From NCBI GenBank assembly GCA_963748825.1, contig CAVVKN010000023.1, forward strand, positions 96,001 to 160,000: a stretch of DNA of 64,000 nucleotides, in the 5' to 3' direction. The DNA comes from Methanotrichaceae archaeon (GTDB taxonomy: Archaea > Halobacteriota > Methanosarcinia > Methanotrichales > Methanotrichaceae). The notes below the pieces were generated by a model. It was not told where the DNA came from. It searched no databases and saw nothing but the letters and a program-made list of their open reading frames with translations. The stretch's first letter is position 1. Every line of letters starts with the position of its first letter. The translations under genes and the position numbers were made by a program. This document shows positions 1 to 64,000 of the stretch, one piece after another.

Positions 1-246
1 GATACTTAAATGGCTTGGATGCCTTTTCTTGCTCTGTTTATTGACGAGCACAATGGCTTTTTCCGAGGACACATCGAAATACATAGATAACCGGGCCACT
101 ATAGCAAAAATGACACATGAAAATGCCATCGAGCATCAGAATCAAATGAGTATTCTGAGGCAGGAGATGTCCCAAGTTAAACTGACGACACCAGGACCAC
201 GAGGACCTAAGGGAGATAGAGGTGCAGTCGGACCACGAGGACCTAA

Positions 247-367
247 GTCGTTGACGCGAGATAATTTACTCATTTCCAGAGGCATTTCTGAAATTGCATC
301 GTTTGATGATAACTATTTTTCTGGCTACGCTGACCCAAATTTGAGTATTTTATTTCCCGTCAACCCC
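247..367. mobile_element. MITE (121 bp) with imperfect 26-bp terminal inverted repeats and a TAA target-site duplication
   Basis: Left end GTCGTTGACGCGAGATAATTTACTCA matches the reverse complement of the right end (GGGGTTGACGGGAAATAAAATACTCA) at 20/26 positions. TAA at 244-246 and 368-370. Precisely interrupts the GPK-GDK collagen repeat. Confidence 0.8.
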
Positions 368-674
368 TAAGGGAGATAAAGGTGCAGTCGGACCACGAGG
401 ACCTAAGGGAGATAGAGGTGCAGTCGGACCACGAGGGGCAACTGGACCTAAGGGAGATAAGGGAGACACAGGTGAAGCAGGACCTAAGGGGGATACTGGA
501 CCCAAGGGGGATAAGGGAGATGTTGGAACCAAGGCTGACTTGGATAATCTTACGGATTGGCTCGCCACAAATGTAACTTATATTGATCAGAATGCAACCG
601 ACTTGGATAATGTTACCGCATGGCTTGATGCCAATGCAACCAAGGCGGACAATGCTCTATCCTGGCTCGCCTTG

Positions 675-1345
675 AATGTCACCAAAATAGGAGATCTTAA
701 GGAAAGAGTTGATAATGTGTCTCCGAGAGTCGGTTATCTTGAGAGAGATCTATCCGCAAATGTTTCCGAAATAGGATATCTTAAGGATAGAGTAATTAAT
801 AATATGTCTCCGAGAGTCGGTTATCTTGAGAGAGATCTATCCGCAAATGTTTCCGAAATAGGAGATCTTAAGGATAGGGTAATTGATAATGTGTCTCCGA
901 GGGTCGGTTATCTTGAGAGAGATCTATCCGCAAATGTTACCAAAATAGGAGATCTTAAGGATAGGGTAATTGATAATGTGTCTCCGAGGGTCGGTTATCT
1001 TGAGAGAGATCTATCCGCAAATGTTACCAAAATAGGAGATCTTAAGGATAGAGTAATTGATAATGTGTCTCCGAGGGTCGGTTATCTTGAGAGAGATCTA
1101 TCCGCAAATGTTTCCGAAATAGGAGATCTTAAGGATAGAGTAATTGATAATGTGTCTCCGAGGGTCGGCTATCTTGAGAGAGATCTATCCGCAAATGTTA
1201 CCGAAATAGGAGATCTTAAGGATAGAGTAATTGATAATGTGTCTCCGAGGGTCGGTTATCTTGAGAGAGATCTATCCGCAAATGTTACCGAAATAGGAGA
1301 TCTTAAGGATAGAGTAATTGATAATGTGTCTCCGAGGGTCGATTA
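675..1345 (+). repeat. Coding tandem repeat, 87 bp / 29 aa (DNVSPRVGYLERDLSANV[S/T][E/K]IGDLKDRVI), about 7.7 copies
   Basis: Units start at 711, 798, 885, 972, 1059, 1146, 1233 and 1320; near-identical, with no spacers. Confidence 0.95.
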
Positions 1346-1798
1346 CTCTTGAGACCAATCTGGATGCAAACGAAACACGAATCATCTCCCTAGAAGGCAA
1401 CGATACTGCTCAGGATTACTACGACATTACCATCCCGATGAATGCCAGCGGCGGGGATGCAAATGCCTACATCGCAGATGAGGATTGGCTAGTTACAAAG
1501 ATCCAGGAAGTTCATGTAGTACCTGGATCAGCGACTCTTACTGTCACCGTCAAGAAATGCACAGGTAGCAAGCACCGGATGCCGGCGCACCGATGCATAA
1601 TCCTGCCATCGCCCTCGATGGGCCGCCTGTACAGTTGTAGCTGCTGTACTATCATCTACATCTACAGACCTGACTCTTGCGGCAGGCGAACGGATAGCCT
1701 TGGATTATTCCGGCGATGCAACAGCGTTCTCCGGGGATCAATCACCATCAAGATGAAGACGGTTTAATCCCTCTTAATTTTATTATAATTACAACATA

Positions 1799-2008
1799 AT
1801 GACTGAGATCTATGCGTATATCCAGCCGCATGATGCCGATGATTGGATATCGGCCCATATAGTCTATCATACCGCGTGGGACACCGACGAAGCATTACAA
1901 TCCGCCTCACCAATCGAGGCAAGCGATCGCATAGATCTTGTCTCTGAAGGACTGCAAGGATGCAGACGATGCCACGCAGCCCCACGCGTTACCCCCGCTC
2001 CATGCTGA
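1799..2008 (+). CDS. Hypothetical small protein or gene remnant
   Basis: 69-aa ATG ORF after an AT-rich spacer; no recognisable motif. Confidence 0.25.
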   Translation: MTEIYAYIQPHDADDWISAHIVYHTAWDTDEALQSASPIEASDRIDLVSEGLQGCRRCHAAPRVTPAPC

Positions 2009-2132
2009 TGCAGGGGAATGAGGGTCATGTCTCCCGTTCCGTAGGAAGCACCATTCACTGAGGCATATGGCTGGTAAAAACCACGAGCTATAATGTTACT
2101 ATTATTTCGTGAGGATCTTTAAAAAATAAATT

Positions 2133-2978
2133 TTATACCAGCGGCCGAGGCTGCTTCTTCTCCGGCAGAACGGGCAGAGGCATCGTGTTTATCAGAAGCG
2201 GCTGCTCTACCTCCTTGGCCCTCTCTACCAAGAGCTCCTTGCCCCAGCGGGTCAAACCGAAGAGCGGCACGGCGGTGCCCACCTGCACCAGAGGCTTTAC
2301 CTGCTCACGAATGTGCTTTGAGGCGCAGGCGGTAACAATATCGGCTACTGCCAAGAGCCTAGCCGCATCTTCCCGGCATAGGGCGGTGAGATGAACCCCT
2401 ACTATCATCATCCTGACACCTGCTGCTTTCTCCAGCTCTCGCAGCTTTTCCGCTGACGAGGCATCGGCAACTGTTACGGCAAATTTCTTGTATCCGGCCG
2501 CTGCGGCATAGGCCGCCCCTTCTATCTGGTCTATCTTGCCGTCCTGGGGCGAGAGCACATGCCCGTCCATGGCCCGGATGCCCTCGATAACCTCAGGTAT
2601 GGGATCAGTCTCGGTAAGTCCGGATATGTAGCCGCCCATGCCCTGAACCAGATCGGCATTGGCCGTTATCACTGTTCCCGCGCCATCGCAAACGGTAACT
2701 GCGGCATCGATAATTCCCGTCTTAATGCCGGTCATCATGGACTCAGAGGCCCCAAAGCCCACGAAGATGCCCATCTTAAGCTTGCGCCGCGCCGAGAACA
2801 TCCCGTGATTCTTTATCCTAAACTCCATGTTTGCGGCAGCCGATTCGGACGTAATTTTTTTTATGCCCCTAATCTTGTCGAAGAGAGGACACCACTCAAT
2901 CAAGGGCTCGCTCGCATCCAGCACCTTTTCGCCTTCCACTTTGACGCGAGATTTTCCCAATAGCTCCATTATGTGCAT
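2133..2978 (-). CDS. Methanogenesis marker protein 8 (DUF2099)
   Basis: MHIMELLGKSRV..WCPLF, FVGFGASE, AAVTVCDGAGTV and TACASK signatures. Confidence 0.85.
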   Translation of the reverse strand: MHIMELLGKSRVKVEGEKVLDASEPLIEWCPLFDKIRGIKKITSESAAANMEFRIKNHGMFSARRKLKMGIFVGFGASESMMTGIKTGIIDAAVTVCDGAGTVITANADLVQGMGGYISGLTETDPIPEVIEGIRAMDGHVLSPQDGKIDQIEGAAYAAAAGYKKFAVTVADASSAEKLRELEKAAGVRMMIVGVHLTALCREDAARLLAVADIVTACASKHIREQVKPLVQVGTAVPLFGLTRWGKELLVERAKEVEQPLLINTMPLPVLPEKKQPRPLV

Positions 2979-3680
2979 TTAACCCTCCAGGAAGAAGTAG
3001 ACTCTTCTATTGGCTTTGCCCTTGTTCTCCGCCTTAATCATCTTGATCTTACCTATCTCGCCTGTGTTCTTAACATGAGTGCCTCCGCAGGCCTGCCGGT
3101 CGATGCCCTCTATCTCTACTATCCGAATCATCTCTCTGTCCGGGACAGCCATGGCCAGGCGGACGAGATCCGGCAAGACAAGCGCCTCGGCTCGGGGAAG
3201 GATTTTCGTGGTGACGGCGTGGCGCTCATCGACTATGCCATTGGCCTTCTCTACATACTCGCTCATCTTGGCCTTGTCAAAGCTCTCCAGGCTGAAATCC
3301 ACGCGCGATCTGGACAGTTCAATCTGGTTTCCCGTGATCTTAGCGCCAGTCTCCAGGAATATGACTGCACTGAGGATGTGGCAGGCAGTGTGACTGCGCA
3401 TGAATTGGTAACGCCTCTTGCTATCAATGGTCCCTGATACCCTGTCACCAGGCAGGAGGCCGGCCCTGTCCAGGATATGTTTTATTGCGCGTTCTCCTGG
3501 CTCTACTCCGACTACCTGGAACAGTTCCTCGCCCCGAATAAGAATGCCCGCATCCGCGGGCTGGCCACCCGACAGCGGATAGAATGCAGTTTTATCAAGT
3601 ATCACCAACTCGCCAAAGACATCTTCTACAGTGGCATCAAAAGTCCAAAGATAGCTATCCTCTAAGTACATCTCCTTCAT
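2979..3680 (-). CDS. alaXM: Alanyl-tRNA editing protein AlaX-M
   Basis: FYPLSGGQPAD, HTACH and QACGGTHV zinc motifs; start moved to MKEMYLEDSY at 3680. Confidence 0.9.
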   Translation of the reverse strand: MKEMYLEDSYLWTFDATVEDVFGELVILDKTAFYPLSGGQPADAGILIRGEELFQVVGVEPGERAIKHILDRAGLLPGDRVSGTIDSKRRYQFMRSHTACHILSAVIFLETGAKITGNQIELSRSRVDFSLESFDKAKMSEYVEKANGIVDERHAVTTKILPRAEALVLPDLVRLAMAVPDREMIRIVEIEGIDRQACGGTHVKNTGEIGKIKMIKAENKGKANRRVYFFLEG

Positions 3681-3824
3681 AAAAAGAAATGTAAAAGCTA
3701 CTCTCTCTTCAGCCTGGCGGGCGAAAAATATCATATAGATTAAAAAATAATTTATAAGACAGACATATTTTCGACCTCAATGGAATTATTTTCAACGAAA
3801 CTTATATATATGTTATCACTCGTT

Positions 3825-4220
3825 ATGCGCCTGGTGACCGCTTTGAATACAACAGCCGCCTCAGACCTGAAAGTCGAACGCGACGAATTTGCATCCATAC
3901 TCATGAAGGTAGGCCTGAAAAGGAACGTGGCCAAAGTTTTGACCTATCTGGCAGGGGTGGCAGAGGCAACATCCCGCGAGATAGAGATTGGATCGGATCT
4001 TCGCCAGCCGGAAGTGAGCATTGCCATGCGGGAGATTCGAAAACTGGACTGGATTGCAGAGAGGGACGAGAAAAATCCAGGAAAGGGACGACCGTATCGC
4101 ATCTACAAGTTAAATAGAAGCCTTCCTGAAATAGTCGATTACCTGGAAGGGGAGAAGTCAAAGGAATCCGAGAGGATGCTGAGACAGATTGAAAAGCTCA
4201 AATCCTTGAAGTCCAATTGA
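3825..4220 (+). CDS. Winged-helix transcriptional regulator (archaeal ArsR/TrmB-like)
   Basis: SREIE..DLRQPEVSIAM HTH and GKGRPYRIY wing; TATA-like CTTATATATA at ~3801 favours the ATG at 3825. Confidence 0.8.
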   Translation: MRLVTALNTTAASDLKVERDEFASILMKVGLKRNVAKVLTYLAGVAEATSREIEIGSDLRQPEVSIAMREIRKLDWIAERDEKNPGKGRPYRIYKLNRSLPEIVDYLEGEKSKESERMLRQIEKLKSLKSN

Positions 4221-4491
4221 ACATCACAACGTTTTCTTTTCTATTCAAATCAATTTTTTAGCGATCATCGATAAGTATTTGACGTAAAATAAAATATTCA
4301 AATTTTAGCCAGCATAACCATAAATTGTGATCATTATAGAATATAATTCCAGACATGTCTCGAGAATGTGTAAATTATCTCCCGTCAAGTCCTAAACAAT
4401 ATGTAATATATTATTAAGATATATATCTTCTCTATGCAAAAAACTATATACTAATTGATTAGTAGAATAAGGCAGAAAAAAAGTAGAGGGG

Positions 4492-5610
4492 ATGGAGATT
4501 AAGTACATCATCGACGAAGCCCTGGGCAGATCTGAGGCCGAGAGCAGGATCAAACCTTCCAGCATGATCCAGAGCGATGAAGAGCTGGTTTCGGTTTTAG
4601 AAGAGCTGACCACGGTTATCCGAGTCATAGGATGCGGTGGAGGCGGCTCAAATACCATAGACCGTTTGGCAGAGTGCGGCATCCAGGGTGCGGAGCTATT
4701 TGCCATCAATACCGATGCCCAGCATCTTTTGCATATCAACGCCGACCGGCGTTTTCTCATTGGCAGGCGCACCACACGTGGCCTGGGGGCAGGAAGCTTG
4801 CCCGCCATCGGGGAGGAGGCGGCTCAGGAGGATATCGATGAGATCAAAGCGTCCGTGGAAGGAGCTGATATGGTCTTCGTTACCTGTGGACTTGGCGGCG
4901 GCACAGGAACGGGAGCGTCTCCCGTAGTAGCGGAAGCCGCACGCGAGGCGGGGGCTCTCACCATTGCCATCGTCACCATCCCCTTCAGTGCGGAAGGCTC
5001 CATCAGAATGCAGAATGCCGAAGCCGGCCTGAAGAGGCTGCGAGAGGTTTCGGACACGGTAATAGTGGTGCCCAACGATCGGTTATTAGATGTAGTTCCC
5101 AACCTCCCCCTGCAGGCGGCATTCAAGGTAGCCGATGAGGTGCTGATGCGCTCCGTCAAGGGCATCACCGAGTTGATCACCCGACCCGGACTGATCAATC
5201 TGGACTTTGCCGATGTCAGAACGGTCATGACCAACGGCGGCGTGGCCATGATCGGCATGGGTGAGGCAGAAGGCGAGGAGAAGGCACGCGACTCCGTCAT
5301 GAAGGCTCTGCGCAGTCCCCTCCTGGATGTGGATGTATCGGGCGCAAACTCGGCTCTGGTAAATGTGGTGGGAGGGCCGGATATGACTATCACCGATGCC
5401 GAAACGGTGGTAGATGAGGTCTACCAGAAGATCAATCCTGATGCTCGCATAATCTGGGGCGCGCAGATAGACCCGAACCTTGAGCATACTCTGCGGACCA
5501 TGCTTGTGGTCACCGGTGTATCGTCCCCGCAAATACTGGGAAAGGACCTGAACCGACGTGTTACATCCCGTCACGGTATAGACTTCCTCCCTCGCCGGGC
5601 GCGCTACTGA
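4492..5610 (+). CDS. ftsZ: Cell division protein FtsZ
   Basis: [17 protein letters not shown] tubulin motif, LINLDFADV. Confidence 0.97.
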
Positions 5611-5716
5611 TCTCCATCCTTTCTTGTTTTTGATTATATGTGCTAACACGTACCATGTCAATCGATGGAATTATAAGGCCGCACCCGAATTAATACTATT
5701 GATCCCATGAGCGGAT

Positions 5717-6025
5717 GTGATAGTAATTCTGACCGAGAAGGTGAGCGGCGAGCTTGAGATGCTGCAACGGCACCTGGTCATCCTCAAGCAAGTGGTGGAG
5801 AATGAACCCATAGGCATCCTCAAGCTGGCGGAGGAGACAAAGATACCCAGCCACAAGGTACGATATTCCCTGCGGGTTTTAGAGCAGGAAGGATTAATCA
5901 AGGCTTCAGCCCCGGGAGCTGTGACCACGGAGGAAACCCAATCTTTTCTAAAAGAGCTGGACGGCATGATTGAGAATCTGGCCAAGCGGGCAGAGGATCT
6001 GAAGAAGATCAAGATAGCGAGGTAA
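5717..6025 (+). CDS. Small winged-helix DNA-binding protein
   Basis: EPIGILKLAEET..HKVRYSLRVLEQEGLIKAS; stop abuts the next ATG (TAAATG). Confidence 0.8.
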   Translation: MIVILTEKVSGELEMLQRHLVILKQVVENEPIGILKLAEETKIPSHKVRYSLRVLEQEGLIKASAPGAVTTEETQSFLKELDGMIENLAKRAEDLKKIKIAR

Positions 6026-7636
6026 ATGCGTTATTCTCGAATTGCCCAGGCCCTGCAAGAGATCTCCCAGGCCCCCCGAAGCCAAAAGGTCGATCTAACG
6101 GCGGGCCTTCTGGCAGAGATTGAGCCTACGCCAAAGATGCTCTGTCCAGCCGTGCGGCTGCTTTTAGGCGAGCTTTGGCCGCCCTGGGAAGGGAGGGAGA
6201 TGGGCATAGGTCCGGAAGCTCTCATGGCGGCCTTGGCGGAGGTATCTGATCAAGATCTTCCTTCTCTGCGGGAGAGATGCAGTGACATGGGGATGGTGGC
6301 TGAGGCGGCACTGGGGCAGAAAGGGCAGCATTCCCTTTTTCGCGAGCCTCTCGAAGCCTTATCGGTTTATGAAAGGCTCCGGCGCATCTCTACATTAAAT
6401 GGCAAGGAATCGGAACAACGCAAGAATGCTCTACTAAGGGGCCTATTTTTAGAAGCAACTCCCCTGGAGGGAAAGTACATCGCACGAACTGCGCTGCGAA
6501 ATATGCAGGCCGGCATCGGGCATAAGACCATGATTGCCGCGCTCTCTTCCTCACTGCACTGCGACCAGGAGAAAATTCGCCGTGCTTACAGCCTCATGCC
6601 GGACTTGGGCAGCATTGCCGCTCTGACGTGCAGCAGGGAGCTGGAGAGAGTTGCCATCCGGCCTAAAGTTCCCACCAGGTTCATGCTATTTCGCCGCAGC
6701 GATCCTAAGGCGCCGGGAGCTTTTCTGCCTAAATATCCAGGCTTGCGGGTGCAGGTTCATAAAATAGAAAACGAGGTTATTATCTTCACCTCGCAACTAC
6801 GAAATATCACCTTTGCCCTGAACGGCATATCCCGGATGCTTGGAGAAATAGATGCGGATTTTGTCGTGGATGCCGACCTCATAGGATTTCATGATAGCGG
6901 CAATAGGAGAAAAGAGATTTGCAGCCAGGCGGAAATGCTGAGGTACATCAATCGCCGTCGCCTCTCTCGCAAGAGCAACATTCACCCGGCCCTCCTGGCC
7001 TATGACCTCATCGCCCTGCAAGGAGAAGACATTTGCAGTATGCCCTATCAGGATCGGCGAAAGAGGCTTTTATCAATACTTGGCGAGCCCAAAGCCATGC
7101 CCTTTCAGGGAATATCTCCTGCCCAGGAAGACGTCCTTATGGATAGTGGCGAAGTTGATGAATTTCTCTGCCGGGCAGGGATTGCCGGAGCCAGGGCGTT
7201 GTTAGAGCGAGATCTTCAGGCCGCCTATCGTCCCGGCGAAGTCTCCGATCAGGATTTCATCATCAGAGCCGAGCATAATCTCGCCGCTCTGATTGTGCGG
7301 ATGTCGTGGGGCCGCGGCAAAGAAGAGAAGCATTCGGCAAGATATCAGGTAGCATTAAGGAGAGGCGAAGAGCTTGTGCCAGTAGGCTGGGCATGGCGCG
7401 GTCTTCTCGATAAAGATCAACAGGCTCTATCCCATAGCCTGAGATCCCTGGTAAGAGATGAGGATGAGAGTGGTGCCGATGTAAATGCGCAGGTTGTCCT
7501 GAACCTTAAGATCAGAGGAGCGCATAAAAATGGAGAGAAATACAGCATTCTTGAGCCGGTGATTGAAAGCGTTAGGCTCAATGCCTCCCCAGAGGATGCG
7601 GATGAGCTGGAGAGGCTGGAGAAGATCTGCCCCTGA
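6026..7636 (+). CDS. ATP-dependent DNA ligase-like protein (DBD-NTase-OB) with degenerate catalytic motifs
   Basis: Ligase N-domain (ATPLEGKYIARTAL..MQAGIG), motif I-like PKYPGLRVQVHK, AYDLIAL, YQDRRKRL and C-terminal SPEDAD; motifs III-VI altered. Confidence 0.8.
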   Translation: MRYSRIAQALQEISQAPRSQKVDLTAGLLAEIEPTPKMLCPAVRLLLGELWPPWEGREMGIGPEALMAALAEVSDQDLPSLRERCSDMGMVAEAALGQKGQHSLFREPLEALSVYERLRRISTLNGKESEQRKNALLRGLFLEATPLEGKYIARTALRNMQAGIGHKTMIAALSSSLHCDQEKIRRAYSLMPDLGSIAALTCSRELERVAIRPKVPTRFMLFRRSDPKAPGAFLPKYPGLRVQVHKIENEVIIFTSQLRNITFALNGISRMLGEIDADFVVDADLIGFHDSGNRRKEICSQAEMLRYINRRRLSRKSNIHPALLAYDLIALQGEDICSMPYQDRRKRLLSILGEPKAMPFQGISPAQEDVLMDSGEVDEFLCRAGIAGARALLERDLQAAYRPGEVSDQDFIIRAEHNLAALIVRMSWGRGKEEKHSARYQVALRRGEELVPVGWAWRGLLDKDQQALSHSLRSLVRDEDESGADVNAQVVLNLKIRGAHKNGEKYSILEPVIESVRLNASPEDADELERLEKICP

Positions 7637-8523
7637 TGATCCTCAGATCCTTTGACCCCTGGAAGAGCCAGCTGTGCACCTGTCCGGCCAAGATGAGCCT
7701 GAATCCCTACACAGGATGCCCGCATGGCTGCCTTTACTGCTACGCCTCATCCTACATCCCCCGCTTTGCAGAATGCCGCCCCAAGGTTGATCTCCTAAAA
7801 CGCCTGGCCAGAGAGTCGTCCAAGATCAGGCCCGGCACCCTGGTGGCATTGTCCAATAGCTCCGATCCCTATCCCCCCATGGAAAAGGATCTGAGGCTCA
7901 GCCGGGGCTGTTTGCAGATCTTAAAAGCACGGGGTCTTCGTGTCCAGGTGGTGACCAAGTCGCATCTGGTGGCCCAGGATGCAGAGCTATTGGCCGAAAT
8001 GTTGGCCTGCGTGGCCATAACCGTCACTACGCTGCAGGACTCAATTTGCCGCAGGCTGGAGCCGGGAGCGCCATTGCCGGCAAAACGCCTTGATGCCATG
8101 GCGAAGCTGGCGGAAAGGGGTGTTGCCGTCTCGGCCAGAATCGATCCCATAATTCCCGGCATAAACGATGCAGAGATCGAACAATTGGCGGCTGCCGTCT
8201 CACGGGCCGGAGCCGGGCACATAACCTCATCCACTTATAAGGCCCGTCCGGGAAATATGAATAAGATCATCTCTGCCTTTCCGCAAGAGGGCGCAGCTTT
8301 AAAGAGCCTGTTTGCAAGAGGCGACAAGGTTGCAGGAAGCTGCTATCTTCCGGCAGATACTAGATGCGATCTGATGCAAAGGGTAAAAGAGAGTGCACAG
8401 CAAGAGAGAGTGACGTTCTCCTCTTGCCGGGAAGGATGGGCAAGAGTTCCGGGAATAAACTGCGATGGGTCGCATTTATTGTCCCCGATTAGCAGTATTG
8501 AACATAATTCCGGAGATAGATGA
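7636..8523 (+). CDS. Radical SAM protein, spore-photoproduct-lyase-like (MJ0683/COG1533 type)
   Basis: LNPYTGCPHGCLYCY (CxxxCxxC), SDPYPPME, LEPGAP, RIDPIIPGIND; TGATG overlap with the upstream gene. Confidence 0.88.
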   Translation: MILRSFDPWKSQLCTCPAKMSLNPYTGCPHGCLYCYASSYIPRFAECRPKVDLLKRLARESSKIRPGTLVALSNSSDPYPPMEKDLRLSRGCLQILKARGLRVQVVTKSHLVAQDAELLAEMLACVAITVTTLQDSICRRLEPGAPLPAKRLDAMAKLAERGVAVSARIDPIIPGINDAEIEQLAAAVSRAGAGHITSSTYKARPGNMNKIISAFPQEGAALKSLFARGDKVAGSCYLPADTRCDLMQRVKESAQQERVTFSSCREGWARVPGINCDGSHLLSPISSIEHNSGDR

Positions 8524-8660
8524 ACCTACTGAAACACAAAAATAATACAGTGGGCCAACCGGCCATGTCAGTTTTGCCACCGTATCGCCATATCGTCCCT
8601 GTCGAGGTGGACGGGGGCATAAATGCGATGCGGTCCCTTAATTGTGGTCATCGTCCATGA

Positions 8661-8691
8661 AAGTCTATTTATATGAAGAATAACTAGACTT
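8661..8691. promoter_or_regulatory. 12-bp inverted repeat straddling a TATA box upstream of the 8773 gene
   Basis: AAGTCTATTTAT-N7-ATAACTAGACTT (11/12 match); TTTATAT at 8668-8674. Confidence 0.5.
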
Positions 8692-8772
8692 GACGACAAT
8701 TCTTCTCAAAGGGGAGGATGTTCAAGCTACAGTCATAAATGCTATGCGCTAGAGGAATAGGAGGTATTCAAT

Positions 8773-9645
8773 ATGAGGAAAATTATGGCTATCACTGTGG
8801 CCCTCATGATAGCAGCCATTATTTTAATGCCTGCTTTGGGGTACACTAATCAAGCTGCCGGAAATCAGTCTTACACTGTAAAATCAGGAGATAGAGTCGG
8901 CTACAGCGTCACAACAAATGTTCCCGCCCATAACCTGACTCCGGATATGATGGCAAACAAGTATTCTCTCAAGTCCGCCGGTATTCAGAGTACCAGGATG
9001 CCCTACTCGTTTAAGCAGGGAACCGCCACACCCTACTCCGTTAAGCTGGAAGGTGTCAAGAATGCTGCTCCACTGGGCATGAAAACCAAGCCGGTCGCAA
9101 AACTGGGAAGCATGATGGATGCAGCTCTGCCCGTGGCTGCTCCTGTGGTTGAGCCTGTAGCCACTCCTGTGGTTGAGACCGTAGCTGCGCCAATGAATGA
9201 GACCGTAGCTACTCCTGTGGTTGAGACCGTGGCCGCTCCTGTGGTTGAGACCGTAGCTGCGCCAATGAATGAGACCGTAGCTACTCCTGTGGTTGAGACC
9301 GAAGCTGAGCCAATGAATGAGACCGTGGCCGCTCCTGTGGTTGAGACCATGGCTGCACCAATGAATGAGACCAAATTCACGATCGAAGGAATTGTCACCG
9401 ATATCAATCAAACCGGCCTTGCTGGCTGGACCATGAATCTGACAATGGATGGAGCAGTTATCAATAGTGTTGCAACAGCCGCTGACGGCAAGTTTGCCTT
9501 CGCAGACCTGGCTGCTGGTGAATACAATGTTTCCGAGGTCCTCATGGAGGGCTGGAGCATAATCTCCCCCGCTGAGGGCAAGTCCGTTGTAACCATCACC
9601 AATGCCAGTGTTACCGACCTGGTATTCGTCAATCAACTCGGGTAG
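8773..9645 (+). CDS. Secreted surface protein with a P/V/T repeat linker and a C-terminal SdrD-B/CnaB-like domain
   Basis: Signal peptide, GGAGGT RBS, GLAGWT..T.ADGKFAFADLAAGEYNVSE beta-sandwich motif. Confidence 0.8.
   Translation: MRKIMAITVALMIAAIILMPALGYTNQAAGNQSYTVKSGDRVGYSVTTNVPAHNLTPDMMANKYSLKSAGIQSTRMPYSFKQGTATPYSVKLEGVKNAAPLGMKTKPVAKLGSMMDAALPVAAPVVEPVATPVVETVAAPMNETVATPVVETVAAPVVETVAAPMNETVATPVVETEAEPMNETVAAPVVETMAAPMNETKFTIEGIVTDINQTGLAGWTMNLTMDGAVINSVATAADGKFAFADLAAGEYNVSEVLMEGWSIISPAEGKSVVTITNASVTDLVFVNQLG
9142..9372 (+). repeat. Coding 24-bp / 8-aa tandem repeat (PVVETVAA / PMNETVAT), about 9.6 units
   Basis: Repeated cctgtggttgagaccgtagct and ccaatgaatgagaccgt units. Confidence 0.9.
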
Positions 9646-9780
9646 AACCGGCAAAAAGCAATATAAAAAATCATGACCCTGGTCCTCCAGGGCTCTTTTT
9701 TTCTTTTTTTCTTGTGCTACATCAACCAATAATCTTTCATAGGGTGAAGAGCAAAAGGTAATGATAATTGGGGGATATTT

Positions 9781-10155
9781 GTGAAAACTAGAATAGTATG
9801 GATGCTAACAGGTATTTTTGTGCTGACACTGGCAGCACCGGTCTTTGCCTCAGGATTTTACGGTTCCGGCCCCTGCGAGGCAAGAAATGCAATAGAAGCC
9901 TATTGCGTGAATCATGGCGGATGTCCCAAAGACGGATACTGCTATTTCCCGGACGGCAGCTTCTGTGAGCTTCGATCCTTTTACAACGGAACTTGCCCGG
10001 GACGAGAATACTACGAGCAGGCCATGTGGATGGCAGAGGCCTACAGCTTCCTTAACAGCGACTGGGGATACAGCACTCCCTACACGCCCTATATGTACCA
10101 GTATAATTACCCTTATTATTATTGGCCAACTTATGCACCGGGATATGGCATTTAG
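9781..10155 (+). CDS. Secreted DUF333-like Cys-rich protein with a Tyr-rich tail
   Basis: Signal peptide; N..AYC..HGG..GYCYFPDGSFCELRSFYNGTC pattern. Confidence 0.7.
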   Translation: MKTRIVWMLTGIFVLTLAAPVFASGFYGSGPCEARNAIEAYCVNHGGCPKDGYCYFPDGSFCELRSFYNGTCPGREYYEQAMWMAEAYSFLNSDWGYSTPYTPYMYQYNYPYYYWPTYAPGYGI

Positions 10156-10212
10156 TAATAGTGGGGACGAATTTCGCCGGAAAAGGCAATATGCCTCTCC
10201 GGCCATTCTTAA

Positions 10213-10872
10213 TTAAACGAGGATATCATGCTTGAATTTCTCGAAGCCGATCTCCTCTATAAACTCGCCCAGACGCTGTTTTTTGGCATGGTCCTTGTAG
10301 TAGTTGATTATCTTATCGATGAGCGAAAATACCTCTTCATCGGAAAGATTCTCAGCCAGCATCACTCCAAGCCGGGGCTTGACTCCGCTGCTTCCTCCTA
10401 CCAGAAGCTTCCATCCCTTGGACATTCCGATCAAGCCGATATCTTTTACGGCCGGCTCGGCGCAGGAGTTTGCACATCCGGATACGCCAATTTTAAACTT
10501 CCAGGGAAGCTGCATGCCATGATACAGCCCATCCAACTTCAAGCCTACGCCCACAGAATCCTGCTGGCCTCGCTTGCAGAAGGTGGTTCCGGGGCAGATC
10601 TTGATGCTTCGAACGCATAGACCAATGGCTGCCCCTGCTTTCATTCCCAGATCCTTCCAGGCATCATCGATGTCCTTGGGATCAATTCCAACGATGGCGA
10701 TTCTCTGCGCCGAGGTGATCTTGAGAACCTTGGCGTTGTATTTCTCAGCCACATCGGCGATCCTGCGCAGGCCAGCCGGATCTATTATGCCGCCTGCGAT
10801 ATGTGGCGCTATGGCATAGGTCTCTTTGTCCCTTTGCACAATTGCGCCCTTTTCCAGAATATCTTTGGACAT
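10213..10872 (-). CDS. Small siroheme/4Fe-4S nitrite/sulfite reductase-domain protein
   Basis: KITSAQRI, CPGTTFCKRG, KFKIGVSGCANSCAE. Confidence 0.88.
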   Translation of the reverse strand: MSKDILEKGAIVQRDKETYAIAPHIAGGIIDPAGLRRIADVAEKYNAKVLKITSAQRIAIVGIDPKDIDDAWKDLGMKAGAAIGLCVRSIKICPGTTFCKRGQQDSVGVGLKLDGLYHGMQLPWKFKIGVSGCANSCAEPAVKDIGLIGMSKGWKLLVGGSSGVKPRLGVMLAENLSDEEVFSLIDKIINYYKDHAKKQRLGEFIEEIGFEKFKHDILV

Positions 10873-10891
10873 GTTCTCGTCTCTAATTGTT

Positions 10892-11326
10892 CTAGTTTAC
10901 CAGCCCCATAGCCACGGTTCTTCCCAGCAAGAAGCATTTCTCTATGTCTTCTTTGCTTGGAACCTGAACGGCTATAGTCCCAGGCTCAATCACCGACATG
11001 CCAAAGGACTTCATTCGAGCAATGATTGTAGGAACGCCCTCTCCGCTCCATCCGTGCGAACCGAAGGCTATCCCTACTCTTCCCTTCAGATCAAGCTTGG
11101 CAAGCTCCTTCAGGTAAGGGTCCATGGACTTAATGAGCTTGTAGTTGTAAGTTGAGCCGCCCAAAGCTATGGCTGCGGCATCTAATACATCATTTGGCGA
11201 GGCATCAAAGGCGTCTTTAATTACAACCTCGATGCCTGGAATGGTCATGGCACCGTTAGCAATGGCCTCTGCCATCGTCTTGGTCCTTCCCATACCACTG
11301 GCATAGATTATCGCCATCTTAGGCAT
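10892..11326 (-). CDS. Flavodoxin
   Basis: YASGMGRTKTMAEAI, GGSTY and AFGSHGWSGE FMN-binding motifs. Confidence 0.9.
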   Translation of the reverse strand: MPKMAIIYASGMGRTKTMAEAIANGAMTIPGIEVVIKDAFDASPNDVLDAAAIALGGSTYNYKLIKSMDPYLKELAKLDLKGRVGIAFGSHGWSGEGVPTIIARMKSFGMSVIEPGTIAVQVPSKEDIEKCFLLGRTVAMGLVN

Positions 11327-11564
11327 ACGAAATCCTCAATAGAAATAAGACTCGCATTTTATAACTAATTTATGGTGTAGTTACCCCTCAGGCAAAAGAA
11401 TATGATTTTTTGCAGAACCCAAACAAATCACGAGAAAAATCGCAGCAAGAATTGAATTGAAGCTTCGAATAGGAAGAGAATATGCGTCACGAGACTTGCT
11501 GATGAGGAGCCTATTTTAAGTCCGTTCGCGGGCTCAATTCCCCATCAGCATTGCTCTGAAGACA

Positions 11565-11864
11565 TCATGCGTGTGCCTTTGCCTGCGAGGCAGTTCCACT
11601 CTTGCGGTGCCTTATGACATGACGCGAGCGTCTTCCTGCGACCTCTTCGCTTTTTACCCACTCACCCGTCTCGTCGTCCTTCTCGTACTGCTCTTTCACG
11701 GCCGACCAGGCAGCTTCGTGAGATGCCTTCTCGCGCGCTGCGTCCTCAGTACTCTCCAAATCCTCCCAACAGCCGTTATAAGCCTTCATGTAAAGAGTCT
11801 TGGCACGGCTGGGCAAATTTCGCACGCTTTTAGGCAGCTCGCTTGTGTTCTCGTATGGCATCAA
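11565..11864 (-). CDS. chaB: ChaB family protein
   Basis: MPY..ELPKSVRNLP..A..Y.KAYN...AAWSAVK..YEK...W. Confidence 0.88.
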   Translation of the reverse strand: MMPYENTSELPKSVRNLPSRAKTLYMKAYNGCWEDLESTEDAAREKASHEAAWSAVKEQYEKDDETGEWVKSEEVAGRRSRHVIRHRKSGTASQAKAHA

Positions 11865-11977
11865 ATTACACCTCCTGTCAATGTTTGAGCTATATGATAA
11901 CCCGCCTACTATGAAGATCCTGGTTAAAAGGTTTTGGGGTCAATGGCCACTAACACTAGATGAGCCCCCTTTATTAA

Positions 11978-13402
11978 TTATTGAGGGATGAATATCATCT
12001 CTTCCTTGCTCCATAGCAGCCTTCCATCGTCTCCCTTAATTGCCAGCACCTCGGCGCCCTCAGATTCACCCAGCTTGTAGACGATCAGGTCTCCCTGTCC
12101 TTCTCCGGTCAGGTCCGGGCCAGCCACAGCTAAGGCCAGGCCGGCAAAGGGTCGCTGCCAGAGCAGCTCTCCATCCGAGCCTCGAAGAACGCCGATATCG
12201 CTACATAGTGAACCATTCTCAGCATACTTCAGGAGATAGACTACCAGTTCATCCCGCCCGTCGCCGGTCAGATCTATTACCGGTACAGCCAGGGCCGGGC
12301 CAGCAAAGCTCCGGTTCCAGAGCATTTTATGCTTTTGGCCGTCTCTGGCCTCAAATGTGGTGGCCGTGATGTTCAGAGGGGGCTCTTCGCCAACGCCCTC
12401 GCTCGTCATCGATCCGTTCAGTTGATAAATTGCGGCAATGCTGTCTTGCACAAGGTCGTTTGTGAGGTTGCCTGCCGGATATTCGATTGCCAGGGCACCG
12501 GAAAAGATCCTCTCATCCAGCTTTGTGCCGTTGGCACCGCTTACTCGGGCAATGCTGGTGAACATGCTATTGTTCATGCTGTCCAAGCCGAATACATGCA
12601 CCAGAAACTCAGAGGCATTGTCTCCACTAGCATCTTTAACGGGATAGGCAATGGTCATGGCCAGCATCTGGGGCCGGCTCCAAATTACAGTGCCATTACT
12701 GCCGTCAAGGGCGGAAACGCTACTGTAAGGGATGAAGCTCGCTGCGGCCAGGATTTCATCTATCATGACATCCGTTTGGCCGTCGCCATTGAGGTCTCCC
12801 GCGGTTGTGGCAAAGACCAGGGAGCCGGGATAATCCTTCTGCCATAAAGCGCTGCCGTCGCCGCCGCTGAAAGCCGATATTTCTGAATTAAAGGCTCCTG
12901 TGTCGGCATCACTGCTGATGTTCATGACCAGAAGGTCTGTGGCATTGTCCCCGTTGAGATCTGTTGCGGGAAATGCCAGGCTGATAACTTCCGGCTCGTT
13001 GGGGATCTGTGAATAAAAGTCGGAGTCATAATAGTTGTCTGCAAAATCAAGATCTTTAAATGCGAGTTCTGACGGATTGAAGTCTGAGCCAAATTCCGAT
13101 AAGTTAAACTCGGATAAATTGGATTCTGAAGAATTTAGCTCTGAGGAATTGGGTTCCAAAGAACTTATCTTTAATGGGCTGATTTCTGATGAATTGATAT
13201 CGGATAAATTGGGATTTGATGAATTAAATGCAGTGTAATTAAATACTGTGCGATTCAGTGTTGTTTGGTTGCTTAAATTCATTGCCAGAAGATCATCAAT
13301 TGATTCGGATTTGTTATCCACTGATGCCCCCTGGGCCAGCAATAGAGAGCATGCAATCAGATAAAGAGCTATCAATTTTTTTATGTTAAATCCCCCTGTC
13401 AT
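11978..13402 (-). CDS. Secreted FG-GAP / beta-propeller protein with an N-sequon-rich linker
   Basis: Signal peptide; repeated DLNGDG/DLTGDG Ca-binding loops and G.DG..LW blades. Confidence 0.85.
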   Translation of the reverse strand: MTGGFNIKKLIALYLIACSLLLAQGASVDNKSESIDDLLAMNLSNQTTLNRTVFNYTAFNSSNPNLSDINSSEISPLKISSLEPNSSELNSSESNLSEFNLSEFGSDFNPSELAFKDLDFADNYYDSDFYSQIPNEPEVISLAFPATDLNGDNATDLLVMNISSDADTGAFNSEISAFSGGDGSALWQKDYPGSLVFATTAGDLNGDGQTDVMIDEILAAASFIPYSSVSALDGSNGTVIWSRPQMLAMTIAYPVKDASGDNASEFLVHVFGLDSMNNSMFTSIARVSGANGTKLDERIFSGALAIEYPAGNLTNDLVQDSIAAIYQLNGSMTSEGVGEEPPLNITATTFEARDGQKHKMLWNRSFAGPALAVPVIDLTGDGRDELVVYLLKYAENGSLCSDIGVLRGSDGELLWQRPFAGLALAVAGPDLTGEGQGDLIVYKLGESEGAEVLAIKGDDGRLLWSKEEMIFIPQ

Positions 13403-13653
13403 ATTTCATGAGCAAATTGGGATGCATACTTATGAAGCTTCGCCTCTTACAGGAAAAGACACGCGATATATTTTAAAAATTAAAAATCTAGTGTTAGAAT
13501 AATTCCTTAACAATTAGCGAGAAATGGCCTTAGCACAATGGATCTTTGCGAGTTGAAAAAAAGCCCCGGCCGGGAAGGCCCGGATAGAATTGGCAGACCC
13601 GGCATGCGGCATGAGAATGCAGTTTTCTCGGGCAGGTTTTTTGCCCTAGAATT

Positions 13654-14418
13654 TCATTTTTTCCTCATATCCTCTTGTAACTTCTTCATTTTTGCCAGGG
13701 CAGCCTCTCGATCTAAGGCCATCTGCGTTCTGCGGTTGGCAAGATTCTCGGCAGGAGTAACCTCATTATCTGTAACCTGGCTGGAAGTTGTATCATTCTG
13801 AGCCGCGATCTCGGCAGGAGCGACAGTAGTAACCGTGGTATCCGGGCAATTGCTGGGGGGAGCAGCGCCCTCATTTACAGCTATGCTCAAATTGCCCAGG
13901 AAGGTCGTCATCATCTTCGCGCTCATGTTTATATCCGTCAATACCAGGGCTACGGTCAGATTGTTCGGCTGGTAAGCGATGATGTTCCGATTTCCTATCT
14001 GCCCCAAGAGAGCGGGTCCTGGCACTGATTCATTATACGTGACCTGGGCCATGATAGGATCAAAAGCTTCCAGATAAGGCTTCAGATCTGCGGGTTCCAG
14101 CTCTTTCTGGGGTGCCTGGCAGGGGTAGAGAAGATGCAGTTCGACCCTGTTTCCGTCCAGCAGCATTGATGCCGCAACCTCGCTTCCGCCGGTATAATTT
14201 GCTTCGGCCATGGTTTCTGGCTCCACAACTACCTCGGGGGGAAGACAGAAGACAAGTTTGGCATAGCTGCCCATCTCCGCACCTGTGCAAACGTCTTTTT
14301 CCTGGGCGAATGCAGCGGAAAACACAGTCATTAGGCCAAGTGCTATGCAGCAAAAAAGCAGCATCTTTCCAAGAGGCACCGATCTATTCTCCAATTTCTT
14401 AAATTTCATCCAATCCAC
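13654..14418 (-). CDS. Hypothetical secreted protein
   Basis: 254-aa ORF with a signal-like hydrophobic segment ending AFA. Confidence 0.7.
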   Translation of the reverse strand: MDWMKFKKLENRSVPLGKMLLFCCIALGLMTVFSAAFAQEKDVCTGAEMGSYAKLVFCLPPEVVVEPETMAEANYTGGSEVAASMLLDGNRVELHLLYPCQAPQKELEPADLKPYLEAFDPIMAQVTYNESVPGPALLGQIGNRNIIAYQPNNLTVALVLTDINMSAKMMTTFLGNLSIAVNEGAAPPSNCPDTTVTTVAPAEIAAQNDTTSSQVTDNEVTPAENLANRRTQMALDREAALAKMKKLQEDMRKK

Positions 14419-14660
14419 CTCATTGCTAATTTGTTTATCTCCCTTACAAATTCTAAATATATGTTTGCGTTTATACCTCTCAAACTATTTAGCCGTTTTC
14501 CAGTCGGTTTTCCGGAAAGTCCGGTCGTTTCCTGAGCTTTCCCTTTTCTATCCGGCTGAAAGCAGCCCAAATATAGAAGCTCCGATATGGTAATATACTT
14601 GAAATATATGTCACCGATATTGTACAATAACCTGTGTACAAATTTCGGATAAAAGCATGA

Positions 14661-15143
14661 GTGGTGGAGATTGCAGTGAGATCAACTTCAAAAGCATTCT
14701 ATTTTGCAGCAGCTTTGATGGTTTTGTCCATAAGTGCTGCGGCATCGGTTGTCTTAAACGAGATGGAACTAAATCCTCCGGAAGGCGGGGCTGATTGGGT
14801 TGAGATTTACAACCCTGATAATGAGAGCGTGGACATCAGCGGATGGATGGCCGAGATCACCGACGGAAGTTGGGTAGGAAAGCTCCCTGCCGTGCCCGCG
14901 GGAACTATACTGCCAGCCAAGAGCTTTTATGTCTTCAATGGCCAGTCATCCTGGAATCATAATGATGGCGGATATGCCACACTCTTCAGCGCATCCGGAG
15001 AGATAGTGGACAAGACTGCCAACCGACAGGACACTATGAACAACGACTTTACCTACGGCAGGCAACCGGATGGTCACGATACAAATACCGATGGTGACTG
15101 GGGCCTGCATTCTGCCACCAAGGGCGAATCAAATATACGCTAA
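14661..15143 (+). CDS. Secreted lamin-tail-domain (LTD) protein
   Basis: VVLNEMELNP..DWVEIYNP..VDISGW; YGRQPDG. Confidence 0.88.
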   Translation: MVEIAVRSTSKAFYFAAALMVLSISAAASVVLNEMELNPPEGGADWVEIYNPDNESVDISGWMAEITDGSWVGKLPAVPAGTILPAKSFYVFNGQSSWNHNDGGYATLFSASGEIVDKTANRQDTMNNDFTYGRQPDGHDTNTDGDWGLHSATKGESNIR

Positions 15144-15149
15144 AGAGGA

Positions 15150-15626
15150 ATGAAAATGGATCTTAAATTGGGAATTGGCATCAAGGCGCTCTTAGCCTTC
15201 AGCGGCCTTTTGGCCATCTGTGGCCTGGGCATGTGCAACGTGGTCATCAATGAGTTTGAGCTCAGCCCGCCCGACAACGGCACCGTTTGGGTAGAGCTTT
15301 ACAATACCGGGGACGCAGCCGTGGATCTGACCGGCTGGATGATCAATATCGTAGATAAACCCTGGGTGGGCCCCATCCCCCTTGAGGGCAGCATCGAGCC
15401 TAAAGGATTTCTGGCTTTGGACGGCCAGAAGAACTGGGTCACTACCGGCAACGGAACCGTTTTTCTCTATGACGCCTCTGGTGTTGAGGTAGACAAGACA
15501 TCTCAGCAGAGCGACAACTCGCAAAGCGACTTCACCTACGGCCGCATTCCGGACGGAAAGAAGACAGATACCAGGGCCGACTTTGCCTTCATGATGGCAA
15601 GCAAAGGCAGGTCCAACGTCCGTTGA
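15150..15626 (+). CDS. Secreted lamin-tail-domain protein (tandem paralog)
   Basis: VVINEFE..WVELYNTGDAAVDLTGW; YGRIPDG. Confidence 0.88.
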   Translation: MKMDLKLGIGIKALLAFSGLLAICGLGMCNVVINEFELSPPDNGTVWVELYNTGDAAVDLTGWMINIVDKPWVGPIPLEGSIEPKGFLALDGQKNWVTTGNGTVFLYDASGVEVDKTSQQSDNSQSDFTYGRIPDGKKTDTRADFAFMMASKGRSNVR

Positions 15627-15775
15627 GTTCTGCCTGAAATCAGCAGGGCAAAAAAAACAATAGCTTGGGCCTTTTCGGCTGCTCTTGCGACAGAAGGGGC
15701 CATGCTTGTTTTTTAAAGGAGACGTCTACAGATCCGTTGCTTTTCGAATTATCTCACCCACGTCGCTTGCTGCTC

Positions 15776-16132
15776 TCATTCCCTAAGCCAGGCCCAAGCC
15801 TGGGCAATTTCTGCAGAATGGAAAAATTTGGCATCGCGAGCGTAAAAAGGCTTGGCCAGATGTGTCATCCATTTCTCCCAGCTTTTATCTCCGACAATTG
15901 CCATTTTTTCAATCTCATTGTGAAATTCCCATGCAAGTTTCATATCAGAAAGCCAGGCCTCCATCTTTTCCCACTTGAAATCACTGAGATCAAGCAACAT
16001 GAAAACATTGCCTTCCTTTTCCACCAATGCCCTGATTTCTGGTACCAATATCTTGTAATCCGATGCAGTAATCGTCCCAATGGCTTTGAATCCAACCACA
16101 TTTCCCGAACTATTCTCCAATTTTTCGAACAC
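15776..16132 (-). CDS. STAS/SEC14 (SpoIIAA-like) protein
   Basis: VVGFKAIGTITASDY, KMAIVGDKSW, A.AWL; GTG start at 16132 after GGAG. Confidence 0.85.
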   Translation of the reverse strand: MFEKLENSSGNVVGFKAIGTITASDYKILVPEIRALVEKEGNVFMLLDLSDFKWEKMEAWLSDMKLAWEFHNEIEKMAIVGDKSWEKWMTHLAKPFYARDAKFFHSAEIAQAWAWLRE

Positions 16133-16294
16133 GTCATCGACTCCTGTCTTGAGTTGAACACTTCGGTTTTGATGAGATTTACATCTTTTCATTAATTATA
16201 ATTAATTCTTAAGTCGTTAATAAACTAAAAAACAGAATATCCATTGGGAAAAATTCTTAAGTAATAAACGTTTAGTTTTAAAGGGGGATTTGCA

Positions 16295-16729
16295 TTGTTC
16301 GAAAAGATTTTGATTGCCACAGACGGATCGGAAAATAGCAAGAGAGCTGTAAAAGCAGGCATCGAGATAGCCAAAAACTTTGGCGGAAAAGTCACTGCCT
16401 TATTCGTTGCTGATCCACGCCGGTATTTTATGGGCGAAGTCAGCTACAATATAGCAGATGAGGTAATGGTAGGCATCCAGAAGGAGGTCATGAGAGAGGG
16501 TGAGGAAGCAATACGCCAGGCTGAGGAAGACGCCAAGTTGGCTTCTGTAGCGTTTGAGAAAAAGATCGTAGAAGGTCATCCCGCAGAGGAGATTCTAAAG
16601 CTTAGCGGCAATATGGATCTAATCGTCCTTGGCAGAATGGGCCTTACAGGAATGCCAAAATTTCTCGTAGGAAGTGTTGCAGAGAAAGTCATTCGTAATT
16701 CGAAGGTTCCTGTGCATATAGTTACTTGA
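16295..16729 (+). CDS. Universal stress protein (UspA family)
   Basis: KILIATDGSENS, GHPAEEI, LVGSVAEKVIRNSKVPV. Confidence 0.93.
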   Translation: MFEKILIATDGSENSKRAVKAGIEIAKNFGGKVTALFVADPRRYFMGEVSYNIADEVMVGIQKEVMREGEEAIRQAEEDAKLASVAFEKKIVEGHPAEEILKLSGNMDLIVLGRMGLTGMPKFLVGSVAEKVIRNSKVPVHIVT

Positions 16730-16876
16730 CCCGGGATTGAAAAGCTGCAGAGGCGTGAAGCGAAGGACTTTGAATTAGGACTTTCATTTTTTTAGACTAG
16801 ACGAAACAGGGTTATCTATTTTCAAATGGAGATCGCTGAAAAAAAAGGTAAAAATTTAAAAAAATCTAAAGCTCTG

Positions 16877-17731
16877 TTAGTCGATCAGCAAGGTGTAAGC
16901 AGTCTCTCTTTTGAAGTTTTTCGTGTGCTCATTCTTGTTGATGATGCCACCCTGGCCGTCTCTCTGAGAGATGGTAATGGTGTGGGTCTTTTCACCACCT
17001 ATTGTTAAGCTGGCTATTCCGTCCAGAGATCCATCGCCAATATCACTGCTGTAAAAGACGCCATCCACATAGACATCGTAGCCCTTGATTCTCTGAGATT
17101 TTATGGTAACAAAAGCGTCTCCCATCAAGATAGAATTCACGTCCAATGGCGAGAACGACTGCTCGCTTTGCCGGGGCAGGACATCTAAGATCAGGGCATT
17201 GCCGGGCGCGCTTCCCTGGGCCAGCAGCATGAAGAGCCTGCCGCTCTCCTCCGGCCTCAGCTTGAGTCGATGGTAGCCGGCCAGTAATTTAAAATTCCAG
17301 TGCTTGATGGTGCTATTGGCATAGGATATGAGATAGATATCGCCGCTGCCGTCCTGGGGGGTTTGCACGATCAGGTCGACTGCTTCGCCGGCCGTTACCT
17401 GGCTAAACCGGCTCCAGACCGCACCCTTTCGGATCCACAGCTCGCTGGAAAGCGGTGTGGAAGCGGCACTGGAAACGTAATCTGAGTAGTTCAATTGCCG
17501 CTCCCCCAAGCGAATGGACTGGGGCTCATTGCCGCTCAGGTTGAAGTATATGGGATCGGAGAGAGTTGTAACTCTTTTTTCCTGGGGCTCCTCTGTGGCG
17601 CTTATCCAAGGCTCCTCGCTCCAGATCTGATTTCCGGCAGGCGAGGCACAGGCCGATGCAGTCAGCAGCGCAATAAGTGCCATAAGCGCTGCGAAGTGTG
17701 AAAGAGCCTGGAAATGATGTTTGAGACGCAT
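16877..17731 (-). CDS. Hypothetical secreted protein with a PEGA-like C-terminal domain
   Basis: Start at MRLKHH (17731), just after the argS stop; signal peptide; GYDVYVDG. Confidence 0.7.
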   Translation of the reverse strand: MRLKHHFQALSHFAALMALIALLTASACASPAGNQIWSEEPWISATEEPQEKRVTTLSDPIYFNLSGNEPQSIRLGERQLNYSDYVSSAASTPLSSELWIRKGAVWSRFSQVTAGEAVDLIVQTPQDGSGDIYLISYANSTIKHWNFKLLAGYHRLKLRPEESGRLFMLLAQGSAPGNALILDVLPRQSEQSFSPLDVNSILMGDAFVTIKSQRIKGYDVYVDGVFYSSDIGDGSLDGIASLTIGGEKTHTITISQRDGQGGIINKNEHTKNFKRETAYTLLID

Positions 17732-17735
17732 GATT

Positions 17736-19441
17736 TTACATCGTCTCCAAGGCCTGTATTCCCAGGGTATCCAAAGTCGTTCGCAGGGCATTTTTGGCCG
17801 CTCTTGCCAGGGCCATTCTTGCCCTGCGCAGATTCGGCTCGGCATCCAGCACCGGGCTGTAGCGGTAGAAGTGGTTGAAGCTCTCCGCCAGCTCGCGGGC
17901 GTACGTGGCCAGTTGATGGGGCTTTAGCTCCCGGGCGGCTCTGTCGATGACCAGATCAAATTCCGCGATCTTCTTGATGAGGGCGATCTCGTTTTCGCCG
18001 GTGAGCAGATCGGCCTGGACCTTAAGCTGGGCTTCCTGGTTCTCCAGCCCTTCTTCTCCCTTGCGCAGGATGCTGCAGGCCCGGGCATGTGAGTACTGGA
18101 TGAAGGGCGCAGAGAGCTTCTCAAAGTCCAGGGCCTGCTTCCAGTCGAAGGTAGTGGCCTTGTCTGGAGAGACCTTGACCACGTCATAGCGCACTGCACC
18201 TGCCGCCACCTGGGCCGCCACCTCCCTTGAGGAAGGCCTCGCTCTCTTCCGGCCTTCTCAGCTTGACCTCCTCATAAGCCTGTTTTTCCACCTCGTCGAG
18301 CAGTTCATCGGCGGAGATGAACTTGCCCTTCCTGGTGCTCATTGAACCGGTAGGAAGCGACACGAATTCAAAAATGACCACCTCCGGCTCACGGATGCCC
18401 AGCAAGCGCAGAGCGGTGCGAAGCTGTCCGGAGACCAGCTTGTGGTCGGCTCCCAGGACATCCACGGAGCGATCTGAATTCAGGGACTTCCAGCGGTGGT
18501 AAGCCAGGTCGCGAGTGATGTAAAGCGAGGTTCCATTCGTCCTCTTGAGGACCATCTTCTTCTCAAAGCCGTATTGGGTTAAGTCGAGCTGAAAAGCGCC
18601 CTCCTCGTATTCGGTGAGCCCTGTTTTCTCCAGTTGGCCCACAATCTCGGCCACATCGCCCTTTCGCACAAACTCCGACTCCCAGTGGTAGCTGTCGTGG
18701 CGGATGTTCATCCGGTGCAGCGTCTCTTCGATGCCGCCAACGGCGTACTTGATGGCGCTCTGGATCTTGGCCACCGTCTCCTCGTCGCCTGCCTCGTAGC
18801 GCTGGATAACCTGATCTGCCTCATCTCGGATCTCGGGACTGGTTTCCATGAGGCGGTTGGCGGCGATGTAGACCTTGGCTATGGCATGGTCGGCTTTGCT
18901 GCCATCAAGCTGGAAGTGATCCAAGCCCACGACCACCATGGCCTCCTGGCGGCCCATGTCGTTGACGTAGTACTGCGCGTCTACAGTGCAGCCTGCCCGG
19001 CGCATGATGCGCACCAGCGTGTCGCCAATCACTGAATTGCGGATGTGACCCACGTGCAGCGGCCCGTCGGGATTGGCGGAGGTGTGCTCCACAATTACCA
19101 ACTCCCTCATTCGGCCTGTCCAGGCATTGTCGGCCAGGGCCTGCAAAAGGACCGTTTCCAGGAACTTTTGGTTCATGAAGAAGTTGAGATAGGGGCCGGA
19201 AAGCTCCACCTTTTGCACATATCTGTAATCCTGGGAGAGAGCCTGGTGGATCTCTTTGGCGATGGCCATCGGGCTCTTCTTCTGCAGCGGGGCCAGCCGG
19301 AAGGCCACGGACGAAGCCAAATCAGCGTGAGGGCTCAGGTCCAGGCCCAGATTGTTTACTCCTTCCTCTACCTTGTAGCCACAGGAACCGAGGGCCGCAA
19401 TGCAGAAGGCCCTCGACCTCGCTCATAAAATCGAGAAACAT
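17736..19441 (-). CDS. argS: Arginine--tRNA ligase, two apparent +1 frameshifts (~19402, ~18225)
   Basis: EHTSANPDGPLHVGHIRN (HIGH), SMSTRKG, PFIQYSHAR; N-terminus MFLDF.. recovered across the first shift. Confidence 0.93.
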
Positions 19442-19569
19442 GGGAACACCAATGTGAATAGTATCTTTCTCCATCAACTGGATGGGGCGATATAAGCATT
19501 ACGTCATGTCCTGCCTTTTTGGGAAAGTATATGATGTTTGGTGACTTACATTGATGGTGAGGATTCACT

Positions 19570-20799
19570 ATGAAGCTCTTTGCAGCAATTCTAATGCTGT
19601 TGTTATGCGCCCCGGCCCTTGCCGTCTCCTATGAGGCGAGCCAGGTCGAGGCCACCACAGCCATTACCCTGCCTGTAGACTCCGTCACCATCTATCCGGA
19701 CGGCCTGATGGCAGTGAAACGAACGGGAAACCTTGACGTAACTGAGGGCGTGCACAAGTTCGTGATCAATGTTCCTGAAAAGGCCGAGCAAAGCTCGGTG
19801 CTCCTTCGCGTCAGCAACGCTACCCAGGAAAGAGTAGTCTACGAAGCCAATCCCGTTTACACTCTGAACATCTCCGCGCCGGGATCGCAGAGCTTTGACC
19901 TCTCCTATCTCATGTACAATGCCGCCACCTGGAAGCCGGTGTACGACCTGCACCTTCTTAGCGACTTTGTACTGGTGAAGGCCAATGCCGTGCTCAGCAA
20001 TCGCGGTGGAGAGAATCTCAAGAATGTGCGGCTCAAGCTGGTAGCGGGCCTGCCTCTGGGAATAGAGCCTTATTATGCCAAGGCCGCGCCCCAGATAAAT
20101 CAGAGATATGCCGAAGCGGCTCCCATGGCCGAGTTCATGGACTACGCAGCCGCACCTGCGCCCTCCTCAGGCGAGCTGGAGACGCTCTACATCTTCGAGC
20201 TTGAAGGGCGAAAAGACCTGGTCATGGACAAGGAGATAGGCTTTCCCCTCTTCGAGGAAGAGGCACCTCTGGTGAGAATCTACACATGGGATGCCTCCAG
20301 CCAGACAGAGGGCCCTGCCAAGGAGGAGATCCGGGCCAACAACACCCTGACCAATCCCTGGCCGACGGGAAAAGCTCTGCTTTACAGAAATGACGAGTAC
20401 GTCTCCACCATCGAGATGCCCTACACTCCAGCCGGCACCAACGCCTCCATTGTGGTGGGCCCCTCTGCTGATCTTAAGGTGGAAAGCAAGCTTTCCGACT
20501 ACAATATAACCGAGAATATCAGGGAGATCGGAACAGGCGCAAGGAATCACACCGTAAAAGAGACCACGGAGACCTGGACCTACTATCTGAAGATCAAGAG
20601 CAACCTGGACCGCGTAGCAGCGCTGGAGGTAACCGACACCGTCCCCCAGGAGGCCGTGATCCTCTCCGTCACGCCAAAGCCTGCCGAGAGCACGGCCACC
20701 AGCCTCAAGTGGAAGCTGCAGCTCGCGCCGCGGCAGAAGACGGCCATCAATTACACCTACCAGGTGATCACGACGGAGAGCCTGGATAGTGTGTATTAA
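19570..20799 (+). CDS. Secreted DUF4139-type protein
   Basis: Signal peptide, VTIYPDG, LSYL..ATWKPVYDL, N.GGENLKNVRLKLVAG, LKWKLQLAP. Confidence 0.8.
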   Translation: MKLFAAILMLLLCAPALAVSYEASQVEATTAITLPVDSVTIYPDGLMAVKRTGNLDVTEGVHKFVINVPEKAEQSSVLLRVSNATQERVVYEANPVYTLNISAPGSQSFDLSYLMYNAATWKPVYDLHLLSDFVLVKANAVLSNRGGENLKNVRLKLVAGLPLGIEPYYAKAAPQINQRYAEAAPMAEFMDYAAAPAPSSGELETLYIFELEGRKDLVMDKEIGFPLFEEEAPLVRIYTWDASSQTEGPAKEEIRANNTLTNPWPTGKALLYRNDEYVSTIEMPYTPAGTNASIVVGPSADLKVESKLSDYNITENIREIGTGARNHTVKETTETWTYYLKIKSNLDRVAALEVTDTVPQEAVILSVTPKPAESTATSLKWKLQLAPRQKTAINYTYQVITTESLDSVY

Positions 20800-20890
20800 T
20801 TTCAAAACTTTTCTTTTTTGTGTCTATTCTTCAAAATGTTGCTTCTTTAGCTCGCGCGAAAAAATGATTTGACTAGAAGGGCTTAAGCGT

Positions 20891-21355
20891 CTAATCCACC
20901 TGCACCCTCTGCGCGTTTACGACCACGAGTTTGGGAAGGTGCACCTCTAATATGCCGTCTTTGAAGCTGGCTTTTACCTGTTCCGGCTTGACCTCCATGG
21001 GCAGCTTGATCTCACGCTTGCGGCCCAGGGTACCAATCTCCTGGCGCAGATATTTCCCCTCCCTGGGATTGGCCTTGGCATCGACGTAGAGGCTGTCCTC
21101 CGTCACCCGCAGATCGATCTTCTCTTTGCTGGCGCCCGGCAGAGCAACCAGGGCGATCAGCTCATCTTCAGTCTCTATGAGATCAATGAGGGCAAGATCG
21201 CTGCTCTTGGCCTCGCCAAGCTCGCTGCTCACATCTCCCAGGATCTTCTTGGCCGCCTGGCTGGCCTGGCTGGACATCCTGGCAGCCTCAACGGCCGCCC
21301 TGCCGATCACACGTTCCAGATCGCTGCTCCCTGAGGAATCGGATTTCATGTTCAA
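20891..21355 (-). CDS. Hsp20 / alpha-crystallin small heat shock protein
   Basis: DLIETEDEL..LPG, ASFKDGILEVHLPK. Confidence 0.9.
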   Translation of the reverse strand: MNMKSDSSGSSDLERVIGRAAVEAARMSSQASQAAKKILGDVSSELGEAKSSDLALIDLIETEDELIALVALPGASKEKIDLRVTEDSLYVDAKANPREGKYLRQEIGTLGRKREIKLPMEVKPEQVKASFKDGILEVHLPKLVVVNAQRVQVD

Positions 21356-21371
21356 AATAATGTCATTGCCA

Positions 21372-22674
21372 TCATAAAACCTTTTGCTTTATCCTTGGCT
21401 TTCCTAAAAAGCGGCCATAGCCTGCAGAAACCTGGAAATCTCCATCGTAGACCACGTTGCCCCGAACAATTGTCATTTGGGGAAAGATGGCATCTCTTCC
21501 CTGGAAGGGCGTCCAATCTGCCCGACTGTGCAGACCGATCGGCATTTATTTGCGAGATGGACTTGGGGTCGACAATCACCAGATCGGCGTCCTTGCCTAT
21601 CTCGATGGAGCCCTTGCCGGCCAGGCCATAGATGCGAGCAGGCCTCGCAGCCATTGCATCCACCAGCCTCTCCAGGCTGATCAGGTTTCTTTTCACAGCA
21701 ACGAGCATCAAGGGCAGCATGGTCTCCACGCCCGGCACCCCCGCCGGCGCCTCCCAGATGTCCTCTTCTTTCTCCTCGGGCAGGTGCGGCGCATGATCCG
21801 AGGCCAGAATATCGATCGTACCGGAGCGCAGGCCCTGCCAGAGGGCGTCGTTGTCCGCCTGGCTTCTCAGGGGCGGATTCATCTTCAAGTAGGAGCCCTG
21901 TTTTTTGTAGTCCTTGATGTTGAGCAAGAGATGATGGGGTGTCGCCTCGCTTGTCACCTTTCTTCCGCCTCTCTTGGCCTGGGCTACCTTTTCCAGCCCA
22001 TGGGCCGAGCTGAGGTGGCAGATGTGCAGACGATCCGATAAGGCCAGGGATTTCTCTATGGCCACCGCCTCGGCTGCGGCAGGCCGCGCCTGCGAATAAA
22101 CCTCAGGATCATGCCGGCCCAAGAGTGGAGCGGTCTTCTCTTTTATGATCAATCCATCCTCGGCATGAAGGCTGGCCAGCATTCCCGCCCGCCCAGCTTC
22201 TACAAGGATTTTCTGAAGCGTTTCATCGCTGTGCTCATAGGAAAAGATCTCGCCTATGGCCGCCGCCCCGGCTGCCGCCAGCTCATCGATATTTCCAGGC
22301 CCCCCATTGAGGCAGAAGTCTACCATAGAACGATGTCGGGCAATATCCAGCTTCTCTGCAAAGGAGCGGGCATCCAGCGTGCGGGGAATGGTGTTGGGCT
22401 GGTCGATTACCGTGGTCACGCCTCCCGCTGCTGCCGCAGCCGAGCCGCTGGCCCAGTCCTCTTTGTAGTTGGGCCCCGGATCGCGGAAGTGTACATGGGC
22501 ATCGATGGCACCGGGCAGGACCAGCATGCCTCTCGCGTCGATTCTCTCCTCGGCCCGGTGCGCTCCACCCAGCGCTGCGATATGACCATCTTTGATCCAG
22601 ATGTCTATGCTCATTTGCCCAATAGCTGTGAAAACCCGGCCGTTTTTTACAACCAGATCAAAGTTTATATCCAA
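21372..22674 (-). CDS. pyrC: Dihydroorotase, apparent +1 frameshift ~21534
   Basis: PGAIDAHVHFRDPG, KMNPPLR, SDHAPH; corrected C-terminus LHSRADWTPF..TIVRG. Confidence 0.9.
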
Positions 22675-23140
22675 ACCTCCTCAGGAGCTTGCGCCTCTCC
22701 CCCACCTGGGCCGGCGTCTCCGCCCCACGGGGAGAAAAGCCATCGATGACGCCCATAATTCCCCTACCAAGCTCTGTCTCGGCCACGACCACCTGCAAGG
22801 GATTGGCTGTGGCGCAGAAGATGCCGCAAACCTCCTGCACGGCCTTGACGGCATTCAAGACGTTGATAGGAAAAGCCCCTTTCATCAGCACCACAAAAGT
22901 ATGGCCACAGGCCAGGGCCAGAGAATTCTGTCTGGCCGCCTCGATGAGGCTTTCGTCATTGCCCTCCGTGCGCACCAGGCAGTCGCCGCTGGCCTCGGAG
23001 AAAGCGACGGCGAACTTCGCGGCCGGGATTGTGCCCGCCATTACCTCATAGATATCCTCAGCCGTTTTGATAAAGTGGCTCTGCCCTAAAATCAGGTTCG
23101 CTCCATCGGGAATTTTTATATCTACGATCTTTAGCTCCAT
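22658..23140 (-). CDS. Adenosine-specific kinase family protein (DUF355/COG1839)
   Basis: GQSHFIKT, FSEASG, IFCATANP, RKLLRRFGYKL. Confidence 0.88.
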   Translation of the reverse strand: MELKIVDIKIPDGANLILGQSHFIKTAEDIYEVMAGTIPAAKFAVAFSEASGDCLVRTEGNDESLIEAARQNSLALACGHTFVVLMKGAFPINVLNAVKAVQEVCGIFCATANPLQVVVAETELGRGIMGVIDGFSPRGAETPAQVGERRKLLRRFGYKL

Positions 23141-23301
23141 TCTTCCATTCCTCGAAGATGACTAATGTCCTGCTGCAGACTTATACTTTAGGGAGATGAG
23201 AACTTTGAGATGCAGGTTGAAGATGCAGGATTTAAAAAGCGTTTTAAAAAAGGAGCGAAATGGGGCGCACCTACGGCCGCCTCGCTTGACCTAAATGCTC
23301 A

Positions 23302-23586
23302 TCACTTATTGCGAAGTCCCTTCTTCGGCCCCACTGATTGCTTTGCCAACTGCTTGCTCTTCCTGGTAATAAGTGATGATGTGATATAGTACACCACTAT
23401 GAACAAGATGGCTGAATATATCGCCATGCTGATCGATTCCACGATGTTTAAATTTAGCAAGAAGTAGGAATATGGGATGTATATCAACAGAACCAGGATA
23501 CCGGCAATGAATGCCTGTTGCATCAGTGTATACTGCCGAAAACGCAAAATAAGCTCTGCATAGTTTAAATTTGGAAAATTCACCAC
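23302..23586 (-). CDS. Small two-TM membrane protein
   Basis: Two hydrophobic segments and a basic tail; overlaps the upstream gene. Confidence 0.7.
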   Translation of the reverse strand: MVNFPNLNYAELILRFRQYTLMQQAFIAGILVLLIYIPYSYFLLNLNIVESISMAIYSAILFIVVYYITSSLITRKSKQLAKQSVGPKKGLRNK

Positions 23587-24479
23587 GGATCCTTCACCTC
23601 ATCTACTTTTAGCATCCCTTTTCTGTTCATATAAAGCCTTGTCCACCAGAGATTGGATAGGGGCGCTATAACCAGCAGATTCACTATGCCAGTGATCGCT
23701 GAGAGGGGCTCGCTTTCTGCCCCTCCGCCCGTGGAAAATGCGCCGCCGATCATCTGCAGGCCCAAAGATAAAGCTGCCACTACCAGCCAGAGAATTATTA
23801 CATCAAACTTGTTATACCGGAAAAAATTTGTGGATGCCAAAACGGCCTGCACGGGACCCAGGCCCTGCACAACCAGAACATAAGGCGTCGTTGCCAGGAT
23901 CACAGACAGAGCAAGGGCATAAAGGATGAACAGGAGCAGGCCCACGACCATCAGGCCCATCGCCTGTGGATCCGCTTGCAATGACAGCGTCCCCTGCGCC
24001 AGGGCCGGCAGAAGGAAGACCAGGCCGACCAGTGTCAGGAGTCCCATCAGCAGGGTTGCCAGGAACATATTAAAGAAATACTTCTTTCCAGCAGACCACA
24101 TGGCACTCGTATCCGATTTTCCTTTCTCCAGAGCCTGCCTGGCCATGCCGATGGCCCCGGCTGTGAAGAATGCATTGACCAAAGACAAGAGCACGACCAG
24201 CACCAGGAAGAGTACTGCGATCTGCAGGATCTTGTCCATCTCAAGGCTACCCAAAGATCCTTGCATCTGAGCCAGCAGCTCTTGCATATCCTCAACATTT
24301 TGTAGCAGCAAAGTCGCATTCATGCTCTCCGTGGGCAGAGAGGTTATAAAGAAGGCTGCCAGAAATGGCACCAAGATCAGCATGGAGACAAAGATGCTGA
24401 GCAGGAAGGGAATACATAGGTTTAAGTTGTCCCTCCAGACGGCAAATCCCTTGCCGATCATCGCTCCAATTTCTTCCAT
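23580..24479 (-). CDS. Polytopic membrane protein of unknown function
   Basis: About 6 TM segments; operon with the PUA gene. Confidence 0.8.
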   Translation of the reverse strand: MEEIGAMIGKGFAVWRDNLNLCIPFLLSIFVSMLILVPFLAAFFITSLPTESMNATLLLQNVEDMQELLAQMQGSLGSLEMDKILQIAVLFLVLVVLLSLVNAFFTAGAIGMARQALEKGKSDTSAMWSAGKKYFFNMFLATLLMGLLTLVGLVFLLPALAQGTLSLQADPQAMGLMVVGLLLFILYALALSVILATTPYVLVVQGLGPVQAVLASTNFFRYNKFDVIILWLVVAALSLGLQMIGGAFSTGGGAESEPLSAITGIVNLLVIAPLSNLWWTRLYMNRKGMLKVDEVKDPW

Positions 24480-24482
24480 TCT

Positions 24483-24971
24483 TCATTCCTCCAGCTCATT
24501 CCAGATCGCATCGCCCACGTGGTGTAGCGACTTGACCGCCTTCCCCTCACCCTTCATATCCGTTCCCGCTACTAGGGCCCGGCCTATGGCCAGAGGCTTT
24601 TGATGCCTCACCTCTACTATTACCACCAGGTCGCCTACGGCTATCTCCGGATCGGCAGAGACTATGCCAGGCTTCATGATGTCCGCCCCATTCACCACAA
24701 AACGCACCGCGCCCGCATCTACAACTACCAGCCTCTTCTTCGGCATAAGTTCGATGGCTCCGAGCACGGTGAAGAAGGGCTGCTCTTCCACAATCATCAT
24801 CAAAGGCCGGCCATCTACGAAGATGAGATCTACGCCCTCGTCGCTTATCGCCATCTCTAGCGATGATCGGCGCAGGCGAGATGGGTCGTCCAGTAAGGGC
24901 TCTATCTTTGCAATTACCTTCCGAGCGTCGCTCCCCCTGAGATGATGCCTGGATTTTATCTTCATGCACAA
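24483..24971 (-). CDS. PUA-domain RNA-binding protein (Tma20/MCTS1-like)
   Basis: KIKSRHHL, VVVDAGAVRFVVNGADIMKPGI, LHHVGDAIW. Confidence 0.9.
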   Translation of the reverse strand: MCMKIKSRHHLRGSDARKVIAKIEPLLDDPSRLRRSSLEMAISDEGVDLIFVDGRPLMMIVEEQPFFTVLGAIELMPKKRLVVVDAGAVRFVVNGADIMKPGIVSADPEIAVGDLVVIVEVRHQKPLAIGRALVAGTDMKGEGKAVKSLHHVGDAIWNELEE

Positions 24972-25056
24972 CAGAATATCCCGATAGGTTTAAATATGCA
25001 ACGAGCACGTTTGGAATTTGAAGCCTTTTGCGGTTATCAATGCTGGAGAGAGGTTA

Positions 25057-25275
25057 ATGGGTCAGAGACCGCTTGATATTCTGAATGAATCACTGAATGG
25101 ACCTGTCATAGTTAAGCTAAAGGACGGAAGGGTCTTTCGGGGAGAGCTGCAGGGTTATGATATACACATGAACCTAGTGCTCGAAAAAACTGAAGAAGTG
25201 GCAGAAGGGGCGGTCGCACGCAAGATTGGAACTGTGATCGTGCGAGGAGATAACGTAGTATATATTTCACCGTGA
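25057..25275 (+). CDS. Sm-like archaeal protein (SmAP/Lsm)
   Basis: [16 protein letters not shown] (Sm1), IVRGDNV (Sm2); ATG at 25057. Confidence 0.95.
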
Positions 25276-25285
25276 GGTATTCTAG

Positions 25286-25462
25286 ATGACAAAAGGTACT
25301 CCTTCTATGGGCAAGCGCCACAAGAGTTCGCATATCCGATGCAGACGCTGTGGCAGCATATCGTTCAATTTCAAGAGAAAAGTATGTGTTCACTGCGGCT
25401 TTGGTAATTCATCCAAGCTACGAATGGGAAGTCACAAGTGGATGAGAAAGGCAGATTACTAG
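25286..25462 (+). CDS. rpl37e: 50S ribosomal protein L37e (58 aa, below the ORF-track cutoff)
   Basis: [29 protein letters not shown]; conserved Lsm-L37e-purF order. Confidence 0.95.
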
Positions 25463-25473
25463 AGGCATAAAAG

Positions 25474-26892
25474 TTGCACGATGCCTGCGGCGTTGTCGGG
25501 ATTTCCTTCAATGAGACGGGCAATAATGTAGCCAAATCCATTTACTATGCCCTCTATGCCCTGCAACACAGGGGACAGGAGGCAGCCGGCATCTCGGTAC
25601 ATGACGGCAAGGCCATACGCACCCATCGGGGCATGGGCCTTGTCTCAGAAGTATTCGATGATGCCCAAATCGCGCTGCTGCGTGGCCAGGTGGGCATTGG
25701 TCATGTCCGATATCCCACATCCGGCCGATCGTGCATAGAAAACAGCCAGCCTCTGCTGGTAAAATTCAAAGATGGAGCTATTGCCATAGCCCATAATGGT
25801 AATCTGGTGAATTCCTGCCAGCTCCGGGAGCACCTGGAGCAAGCAGGAGACATCTTCTATTCTACCTCGGACACCGAGGTTATAGCTCACCTTTTTGTAA
25901 AAGAGCTTCTGCGTTATGATCTGCAGGAAGCAGTGCGTGCCTTGATGCGAAAGCTTGTGGGCTCCTACTCGCTCGTCTTTCTCTGGGGGGACACCGTCCT
26001 CGCCGTGCGCGATCCTCTGGGCATCAAGCCCCTGTGCATAGGCGAGATCGATTCAGGTATTATGGTGGCCTCGGAGAGTGCCGCCATAGATACTCTGAAT
26101 GGACGGCTCATTCGCGATGTTATGCCCGGCGAACTGGTGGTTATGAGGCACGGCGAGATGAAGTCGTATCAACTAGCCCGCCTTCCCCATCAGGCGCACT
26201 GCATATTCGAGTACATTTACTTCGCAAGGCCAGACAGCATCATGGACGGTCGCCTGATTTACGAGGTACGGGTGAACATCGGAGCCAATCTGGCACACGA
26301 GCATCCGGCTGATGCGGACACCGTCACGCCCATTCCCGACTCTGGGATTACTTTGGCCGTGGGCTACCATCAGCACTCTGGGATCAGCTACCGGGAGTGC
26401 TTGATGAAGAACCGCTACATCGGCCGAACCTTCATCATGCCCGATCAGAACATGCGAGAGACCGCCGTACGCCTGAAGATGAATACCATACGGCCCAATA
26501 TCGAGGGACATAAGCTGGTCTTGGTGGACGATTCAATCGTGCGCGGCACCACCAGCCGCAGGATCGTGGACATGGTCAGAAAGGCCGGGGCAGAAAAGGT
26601 GCATGTGCGCATAGGCAGCCCGCCCATCATGGCACCCTGCTATCTCGGCATCGACATGGCCAGCCGCGAGGAGCTCATTGCCGCCTACAAGACGGTGGCT
26701 GGAGTAGAGGCCGTGATCAACGCCGACTCCCTGGGCTACGTGAGCCACAAGGGCCTGGTGGATGCCGTGGGCATACCCAAGGAGAACCTTTGCATGGGAT
26801 GCCTGACAGGGCTTTATCCTGTGGAGATACCAGGCGAGAAGTGCATGGCGGCGCAGACGAAGCTCTCGGAATATCTCGATACCAACTATTGA
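25474..26892 (+). CDS. purF: Amidophosphoribosyltransferase
   Basis: CGVVG N-terminal nucleophile, QHRGQE, VDDSIVRGTT PRPP motif. Confidence 0.96.
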   Translation: MHDACGVVGISFNETGNNVAKSIYYALYALQHRGQEAAGISVHDGKAIRTHRGMGLVSEVFDDAQIALLRGQVGIGHVRYPTSGRSCIENSQPLLVKFKDGAIAIAHNGNLVNSCQLREHLEQAGDIFYSTSDTEVIAHLFVKELLRYDLQEAVRALMRKLVGSYSLVFLWGDTVLAVRDPLGIKPLCIGEIDSGIMVASESAAIDTLNGRLIRDVMPGELVVMRHGEMKSYQLARLPHQAHCIFEYIYFARPDSIMDGRLIYEVRVNIGANLAHEHPADADTVTPIPDSGITLAVGYHQHSGISYRECLMKNRYIGRTFIMPDQNMRETAVRLKMNTIRPNIEGHKLVLVDDSIVRGTTSRRIVDMVRKAGAEKVHVRIGSPPIMAPCYLGIDMASREELIAAYKTVAGVEAVINADSLGYVSHKGLVDAVGIPKENLCMGCLTGLYPVEIPGEKCMAAQTKLSEYLDTNY

Positions 26893-27077
26893 TAATATCA
26901 TCCCATTTCCCTTTCTCCCATTTGAATCAGTTCAGTCAGCTAATTTTTCGATCATTTTGTCATATGGTTCGAAAGTTCATAATTCGGCTACATTATTGCT
27001 GCTTGATGCTGACTGATGCAGACTACCAAAAGTATTCAATATAACTTGGAAACAAAACTATATGTTGGTGGTGGGAT

Positions 27078-29549
27078 TTGGGTATAGATTCTATCATCGA
27101 TGTCGATGAAGCCAAGAAAGCATCGGTAGCCGATTTGATGAATAGTCTCTCATCAAGCGTGAGCGGCCTCTCTACATCAGAGGCAGAAGCAAGACTCCAG
27201 CAATACGGCCCAAACGAGATTTCGGAGAAAAAAATCAATCCGCTTATAAAATTCCTGGGCTATTTTTGGGGGACCATTCCCTGGATGATTGAGGCGGCAG
27301 CCATTCTTTCCGCAATACTGAGTCGCTGGGACGACTTTGCCATTATCTTCTTGCTTCTTCTCATGAACGGCGTGGTTGGCTTCTGGCAGGAGCATAAAGC
27401 CGACAATGCCATTGAGCTTTTGAAGAAGAGGCTTGCACCTACGGCCAGAGTCCAGAGAGATGGACAATGGAAAGCCCTACCCTCCGGTGAACTTGTGCCA
27501 GGTGATCTTGTTAGAATCCGTTTGGGTGAGATCGTTCCTGCAGACATCAAGCTCATTGAGGGCGATTTCCTCCAGGTAGACGAATCCTCCCTGACGGGTG
27601 AATCGCTGCCAGTGGAGAAAAAGGTCTCTGAGGTTGCTTTCTCCGGATCAATAGTTCGTCAGGGAGAGATGACCGCTCTGGTCTTTGCGACAGGGATGAA
27701 TACCTACTTCGGCCGCACTGCCAAGCTTGTAGAATTGGCCAAGACCCAGAGCCACTTTCAGAAGGCGGTAGTCAAGATTGGAGACTATCTGATCATTCTG
27801 GCCGTCGTCCTGGTGACCCTAATATTCATCGTAGCCACTCTGAGACATGAAAGCTTTCTGCAGACTTTGCAGTTCGCATTGGTGCTGGTGGTGGCCGCCA
27901 TACCCGCCGCCCTTCCTGCCGTTCTGTCCGTGACCATGGCAGTGGGTGCAATGGAACTCGCCAAGAAGGAGGCCATAGTGAGCAGGCTGGCAGCCATCGA
28001 AGAGATGGCCGGGGTGGATGTTCTCTGCTCAGATAAGACCGGCACCATAACTCAGAATGCCATTACGGTGGCTGAGGTAGTGCCCTTCGAGGGCTTCAGC
28101 GAGAAGGATGTGCTGCTGTTTGGCACCTTAGCCTCCCGAGAGGAGAACGGCGACCTCATAGATATCGCCATCATAAAGAAGAGCAAAGAAGAGCAGGTTG
28201 AACCAGGCAGCTACAAATTGGGCAAGTTCAAACCCTTCGATCCCGTTTCCAAGAGGACACAAGCCGAAATCGAGGGGCCACAAGGCAGTTTTAGGGTAGC
28301 CAAAGGTGCACCTCAGGCCATATTCTCATTAGTAGCAAATATTACTGTGGGCTCACCAGTTGACCAAAACGTAGAGACTTTCGCTTCCAAGGGCTACCGG
28401 GCTCTGGGCGTTGCCAGCACAAACTCCAAAGGAGCCTGGCGTTATGTGGGACTCATAGCCCTTCAAGATCCGCCCAGAGAAGACTCTGCAGAGACAATCA
28501 AGACCGCAAAGTCTCTCGGTGTCAGCATAAAGATGGTCACTGGCGATCATGTAGCCATAGCCAAAGAGATCGCTCAGATGGTGGGTCTGGGAACCAATAT
28601 CCGGCCCGCATCGGACTTCATCGACAAACCAGATGAAGAGGCCACCGATATCATCGAAAAGGCAGACGGTTTTGCGCAAGTATTTCCTGAGCACAAATTC
28701 AAGATAGTAGAGCTGCTTCAAGCCAGAGGCCACATTGTTGGCATGACTGGTGACGGGGTAAACGATGCACCTGCCTTGAAGAAAGCCGACGCAGGAATTG
28801 CAGTATCAGGAGCAACAGATGCCGCCAAGTCAGCTGCCGCGATAGTATTAACCAGACCGGGGCTCTCCGTCATCATTGACGCCATCAAAGAGAGCCGCAA
28901 GATATTCCGGCGCATGAACAGCTACGCCATTTACCGCATCGCTGAGACCATCAGAGTACTGTTCTTCATCACACTCTCAATAATCATTTTCAACTTTTAT
29001 CCGGTGACAGCAATCATGATAGTGTTGCTGGCTCTACTTAACGATTTTGCCATCATGTCCATAGCCTATGACCGGGCTGAGTATGCGCCCAAGCCGAGCC
29101 GTTGGGATATGACATCGGTGCTGAGCATGGCCACATTTCTAGGCCTGGTAGGTACAGTGTCCTCATTCTTATTTTTTTCCATTGGCATATCCATTCTGCA
29201 CCTCTCCCAGGATGTGCTCCAATCAATGATGTACCTCAAGCTCTCTGTTGCGGGGCATTTTCTCATATTTATTACCAGGACAAAAGGCCATTTCTGGTCC
29301 TACAGGCCGAGCAATATACTGCTGGCAGCCGTTTTGGGCACTCAGATAGTGGCAACCATTATCGCAGTCTATGGCCTGCTCATACCCTCGATAGGCTGGA
29401 AGCTTGCATTATTAGTATGGGCTTACGCCATGGTAGCCTTCGTTTTGACGGACTTCGCCAAGGTCTTCCTATTCAAACGGTTTGAGCGAGAGGTGAATAT
29501 CCTAGAGAAGGAGGCAGTAGTTATCGAAAAAGAGGTCGGAAAATTTTAG
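27078..29549 (+). CDS. P-type H+-exporting ATPase (type IIIA, plasma-membrane type)
   Basis: LTGES, CSDKTGT, KPFDPVSKRT, KGAPQ, TGDGVNDAPALKKAD, LLNDFAIMSIAYD. Confidence 0.93.
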   Translation: MGIDSIIDVDEAKKASVADLMNSLSSSVSGLSTSEAEARLQQYGPNEISEKKINPLIKFLGYFWGTIPWMIEAAAILSAILSRWDDFAIIFLLLLMNGVVGFWQEHKADNAIELLKKRLAPTARVQRDGQWKALPSGELVPGDLVRIRLGEIVPADIKLIEGDFLQVDESSLTGESLPVEKKVSEVAFSGSIVRQGEMTALVFATGMNTYFGRTAKLVELAKTQSHFQKAVVKIGDYLIILAVVLVTLIFIVATLRHESFLQTLQFALVLVVAAIPAALPAVLSVTMAVGAMELAKKEAIVSRLAAIEEMAGVDVLCSDKTGTITQNAITVAEVVPFEGFSEKDVLLFGTLASREENGDLIDIAIIKKSKEEQVEPGSYKLGKFKPFDPVSKRTQAEIEGPQGSFRVAKGAPQAIFSLVANITVGSPVDQNVETFASKGYRALGVASTNSKGAWRYVGLIALQDPPREDSAETIKTAKSLGVSIKMVTGDHVAIAKEIAQMVGLGTNIRPASDFIDKPDEEATDIIEKADGFAQVFPEHKFKIVELLQARGHIVGMTGDGVNDAPALKKADAGIAVSGATDAAKSAAAIVLTRPGLSVIIDAIKESRKIFRRMNSYAIYRIAETIRVLFFITLSIIIFNFYPVTAIMIVLLALLNDFAIMSIAYDRAEYAPKPSRWDMTSVLSMATFLGLVGTVSSFLFFSIGISILHLSQDVLQSMMYLKLSVAGHFLIFITRTKGHFWSYRPSNILLAAVLGTQIVATIIAVYGLLIPSIGWKLALLVWAYAMVAFVLTDFAKVFLFKRFEREVNILEKEAVVIEKEVGKF

Positions 29550-29619
29550 CAACACCGACTGTGTTGAATGAATTAAGAACAACACCGTTGTTCAGGCCGT
29601 CAGCGTCGCTACCAGTACT

Positions 29620-31383
29620 TCAGCTAGCGTTTGCTGTGCATTGGATTCTGGTTACGTCATCTAAAGCCAGCAAGCCAAGGATCTGGTCGGGATTATTTCT
29701 TGCCACAACCGGGAGCTGGCTGATGTGATTTACGATCATCTTATTCATCGCGTCAAATAGAGATTCGTCCGGATGGGTTACTACCAGCTTGGTGCTCATT
29801 ATATCTTTCACCGATGCTTGTGGTCGATCTTGGTGGATGCATCTTACTGCGTCCAGTTTAGCCACAATCCCCACGAGCTTGCCCTCATCTACCACCGGCA
29901 CGGCGTGAACCTCGTACCTTTCTAAGAGGTTGGCCACTTCATCCAGCGTCGACCGGGGGCTGATAATCGGTACGCTGCTGACCATCGCTTCTTTCACTTT
30001 AAGCGCCTTGAGGAGCATAACCGAGTACTCATGTCGATGGGCAGGCGACTCTGCCCTCACGTTCACCTGCTTCTCGTAGATGTAATTGTCTCCAGTGACG
30101 AAATAGGCTATGGAACAGGCCAGCATGCTGGGAATCAAGAGTGTATAATCCATGGTCATCTCGCTTACCATGATGATCACCGCCAGAGGAACTTTGGCGA
30201 TGCCTCCAAAGAGGGCCATCATGCCCACGATGACGAAGCCCGAAGGGGAGCTGGGAGTGATGGCTGGGTAGCTATGAAGGAGATTCCACAAGACGCCACC
30301 GGTCATTCCGCCGATTACCAAACCTGGAGCGAAAACACCGCCGCTGCCGCCCGACCCTATGGTCAGTCCGGTGGTCAGGATCTTGAAGACCGCCACCGCC
30401 AGCATGACCGTCACCGGCAAGGCGATGAAGTTGCCGTTGATGGCAAACTGCAGCCAGCCGTAGCTTGTGCCCAGGACTTGTGGCAGAAAGACGCCAATTA
30501 AGCCAACCATGAGCCCTCCAATGGCGGGCTTTATCCAGTTGGGAATTCCAGCGCTCTTGAATAGGTCTCTCAGGTAGTAGAAGCTGCGCCCGTACCCTAT
30601 GCCGACCAGTCCGCAGACAACGCCTAGGATAGAGTAGGAGATAAGCTCAGGAGCTCTGCTGAATGGCGGGACGATGCCGCTGCCGAATACCGGCGCCCAT
30701 CCGCTCCAGGAAGCGAAGATGCTGTAGCCCACAACGGATGCGATAAAGGACGGCAGAAGAGCTTCATACTCGAAATCGCGGCGGTAGAGGACCTCCATGC
30801 TGAGGATAGCACCACCCAAGGGTGCCTTAAAGATGGAGCCAATCCCGGCGCCGATCCCGGCAGCCACGGCAATGCGCCTGTCGGAATCAGACAGGTGGAA
30901 CAGATCCGCCAGGGCAGAGGCAATCCCGGCGGCTATTTGGGCGGTGGGGCCTTCTCTACCGGCACTGCCGCCGCTGCCTATGGTGATGGCGGATGCTACG
31001 GCTTTAACCACCGGCACACGGCGGCGAATGAAGCCTCCTTTATTGTGGAATGCATCTATGGCCGCGTCGGTCCCGTGCCCTTCCGCCTCCGGAGCAAAAT
31101 GAAAGACGATAAGCCCGCTCAGCAGCCCCCCGGCAGCCGTGAGGATGGGAAGAATCCAGGGCCTGGCCACGCCGGTAAATACGGTCGCACCCTCTCCGGT
31201 GGACGTGGGGGGAACGTATCCTGCAACAAGTCCGAGCAGGAGCTCTGTGGCTGTCGTTAAAGACCAATAGAAGATTATGGAACCCAGGCCTGCGGCAATT
31301 CCTATCAGTATGCTTAATGTGACCCATTTTCTGGTATAACTTGCGCGCGTGAGGTCGCAAAAGTTCTTGACTGCCGATTTCAT
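29620..31383 (-). CDS. ClC chloride channel / Cl-H+ antiporter with tandem CBS domains
   Basis: GSAGREGP, FKAPLGG, GGVFAPGL, C-terminal CBS pair. Confidence 0.93.
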   Translation of the reverse strand: MKSAVKNFCDLTRASYTRKWVTLSILIGIAAGLGSIIFYWSLTTATELLLGLVAGYVPPTSTGEGATVFTGVARPWILPILTAAGGLLSGLIVFHFAPEAEGHGTDAAIDAFHNKGGFIRRRVPVVKAVASAITIGSGGSAGREGPTAQIAAGIASALADLFHLSDSDRRIAVAAGIGAGIGSIFKAPLGGAILSMEVLYRRDFEYEALLPSFIASVVGYSIFASWSGWAPVFGSGIVPPFSRAPELISYSILGVVCGLVGIGYGRSFYYLRDLFKSAGIPNWIKPAIGGLMVGLIGVFLPQVLGTSYGWLQFAINGNFIALPVTVMLAVAVFKILTTGLTIGSGGSGGVFAPGLVIGGMTGGVLWNLLHSYPAITPSSPSGFVIVGMMALFGGIAKVPLAVIIMVSEMTMDYTLLIPSMLACSIAYFVTGDNYIYEKQVNVRAESPAHRHEYSVMLLKALKVKEAMVSSVPIISPRSTLDEVANLLERYEVHAVPVVDEGKLVGIVAKLDAVRCIHQDRPQASVKDIMSTKLVVTHPDESLFDAMNKMIVNHISQLPVVARNNPDQILGLLALDDVTRIQCTANAS

Positions 31384-31582
31384 AATGGTGTCTTGTCGTC
31401 CTGCTGGTGGCTTCTGTAAACGTACAGCCTGCTAGGTAGCATGCTGCGGGTCATATCTCTCAGGGCACCCCCATGGGGCACTCATTCAACTCTGAACACA
31501 TTTCAAAATAGCCAATCGCTGACTTTGACTTCAAGCTATCGGTCCCCATCAAACGCCGATCGACACAATACTATTTAAGAAA

Positions 31583-32341
31583 TTGGCCAAAATATTCTTG
31601 CTTATGAAAGAGTTAAATCCTGGGATAGGCCGACTTGGAGCGGTTATAATATTTATTTTGGTAATAATCTTGATACAGTCAGCTCAGGCCTTTCCCCTAT
31701 ACGGCGGCAACGGAATAGTTAATGCGACAGTCTACTGTGTTATGAAATACGAATATGGTAATGGATTATATGTTGATATCTCAGCCAGTTATGTAGATGT
31801 ATACGACGTAGAGCTGATCGATAGCGATAATAACACATATAAAGGCAACAGCGCCCCCTACAGATCGACTCTGCATGGGTTCCCGACAGAGACAGAGTAT
31901 AAAGGATCTATCAGAGATATGCTCCTCTTCGACGTCCCTAAAGAGATCATCGTAAAGCGTCTTAGAATCGTGCCCTCTCACTCAGATTCCTTCTACATAA
32001 ACTGGACAGCCATGCCTGAAGCTACAGGTCACAATATAACGCTCAGGTTTTGCGGAGCAACCTTTGAGCCAAACGGAATGAGGTGGCGCCAGGGCAACTG
32101 GAACTTAGACCTGAACATTACCAATAATGCAAACCAGACTGCCGAATACGACAGCTCGGACTTTGCCCTGGTAGATCAGTTCGGCTGGGCTTATCCTGGT
32201 GAAGAAGGCGATGCGTTAAAGAAAATCCAGGCAGGAGAGGCGATGCGTTTCAACGTCAAGGTACCCTTCGTATCGGAAATATCCAGGCCCATGGCAATAC
32301 TATTTAAGGGCATGAAGCTGGACATATCGGCGTGGGCGTGA
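31583..32341 (+). CDS. Hypothetical secreted protein with two Ig-like (DUF4352-like) modules
   Basis: Signal peptide; L.D..N..Y / LLFDVP and DFALVDQFGWAY patterns. Confidence 0.7.
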   Translation: MAKIFLLMKELNPGIGRLGAVIIFILVIILIQSAQAFPLYGGNGIVNATVYCVMKYEYGNGLYVDISASYVDVYDVELIDSDNNTYKGNSAPYRSTLHGFPTETEYKGSIRDMLLFDVPKEIIVKRLRIVPSHSDSFYINWTAMPEATGHNITLRFCGATFEPNGMRWRQGNWNLDLNITNNANQTAEYDSSDFALVDQFGWAYPGEEGDALKKIQAGEAMRFNVKVPFVSEISRPMAILFKGMKLDISAWA

Positions 32342-32541
32342 GGCTCATCTCTTTTTCTACCTAGACTTGCTCATAGAATCGCTCGCAAGTTAGAATGCCA
32401 GAGCAGATGGTTATCCATGCAAACGGCTGAAGAGAATAATAGAAGAGCACCAAAATGAGCTTAACGTTCAACTCCCTAGACTGCGCCAGAAAGCAACCAA
32501 TTGCTGGACATTGTGGCCTAATTTAAGGCGTTTGACAATAT

Positions 32542-32574
32542 AGAGTATCCCGCAAATGATTTGCGGGGTACTCT
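32542..32574. terminator. Strong stem-loop between convergent genes
   Basis: AGAGTATCCCGCAAA-TGA-TTTGCGGGGTACTCT. Confidence 0.6.
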
Positions 32575-32582
32575 TCAGCCAT

Positions 32583-32786
32583 TTACTCCTTAACCGTGAC
32601 AGGTTTGATGGCAGCTTTTACCTTTTCCATCGTACTTGGTTTTATCTCTTTCAGTCCGTGAGCACTCTCCGCGTGTACCTGAATATGCTCCATCAATTCT
32701 TTATCGGTTTTGGCCTTTACCTCGAAGCCGCAGGTTGGCACCACATCCCTACAGCAAAACATCATGTATTCTGCATCTGGCATCAT
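32583..32786 (-). CDS. DUF1059 small metal-binding protein
   Basis: CRDV..TCGFEVKA.T..EL...HA..AHG. Confidence 0.85.
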   Translation of the reverse strand: MMPDAEYMMFCCRDVVPTCGFEVKAKTDKELMEHIQVHAESAHGLKEIKPSTMEKVKAAIKPVTVKE

Positions 32787-32906
32787 TACACCTCACATTA
32801 TTTTCGCACTAAATTGTTATTTGTATTCTAAACAAATAAAGGTTACGGAATAGTTGGCTTTACGAAATATATCAAATTAGAAAAAATAGTAATGACTAAA
32901 AATTTA

Positions 32907-34160
32907 TTAAGTTGGTGGCTTTGGTGGCTTCAGCAAGACAAATGCAATGATGATGCCCACGACAGCCAGGATCGCCACATAGGGGAATACACCCATGTAA
33001 CTGCCTGAGGCTGTTTTAATAGCACCTGCCAGTTGAGGTCCCACGATAGCACCAGCACCATATGCCAGGAATATCACGCCGTAATTTCTCGGATAGTCAG
33101 CCGTACCAAAGAAGCTTGCCGTCGCGGTGGGCGCTATAGCCAGCCAGCCACCCAGGCACATCCAGAGGATGGCGAAAGAGACGATATATAGTGTTTCTGC
33201 TCCAGGTCCTGCCATCTTCCACATTATCAACGATGCCAGGCCGATTAGGACGAAGGAAACAATAGCGGCATTCCTAGGGGTTATCTTGTCCGTAAGGGTT
33301 CCAAAGATGGGCCTGCCGCCTCCATTGAAAATGGCGAAGAAGCCAACCAGGAAAGAAGCGAGGCCAGTCTCAATCTGCACCACTTCTGTGCCTACGGGTT
33401 TGGATATGCCTATGGCCATAAGTCCTGCTATGCATCCAATGAAGTAGCACAGCCAAAGGCCTATGAAGCCAGGCGTCTTGATCATCTGCTCGCGTTTAAA
33501 ATCGCAGGTTACATGCGCTCCTGCCTTGGGTACTGGTGGCGTCCAGCCTGGGGGCTTGTAGCCTGCTGGCGGGAAGGCCAAAGGCATAGAACACAATGCA
33601 ATAATAATGATAAATGCAATTCCGAAGAAGCGGAAGGTGCTCATCACATCAAATGCGCCAATAAGATAGGTCGCTAAGTTGGCTGTGAAGAATGCTGAGA
33701 ATCCGAAGCCTAAAACTGTTAAGCCTACAGCGAGACCTCGCTTATCCGGGAACCATCTTGCTGAGACTGCTACAGGACAACCATAGGCTATCCCTACACC
33801 CAGGCCGCCGATTATTCCGTATGTCGGGTAAAGCATCTGCACTGAACCAGCTGTTGAAGCCATCAGCCAACCCAGACCGCAAATAACTCCTCCCGCCATG
33901 GCCATCTTGCGTGGCCCAAATTTTTCGATGTACTTACCTGAAAAAACCATGGCGATCGAGAAGATTGCAAGGAATATTGAAAACGGCAGCAGTACATCGC
34001 TTGCTGTAACCGTTTGGCCCATAGCTGTAAAGTGCTTTGTTAATGGATTCACGAAGACGGACCAGGAATAAACGCTGCCTAGACAAAGCATGATGATCGT
34101 GCCTAGGATGACGAACAACCAACGCCCACCGGGCGGCTCCTTAACCATATTTTCTGCCAT
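32907..34160 (-). CDS. MFS transporter, oxalate:formate antiporter (OFA) family
   Basis: LGSVYSWSVF, RWFPDKRGLAVG, FNGGGRPIFG, NYGVIF; 12 TMs. Confidence 0.9.
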   Translation of the reverse strand: MAENMVKEPPGGRWLFVILGTIIMLCLGSVYSWSVFVNPLTKHFTAMGQTVTASDVLLPFSIFLAIFSIAMVFSGKYIEKFGPRKMAMAGGVICGLGWLMASTAGSVQMLYPTYGIIGGLGVGIAYGCPVAVSARWFPDKRGLAVGLTVLGFGFSAFFTANLATYLIGAFDVMSTFRFFGIAFIIIIALCSMPLAFPPAGYKPPGWTPPVPKAGAHVTCDFKREQMIKTPGFIGLWLCYFIGCIAGLMAIGISKPVGTEVVQIETGLASFLVGFFAIFNGGGRPIFGTLTDKITPRNAAIVSFVLIGLASLIMWKMAGPGAETLYIVSFAILWMCLGGWLAIAPTATASFFGTADYPRNYGVIFLAYGAGAIVGPQLAGAIKTASGSYMGVFPYVAILAVVGIIIAFVLLKPPKPPT

Positions 34161-34556
34161 AAGTTTAACACCCTTTTTTTATAGATATTAAATTATTCAC
34201 ATCCAATACTTCAATTAATATAGCTAGCATAGAAAAAATGCTTCCGTTCAGCTCTATTAATCCCTCCTCATCCCCTCCATCACCCTTGAAGAATTATTCA
34301 ATGGCTTGGACCTAATTTCGTCTCTCATATATTTAAATTTAGCGGCAATTATCGCGATTATAGATTATAATATTACACATATCGCAAAAATACCGCAGTC
34401 AATTTACATTCCTATTCGATGAACATCCCGCCGATCCAAAAAAGCATCCTTGATCAAGTGAAATTATCTATAGCTATCGACAATAAAGTATACGTCCCTA
34501 TGCAAATCATCGTTAATGGCAATCTCTTTTAAGGTGAATGGAGAATAACCGGGGAG

Positions 34557-35138
34557 GTGGTGCTAATTATGCTAAAAGCCAACCCCAAGACATCATGGAA
34601 CAGCAATGAATGCATGCCAACGGTTGCAGCAACGGCTTACGTGGACGAATCCGCCATGATTATCGGCGACGTGCGCATTGGCGAAGAGGTTTATGTGGCC
34701 CCTTGCGTATCCTTGCGGGCGGACGAGGCCAACCCCATCATCATCGGCGATAAGTGCAACATCCAGGACGGCGTTGTCTTCCACGGCCTCATGGGAAGCT
34801 CCATACAGCTCGGAAAGCAGATCTCCATCGCCCATGGAGCCGTAATTCACGGACCCATGAAGATCGGGGATGAGAGCTTTGTGGGCTTCAACTCCGTGGT
34901 TCACGCCTCAACTCTGGGCAAGAAGTGCTTTGTCGGCCACGCGGCGGCAGTCATCGGTGTGAAGCTTGACGACGGCAAGTTCGTGCCCCACGGCGCTATT
35001 GTGGATACGCAGGAGAAGGCCGATGCGCTGGGATCTGTTCCCGAGAGCCTCAAGCACTTCAATGAGGAAGTGGTCGAGGTTAACTGCGAGTTTGCCAAAA
35101 GCTACAGAGTTCGGAAAAAATCCTGTGTAGGCGAGTAA
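34557..35138 (+). CDS. Gamma-class carbonic anhydrase (Cam-like, no signal peptide)
   Basis: Hexapeptide repeats, SLRADE, NIQDGVVFHG, IAHGAVIHGP, FNEEVVEVN. Confidence 0.85.
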   Translation: MVLIMLKANPKTSWNSNECMPTVAATAYVDESAMIIGDVRIGEEVYVAPCVSLRADEANPIIIGDKCNIQDGVVFHGLMGSSIQLGKQISIAHGAVIHGPMKIGDESFVGFNSVVHASTLGKKCFVGHAAAVIGVKLDDGKFVPHGAIVDTQEKADALGSVPESLKHFNEEVVEVNCEFAKSYRVRKKSCVGE

Positions 35139-35273
35139 TAGGCAAGCAATAATCCAATATCAATCATTTTTTTGTTGTCTCTTTTCCAATTATCGCTCGG
35201 TTTTCATTCGGTTCCTTTTCGGACAAGAAATATATACATCCCTAGCCCTAAGCCCAAAGCTAGCTTTAGGTGA

Positions 35274-36308
35274 TTGATAATGGCCAAGATCAAAGCTGGC
35301 GTCTTAGGTGCCACTGGTGCCGTGGGACAGCGCTTCATTGAAGGATTGAAGAACCATCCCTGGTTTGAGCTGACGGGCCTCGCCGCTTCGGAGAGAAGCG
35401 CGGGCAAGAAGTACAAAGAAGCCGCCAAGTGGCGCCTGGAGAGCGAGATGCCCACAGAGATTGGTGAGATGACCGTGGTCAACGTCGATCCGCGAGAAGT
35501 CGATGCCGATATTGTCTTCTCGGCGCTTCCTGCGGCAGATGCAAAGACGGTTGAGCCTGCCTTCGCGGCAGCAGGCTTCGCGGTGGCCAGCAATACCAGC
35601 TCCTATCGCATGGTAGATGATGTGCCTCTACTCATACCGGAATGCAACTACGAGCATCTGGATCTCATTAAAGTGCAGCGCGAAAAGCGCGGCTGGGAAG
35701 GATATCTCACCACCAATCCCAACTGCACCACCATCATGTTCACCCTGCCCCTAAAGCCGCTCATGAAGTTCGGAATCAAGAGCGTGCATGTGGCATCAAT
35801 GCAGGCCGTGTCCGGAGCCGGCTATGAGGGCGTGCCCTCCATGGCAATACTTGGCAACGTCATTCCCTACATCGGCGGCGAGGAAGAGAAGGTGGAGACT
35901 GAGCCTCAGAAGATCCTGGGCCGCTTTGATGGCGAAAAAATCGTGAATGCAGACTTTTCGGTGAGCGCCAGTTGCCACCGCGTGCCGGTCATGGACGGGC
36001 ACACAGAAGCTATCTGGGTGACCATGAGAGATAATCCCACACCGGAAGAGGTCAAGAAGGCCATGCAAAGCTTTGATCCGGGCCTGGGTGATCTGCCCAC
36101 TTCGCCCAAAAAGGCGCTAATCGTCAAGGATGAGCCCGACCGACCCCAGCCCCGGCTGGACCGGGGCCGCGGCAACGGCATGGCCATCTCGGTAGGAAGG
36201 ATCAGATCTGGAATCAGGTTCATCTGCATGGGCCACAACACCGTGCGCGGCGCGGCGGGAGCCAGCATTCTAAATGCCGAATTGCTGGTGAAGAAAGGCC
36301 TGCTGTGA
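35274..36308 (+). CDS. asd: Aspartate-semialdehyde dehydrogenase
   Basis: [32 protein letters not shown]. Confidence 0.96.
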
Positions 36309-37270
36309 TGTTGATTGTAGCCTGGGAGGTGACGGCAGCCTGCAATTTGTCCTGCGGCTACTGCCGCGCCTCTGCCTCCTCGTTGCCCGATGCGGATGAG
36401 CTTTCCACGAAGGAGGCGCTTTCTTTTCTGGACAGCATTGTACCCTTGCAGCCCATGCTCATCTTAAGCGGCGGCGAGCCCTTGCTGCGGCCCGATATCT
36501 TCCAGATAGCACGTCACGGCGTATCTTTGGGCCTGCGCGTCTCTTTGGCCAGCAATGGAACATTGATCACCCCGCAGGTGGCAGATGAGATTGCTGCCGC
36601 CGGCATATCGCGGGTCAGCATCAGCTTGGACGGCGTAACGCCCGAAAAGCATGATCAGACTCGCGGCCCGGGAAGTTTTCAAGCGGCCTTGCAGGGAATA
36701 GAAAATCTGCGCGGCAAGGTCGATTTTCAGATCAACAATACCCTTACCAGTAAGAATGACGCCGATGTCGCACTCATCTTTGACCTTGCCCAAAGAGTGG
36801 GGGCTCGTGCCCTGCACTTCTTTTTCCTGGTGGCCACAGGCCGGGGCCGGGAGGCGGATCTCATCTCGCCGGAGCGGCAGGAGCAGCTTCTCCTCGAGAT
36901 CGACAGGGAGCGGGCGCGACGGCCAATCGAAGTGCAGGTCACCTGCGCGCCCCAGTACGCTCGAATAGCCAGGCCCGGAAGGGGCCATGCCGGCGGGTGC
37001 CTCGCGGGCAAAAGCTTCGTCTTTGTCTCGCGAAAGGGCGATGTCTATCCCTGCGGCTATTTTCCCCTGCGGGTCGGAAACATCAGGGAAAAGAATTTTA
37101 TAGAGATATGGGAGAATGCTGCAGAGCTTCGGGCGCTGCGAGAGAGGGCGCTTACTGGAAAGTGCGGACGGTGCAGCTTTGTAGGAATATGCGGAGGCTG
37201 CCGGGCGCGGGCCTATGCCGAAACGGGTGATTTCCTGGGACCGGACCCCGCCTGCCGTCTGGAAGTGTAG
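36305..37270 (+). CDS. ahbD: Radical SAM/SPASM heme biosynthesis protein, AhbD-like
   Basis: [42 protein letters not shown]; adjacent to ahbA. Confidence 0.75.
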
Positions 37271-37272
37271 CC

Positions 37273-37722
37273 ATGGATGAGATAGACCTAGAGCTGCTTT
37301 CTGCTGTGCAAGACGGCTTTCCCATAACGCCTCGACCTTTCCGGGATTTGGGCCAGGCCCTGGGACTGGAGGAAGAAGAGGTAATAGAGCGACTGGCCTC
37401 CTTGCAGAAGGAGGGGTTGGTGAGGAGGATTGGGCCGATTCTTGATCTTCGCAAATTGGGGCGCAGTGGAATATTGGCGGCTCTAGAAGTGCCCCGGGAA
37501 GAGGCGGATGGGGCGGCCCAGGTCATTAATGAGTACACTGAGGTCTCGCACAACTATTTGCGTCCCGATGATAGCGGCTACAATCTGTGGTTTACTGTGT
37601 CGGCCACCGAGGAGCGAATCCAGGAAATATTGCAGGAGATCAGGATCAAGACGGGAAGAAAGATGCTGGTATTGCCCACCCTCAGGATATTTAAGATCGG
37701 CGTTAAGTTCGACATAGTTTGA
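37273..37722 (+). CDS. ahbA: Siroheme decarboxylase subunit (Lrp/AsnC-like)
   Basis: QDGFPITPRPF, VSHNYLR, YNLWFT, FKIGVKFD. Confidence 0.85.
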   Translation: MDEIDLELLSAVQDGFPITPRPFRDLGQALGLEEEEVIERLASLQKEGLVRRIGPILDLRKLGRSGILAALEVPREEADGAAQVINEYTEVSHNYLRPDDSGYNLWFTVSATEERIQEILQEIRIKTGRKMLVLPTLRIFKIGVKFDIV

Positions 37723-37757
37723 TAATTTGATATACCAGGAAGAGCATCGGTTAGATT

Positions 37758-38030
37758 ATGGCTAAACTCATTCTGATGGACTTTTATGCGGACTGGTGCG
37801 GACCATGCAAGATGCAGGGCCCAATCTTCGAGGATCTGGCCAAGGATTTCAGCGATAAGGTGGAATTTCGGAAGATCAATGTGGACAAAGAGGGCGACCT
37901 GGCTCTCGAGAAAGGCATCATGGTTGTGCCCACCATCATCTTGGAGAGGGACGGCGTGGAAGTACAGAAGTGGATGGGCGTCACTTCCAAAGAAGAGCTG
38001 ATAAAAGCGATCAACATCGCCTCGAAGTAG
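37758..38030 (+). CDS. trxA: Thioredoxin
   Basis: DFYADWCGPCK. Confidence 0.93.
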   Translation: MAKLILMDFYADWCGPCKMQGPIFEDLAKDFSDKVEFRKINVDKEGDLALEKGIMVVPTIILERDGVEVQKWMGVTSKEELIKAINIASK

Positions 38031-38060
38031 ATAAAAAGGAAAAGAGGAGCGGAAAGGAGA

Positions 38061-39035
38061 GTGAGAATGGCGGGAGGGGACTATTGCCTGGAGGCGGTGC
38101 GAAGGATCAACAGCCGTGGTGGCTGTGCGCCTCATCTCGCCCTGCGCTTCGACTCTCACCTCTTTTCCATAGACACCAGCCGTGCTCCCAAAGCCTGCGT
38201 GCAGCCCGATGCCTATCTCATCACTCATGCCCACAGCGATCACTACGGCAAATCGGCCATGAACTCCCCGCGGGCTATTGCCTCTGTGCAGACGGCACGC
38301 GCTCTAGAGATTCGCTATGAACGGGAGTACAAAGGCCGCACCTTTGAGGTTGGGCAGAGCATTGTTGTCGATGATGTGAAAGTGGACACGCATACTACCG
38401 GCCACACCATAGGCTCGACTGCTTTCTCCTGGCAGACGGAGACGGGTGAAAGGGTGCTGGTAACGGGGGACGTAAAAGACTACCAACATCTGCCGAAATG
38501 CGATTTTCTGGTCTCGGAAGCCAACTACGGCGATCCCTATGATCCCTCCTGCATCTTTGAGGACGATCTGGCCGGATTTTCCGAGGCTCTGGAGACCGGG
38601 GCGAGCTTTGGTGCCTATGCCTTTGGCAAAGCCCAGCGGGCGGTGGCTCTCATGAGAGCGATGGGCTACAAGGATGAGATCGGCATGGACGAGAAGAGCC
38701 TGGTTCTGACGCGAGAGCTGATGAAAGATGCTGCCGGGCCGCTCACAGAGGTGAACGGGGGCATATCCAATGTGGTCACGCCCTGGAATTTGCACCAGGT
38801 GAGGAGCCGCAACAAGTATTTCCTCACAGGAAGAAGGGATACCTCTTACCCCACTATTCAACTGAGCGATCACCTGGACTTTCGCGGCCTGATGAAGATG
38901 ATAGAGCACGTCTCGCCCAAGGAAGTTTTGGTCTATCACCCCGAAGGAGAGAGGGCGAGCCTGCTGGCCCATCATCTACAGGAGTGCGGCCTGGAGACGA
39001 CATCGCTCGACCTGATTGAGAAGTTTGTGCGATAA
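38061..39035 (+). CDS. Metallo-beta-lactamase fold hydrolase (beta-CASP-like nuclease)
   Basis: THAHSDH, GHTIGS, TGD, YAFGKAQR, LSDHLDF. Confidence 0.85.
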   Translation: MRMAGGDYCLEAVRRINSRGGCAPHLALRFDSHLFSIDTSRAPKACVQPDAYLITHAHSDHYGKSAMNSPRAIASVQTARALEIRYEREYKGRTFEVGQSIVVDDVKVDTHTTGHTIGSTAFSWQTETGERVLVTGDVKDYQHLPKCDFLVSEANYGDPYDPSCIFEDDLAGFSEALETGASFGAYAFGKAQRAVALMRAMGYKDEIGMDEKSLVLTRELMKDAAGPLTEVNGGISNVVTPWNLHQVRSRNKYFLTGRRDTSYPTIQLSDHLDFRGLMKMIEHVSPKEVLVYHPEGERASLLAHHLQECGLETTSLDLIEKFVR

Positions 39036-39205
39036 TTTATAACGAAATGTTCTCATCCAGTTTATACAATGCCGTCTGTTACATTTAATCCTGTGCTGAC
39101 CCTGAAAAGCATATTTAAAGCAGGCAGACACAGAGTCTCTCTTGAATGATTTCCACTCCCTCGCGTTGAAGTTGGAGGGCGTGAAAAAATTAGGAGGACG
39201 CGACA

Positions 39206-40147
39206 TTGGTAGACCTCTTCGGCAAAAAGAAGCTGGAAGATCGCATTTTAGAGCTGCAGGCCGAACTGGCGAAGCTGGAAGGCGAAAAAGAGGAATTCCT
39301 GCGCACTTTGGAAAAGCGTGAGGAGAAGATCCGCAGGCTTACCAGTGCCAACCAGGAGGCCAATTTAGCCCTCAAAGCAGCCGAGCAAAAGGCTGCCGCC
39401 ACTCTCTCCGCACCTGTGCAAGCTGCGGTCGAGAAATGCGAGGAGCAAAAGCCCAAGGCAAGAAAGCTGAGCTTGCGAGAGATGGATATGCTCATGGAGA
39501 GGCTCAAGGTCTGCCGCTCTCCCCGGGATGATCTGCTGGTTGCTTTTTACTCTGGCCCCATTCCAGGGGACGCCGGGCTTCCCCTGCAAATTAAAAAGGC
39601 CGTTGCCACCATCAAATCCCCGCGGGGCGTGATAATCCTGCATAGTCCCCAGCTTTTCTCTCTGCTTCTTATTCCGCCTTTTCCCATCCAGGAGAGCCTC
39701 TCTCGGGAAAGCGGCACCTTTGCACTCGATCTCATAGGAGAGATGATGGACACGCCGGTGCTGGTCATATCAGCCCACGCCGGAGAGACCTTCCTGGGGG
39801 TGGCTCTTTCTCGAGAGGGTTTTCTGGCGGAGGAGCTGGTGGAAAGCCAGGTAATGGGGAAGCACTCCAAAGGCGGCTGGAGCCAGAAGAGGTTTGAGAG
39901 GCTACGTGAGGAGGACATCAAGAGCCACGTCGATCTTGCGTCGCAAAAACTGGCTGAGCTGATGGGCAAGTATAAAACTCTCCTCAAGTATGCCGTGCTG
40001 TCGGGTGAGGAGAGCCTCATCCGCCAGATCGCTCCCGCAATCGATCTTCCCGTGATAGAGAGAAGGCTGGAGCGGCATGACGATCGAAAGACAAAGGAGC
40101 TCTTAGAAGAGGTTTATGGCTTTACCTGCTACAGAATTGAGATATAA
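39206..40147 (+). CDS. Vms1/acVLRF1-like release-factor-family protein with an N-terminal coiled coil
   Basis: VMGKHSKGGWSQKRFERLR. Confidence 0.8.
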   Translation: MVDLFGKKKLEDRILELQAELAKLEGEKEEFLRTLEKREEKIRRLTSANQEANLALKAAEQKAAATLSAPVQAAVEKCEEQKPKARKLSLREMDMLMERLKVCRSPRDDLLVAFYSGPIPGDAGLPLQIKKAVATIKSPRGVIILHSPQLFSLLLIPPFPIQESLSRESGTFALDLIGEMMDTPVLVISAHAGETFLGVALSREGFLAEELVESQVMGKHSKGGWSQKRFERLREEDIKSHVDLASQKLAELMGKYKTLLKYAVLSGEESLIRQIAPAIDLPVIERRLERHDDRKTKELLEEVYGFTCYRIEI

Positions 40148-40170
40148 AATCCGATTGAGAGAGGCGTCAG

Positions 40171-41010
40171 ATGAGCTCGCAGCCTGAGGACAAAAAAGGA
40201 CATGACGATCCAGAAGAGCTTTCCCGCGCCTGGGACTGGCATGTGCGAAGAAAAGTAGCCTGGAGTGCCGATACGCCTGAGAAGATCCTGGATACATTGA
40301 GCCGGGACAAGGTGCAATGGGTGAGGGAAGCAGTAGCCGGAAACTCGAGATCATCGCCTTTGGCACTCATCCGGCTAGCTGAGGACAGCTCCGGATACGT
40401 GCGGTCGGCGGTGGCTTTGAACAGCCGCGCCACAAGCGAGATTTTGGAGATGCTGGCGTCAGATGAGATGGTGGACTATGACAGCACCTTGCAGAAGAAT
40501 CGCTATCTGGTAAAGGAGGCAGTGGCCAAGAGCCCTAACATAAATCCGCCGACACTGGCCTTTCTCGCCCGCGACTCAGAGGAGCATGTGCGGTCAGCGG
40601 CGGCATCCAATCCACTCTTGTCTGTGGAATCGATGGGCAAGATGGTAAAAGATGTGTTCTGGGAAGTCCGGGACAATATTGCCAAAAACCCCTCGACTCC
40701 GGAGGATTTGCTCATCTATCTTTCAGCCGATAGGATCATGGATGTGCGGGTAACGGCGGCGCAAAATCCCCGCACGCCCGCAGGGGCGCTGGCGGCCCTC
40801 GCTGCCGACAGGAGCTGGGAGGTAAGGGAAGCGCTGGCCAGCAATGAAAAGCTGGAGGGCAAGATCCTGGAAGAACTCTCTGGCCACTGGTCCTGGATGG
40901 TTAGGGTGGCTGTAGCCCAAAATCCCAATACGCCTGCCGAGACATTGAAACGGCTGGCAGAGGATCCGGATCAGAGTGTGCAGAAGGCGGCGCGGGGGAG
41001 AATAAGGTAG
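40171..41010 (+). CDS. LRV/HEAT repeat protein
   Basis: Repeated VR.A.A.NP.TP...L..LA.D units. Confidence 0.88.
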   Translation: MSSQPEDKKGHDDPEELSRAWDWHVRRKVAWSADTPEKILDTLSRDKVQWVREAVAGNSRSSPLALIRLAEDSSGYVRSAVALNSRATSEILEMLASDEMVDYDSTLQKNRYLVKEAVAKSPNINPPTLAFLARDSEEHVRSAAASNPLLSVESMGKMVKDVFWEVRDNIAKNPSTPEDLLIYLSADRIMDVRVTAAQNPRTPAGALAALAADRSWEVREALASNEKLEGKILEELSGHWSWMVRVAVAQNPNTPAETLKRLAEDPDQSVQKAARGRIR

Positions 41011-41260
41011 TTGATAATTGCCCTTCGTTTCCTCGTTCGTTTCTAAATTATCTCAGGACGATCTTGTGTCTCCTGCATGGGCCTGCACCAGGGCCACATC
41101 CCCCCTTCCAGAAGTATCAAAAAGTAAATAGCATCAAGACTGCATGGGTTATGCACTCACCTTGCGGCTCTAATCACTGTGCTATTGTTACTAATAATGA
41201 TCATATATTTAATACATGACATAGGAAAGTCTTTATGTCTCTTTCGCTCATGGTAAACAA

Positions 41261-41941
41261 ATGGAGGAATTTAGTATAAAAATCTTCAGATTCTTGGTAA
41301 TAGCTTTATTGCTATCTGTATTAGCTGTATTTGCAACTGCAGCGGAAGAAAAATCCAGTGTTTCCGGCGAGCAAGCCCTACAAAAGCTCATGGAGGGCAA
41401 CGCACGGTTCGTATCTGGCAATGTTACTCATCCCGACCAATCTGCAGATCGCCGTAACGAACTCGTCTCTGGACAGCATCCCTTTGCGGTTGTTGTGGGA
41501 TGCTCCGATTCCAGGGTTCCCCCAGAGGTTGTCTTTGATCAGGGTCTGGGAGACATCTTCGTGATCAGGACTGCCGGAGAGGTTATGGATAACGTCACCT
41601 TGGCCAGTATTGAATATGCTGTAGAGCACTTGAATGTGGCCCTCGTAGTTGTACTGGGCCATGATAGCTGCGGAGCAGTAACTGCGGTCATAAAAGGTGG
41701 AGAGGTGCCAGGCCACTTGGATAGCCTAGTCAACTTCATCCAACCGGCAGTAGATGAGGCCAAGGCAGCAGGCGACGAGGGACAGCTCCTGAACAACTCC
41801 ATCAACAACAACGTCAAGAACATCGTGGAAGAGCTGAACGTATCTCAGCCCATCCTGTCTGAGATGGTCGAGGAAGGCAAGCTCAAAGTAGTAGGTGCTC
41901 GCTACCATCTGGATAGCGGGACTGTGGAAATCTTAGAGTAA
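41261..41941 (+). CDS. Beta-class carbonic anhydrase with a signal peptide
   Basis: LMEGNARF, GCSDSRVPPE, RTAG, GHDSCGAV; hydrophobic N-terminus ending ATA. Confidence 0.92.
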   Translation: MEEFSIKIFRFLVIALLLSVLAVFATAAEEKSSVSGEQALQKLMEGNARFVSGNVTHPDQSADRRNELVSGQHPFAVVVGCSDSRVPPEVVFDQGLGDIFVIRTAGEVMDNVTLASIEYAVEHLNVALVVVLGHDSCGAVTAVIKGGEVPGHLDSLVNFIQPAVDEAKAAGDEGQLLNNSINNNVKNIVEELNVSQPILSEMVEEGKLKVVGARYHLDSGTVEILE

Positions 41942-42145
41942 TCTTTTCCTGGGCTCGGGGACAGCTTATTCCCCTTGGGCCCCTTTATTAAATAATCGCG
42001 GGATGTTCACGCACTCAGTCATTGGTCGCATATTTTATAAATATGCTTTCGACCTCGCAAAATCCTGCGGTCTGCGTTCTGGATTCTACAAGGTTTTTTG
42101 ATTCAGACGATGCAGGTCAATCGATAGATGGCAATTGTCGAAAAT

Positions 42146-42376
42146 TCAATCCATAAAGAAATCATCAATTCTGCTTTGCCGACTTAATGGGAGGAAAGAA
42201 TGGCCCGAAAGGCGGCATCGGACTATGCTGGCAAGCCAATCGCGTCTTCGGACTGTAATGGAGCTGAGTCCGGGAGCTGAACCATCACAATCGAGATGAG
42301 ACAGATTGCACTTATTTCCTTCTAGGCCATAGTTACACCTAAGCACTTCTGGAATAATATAGACGATTGTGTACAA
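42146..42376 (-). CDS. Putative small Cys-containing protein with a C-terminal PIP box
   Basis: 76-aa TTG ORF ending QSRIDDFFMD. Confidence 0.45.
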   Translation of the reverse strand: MYTIVYIIPEVLRCNYGLEGNKCNLSHLDCDGSAPGLSSITVRRRDWLASIVRCRLSGHSFLPLSRQSRIDDFFMD

Positions 42377-42637
42377 CTTAGATGCTTAATTTTAACAGAT
42401 CCGAGCGCCGAGCTATCTCCTGAATTTGATAAGATGTAAAGCTCTATCAGGGCGCTTGTGGGCGGCATCGAAGCCGTCCAGCTTAAACACTATGGCCACC
42501 TGGCTGCGAAGGCTGCGTCTTGAGCCCGGCATCTGCGATTGTGCCCGTCTCTGCGCCAGATTCTGGTCTCGCGCAGAAGGGCCATTGATGGAGGAATAAC
42601 AGGCAGTTGCCATCCATCACCAAGACTCAAAACGCCT

Positions 42638-43096
42638 TCAAAAACCCTTTTCCGTCACCCTTACTACCTCAATTCCTGCCTGCTGCAAAAAATCCAGAGC
42701 CGTCTGATCCGGATAGCTCTGCTGATAGACAACCTTCCTCACCCTGGCATTGATCATCATCTTGGCGCAGAGGACGCAGGGCTGATGAGTGCAATAAAGC
42801 GTTGCCCCCTCAATGCTGATGCCATGCAGTGCCGCCTGGATGATAGCATTCTGCTCCGCGTGCACCGCCCGGCAAAGCTCATGGCGCGTGCCGGAGGCCA
42901 CGCCATCCCGTGCGCAGCCCACCAGGTCGCAGTGGTCCAGGCCGGAGGGCGCGCCATTGTAGCCGGTGGTGAGAATGCGCTTGTTCCTCACAAAGAGCGC
43001 TCCCACTTGATTTCGCAGGCAGGTAGAGCGCTTGGCTACCACGGTGGCAATCTCCATGAAATATTCATCCATGCCGGGGCGGACTATGGGAGACAT
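42638..43096 (-). CDS. dCMP deaminase (ComEB-like)
   Basis: RSTCLR, TGYNG, HAEQNAI, PCVLC. Confidence 0.92.
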   Translation of the reverse strand: MSPIVRPGMDEYFMEIATVVAKRSTCLRNQVGALFVRNKRILTTGYNGAPSGLDHCDLVGCARDGVASGTRHELCRAVHAEQNAIIQAALHGISIEGATLYCTHQPCVLCAKMMINARVRKVVYQQSYPDQTALDFLQQAGIEVVRVTEKGF

Positions 43097-43202
43097 TCAA
43101 TGGAATCGTGGGCCGTCTTGATTAAAAAGCTCTCTCCATGAGACCTCTGGCTGTGAAGGACGAAGCGTTAGATCCGAAAAAAGTGACGGGCGGGGTTTCA
43201 GC

Positions 43203-44379
43203 TCATCCCGTCAGTTGCAGATCATCCCGCTGGGCGGCGGCCGTTCCCGAGTACGTCTCCAGAGAAGTCTGCACCAGCTTTCCGCTGGCATCGTACAGAG
43301 CTAATAGCTTGTAGTTTACATCGTTGGTCTTTTCCATTATCACTCCTCCAGTGCCGCTCTGGATCACGCTGACCTTCATGCCCGTATCCGGGTCGCTGTC
43401 GACAAGGCCAGGACCAAGAGAGAGGGCCTCATTTGGCACCCAGAACCCCATCAGCTGGGCCACGCCGCTTACCATCGGGACGTAGGCTGGCTGGATCGCA
43501 TCTTGTGTGTACGTCTGCTGTCGCCCTTCAGCAAATCTGTCGTGCACGTCCTGTATGGCCAGTTGGGAACCTAAGGCAGTAAGCGTGGGTGCAACATCAG
43601 GAAGTTGAGGCAGCCAAAACGCATGTTGGCCTTGGTAGCTTAGCACTTGCCCAGCAACTACCCAGGAGGGCACGCTTCCTTCGGTCCAGGGGATGTTCAC
43701 CTGCCGAAGGTTACGAAGCGTTAGTATGCCGCTTTGTTTTCTGGTTACTGTTACACCATTTTCAGGAGCAAAACTGGAGGCAAAATCAGCGGTGTGATGG
43801 AGCATTATGCCTGTATCCAGGTCGTAAATCATGCCCAAAACGATGCCCTGTGACGACGTATAGTAGAACCTGATCACATTGTATTGCACGCCGTTGAGAT
43901 CATAGGTACCCCGGCTTACAACCAGATCCTTGCCGGCATTATCCGGAATGCTGCGAAGAACGGCGGGGTTGCACCAGAAGTCACCACAGCCCACCGGATT
44001 CACGGAGCCGTAGGTGTTTATTGTCTTCATGGCCCCGTTTGTCGGATCTGGGGCATAAGTACTGGTCCATGTGGCCGCTTTGCCTCCCTTCCAGAGCCAC
44101 CACGTCCACCTGGACCAGACCGACACCCGGGCTCTCGCCACTCGTATGAGTCCCACGTTCCGTTGTCGCTTCACTCCCAGAACCGGTATATTCCTCATAC
44201 GTGGCCCTCAGTCCTTCTTCAACTAAAGCCGGTGCAGGAGCATTGGCCAGCTCAGGATATCTTATGGTCATGGGGTTGTTCGTTCCACTGGGCAATGTCA
44301 ATTTGGCGGCGTCTGAGGCAAGAGCAACCTGGCAAAAGGCCAGGAGCAGCAATACCATGAGTGTTGCTTCTTTCTTCAT
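43203..44379 (-). CDS. Hypothetical secreted protein, apparent +1 frameshift ~44087
   Basis: Signal peptide in ORF 43981-44379 continues into ORF 43203-44198 at ..VALEG/GKAATW. Confidence 0.65.
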
Positions 44380-44399
44380 AATAACAACTCCATTTAGAT

Positions 44400-44892
44400 T
44401 CAGCTATCATTCTCAATCTTAGCTAAAGCCTCTTTTGCGACAGACTGGACGTCTGAATTTTCATCCGTTAGTGCTTCTTTCAATGCCTCAACAGCTCTGG
44501 GTCAATGCCTGCGTGTACTGAGCCAGAGTAGCTCCTGCAGGCAGCGGCTCCACCTGCACGATCAAATAATTCAAAGGATTATCGTCGTCCTCTTCCGGCG
44601 TCAGCATCCCGTAGACTAAGCCCATGTTGTTTGGATCGGCCTCTCGAGCCTGCCAATCCTGCGGATAGCCGATCCTAAAGTTATATACGGTATTTTCGTA
44701 TGTCAATAATGCGGACGATATTGGTATAGTCACTGCATCTGAAGTCTCTAGATCCGATGTCTCTAGGACCTGGTCGGAAGATCCGAAAGATGACACGGGA
44801 AGGTTCTGAGCACTGCTAATTATAAAAATTGATTCAATTATTAATACCAAGATAGGTACTAATATGAATAAAAAGTTTCTGATATTTTTCAT
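44400..44892 (-). pseudogene. Truncated PsbP-like secreted gene joined out of frame to the last repeat of a HEAT/PBS-lyase gene
   Basis: TYEN..YNFRIGYPQDW (PsbP-like) stops early at 44488; a second frame, 44400-44501, reads PRAVEALKEALTDENSDVQSVAKEALAKI. Confidence 0.65.
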
Positions 44893-45023
44893 AATTCATC
44901 AATATTTGTGGTGTTTGATACTACTTAAGCCATAAGTAAACGGTCTTTAGAACTATCATCCCGGAAGAATCGCTAAGATGCAACAACAAGCTTAATATTC
45001 CCTTTCAGCATCGAATTGCCGTT

Positions 45024-46520
45024 ATGTCTATTCACTGGGCTGACGTCATCGCCGAGAAGCTCGAGAAGAGCGGCCCGCACACCATTGCCACGGGCATAAC
45101 CCCATCCGGTCCTGTACACATAGGAAATATGCGCGAGGTCATGACGGCAGAGGCCGTCTACCGCGCCCTTCTGGACAGGGGGGTAGAGGCTAAGCTCATC
45201 TACATCGCCGATACCTACGATCGCCTGCGCAGGCTCTACCCCTTCCTGCCGGAGAGCTTCACAGAGCACATAGGTAAGCCCCTCTCCGAGATTCCCTGCC
45301 CCCTGGGATGCTGCGCCAGCTACGCAGAGCACTTTTTAAATCCATTCTTGAAAAGCATGGAGAGGCTGGGCATCACGCCAGAGGTCTACCGCGCCGATGT
45401 GCTCTACAAAGAGGGCAAGTACAATGAGGCCATCAAGACAGCCTTGCGGCGCAAGGACGACATCGCCCGTATCCTCAAAGAGGTCTCGGGCCGCGATGTT
45501 CCCGCTGGCTGGAGTCCTTTTGATGCCATCTGCTCCACATGCGGCCGGACCAACACCACCCATGTCACGGGCTTTGATCTGGAGGGCGAGACTGTGGACT
45601 ACGAATGCTCGTGCGGCTCGCGGGGCACCGTCTCCATGAGCGGTGGAGGAAAGCTGGTCTGGAGAGTGGACTGGCCGGCCCGCTGGCCTATCTTCAATGT
45701 CACCGTAGAGCCCTTTGGCAAGGACCACGCCACGTCCGGTGGGTCCTATGATACAGGCAAGCGCATCAGCGAAGAGATCTACGGCTACCCTGCTCCCTTC
45801 CCCATGGTCTACGAGTGGATTCATCTCAAGGGCGTGGGCGCCATGCACAGCTCCACAGGAATTGTGGTCACCATCCAGGAGATGCTGGACGTTGTGCCAC
45901 CCGAGGTCCTGCGCTACCTGATCATACGAAACAAGCCGGAAAAGCACATCGAGTTTGACCCTGCACTGCCGCTGCTCTCCCTGGTGGATGAGTACGACCA
46001 GAGAAAGGGCGATGAGAGAGCCATCGAGCTTTCCAATATCAGTAAGAGCGGACCCTTCGAGATACCCTTCCGCCACATGGTCACGGCGGTGCAGATCGCT
46101 CGCGGCGACGAGGACGATCTCTTCGTGGCCCTGAAAAGATCCGGCTACGATGTCATCACAAGGCGCGAGGAGATTTTGGGCCGGGCAAGAAATGTGCAGA
46201 CGTGGCTGGACAAATATGCGCCGGCTTACGTAAAGTTCCAGGTGCAAGAGACGCTTCCAGCCGCGGTCAAGAACCTGACACCCGAGGAGCGGCAGGGCCT
46301 GGGCGTCCTGGCCGAGCAGGTGGGGGAGAAGACAGCAGCTGAGATTCACGAACTGGTCTATGCCGTGGCCAAGGAGCAGGGCCTCGACTCCAAGAAGTTC
46401 TTCCAGGCCATCTACCTGGCATTCCTTGGCGACCGTCAGGGACCCAAAGTGGGATGGTTTTTGGCCAGCCTGGAGAGAGGCCTTGTTAAAGCCAGGCTGA
46501 AGGAAGCAGCAAAGGCTTAG
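45024..46520 (+). CDS. lysS: Lysine--tRNA ligase, class I
   Basis: HWAD, TGITPSGPVHIGN, KLVWRVDWPARW, EPFGKDH, MHSSTG. Confidence 0.96.
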   Translation: MSIHWADVIAEKLEKSGPHTIATGITPSGPVHIGNMREVMTAEAVYRALLDRGVEAKLIYIADTYDRLRRLYPFLPESFTEHIGKPLSEIPCPLGCCASYAEHFLNPFLKSMERLGITPEVYRADVLYKEGKYNEAIKTALRRKDDIARILKEVSGRDVPAGWSPFDAICSTCGRTNTTHVTGFDLEGETVDYECSCGSRGTVSMSGGGKLVWRVDWPARWPIFNVTVEPFGKDHATSGGSYDTGKRISEEIYGYPAPFPMVYEWIHLKGVGAMHSSTGIVVTIQEMLDVVPPEVLRYLIIRNKPEKHIEFDPALPLLSLVDEYDQRKGDERAIELSNISKSGPFEIPFRHMVTAVQIARGDEDDLFVALKRSGYDVITRREEILGRARNVQTWLDKYAPAYVKFQVQETLPAAVKNLTPEERQGLGVLAEQVGEKTAAEIHELVYAVAKEQGLDSKKFFQAIYLAFLGDRQGPKVGWFLASLERGLVKARLKEAAKA

Positions 46521-46531
46521 GTTTAGATGTC

Positions 46532-46948
46532 ATGGGGCATAAGATCTACCTGTCCGGCCCGCTCTTCTCGCGGGGCGAGATCGCCTGGGGCGAGCGTGTC
46601 AAATCCTTCCTAAAAGATCGGCTGGAAGATGTAGATATCATCTGGCCCCATGAGATCATCCCCTGCCAGGCATTGCCGGCGCAGATCTTCCAGGCCAATT
46701 TGCAGGCCCTAAGCGAATGCGATATCATGGTGGCCATGCTGGACGGCTCTCAGGTGGACGACGGCACCGCCTGGGAGATAGGCTACTTTTTCATGCAGGG
46801 CAAAAAAATCCTGGGGCTAAGAACGGACTTTCGCCGCGCCGGAGAAACGGATAATTCTCGCGTCAACCTCATGATCGAGTGCTCCTGCCGGGCAATGGCC
46901 AGCAGCCTGGAAGAGCTGGCATCGGATCTGAAGAGGCTCTTAGATTGA
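46532..46948 (+). CDS. Nucleoside 2-deoxyribosyltransferase family protein
   Basis: IYLSGPLF, DDGTAWEIGY, RTDFR, NLMI. Confidence 0.88.
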   Translation: MGHKIYLSGPLFSRGEIAWGERVKSFLKDRLEDVDIIWPHEIIPCQALPAQIFQANLQALSECDIMVAMLDGSQVDDGTAWEIGYFFMQGKKILGLRTDFRRAGETDNSRVNLMIECSCRAMASSLEELASDLKRLLD

Positions 46949-47712
46949 TCACGCCCGTCTTTGACGCACCCCTTCTCCTGGTGGAGGGAGATGAGCGCGT
47001 CCTGGTGGCCGCCGATCTTCACCTGGGCCTGGAGCATGAACTGTGGCTGGGAGGCGTCTCTATTCCCAGTCAGACCGAGAAAATTTTAGCGCGGCTACTG
47101 GGCTTTTTGGCTGAGATTAAACCGGACAGGCTCCTGCTTTTAGGAGACATAAAGCACAACGTTCCCAAGACGAGCTGGCAGGAGAAGAGGGAGATCCCCG
47201 AATTCTTGCGCCGGCTTTGCGCCCGGGCTATAGTGGAGATCGTGCCGGGAAATCATGACAGCAATCTGGCGGATATGGCCCCCCTGGGTGTGCGGGTGCG
47301 CCCGTCCTCCGGCTTTGTGCTGGACGGGGTGGGATATTTCCACGGCCACACCTGGCCAGATGAAAAGGTTATGCGCCAGGGCAGCCTGGTGGCGGGGCAC
47401 CTGCATCCGGCGGTAAGGCTTCCCGACCCCCTGAGCCACTCACCTTCCCGCCCCGTTTGGGCAAAAACGCGGCTGATGAGTGAGGCAGTGCAAGCGCATT
47501 ACGGTTTTGCCAGGGACAGTGAGATCATCATCGCCCCCGCCTTCAACATTCTTTGCGGCGGACTGCCCCTCAATGAGCCCGTTGATGAAATGCGCGGGCC
47601 GCTCTTAACCATGGCCGACTGGGAGGGTGCACGCCTCTATCTTCTTGATGGAACCGATCTCGGCACCCTGGCAGAGATAAAAGCGGCCCAACGAAAGCAG
47701 GCAGAGCAGTAA
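46945..47712 (+). CDS. Metallophosphoesterase (COG1407-type)
   Basis: ADLHLG, GDIKH, GNHD, HGH, GHLHP, PAFN; TTG start overlapping the upstream stop. Confidence 0.88.
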   Translation: MITPVFDAPLLLVEGDERVLVAADLHLGLEHELWLGGVSIPSQTEKILARLLGFLAEIKPDRLLLLGDIKHNVPKTSWQEKREIPEFLRRLCARAIVEIVPGNHDSNLADMAPLGVRVRPSSGFVLDGVGYFHGHTWPDEKVMRQGSLVAGHLHPAVRLPDPLSHSPSRPVWAKTRLMSEAVQAHYGFARDSEIIIAPAFNILCGGLPLNEPVDEMRGPLLTMADWEGARLYLLDGTDLGTLAEIKAAQRKQAEQ

Positions 47713-47756
47713 GAATTATTACTAATGCTATTCTTACAAGAGAGGGCGATAAAGAA

Positions 47757-48308
47757 ATGAATGATAAAGAGAGGCTTTTAGAATTGCTAAAGGACAAGTC
47801 CCTTGAGGTGAGACCGGTCACCCTGTCCTCAGGCAAAATCAGCGATTATTATATGGACTGCAAGCGCGTTACCTTGAGCCCGGAAGGGGCCTACCTCACG
47901 GGCAAGCTGATGCTGGAGATGATCAGGCCGGAGGTATCCGCCGTGGCCGGTCTCACCCTGGGCGCGGACCCCATTGTATCATCCATCTCGGTTCTAAGCC
48001 ATTTACAGAAGAGAGACCTACCAGGCCTGATTGTGCGAAAAGAGCCCAAGAAGCACGGCACCATGAGCTATGTAGAGGGGCCGGCTCTGCAGAAGGGAGC
48101 GATGGTCGCGGTGGTGGAAGACGTGGTCACCTCAGGAGCATCACTTATCAGAGCCATCGATCGCATTGCAGCCGCAGGCTACCGGCCTGTGCAGGCTCTG
48201 ACCATATTGGACCGCCAGGAAGGCGGAAGAGAAGCCATCGAAGAGCGAGGATTTGTGCTGCAAGCACTTTTTACCCGCGACGATTTGGATATAAAGGTGA
48301 ACAAATAG
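47757..48308 (+). CDS. pyrE: Orotate phosphoribosyltransferase
   Basis: LSSGKISDYYMD, RKEPKKHG, VVEDVVTSG. Confidence 0.95.
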   Translation: MNDKERLLELLKDKSLEVRPVTLSSGKISDYYMDCKRVTLSPEGAYLTGKLMLEMIRPEVSAVAGLTLGADPIVSSISVLSHLQKRDLPGLIVRKEPKKHGTMSYVEGPALQKGAMVAVVEDVVTSGASLIRAIDRIAAAGYRPVQALTILDRQEGGREAIEERGFVLQALFTRDDLDIKVNK

Positions 48309-48337
48309 CCAAACAAATAAAATTATTCAAAATTTTG

Positions 48338-49024
48338 CTAAGAAGTGTTTATTTCCCCACCAGGGGGCTGTTCTCCCTGGTCAGATGCTGGGTTAAGACC
48401 ATCCGGTGGCACATCTTCAGGAAATCCGCTGCCTGGCGTCTCGTTGGCAGGTCGCGTAGGTTGTGGCGAGGCTCCACCGGGCAGAACGCCGCCAGGCGGC
48501 CTCGCTGATGGGGCCGCACCCATCGGATTTGAGCCATCCGGCCCTACACCGGGTGTTATCTCTCCCGACCCAGGCTGCGGCTGGGGCTCTGGCACAGCTG
48601 ATGCTGTTGCAGTAAATGGCGCTTCCAGTCGAAGATTGCGCCAGGTCCCATCTTCCGCGTAAGATATCTCAGAAACGATCCAATAATTCCCGCTCTGCTG
48701 CGCCGTGAGAGGGTAGCTGATCTGCTGCGTGACCCCGGGGTACAGCTCCGTGCTCTGGCCACCCGCGTTCGCGACGACCCCCGGAGGAAGATTGGGAGTG
48801 ACCATAGCCTGTATGGAATTCAGGCCATTGTAAGTCAGCGATACGGTTACAGTTACCATCTGTCCAACCTCTGCCGATGGCATCATATTCTGGTAGGCCG
48901 TCAGCTCTGCCACCGCTGGACCCAATAACAGCCCCACCCCAAGGAGCAGAAGAATGTGAACCAATCCCAAATGCTTCATCGGATCCCTATTGTCTTGCCT
49001 GCGAGATTTAAAGATACCTGTCAT
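48338..49024 (-). CDS. Secreted Ig-like (BatD-like) protein with a Pro/Gly-rich tail
   Basis: Signal peptide, VGQMVTVTVSL, ELYPG..QQISYPL. Confidence 0.7.
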   Translation of the reverse strand: MTGIFKSRRQDNRDPMKHLGLVHILLLLGVGLLLGPAVAELTAYQNMMPSAEVGQMVTVTVSLTYNGLNSIQAMVTPNLPPGVVANAGGQSTELYPGVTQQISYPLTAQQSGNYWIVSEISYAEDGTWRNLRLEAPFTATASAVPEPQPQPGSGEITPGVGPDGSNPMGAAPSARPPGGVLPGGASPQPTRPANETPGSGFPEDVPPDGLNPASDQGEQPPGGEINTS

Positions 49025-49142
49025 ACGAGATTGATATGAGATCTATTCGATGCCTTGATACTCATTTCCCTAATTTTGCAGAAAACCCCTGGCTCTTTTC
49101 CATACATAAAATACTTATCTGGTTTGGAGATATGATCCTCTG

Positions 49143-50344
49143 ATGGACGTCTCTTTCTCTGCCTGGCGGCATTCGCGAGAAGAGAGCTTGCAGCTCAAAG
49201 GAGATAGCTTCTCCTTTCTCTTCGATAGGCGCTACACTAATCGACTCAACCGAATGAGCCGTGTTTTCTTCGAAGCCTATGTCGTGGCCACTAAAGAACT
49301 GGCCGCGCAGGAGGACCGCTTCCCCAGCCTTAGCGAGATAGACGCCAAGATGGAAAGCGGGGCCGTTTACGCTTTCAAGGATCGTTTGATGAAGAATACC
49401 GAGTTCTTCGAAGAGGTTAAGATCTCCGGCGTCTCCTACCTGGTTCCGCGCGCACTCAAGTTCGTGGATGTTAGCGGCACTTATACCGATTTGGTCTTGA
49501 ACTTCGAGGAGGGCATCGTGGTGCTGCCTACGCGAAGGAAGACCACCTCTCTCCCGGACAGCCCTATGCCGATCGAAGAGGATGAACCAATAGCATCACA
49601 GGTAACTGAGATCGCAAATAAAGAGCCCACAATTTCCGAAGACAAAGAAGCAGAAGCAAAACCACAGTCGTATCCTCCGCACACACCAGAGACCTTCGAG
49701 GAGATCTCTCAGGCAACGCAGACGGCGGAGGCGCCTTCTCCCAGCGAGCCTGCGAAAAAGACAGCAGTAACTGCCTCATCTCCAGCAAAAGAGCCGTACA
49801 AGCCCCCATTGACCAAGAAGAAGATGGCAATGCCGCCAAGAACAGTCATCTTACTTGGCGCAGCTATCTTGCTGGCTCTTTTTGCCGTTGTATCCATCTA
49901 CGGCCCAACGCTAGTACGGCACCAGTACAGCCAACGTTCCTGGTTTTGTATTCCGCAAACATTTCAAATTCCAGCAACGAAAGCTATCTGGGTCTGAACA
50001 TCACCAACCCTCAGGGAATGGCCAATGATATGGAAATAGCTCTGCCCCAGAATATCGACCAGAGCATCAGTGCCAGAGGGGGAATTGTGACCATCTCCCA
50101 TGGAGAGAATACACTGGTGCGAATAAACTCCACAGGAGACGCCAGCGTGAAGATATATCTGCAGGGCAACTGGACAACAATTCCTGTGGGACTCAGCTTC
50201 TATGCGCCGAAAGGCTTCGACACCAACCTGCTGGTTCACGGACTAGCATCAACTGTCACACATAAGAATGCGACCTCGGTCTTGATGTTCAACCTGACCG
50301 AAGAAGGAGTAAGCTTTGAGCAGAGCTACACCCGAAAAAATTAG
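49143..50344 (+). CDS. Hypothetical bitopic membrane protein, frameshifted ~49920
   Basis: N-terminal domain, acidic P/E linker, one TM helix, then a sequon-rich domain in ORF 49946-50344. Confidence 0.6.
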
Positions 50345-51350
50345 ACTGGCGGTAATAGCCAATAAAAAGGACGCAGATGCTGCTCTAAAAAGGGTAGTCT
50401 CTCTCGGTGTTTTTGATAAGAGCCGCAAGGTAATCAAGAGACAAAGCCATGTAGAGATCCCGGTCATCAAGTCAGTCTCCGGCTGCGAGCTCGTCATGCA
50501 GGAAGATCCAGCCTTCTACAAGAAAATGCCGGATCTCCTCCATGCCTTGCAGGAAAAGATTCCCGAAGAATGCATCCATCTTATTCCTCGCGGCTGGTTC
50601 TTACTGGGAGAGGTAATAGTAATCAAGATTCACCCCGACCTTGCGGCGTATGAGCACCATATCGGCCAGGCTCTTTTAGACTTCTATCCTCGCTGCTGCA
50701 CCGTTTTAGCCGATGATGGCATCTTTGGCCCCTTTCGCGAGCCTGTACGTAGAGCCATCGCCGGCAGCAAGACCCAGACGGTACATAAAGAAAATAAAGT
50801 GATCTACAATCTGGATGCAAGCCTGGTGATGTTCTCGCCTGGGAACCTTATGGAGCGCATAAGAATGAGCCGTTTTGGCAAGGGTGAGTATGTAGTGGAC
50901 ATGTTTGCCGGGATAGGCTACTTCACTCTTCCCATGGCCGTTCATTCCCGGCCGAGAAAGATCATGGCCATTGAGCTGAATCCCAATGCTTACCATTATC
51001 TCTGCCAAAATGTCCGGCAAAACCATGTGGAAGAAATCGTGGAGCCTGTCCTGGGAGACTGCGCGAAGGTGACTCCGGAGGGCGTCGCCGATAGAGTGGT
51101 GATGGGCATGGTCCAGGTAACCGACCAATACCTGCAAAAGGGCATTTCCGCTCTGAGGCCGGGAGGCATACTGCATTACCATCAGACCATTGCCACCAGG
51201 ATGTATCCTGACGCAGCCATTCGAGATGTAAAGCAAGCTGCAGTAGCTTTAGGCCGCAAGGCCGAGATCCTGAGCTATGTGCTGGTCAAAAAGTACTCTC
51301 CCGGAGTGGTTCATGCCGTGATCGATGCCCGAATCGATAGTGATTTTTAG
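50316..51350 (+). CDS. Trm5/TYW2 (Met-10+) family SAM-dependent tRNA-modifying transferase
   Basis: VMFSPGN..ER, DMFAGIGYF, IELNP, GVADRVVMG. Confidence 0.88.
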   Translation: MSRATPEKIRLAVIANKKDADAALKRVVSLGVFDKSRKVIKRQSHVEIPVIKSVSGCELVMQEDPAFYKKMPDLLHALQEKIPEECIHLIPRGWFLLGEVIVIKIHPDLAAYEHHIGQALLDFYPRCCTVLADDGIFGPFREPVRRAIAGSKTQTVHKENKVIYNLDASLVMFSPGNLMERIRMSRFGKGEYVVDMFAGIGYFTLPMAVHSRPRKIMAIELNPNAYHYLCQNVRQNHVEEIVEPVLGDCAKVTPEGVADRVVMGMVQVTDQYLQKGISALRPGGILHYHQTIATRMYPDAAIRDVKQAAVALGRKAEILSYVLVKKYSPGVVHAVIDARIDSDF

Positions 51351-51356
51351 CGGGAG

Positions 51357-52037
51357 ATGCTAATTGCAATTATGATTGTCACCTGGCTCGGACACTCCTG
51401 CTTTCTTTTAAAGAGCGAAGAAGGTCTTTCTCTGCTCCTGGACCCGTTTCATGAGAGCGATGTGGGCTATTCCATGCCGATAACTGAAGCGGACATTGTA
51501 ATCATAAGCCACGACCATATGGATCACAACAATGTCGATGCTGCAGGAAGCGAAGCGGATGTGATCTTCGGCCCCGGCGATTACATCAGCATGGAAATGG
51601 ATATCACAGGCATAAAGTCATATCATGACGGACAGAGAGGAAAGCTGCGAGGTGAGAACACCATCTTCTGCTTCGCGCTGGACGGCATAAGAGTCTGTCA
51701 CCTGGGAGATTTGGGGCATACTTTGAGCCGAACCCAGGTAAAGGCCATAGGCCCTGTGGATCTGCTCTTTCTGCCTGTGGGCGGGAGATATACCATCGAT
51801 GCCGCCGTCGCAAATGAGGTGATGAGGCAACTGCACCCGGCAGTGACGGTGCCCATGCACTACAAAACAGGGGCCTTGGGCTTCGAGCTAGATCCTGTGG
51901 ACGAATTTCTAAAAGGCAGAGAGCCTGTAACGCCCCAAGAAAAGCTGCAACTGGCCAAAGAGGATATTTCGGGCGAGGGCAAAGTGGTGCTCCTCACCTG
52001 CCCCGGGGCAGAAGGGGCCAGCCAATCGATAGATTAA
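51357..52037 (+). CDS. MBL-fold metal-dependent hydrolase
   Basis: WLGHSCF, SHDHMDH, HLGDLG, PVGG, PMHY. Confidence 0.9.
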   Translation: MLIAIMIVTWLGHSCFLLKSEEGLSLLLDPFHESDVGYSMPITEADIVIISHDHMDHNNVDAAGSEADVIFGPGDYISMEMDITGIKSYHDGQRGKLRGENTIFCFALDGIRVCHLGDLGHTLSRTQVKAIGPVDLLFLPVGGRYTIDAAVANEVMRQLHPAVTVPMHYKTGALGFELDPVDEFLKGREPVTPQEKLQLAKEDISGEGKVVLLTCPGAEGASQSID

Positions 52038-52065
52038 TAACTACCTGCTGCAAGGGTAGTGGCGA

Positions 52066-52138
52066 AGCCCGGTAGTGTAGCGGTCAATCACAGGAGGCTC
52101 TGGACCTCCCCACCCAGGTTCGAATCCCGGCCGGGCTA
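52066..52138 (+). tRNA. tRNA-Gln (CTG)
   Basis: Acceptor stem AGCCCGG/CCGGGCT (A1-U72), anticodon arm GGAGG-CTCTGGA-CCTCC, TTCGAAT loop; CCA not encoded. Confidence 0.93.
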
Positions 52139-52236
52139 CTATCTTTTCGTTTCCGTTTTCCGCCTGTAAGGATTACAATTTACTTTTTCTTGCGGGCCCA
52201 TTTGCCCTCGGAAAAGAATCAATATGCAATTGTGTC

Positions 52237-52660
52237 TCAGGGTTCGAGGTGATCTCCCTTAAGCTCGTCCATTGCGTCCGGCGTGAGGCGGATTTCTGCT
52301 AATTGAATGGCACCCATTGAAGAGATCATCCTGGTCATCATATCAGAGATGGAGCGTCCGAGATCCTCATCTTTGCTGGATAGAGCCATGGACAGGGCAC
52401 ATCCCAGGTTATAGGCGGTCCAGCTGGCATAGGTGAAATGGACCATTAGATCCTCCATTCCTCCTTCAATCCAGGGGCCCTCCGAGTCAGGCCAGATCAC
52501 CCTCGACCTGATACTCTTGGAGCTCTGGATTTTCGCCTCAAACTGAACTAGGCCATCTATCATAAATTCACATCCTGGCGGCTTTCAGAGTAGGGCACCA
52601 TTCTTCCTTGCACGGCACTTGGCTCTTGTTGCCCTGACTACTATGACTATCCTCTAGCAT
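52237..52660 (-). CDS. Hypothetical protein, probable +1 shift ~52576
   Basis: ORF 52237-52563 plus an upstream ATG frame from 52660 (..CKEEWCPTLKAA/GCEFMIDG). Confidence 0.55.
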
Positions 52661-52729
52661 ACTCATTCCTATTTAAGATTGCCATGTATGCCTGTATAGT
52701 CCCGAAATTATAGATCATCAAAGGACACC

Positions 52730-53004
52730 TGTTACAAAATCGCATACACATGCATCCAAAAGCACAAAGACTGGCCCAGTGGATCACGGAAGCGCGGTAA
52801 TTGGAACCGCAAATTCAAAGATCACCTAAAAAAGATGGTATCAAGCCCATATTAGCCAGAGTGAAGCAGCCCCAGACGAACGGAAAGTTAGAACGCTTTT
52901 TCGGAGAATACGAGAATCAAAGGTCAGCTTTTCGTTCATTCGAAGATTTTATAGGGCGGTACAACGATACAGGGATATTTTTAAGACGGAAAAAAGCTAA
53001 ATAG
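52730..53004 (+). mobile_element. IS481/IS3-type DDE transposase remnant
   Basis: DHGS.. and GIKPILARVKQPQTNGKLERFF integrase-core motif; fragmented, boundaries approximate. Confidence 0.75.
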
Positions 53005-53034
53005 AATCAGCCAGAGGCGTAGCGAGGTGACTGT

Positions 53035-53172
53035 ATGCCAACGAGTAAGAAACAAATGGAGAAGCTGAACAAAGTGAAGAAGGCCAAGGCAGAAGAGCTC
53101 TCGAAGCAGGCAGCTTCGGGTAGCCAATCCGCCAAGAAGAAGCTCAAGAAGCTCGAGAAAAAGATCAAGTGA
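53035..53172 (+). CDS. 45-aa Lys-rich basic small protein
   Basis: GAGGTGA RBS; MPTSKKQMEKLNKVKKAKAEELSKQAASGSQSAKKKLKKLEKKIK; T-rich tract downstream. Confidence 0.75.
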   Translation: MPTSKKQMEKLNKVKKAKAEELSKQAASGSQSAKKKLKKLEKKIK

Positions 53173-53991
53173 GCCGCCTGGCCTTTCCAACTATTTTTAT
53201 TTTCTTTTTAAAGGGCTAATATAAACGTATACAGCTTCGCAAGTCGTAAAATGCTCTTATCTGGAGGGTCGCGGAAGGCTTAATTTTCAAAGCCGGGAGA
53301 CTCCGAAAATGGAATTTGGGCGGAAAATACCATTTAGATGCCTATTTCGCAATTGGTCATAATTTCAGGACTCCACAATTGCCATGCATGCCCGAAAACT
53401 AGATATTCTATAACGAATAAAGTAGTAGTTTGTCGCGTAGTGTTTAGTAAGGACATGGTCCATAGGCCGATTAAGTCTGTCCGACCAATCATCCTGGCGC
53501 AGGATGATAGATTTCATCCTCCATCTCAGCTCGGATCGATCAATAATCCGGGGTCGGAAGGGCGCAGCGCAAATTTCGGCGCAGGTCTTCGGCAGTGGCG
53601 AAAATCGCCTTTTCAGGTGCAATGCCAAAATCGCCATGGATCATTTAAAGGAAAAAACGCGATGCAGGGAATGTGTGGAGGAAGCGGCTAGAGCCAGGCC
53701 CCCCATCGACCGATGATCGGGTCCCCTTAAAACGGGCGCTGTGCTAAAATTCCAGTGCTGCCTTGCCAAAAACTCACGCATTAGCCTTAGGCGAGATGAG
53801 ACGACCGCAATTCAGCGGCTCTGTTCCTCTGAGGAGGGCGCTGTGAATCAGCGTTTTTCTCGCCTTCTTTTCACCTGCTATTCCTGTTTTTAAGCATATT
53901 TTTTTCGCGAAACCCATGGTCTGAACAAAAAACTTATATCCTAGCACTATCATAAGGTTAGTATAGAGAAGTAATCGTAAGGTGAGATGAA

Positions 53992-54579
53992 ATGTGGGAC
54001 AAGAGATATCCGTCAATATTCGATATATTCGAGAGCTTTTCCAAGGGCTTTCCTTTTGAAAAGAAAGAAAAGTTCGAAGAGGACTGGTTCAAAGAGCCCT
54101 TTGAGGACATGATCAAACGGTTTGAGGAGAACATGCCTGCCGAGTTCAAGACCTTCGTGCGCGAAGAGGAAACACCAGGAGGAGTCTCTCGGCGATACGG
54201 CCCCTTCGTCTACGGATTCAGCTATACGGCAGAACCGGGAAAGGAGCCGGTCTTCAGCGAGTTTGGCAACATCAAGCCGTCCCATCGGGGCATCGAGCCA
54301 AGCTCGGGCAGAGAGCCACTGGTTGATGTCATGAACGAGAAGGAGAGGTACCGGATCTTCGTGGAGCTGCCCGGCGTGGACAAGGACAAGGTAAAATTGG
54401 ACGTGGCTGAGGACAGTGTAGAAATCAAGACGGATGACGATAAAAATTTCTACAAGATGATCTATCTCGACTCCGCCATCGATACGGACAGCGCTAAAGC
54501 CTCCTACAAGAACGGCGTCCTGACACTGGAGCTGGACAAGAAAGAAAAGAGAAAGGGAAAAGAGGTCAAAATCGAGTGA
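53992..54579 (+). CDS. hsp20: Archaeal Hsp20 small heat shock protein
   Basis: GPFVYGFS, EFGNI, REPLVDV, ELPGV, ASYKNGVL. Confidence 0.93.
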   Translation: MWDKRYPSIFDIFESFSKGFPFEKKEKFEEDWFKEPFEDMIKRFEENMPAEFKTFVREEETPGGVSRRYGPFVYGFSYTAEPGKEPVFSEFGNIKPSHRGIEPSSGREPLVDVMNEKERYRIFVELPGVDKDKVKLDVAEDSVEIKTDDDKNFYKMIYLDSAIDTDSAKASYKNGVLTLELDKKEKRKGKEVKIE

Positions 54580-54874
54580 GAAAGAATGGGCCGAGATGAA
54601 AAAACCGGCCTTTTGACCAATATATTCCTATCCTTCTATTATTTTTCAGATTTTTTTTGCGGCCGGCATTCACCGCAAGATCCGTTTTTTTTGATATGCT
54701 TCGACTGGTTGGGCATAATTATCCAATCATTGCCGCAAGCTATTGCCCAAAAAAGTGATCATTGGCGAAATATTTTCTCAAATATAGCCTACACAAGACC
54801 AATATGGCATTCATATGATTTAAAATAGAGCTATAAGCCCTCATAAAACGCCAATGTGAAAAATAGCTACTTAA

Positions 54875-55072
54875 ATGCAGACGGCCCAGGTATGCTACAT
54901 GCAGAGGGTGAGTGGTGTTTTGGAGCAGAGCAGGGTGGATGGAAATGAAGACACAAACAGCATACTATCCAGCCTTAAGAGATTGATGCACAACAAGTAT
55001 GGCGACATAATTCTTCTTTGCAGCGTGACTGTGGCCTTCGGGATGCTATTGGCAGTCTCGGCAGCCGGCTGA
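54875..55072 (+). CDS. Small protein with a C-terminal TM helix
   Basis: 65-aa ORF with a hydrophobic C-terminus. Confidence 0.45.
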   Translation: MQTAQVCYMQRVSGVLEQSRVDGNEDTNSILSSLKRLMHNKYGDIILLCSVTVAFGMLLAVSAAG

Positions 55073-55199
55073 GGCACTGCCTCAAGCAAATTTGCTTTTT
55101 CGACACCTATTTTCCATACCAATTTTTGCCAAGAATCGCACAATTACATAACAAAGATTAAATCACCCCTGGTGCTCTAAAACCATAGCGAGGATTGGC

Positions 55200-56957
55200 A
55201 TGGACAAGAATGAGTTGGTAAACGAACTCGCCAGAAGGCGCGGCTTTCTCTGGCCCGCCTTTGAGCTATATGGCGGAGCTGCGGGTTTTTACGATTACGG
55301 CCCACTGGGCGCGCCCCTCAAAAGGCGCATTGAGGACATCTGGCGGCAGTACTTCGTCATCGCCGAGGGATTTGCGGAGATCGAGGCGCCCACCATCGGC
55401 GTGGAGGGAATTTACCAGGCCTCCGGCCACTTGAGCGGCTTTTCCGATCCGCTTACCAGTTGCAAGGAGTGCAAAGAGGTCTACCGGGCTGATCACCTCA
55501 TCAAGCACATCATCGAGGTGCCCGATGCCTTAAGCAACGAGGAGATCTACAAGTGCATTCAGGAAAATGAGATAGGCTGCCCGGAGTGCGGAGGAGAGCT
55601 GTCCCAGGTATACGAGTTCAATCTCATGTTCAAGACCATGATCGGTCCAGGAAACAAGATGACCGGCTATCTGCGACCGGAGACGGCGCAGGGCATGTTC
55701 ATCAACTTCCCCCGGCTACTCCGCTACTTCCGCGATTCTCTGCCCTTTGCCGCGGTACAGATCGGCAAGTCCTTTAGAAACGAGATCTCGCCCCGCCAGG
55801 GAGTGATCAGGCTGCGGGAGTTCACTCAGGCCGAGGCGGAGATATTCATCGATCCGCGAGATAAGAGCCATCCCCGCTTTGCCGAGGTCGCGGACATCAA
55901 GATGAAGTTCTACTCCCAGGCAGCGCAGGAGAAGGGCGAAGAGGAGGAGATGACCTTTGGCGAGGCTGTGGAGAGAGGCATTGTGGCCCACCAGGCCCTG
56001 GCCTACTACGTGGCCCGCACCTATCAATTCCTCCTGGCTGTGGGCGTAGCCCCGGACAAGCTACGCTTCCGCCAGCACAAAGCCGATGAGATGGCTCACT
56101 ATGCCGCGGACTGCTGGGACGCGGAGGTCTTTTTGGACCGGCTGGGCTGGATTGAGATCGTGGGCGTGGCGGATAGGACTGACTTTGACCTCAAAGCCCA
56201 CACGTCCGTGAGCAAGGTCAATCTGAGCGTCTTCGTGCACTATGATAAGCCAGTCATGCGGAAGAAGCGCGTGATTAAGCCAAACTTCAAAGCTCTTGGA
56301 CCCAGGTTCAAAGGAAAAGCCAAAGCTGTGGGTGAGGCCCTCAAGGCTATTTCTCAAGAGGATCTAGATAGAAGCCTGAAAGGGGAAACGATTTCACTTA
56401 CGGTGGGGGAAGAAACTGTATGCATTGAACCGCTGCTATTCACTTTCGAGGACCTAGAAGAGGAGATTCGGGGAGAAGAGGTAGTACCTCACGTCATTGA
56501 GCCATCCTTTGGCATTGATCGGATTATCTACACCGTGCTGGACCACTCCTTCTACGCGGACGAGGTAGACGGCGAGACGCGCGCCGTGCTCAGATTCAAG
56601 TCGACGGTGGCCCCCATTGAGGTGGCAGTTCTGCCTTTGATGGACCGAAAGGAGCTGTCAGATCCGGCCAAGGCCATTTTGCAGGAGCTACGAACACGCG
56701 GCATGCGCGTGGACTACGATACATCCGGATCGATCGGCCGCAGATACCGGCGTAACGATGAGATCGGAACTCCATTCGCAGTCACCGTAGACTATGATAC
56801 GCTCGAGCAGGGCACCGTTACCATTCGAGACCGCGACACCATGCAGCAGGTCAAAGTCCCCCGCTGGCAAGTGGCAGACAAGCTTGCCGCATTGCTCGGA
56901 GGCCTACTCAAATTCCAGGATGCAGGGGATCTGGTTGCACCTGGGAAGAAGGAGTGA
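55200..56957 (+). CDS. glyS: Glycine--tRNA ligase (archaeal/eukaryotic type)
   Basis: GFYDYGPLG, YLRPETAQG, FRNEISPRQG, PHVIEPSFGIDR. Confidence 0.97.
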   Translation: MDKNELVNELARRRGFLWPAFELYGGAAGFYDYGPLGAPLKRRIEDIWRQYFVIAEGFAEIEAPTIGVEGIYQASGHLSGFSDPLTSCKECKEVYRADHLIKHIIEVPDALSNEEIYKCIQENEIGCPECGGELSQVYEFNLMFKTMIGPGNKMTGYLRPETAQGMFINFPRLLRYFRDSLPFAAVQIGKSFRNEISPRQGVIRLREFTQAEAEIFIDPRDKSHPRFAEVADIKMKFYSQAAQEKGEEEEMTFGEAVERGIVAHQALAYYVARTYQFLLAVGVAPDKLRFRQHKADEMAHYAADCWDAEVFLDRLGWIEIVGVADRTDFDLKAHTSVSKVNLSVFVHYDKPVMRKKRVIKPNFKALGPRFKGKAKAVGEALKAISQEDLDRSLKGETISLTVGEETVCIEPLLFTFEDLEEEIRGEEVVPHVIEPSFGIDRIIYTVLDHSFYADEVDGETRAVLRFKSTVAPIEVAVLPLMDRKELSDPAKAILQELRTRGMRVDYDTSGSIGRRYRRNDEIGTPFAVTVDYDTLEQGTVTIRDRDTMQQVKVPRWQVADKLAALLGGLLKFQDAGDLVAPGKKE

Positions 56958-57028
56958 GACTGCCGAAACGGGTGGAAAAAGGCAAAGATGGAACAATGGA
57001 ACAGTGAGCCAAGGAAGACTGACTGATC

Positions 57029-57670
57029 ATGCCTGAACTGGCCAAAGAGTGGCGCGCCATGCTGGTCAAAGAGCTGCGCCGAAAGGCCATTCACCTCACC
57101 GGCCTATCTGTTCCCTTTGGCATCATCTTTCTGGGGGCCGGCGTTACGGCGGGCGCAATCGCTCTGGCCTTAGCCGTATCTTTGCTGCTGGAGGTGCAAA
57201 GGTTGAATGGAAAGATCCGGCTGCCCGAGATACGCGACCACGAGGAGACAAAGGTTGCCGGCTACATTTATTACATGGTGGGCAGCCTTCTCTGTGTACT
57301 GCTCTTCCCGCCCATGATCGCCGTGACTGCCATGCTCTTTCTCACCCTGGGAGATACAGTAAGCGGTCTTGCCGGCTCCATTTTGAATAACTGCGATGTG
57401 CGAGGCGTGCCCGCCCCTGCGGGGAGAGGGCGCATCAAGCCCCTGCCCGTTGTTGCTGCCATGTTCATAGCCTGCCTTTTTATCGGCTACCTCACCTCCG
57501 GCTTTTCCGGCCTTTCTTTTCCTGTTTATCTGGCAGGAGCTGCGGCAGCTACCTTTGCTGATGGCGTGGCTATTATCATTAGAAACAGAAGCCTGGACGA
57601 CAATTTATCCATACCGATATTCTCGGGCACTCTCATGATTGCTGTCGCCTTGATCCCGCTGGCGGCGTAG
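57029..57670 (+). CDS. Polyprenol/dolichol kinase-like (CTP transferase family) membrane protein
   Basis: ELRRKAIHL, LGDTVSGL.G, DDNLSIP. Confidence 0.82.
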   Translation: MPELAKEWRAMLVKELRRKAIHLTGLSVPFGIIFLGAGVTAGAIALALAVSLLLEVQRLNGKIRLPEIRDHEETKVAGYIYYMVGSLLCVLLFPPMIAVTAMLFLTLGDTVSGLAGSILNNCDVRGVPAPAGRGRIKPLPVVAAMFIACLFIGYLTSGFSGLSFPVYLAGAAAATFADGVAIIIRNRSLDDNLSIPIFSGTLMIAVALIPLAA

Positions 57671-57757
57671 AAAAGGTTTTTTAAAGTATGCCATTGTATC
57701 ATTTCACGCTCACAAGCGGCAATTGCTGCTTGTTAAGGGAATTTAGGAGGAAATGGA

Positions 57758-58402
57758 ATGGATATTATTCTGATCGGTCCACCGGGATCCGGCAAGGGCA
57801 CACAGGCCAAGATGATCGTCGACAAGTATGCAGTTAAGCACGTCTCCACCGGAGACATACTGCGAGAGAACGTTCGCAATGGAACTCCTCTGGGCGTTGA
57901 GGCCAAGAAGTTCATGGATGCAGGCAAGCTGGTTCCGGACGCACTTCTCATTGATATCATCAAGGATCGCCTGGCCAAGGACGACGTCAAGGGCGGCTGG
58001 ATGCTGGACGGCTTCCCCCGGACCATGCCCCAGGCAGAGGCACTGGATAAGATCCTTCCCGCTCTGGGCCAGAAGATCGATGTCGTTTTGAACATTGATG
58101 TTCCCGATGCAGAGCTGGTCAAGCGCGTCACAGGCAGAAGGATGTGCAAGTGCGGCGCGACATATCATGAACTGTTCAATAAGCCAAAGGTTGCCGGAAA
58201 GTGCGATGCCTGCGGCGGCGAGCTGTACCAGAGGGCGGACGATAACGAGGCCACAGTCAAGCAGAGACTGACTGCCTACCATGCCCAGACCCAGCCGCTC
58301 ATCGACTACTACAACAAGAGGGGCATTGTCGCCACCGTCCTCGGTGTGGGCGATATCAAGACCATCTTCGGCGAAGTAGTCAAGGCTCTGGATAAGATTT
58401 AA
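57758..58402 (+). CDS. adk: Adenylate kinase (bacterial-type, Zn LID)
   Basis: GPPGSGKGTQ, HVSTGDILR, LDGFPRT, CKC..CDAC. Confidence 0.96.
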   Translation: MDIILIGPPGSGKGTQAKMIVDKYAVKHVSTGDILRENVRNGTPLGVEAKKFMDAGKLVPDALLIDIIKDRLAKDDVKGGWMLDGFPRTMPQAEALDKILPALGQKIDVVLNIDVPDAELVKRVTGRRMCKCGATYHELFNKPKVAGKCDACGGELYQRADDNEATVKQRLTAYHAQTQPLIDYYNKRGIVATVLGVGDIKTIFGEVVKALDKI

Positions 58403-58664
58403 GGACCTCTTCACAACTCTTTTTCTAACATTTTTTTGTAAAAGATTCTTCTGCATCTTGATTGCGGAGCAAAAAACACAGAGTCGCAGAGCGCACAGAG
58501 CACACGCAGTGATCCAAATACATCTAGAAAGTCAATAGTAACTCAGGGTTGGCCGCTGAAAATAGCGAAGAGCCTTCTCATCCTCATATCTCTAAACCAT
58601 TCTCCTCCACTTGATCCACAAATCCGGCAACCTTTTTATCCCCTCACCCCACTAGCCCATCCCC

Positions 58665-59340
58665 ATGATATTCGTCTATTCTCTCGGCGGCTCCATCCTG
58701 GCAGGCCGCGATGCCCAGAGCCTGCGGGAGTACGCCCAGGCTCTCAAAGAACTGGCCCAAGAGCACCAGATCTTCGTAGTAGTGGGCGGCGGCAGGATCG
58801 CCCGCGAGTACATCGAGAAGGCGCGCGCCCTGGGCGCATCGGAGATGTTCTGCGACACCATCGGCATTGGCGCCACCAAGCTCAACTCGGCGCTGCTCGT
58901 GGCCGCTCTGGGCGACTCTGCGCCGCAAGAAATCCCCGACACCTATGCCCAGGCCGCCCGGCTGGCCCAGCCCGGCAGGATCGTGGTCATGGGCGGCGTG
59001 GCCGTCGGCCAGACCACGGACGCCGTCGCCGCTCTCTTAGCGGAGTACGTGCACGCCGACAAGATCATCGTCGCCACATCGGTGGACGGAGTTTACACCG
59101 CCGATCCGGAGAAGGACCCCGAAGCGAAAAAGCTGGAGCGCATGACGCCACACCCAGCTGGCGCGCCTGGCCATGGAGACGGAGATGAAGGCCGGCTCGC
59201 GCTCGCCCGTCGATCCTCTGGCCGCCAAGATCATCGAGAGAAGCTGCATTCCCACGGCTATCGTTCTGGGCAGCAAAATAGAAAATTTGAAAAAAGGTGC
59301 CCTGGGTGGACACACGGGAACGGAAATCAGGCTGGAGTAA
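58665..59340 (+). CDS. pyrH: UMP kinase, apparent +1 frameshift ~59150
   Basis: SLGGS, VVGGGRIAREY, GQTTDAVAA, VDGVYTADP; corrected tail DPLAAKIIERS..GTEIRLE*. Confidence 0.92.
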
Positions 59341-60193
59341 GCGTCTTGACCAGGTCGCCGGGTGAGACGATGCCCCACAGGGCTCCTTGCTCGGAGACGA
59401 CCAGCTGGCTGGCGCCCGTCCGGCCCAGCATCTTGATGGCCTCGTAGATGGGCTCCTCGGAGTCGATGGTCAAAAAGCCGCGGGTCATGATCTCCCTGGC
59501 TTCCTGATTGGTCTTGCCGTCCGCCACAGCGCGGGTGATGTCGGCCATGTTGATCAATCCCGGTGAGCTGTCATCCACCAGTGCCTCGGAGACGCCGTTG
59601 TGCACCAGTATGCGCGATGCCTCCTGTAGAGTTGCGTTTGCCGGTATGTGTACGGCGCGGCGCGCGATGCCTTTAACGGCAACCTTGGGCACGGATATCA
59701 TCTCCACGATATGGAAGATGAGGCGGCTCATGGTGTCGTCCCTGCCCGTCACTTTGCCCCGGATGTAAAGCTTGTTTACGGGCGTGGGCCCGACCTCAAT
59801 GCAGTCTCCCACGTTGAAGTCCCTGATGTTGCCGATGATGCGCACCACGCCGTCGCATTGCTGCGAGTGCATGACTTTGTTGAAGATGATCTCGCTGGCG
59901 GTGGTGCCCTCCATCAACACACCATTCCGGATTACGGGGACGGTTACCACATCTCCCGTGGCCTCAATATTGAGCGCCTCGAAGGCTGCGCCCGTAGCCC
60001 TGTACCCGCCCTTGGGGCCAGGCACGCCTTCTACTAAGTTCAAGGCTTTGAGGGATTGCATCTGATTTCTGATGGTTCCGGGATTTCGGTCTATCAGCTC
60101 GGCAATCTCCTCACCCTTCACAGCTCGTCCTTCAACACGGTGAATGTTGATCAATGCGGTTAAGATGTCTCTTTGAACAGGTGTCAAATCCAT
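59327..60193 (-). CDS. wHTH + CBS-domain transcriptional regulator (COG2524-type)
   Basis: VKGEEIAE..RNPGTIRNQMQSLKAL..VPGPKGGY; CBS pair. Confidence 0.88.
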   Translation of the reverse strand: MDLTPVQRDILTALINIHRVEGRAVKGEEIAELIDRNPGTIRNQMQSLKALNLVEGVPGPKGGYRATGAAFEALNIEATGDVVTVPVIRNGVLMEGTTASEIIFNKVMHSQQCDGVVRIIGNIRDFNVGDCIEVGPTPVNKLYIRGKVTGRDDTMSRLIFHIVEMISVPKVAVKGIARRAVHIPANATLQEASRILVHNGVSEALVDDSSPGLINMADITRAVADGKTNQEAREIMTRGFLTIDSEEPIYEAIKMLGRTGASQLVVSEQGALWGIVSPGDLVKTLTPA

Positions 60194-60337
60194 AATTCGA
60201 TCGACATTGTTCATGATTAATGTCCTATATAGCTTTATTGATTGAAACATATGCCAGAAAAATTTAGTTTAACTTGAATCGGATTTTAAACGCTTCATTG
60301 CAGAGCAATTTTGCTTAAAAGTGGGAATAAAAACGCC

Positions 60338-61502
60338 TTATTTTCGCATAGGGCATACTTTGCTCTTTTTGTAGGGAAAAGCCCCCATGCGCCGCCAGAT
60401 TTTTTTAATGGGCTCTTCGAAAATGCTGCCCCAAGACTCTGGATAGCAGGAACAGGGATAGACCTCTCCGGCGGGTGTTATGTGCATCCAGCTGGTAGCG
60501 GCAAAGCAGCCGAAGCGCTTGTAGGCCTCGGGAACAGAAAATATCCTGGGCGGCGCTACGTTGCCCCGGACAAAGTCCTCCAGACGGGCGTGATCGGCGG
60601 GCAGAAGGGCGATATTCTGTCTCTCCGACCAGCGGCCTGTGCAGACCACCTCAAAGAACGTCAGCTCGTGCGCGCCCATGCGGCGAGCAAGCTCGTGGAA
60701 CCTCTGCAGATGAGGCATGTTCTCCCGGCGCAGGACCACGTAGAGGTCAACCAGCAGGCCGGCAGCGATGGCATTTTCGATGGCCTGCATGGCCTCCTGA
60801 AAAACCCCTGCCCGCCCGCGCATGGCATCATGCTCCGTCTCGATGGGGCTGTCCAGGCTGACGTTGACGGCATAAAGCCCCGCCTCCTTCAGCCGGCGCG
60901 CGAGCTTTGCCGTAAAGCCCGCCCCGGAAGTGAAGAGAGTGGAGATAGCCCGATCGTCCACAGATGCCACCAGCTCCGGTAGCTCCTGGTAGAGGGCCGG
61001 CTCCCCGCCATCGAATATGACCAGCGTGGTTCCCATGTCCAGAATCTGGCCGATGATGTCTTTGACCGTATCCGGAGAGAGGCGCAGCTTGTTTCCAGAA
61101 TTGGGCAGAGCGCAGTGGGCGCAGCGATTGGGGCACTCCTCGGTGATGGAGATGGTAACCTGGTCCGGGGTGCGCCTGCCCAAAAGAGCCCGCAGCCGGC
61201 TGTCGGCCAACCGGGAAAAGGCCCGGCTGGGGATGGGCGGTATCCAGGTAGACAGACAGAGCTTTTCAGAATCTGCGTGGGCAGGAAGCTGCCCGTCAAA
61301 CATCTGCAGGGCGGACTTAACGAGAGGCAGATGAGCCAGAGGGCCAGAGGCATCGACTTTCACCCGGGCCCCCTTCACCTGGTCTTGCTGCATTCGCCCC
61401 TCCTGCACCCTAGGCCTTGGCCTTGAGCAGGAGGCTGTCATAAAGCGGGTAGGATTTGCGGCCGGACCTTCCTTCTCCGTCTCTATCTCCCGCTCTGGCC
61501 AT
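60338..61502 (-). CDS. Radical SAM/SPASM-domain protein, apparent +1 shift ~61412
   Basis: CPNRCAHC, GGEP, GCFAA..G.VYPC; N-terminus MARAG..YPLYDS from an ATG overlapping the hisI stop. Confidence 0.85.
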
Positions 61503-61840
61503 CAATAGACATCCTTTGGATCAAAGACCTTCTCGCCCACGATAATGCCGTCCAGGGTGCGGTAGAAGCAGGACCTGTAGCCGGTATGGCACGCTCCGCC
61601 CTCTTGCTCGATCAGCAACAAAACTGCATCCTCGTCGCAGTCGATTCTGATCTCTAACACCCGCTGAAAATGCCCGGAGGACTCGCCCTTCAGCCAGAGC
61701 TTCTTTCGTGAGCGGGACCAGTAGTGGGCCTTGCCCGTCTCCCTGGTTTTGGCCAGGGCCTCGTCGTTCATGTAGGCCAGCATGAGCACCTCGCCGGTCT
61801 TGGCGTCCTGAGCAATAGCCGGGATCAACCTGTCAGTCAT
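61502..61840 (-). CDS. hisI: Phosphoribosyl-AMP cyclohydrolase
   Basis: [34 protein letters not shown]. Confidence 0.95.
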
Positions 61841-61904
61841 CGAGAAGATAATAGTGATATAACCTATAAGGGCCTTGCTGCATAGAGAAAAGGATAGAAT
61901 AAAA

Positions 61905-63074
61905 ATGAAATGCATCACCTGCAAAGGTAGGGGGTTGTGCGGCCGGCCCGTCTGCCCCATACTACGTCGGCTGGAGGAGACGGCGGCCCTGCCCCGCATC
62001 GGCCGCAGCCTGGAGGGCATGTCCCCACCCGAGGTCTTCGTGGGCAGGCACGGCTATCCACTGGTGAGAGCTGGACCCATGGTGCCGGCGGGCGGTACCT
62101 TGACGCCGCCCTCTCTGGCCATGGACATCGGCGAGATCATAGCTGCGCGCTCGGCCCTGGTCCGCTCCGAGAGCAAGATAGTAATAAAGGAGGCAGAGGC
62201 GCCGGGAAGGCTGCTGGAGGCCATGCAGCAGATCGCCCTGTCCTCGGCTCCGGTGGGCACTGAGGTCTCATTTTATCGGCCGCCCCAGGGCAGGCTGCAG
62301 TTTGACGGCGTGCTCTCTCCCTCCGGGCCCTCTGGTGAAATGAAGGGGATGCAGATCACCACCAATCCGCTCATTCCCAGGAAGGTGGACCAGATGGTCG
62401 AGGACAGGGACGCCGCTGCCGCCGCTGCCGTGGGCGAGCTTTACACCTGCGGCATCGGCACGGATCACATCTCACGCATGCTTTCCTTAGGCCTCTTGGG
62501 CAAGAGGAGAAAGCTGGTTCCCACTCGTTGGTCGATCACCGCCTCAGACGACATGATCGGCAAGCTGCTCAAGGAGACGGTTTTAGACCAGCCGCAGGTA
62601 AACGATTACTATCTCTTCTCCAGGGAGGATCTGGGAAATCACTTCGAGATCCTGCTTTTGCCACGGCCCTTCAGCTTCGAGCTGGTGGAGATCTGGATGG
62701 CCCGCTCCGTGTGGGCGGAGGAGGGCTTCATCGGCGGAGACAGAGAGGACGGGCAGGCAAAGAAGCAGTACAGCTCACTGGCGGGCGGCTACTACGCGGC
62801 GCGCCTCGCCGTTCTGGAGCACCTGGCCGGGCAGGGCCGCCAGGCTGGCGTGCTGGCGGTGCGGGAGATCTCGGAGGCCTACTGGGCCCCCCTGGGTGTT
62901 TGGGTAGTGCGAGAGGTGGCTAGAGCGGCCATGCGCTCGCCTCCGGCGCGCTTCGCAAGCCTGAGAGAGGCGATGGCGGAGATGGAAAAGAGAATCAAGA
63001 CGCCTGCAGGGCAGTGGCGCAAGGAAGCAAAGCTATTGTCCGCGCCGGTGCAGAGGAGCCTGATGGAATTTTGA
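61905..63074 (+). CDS. nreA: Nre family DNA repair protein with a C-terminal PIP box
   Basis: [41 protein letters not shown]-terminal QRSLMEF. Confidence 0.9.
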
Positions 63075-63220
63075 TTGGGCGCTCTTAATGTCGTCGCCTA
63101 TCGAGGATTATGTCAAGGATATCAAGGGGAAGGTCTGCAAAAAGGGTTAGAAAAAAGGTGATGCTGCTTTAGGTATTCAGGATAATCCGCTGCATTTTCA
63201 TCGGAACAGAGTGTATAGTC

Positions 63221-63502
63221 TTACCATCTCCAACTGTACCGGTAATACGTGGTTCTCAGCGGGCCGTAGAAGTTGGTATTCCACCACGGATCAAAGGCAT
63301 TGTAGTAGTACGAAGGCGTGTACCAGTGGTAGGTCACCGGTTGCCACCAGCTTGAATGGTATACATTTCCAATTCCGTGAGGCGAGTGCCCATCATAATG
63401 TGGAATTGCCGCTGCGGTGCCCATGAAACAGAGCAGGCCAAAGGCCAGGATGGCCAATACAAGTTTGAGGTTTTTCGTTTTAATTCCTCCCATTACATGC
63501 AA
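63221..63502 (-). CDS. Small secreted Tyr/Trp/His-rich protein
   Basis: Signal peptide ending AAA; aromatic-rich mature part. Confidence 0.75.
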   Translation of the reverse strand: MHVMGGIKTKNLKLVLAILAFGLLCFMGTAAAIPHYDGHSPHGIGNVYHSSWWQPVTYHWYTPSYYYNAFDPWWNTNFYGPLRTTYYRYSWRW

Positions 63503-63629
63503 TCCTTGTGCATATAAAAGGATGATTTTTATGTAGATCTCGGCTCAAAGTCATATGAATATCTGTCAACCTTGCAGCTGCGATTTTGATCGTACCGGTG
63601 GTTTTTTTTCGATGTCTTCGGGTCATAAG

Positions 63630-63917
63630 CCGAGGAATTCTTGTTGGCAGGAGAAGGTGGGATGCGCGGCCGGGAAGGAGTAAAGCTCTTTGGCGGGCGG
63701 CTACTTCACGGCGAGCCTGGCCGGGCAGGGCCGACTGGCTGCCATGATATCATTGCGCGAAATCCCTAAAGCCTACTTGGACCACCTGGGGCTGTGGGTG
63801 GTGCGAGAAGTGGCAAGAGCGGCCATGCGCTCGCCTCCAGCGCGCTACGCAACCTGGCAGAACCGATGCTGAGATGGAAAAGAGGATCAAGACGCCACAG
63901 GGCTATGGCGCAAGGAG
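63630..63917 (+). pseudogene. Degenerate duplicate of the nre 3' region
   Basis: [36 protein letters not shown] and GAGATGGAAAAGAGGATCAAGACGCC match 62716-63028, with indels. Confidence 0.85.
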
Positions 63918-64000
63918 AATTTTATCCTTATCCATTACAACTATAAAATGCCAGCACTGCTTGTTCGCCCAGGAGGGAGCGGCCCTAGCTGCGTCTAAAC

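Follow-up and report, generated by a model that had tools for sequence, protein, structure and literature searches.

A putative non-catalytic paralog of the archaeal replicative DNA ligase in the family Methanotrichaceae

Results

Gene organization of the locus

The window analysed here is a 64,000-nucleotide stretch of DNA from a Methanotrichaceae archaeon (assembly GCA_963748825.1, contig CAVVKN010000023.1, positions 96,001 to 160,000), and all positions below are counted from its first base. ORF reading confirmed the three ORFs of a wHTH / ligP / rSAM locus as described in a first-pass annotation, which had been made from the sequence. The features of the locus and its conserved neighbours are as follows.

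4492 to 5610, plus strand: ftsZ, conserved upstream neighbour, context only (Pfam Tubulin, FtsZ_C; synteny)
5717 to 6025, plus strand: wHTH protein, 102 aa, GTG start (ORF; Pfam CggR_N, HTH_24)
6026 to 7636, plus strand: ligP, degenerate paralog of ATP-dependent DNA ligase, 536 aa plus stop (ORF, Pfam, NCBIfam, alignment, model, Foldseek, motifs, tree)
6026 to 6670, plus strand: ligP DNA-binding domain (DBD), aa 1-215 (Pfam DNA_ligase_A_N, 6e-33)
6326 to 6340, plus strand: ligP loop Q101-H-S-L-F105, opposite the PIP-like QKSFF of Thermococcales ligases (HMMER alignment to 9dfa)
6671 to 7261, plus strand: ligP adenylation (nucleotidyltransferase) domain, aa 216-412, motifs I, III, IV and V degenerate (Pfam DNA_ligase_A_M, 6e-11)
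6728 to 6748, plus strand: ligP motif I remnant P-K236-Y-P-G-L-R (motif comparison, alignment)
7262 to 7633, plus strand: ligP OB-fold domain, aa 413-536, motif VI lost (alignment and model)
7636 to 8523, plus strand: COG1533-type radical SAM protein (rSAM), 295 aa, start overlapping the ligP stop by one base (Pfam Radical_SAM, 2.4e-16)
7717 to 7740, plus strand: rSAM cluster motif C28-x3-C32-x2-C35 (translation)
8773 to 9645, plus strand: secreted repeat protein, conserved downstream neighbour (ORF; synteny)

The three genes had been described as tightly coupled, and both junctions read exactly as given: TAAATG at 6023-6028 between wHTH and ligP, and TGATG at 7634-7638 between ligP and rSAM, where one base is common to stop and start. 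The wHTH gene and ligP are probably co-transcribed, and the same probably applies, in the usual case, to ligP and the downstream rSAM gene. Contigs from RNA libraries of four studies cover the genes of the locus. Single contigs bridge ftsZ-wHTH-ligP (X1, 5028-6673; X2, 4660-6566), wHTH/ligP (X6, 5713-6070) and ligP/rSAM (X3, 7592-7729). The rSAM gene and the 3' half of ligP are covered at low contig depth, the secreted-protein gene at high depth; contigs of this kind may contain DNA, are not proof of transcription or of a single transcript, and have depths that cannot rank genes. We take them as a hint that the locus is expressed.

Fold and domains of ligP

An intact 536-aa ORF with a DBD-nucleotidyltransferase-OB layout had been reported for ligP, and this was borne out by end-to-end alignment and an AlphaFold model. 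The AF2 model (pLDDT 90.3, pTM 0.81) is that of a full three-domain archaeal DNA ligase, and its best Foldseek matches were the archaeal DNA ligases 6wbo, 3rr5, 2cfm and 3gde (E 1e-37 to 1e-41, TM 0.67-0.73; 0.66-0.73 over archaeal ligases in general). In Pfam, DNA_ligase_A_N (PF04675) scored 114.9 bits against a cut-off of 24.6, and DNA_ligase_A_M (PF01068) gave a weak and partial match of 42.8 bits against 26.2, covering positions 26-194 of the 204 in the profile. DNA_ligase_A_C (PF04679) had no Pfam match; the OB domain is visible by alignment and model, and the HMMER alignment to archaeal ligase structures spans residues 1-533, OB domain included. In NCBIfam, scores stayed below the cut-offs for TIGR00574 (dnl1; 115.5 vs 217.8) and LigA_Halo (155.5 vs 830).

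The DBD is the best conserved part of ligP, with a mean column conservation of 0.63. Of the columns in the alignment of 24 members, 33 do not vary at all and a further 27 reach 90% conservation or more. The median net charge of the DBD is 0, compared to −5 in the canonical ligase, and that of the adenylation domain is +4.5, compared to +6. Of the 93 genomes with ligP, 53 encode a protein that lacks the OB domain and ends at about residue 372-457; 39 proteins reach this domain and one is cut by a contig end. On the tree of the 24 members, the OB domain has undergone at least eight state changes (losses). Truncation takes off the same domain every time and leaves clean ORFs abutting the next gene. 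The selected core of ligP is the DBD together with the degenerate adenylation domain, the OB domain having been lost repeatedly. The first-pass annotation had proposed that ligP might act as a nick-encircling scaffold; this proposal finds no support, because encircling needs the OB domain and that domain is often absent.

Catalytic motifs

The catalytic motifs were compared with those of the genome's own canonical ligase and the T. gammatolerans ligase. KYDGAR is replaced by KYPGLR in motif I, DGE by DAD in motif III, EGLILK by RALLER in motif IV, WLKIK by FIIRA in motif V and RFPR...RDDK by LEPV...RLNA in motif VI; motif IIIa is retained (FDLIY to YDLIA). Alignment thus verified every one of the motif alterations reported earlier. 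The ligase signatures DGE (III), EGxxxK (IV), xxKxK (V) and RFPRxxxxRxDK (VI) are all missing from ligP. The motif I signature KxDGxR, which includes the adenylated Lys, is likewise missing, and its Asp is present in 0 of 24 rows of our alignment (A1).

The adenylated Lys had been described as retained. This is correct for the window's protein (K236) and does not hold across the family: the position is K in 11, R in 10, L in 2 and V in 1 of the 24 rows, and K in 8, R in 10 and other residues in 8 of 26 family representatives. Because this Lys is not conserved across the family, a repurposed lysyl-AMP chemistry, also suggested earlier, is unlikely. Some residual nucleotide chemistry might persist in the lineage of the window, as K236 is kept in 10 of 13 aligned members of its genus.

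Degenerate motifs were found in all 26 family representatives that have the motif region. Among the top 150 representatives, the approximately 120 other ligases were essentially all canonical, with a few single conservative substitutions or truncations; the motif and loop columns of both sets were counted on a quick MAFFT alignment. Taking into account that the motifs are degenerate in every family representative, chance decay is not the explanation.

Passages on the T. gammatolerans ligase list ten AMP-stabilising residues, including K260, Y261 and R265. When these contacts were mapped by hand onto ligP through the HMMER alignment, Y261, R265 and, in the window's protein, K260 were identical, and the remaining residues had become L, P, S, D, Y, R and R. 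Judging from alignment and model, ligP keeps the DBD, the adenylation domain and the OB fold and has lost the residues for AMP binding and the three ligation steps.

Canonical ligase and origin of ligP

A canonical lig gene was found elsewhere in the same genome, on contig C12, encoding an intact ligase of 559 aa with all motifs present. In the tree, ligP forms one clade (SH-aLRT 100) apart from the canonical ligases, with branch lengths 3-5 times theirs. Its long branch joins the tree next to P0141, a representative with canonical motifs, and outside the sampled canonical ligases; the tree is unrooted and may contain long-branch artefacts. An origin by duplication within the family finds no support in this tree, in which ligP is not nested among the family's canonical ligases. 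The second ligase-like gene of some genomes of another family (f3) was considered as a related pseudo-ligase and was rejected as such; it has intact motifs and adjoins a PolX-like gene.

Distribution and selection

With a presence threshold of E ≤ 1e-49, ligP was found in 93 of 105 genomes of the window's family (Methanothrix/Methanotrichaceae in database records); no other family searched had it. A match at the level of ligP was obtained in 23 of 25 same-genus genomes and 0 of 16 genomes of other families. Among the families searched, ligP is, by sequence matching, confined to that of the window, and it directly follows the wHTH gene in every locus examined. Database entries label the proteins "DNA ligase", "DNA ligase 1", "ligB" or "hypothetical protein".

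Values of dN/dS were determined for genome pairs by the NG86 method. For ligP they were 0.20-0.31 in 11 of 12 pairs, the twelfth giving 0.10 with saturated dS; values near 1, which the first-pass annotation had associated with random decay, were not found. By domain, dN/dS was 0.15-0.28 for the DBD, 0.18-0.28 for the adenylation domain and 0.25-0.50 for the OB domain. The canonical ligase gave 0.09-0.17 in the same genome pairs. On these sequence comparisons, selection on ligP is purifying but clearly relaxed.

A PIP-like loop

QKSFF is a PCNA-binding motif according to passages of two reports (PMC6212441, PMC13136779). Published passages also state that in the P. furiosus ligase the DBD and the adenylation domain contact PCNA and the OB domain does not. 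In the ligP loop that aligns with QKSFF, Q101 and L/I104 do not vary, either in the 24 rows of A1 or among the 26 family representatives. The Q is found in 68 of the approximately 120 canonical ligase representatives and Q-x-x-L is also common to most canonical ligases, and the PIP-like argument consists of one loop in a fast alignment. The two domains that ligP always keeps, DBD and adenylation domain, are the two that touch PCNA in the P. furiosus ligase.

The neighbouring rSAM and wHTH genes

The first-pass annotation had called the radical SAM protein SPL-like. The best-covering solved folds for the rSAM model (pLDDT 81.7) were indeed those of spore photoproduct lyase (SPL), with TM 0.55-0.58 and 13-14% identity by Foldseek; at the level of protein families, the score against the NCBIfam SPL model (TIGR04070) was 20.8 bits vs a cut-off of 400. 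The protein therefore resembles SPL only distantly. It reached 137.6 bits (5e-40) vs a cut-off of 360 for rSAM_PA0069 (NF033668; profile positions 57-249 of 348) and 92.8 (2e-26) vs 430 for the Rv2578c family. A PDB sequence profile search with the rSAM alignment did not reach SPL at E ≤ 0.01 and gave marginal matches only, to SkfB and NifB (E about 0.006). The cluster residues C28, C32 and C35 of the CxxxCxxC motif are invariant in 22 of 22 orthologs, and so are C14, C16, C92, C264 and C276. Titles of PDB entries for SPL mutants name C140 and Y98, which we take to be the catalytic Cys and the Tyr H-atom relay of SPL. A predicted complex of ligP 1-415 and rSAM (both as alignments), run without controls, scored 0.00 vs a mark of 0.32, a result that speaks neither for nor against binding.

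The wHTH protein matched CggR_N (PF21715; 33.3 vs 30) and HTH_24 (PF13412; 25.0 vs 21.9). Its gene is single-copy in 118 of 121 genomes of the class, has a dN/dS of 0.06-0.17 and, in family f3, sits between an FAA-hydrolase gene and GluRS. It is an old, class-wide gene that is coupled to ligP by position only. We do not read the locus as a defence system: PADLOC matches were weak and partial, with the wHTH protein matching the C-terminal wHTH of Csa3/CARF at ~1e-4 and residues 7-38 of rSAM matching a DUF1848 piece of a DRT model.

Discussion

We read ligP as a paralog of the ATP-dependent ligase of archaeal replication that has lost catalysis, and consider it reasonably probable that its role is non-catalytic and consists in binding DNA and probably PCNA. 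The DBD is ligase-like, the domains carry a neutral to basic charge, and the loop opposite QKSFF does not vary. Such a protein might occupy or mark PCNA-loaded nicks or ends, where it could recruit or regulate other factors. It is a more speculative idea, and one we hold with little confidence, that a PCNA-docked dead ligase sits at nicks or damaged sites on the clamp as an adaptor or gate, recruiting rSAM, and possibly the wHTH protein, to lesions or delaying the real ligase until repair ends. If true, PCNA-docked ligP would add an undescribed level of pseudoenzyme action to the processing of Okazaki fragments or to repair in archaea, and would offer a first way into the function of COG1533 radical SAM proteins in this domain.

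The first-pass annotation had grouped the three genes as a candidate DNA-repair module. In such a single repair system, ligP would clamp damaged or nicked DNA and hand rSAM to the lesion, with the wHTH protein as regulator. The overlap of the ligP stop with the rSAM start, which recurs as ATGA-type overlaps in 13 of 20 same-genus loci, agrees with this, as do the position of rSAM directly 3' of ligP in 10 of 12 loci of other genera and the presence of both genes in 72 of 105 family genomes. Within the class, both are restricted to the window's family (0 of 54 f3 genomes have an rSAM ortholog), and they evolve at similar rates, with an rSAM dN/dS of 0.13-0.37. COG1533/SplB genes are SOS-regulated in several bacteria according to passages of PMC8565304. 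Nevertheless, the genes are not obligate partners, and synteny is conserved only in part: 21 genomes (genera g12, g16 and g20, plus one incomplete genome) have ligP without an rSAM ortholog, 8 (all 7 of g10, plus G141) have rSAM without ligP, rSAM lies elsewhere in g10, and inserted TPR genes part it from ligP in G020 and G001. The wHTH gene occurs throughout the class with other neighbours outside the family, rSAM falls far under the SPL and PA0069 family cut-offs, and no repair gene was present among the neighbours whose families were checked. Gene order kept within one family is also expected from descent alone. We regard the repair system as unlikely, and wHTH, ligP and rSAM as a weak module. 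It is similarly doubtful that rSAM works not with ligP but with the secreted repeat protein encoded downstream, perhaps to modify or mature a cell-envelope protein. The gene for the latter adjoins rSAM in both g10 loci examined (L071 and L072), where ligP is absent, and still does so after the insertions in G020 and G001; of the 10 loci in other genera that have rSAM, 9 show the same adjacency and the tenth ends at a contig edge. On the other hand, a homolog directly follows ligP in g12 and g16, which have no rSAM (weak matches, 25-30% identity), no SPASM or peptide-recognition domain was detected in rSAM with Pfam and NCBIfam, and its nearest solved folds are those of SPL and NifB. RNA-library contig depth, which cannot rank genes, differs ~50-fold between the two genes. 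A partnership of this kind would be compatible with our preferred reading of ligP.

As for ligP itself, we find it very improbable that the protein binds a nucleotide and catalyses a reaction other than ligation, such as a non-covalent or Arg/Lys-dependent nucleotidyl transfer or the de-adenylation of abortive ligation intermediates. The fold of the adenylation domain is retained under dN/dS well below 1, and several features of the active site persist: the motif I tail G-x-R-V-Q-V-H (R241 in 22 of 24 rows, Q243 and H245 invariant), a K or R at the motif I position in 21 of 24, an acidic pair in motif III (D/E at 282 in 23 of 24 and at 284 in 19 of 24) and a basic residue in motif IV (R395 in 21 of 24). 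However, the nucleophile position is also occupied by L, V, W, N, A or F in some members, and the motif V lysines, motif VI and the AMP-phosphate/ribose contacts R280, E409 and D262 are lost or variable. Motif VI is required for adenylation, and the OB domain that bears it is the one so often missing; the g21 protein, at 363 aa, ends within the adenylation domain even before motif IV. Erosion of this sort raises the question of whether ligP has any function, or is a slowly decaying duplicate that linkage and time alone have kept, with rSAM likewise. It shows roughly double the dN/dS of the canonical ligase, and its C-terminus has been truncated repeatedly; the gene carries five in-frame stops in G078, is split or has a stop in G164 and G102, and is missing in 7 of 7 g10 genomes, and rSAM is broken in G021, G009, G163 and G141. 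Against this, the great majority of the 93 genomes keep an open frame of 410-546 aa, across 15 genera and down to 31-40% identity, the two core domains have dN/dS values far from 1, the invariant and nearly invariant columns are numerous, and the truncations cleanly remove one and the same domain. Absence of function seems a poor explanation, and we give it very little credence.

With the database labels taken at face value, Methanothrix genomes appear to hold two replicative ligases, only one of which plausibly ligates. As ligP is kept across a family of globally important acetoclastic methanogens, it suggests that parts of a ligase (the DBD, the fold of the adenylation domain and the PIP-like loop) can matter beyond catalysis, and it can be tested directly as a candidate for a factor that acts without catalysis on the clamp or on DNA during archaeal replication or repair. 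We found no description of ligP in the full text searched, which lies outside supplements and most subscription journals, and a prior mention is possible.

Compared to known proteins, ligP resembles the Lig1/LigB-type ligases of archaea and eukaryotes (P. furiosus 2CFM, Thermococcus 3RR5/6WBO/9DFA, A. fulgidus 3GDE) in its three-domain architecture and fold, the ligase-like sequence motifs of its DBD, motif IIIa and a Q-x-x-L loop in the position of the PIP-like motif QKSFF. It differs from them in its degenerate motifs I, III, IV, V and VI, the lack of conservation of the catalytic Lys, the frequent absence of the OB domain, scores far under the NCBIfam cut-offs and the longer branches noted above. 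The rSAM protein shares the CxxxCxxC core with COG1533/SplB proteins (SPL 4FHC; PA0069, Rv2578c) and has SPL as its best-covering fold, whereas it lies under every family cut-off, shows low identity to SPL, is shorter at 295 aa and has extra invariant Cys residues at 14, 16, 264 and 276. By analogy, a putative scaffold that acts by binding rather than catalysis would recall the non-catalytic support that yeast Dnl4 gives to end joining (PMC3694833) and a dead enzyme paralog, the AdoMetDC prozyme (PMC5201418). The Dnl4 case concerns point-mutant phenotypes of an active enzyme and the prozyme is eukaryotic. In contrast, ligP, its role being putative, appears to be a separate, naturally dead ligase paralog that has been fixed in one archaeal family.

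Gene organization of the locus

Re-reading the sequence reproduced exactly the three open reading frames (ORFs) and the two tight junctions reported in the first-pass annotation. The window corresponds to positions 96001-160000 of contig C23 and is assigned to Methanothrix by the database names of near-identical proteins. The middle gene, which we refer to as ligP, encodes a 536-aa DNA ligase homolog, and is flanked by genes for a winged-helix protein (wHTH) and a COG1533-type radical SAM protein (rSAM). The wHTH and ligP genes meet at TAAATG (6023-6028), and ligP and rSAM at TGATG (7634-7638), where one base is common to the stop and start codons. The genes of the region are as follows.

2979-3734, minus strand, gene upstream of ftsZ, presumably AlaX-like (provisional label)
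3780-4220, plus strand, TrmB-like wHTH gene (weak Pfam match, 17 bits)
4492-5610, plus strand, ftsZ, upstream of wHTH (ORF and Pfam)
5717-6025, plus strand, wHTH protein, 102 aa, GTG start (ORF)
6026-7636, plus strand, ligP, ligase homolog, 536 aa (ORF)
7636-8523, plus strand, rSAM, radical SAM protein, 295 aa (ORF)
8773-9645, plus strand, secreted repeat protein, downstream of rSAM (ORF)

The TrmB-like and AlaX-like genes were found 5' of ftsZ throughout the family, indicating that the whole block, from the AlaX-like gene through trmB-like, ftsZ, wHTH, ligP and rSAM to the secreted protein gene, is syntenic by descent. RNA-library contigs from four libraries of four studies, 90-99% alike, span the region, which proves neither transcription nor a single transcript. 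Single contigs join ftsZ-wHTH-ligP, wHTH/ligP and ligP/rSAM, again without constituting proof of one transcript.

LigP retains the ligase fold with degenerate motifs

LigP matched the Pfam models of the ligase N-terminal DNA-binding domain (DBD, 6e-33) and the adenylation domain (6e-11), with no Pfam match for the C-terminal OB-fold (OB) domain, and its NCBIfam scores were far under the cut-offs (dnl1, 115.5 vs 217.8; LigA_Halo, 155.5 vs 830). Residues 1-533 were nevertheless aligned end to end with solved archaeal ligases by HMMER. AlphaFold2 gave a confident model from 24 family members (pLDDT 90.3, pTM 0.81), for which the best Foldseek matches were archaeal DNA ligases (E 1e-37 to 1e-41, TM 0.67-0.73). 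The DBD-nucleotidyltransferase-OB layout that had been proposed for LigP is thus borne out by alignment and model. Comparison with the genome's own canonical ligase and that of T. gammatolerans also upheld every motif change that had been listed, namely KYDG to KYPG (motif I), DGE to DAD (III), EG..K to RALLER (IV), W.K.K to FIIRA (V) and R.DK to RLNA (VI). PMC13136779 lists ten AMP-stabilising residues of the T. gammatolerans ligase, which we placed on LigP by hand via the HMMER alignment. E258, I259, K260, Y261, R265, R280, E310, F350, E409 and K414 corresponded to L234, P235, K236, Y237, R241, S256, D284, Y326, R390 and R395 of LigP, respectively.

The adenylated Lys had been described as retained. 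This holds for the protein of the window (K236), but not for the family: among 24 aligned members the position is occupied by Lys in 11, Arg in 10, Leu in two and Val in one, and Lys is present in 8 of 26 family representatives. This rules out a covalent lysyl-AMP step as the conserved function of the family.

The canonical ligase anticipated elsewhere in the genome was found on contig C12 (559 aa, with all motifs). A third ligase-family gene is present on contig C1 (20276-20833, minus strand; locus L002). Its 321-aa open frame matched PF01068 strongly (119.8 bits) and lacked the N-terminal domain PF04675, which makes the product a minimal ATP-dependent ligase. Some genomes of f3, another family of the same class, carry a second full-length ligase (L079, G028:C1:1114500-1121500; L080, G026:C1:747000-754000) that overlaps a gene of ~570 aa, whose N-terminus we take to be PolX-like. 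This ligase was considered as a relative of LigP and rejected as unrelated, its motifs (KYDGER, EGIIIK and RFPRF..RYDK) being intact.

Distribution and origin of ligP

LigP-level matches were obtained in 23 of the 25 genomes of the genus, counting that of the window, the other two being 56% and 80% complete, and in none of 16 genomes from two other families of the class. With presence called at a best match of E <= 1e-49, which is stricter than the level reached by canonical ligases, ligP was present in 93 of 105 family genomes; the other 12 comprise all seven of genus g10 and five incomplete genomes. It lies immediately 3' of wHTH in all 12 ligP-bearing loci examined from other genera, and likewise in same-genus loci. 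Of the top 150 matches in a profile search against 1.84 billion representatives, ~26 were LigP-type clusters, every one of them degenerate in its motifs, and essentially all the others carried canonical motifs. A 67-row maximum-likelihood tree placed the LigP sequences in one clade (SH-aLRT 100), whose branches were several-fold longer than the canonical-ligase branches of the same genomes. The canonical ligases of the family do not enclose this clade, so that LigP may have arisen by either an old duplication or transfer. A full-text literature search provided no account of this paralog.

The neighbouring genes and the proposed repair module

The three genes had been interpreted as a DNA-repair module. 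As an obligate system this is not supported by their distribution. The wHTH gene evolves slowly and is present as a single copy in 118 of 121 genomes of the class. In f3, it is flanked by an FAA-hydrolase gene and the gene for glutamyl-tRNA synthetase, with no ftsZ, ligase or radical SAM gene nearby. In f3 loci L065-L068 it overlaps the stop of the FAA-hydrolase-family gene and precedes the synthetase, the trio being kept in 4/4. The wHTH gene is the older one, and ligP was placed beside it later. LigP and rSAM also occur without one another.

Occurrence of ligP and rSAM in 105 family genomes
Both: 72
ligP only: 21 (genera g12, g16 and g20, and G007)
rSAM only: 8 (g10 and G141)
Neither: 4

Synteny of the pair is partial. 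The rSAM gene lies at another place in g10, adjoining the secreted-protein gene, and in G020 and G001 TPR genes split ligP from rSAM, which still stands beside the secreted-protein gene. The TPR-repeat insertions cover 3752-7379 of L073 (G020) and 2720-6014 of L074 (G001). In G001 a 24-codon remnant of the 5' end of rSAM was left by the insertion, together with an incomplete second copy of the secreted-protein gene; LigP is without the OB domain in G020 as well as in G001. Orthologs of rSAM were found in 80/105 family genomes and 0/54 f3 genomes, and the gene is broken in G021, G009, G163 and G141. We regard even a looser functional link between LigP and rSAM as unlikely.

The rSAM protein harbours a CxxxCxxC motif and further invariant Cys residues at 14, 16, 92, 264 and 276. 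It had been called similar to spore photoproduct lyase (SPL). SPL is the best-covering fold for its model (pLDDT 81.7; TM 0.55-0.58), but at 13-14% identity; matches to the PA0069, Rv2578c and SPL models were all under cut-off, and NifB gave similar E-values to SPL. A second, more distant COG1533-like gene lies ~1.7 kb past the window end (C23:161721-162197, minus strand), with 35% identity to rSAM residues 18-174 and 55.6 bits for the PA0069 model. The secreted protein has tandem repeats of the ETVAAPVV/ETVATPVV type in addition to a signal peptide, and its C-terminal domain is prealbumin-like (Pfam SdrD_B, 32.3 bits). RNA-library contig depth over its gene was much above the figures of its neighbours, a measure that does not rank expression.

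Selection and the conserved core of LigP

Pairwise dN/dS values (Nei-Gojobori) are shown below. Constraint on LigP is about half that on the real ligase.

dN/dS of ligP, its domains and other genes
ligP, overall: 0.20-0.31 in 11/12 pairs; 0.10 in the twelfth, whose dS was saturated
ligP, DBD: 0.15-0.28
ligP, adenylation domain: 0.18-0.28
ligP, OB domain: 0.25-0.50
Canonical ligase, identical genome pairs: 0.09-0.17
wHTH: 0.06-0.17
rSAM: 0.13-0.37

Of the 93 ligP genomes, 53 lack the OB domain, 39 have genes that reach it and one has a gene cut by a contig end, with at least eight changes between presence and absence of the domain on the 24-member tree. The genes devoid of it are clean ORFs of ~410-440 aa and run directly up to the gene that follows. 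The ORF of genus g21 stops at 363 aa, short of motif IV, and ligP of G078 contains five in-frame stops. Together, the data show that LigP is a family-specific, selected and catalytically degenerate ligase paralog, whose conserved core is the DBD together with the fold of the adenylation domain.

LigP would act through DNA binding, its domains being at least as basic as their counterparts in the canonical ligase. It probably also binds PCNA, of which the genome encodes one, on contig C4. Q101 is among the 33 invariant columns of the alignment, and the surface loop in which it lies aligns with the PIP-like QKSFF motif that Thermococcales ligases carry. All 24 aligned members and all 26 family representatives have Q101 and L/I104; Gln is also found at this position in 68 of ~120 canonical ligase representatives. 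According to PMC6212441 and PMC13136779, PCNA binding in P. furiosus goes through the QKSFF motif, and the ligase contacts PCNA with its DBD and adenylation domain and not with its OB domain. The DBD and adenylation domain are the two that LigP always keeps.
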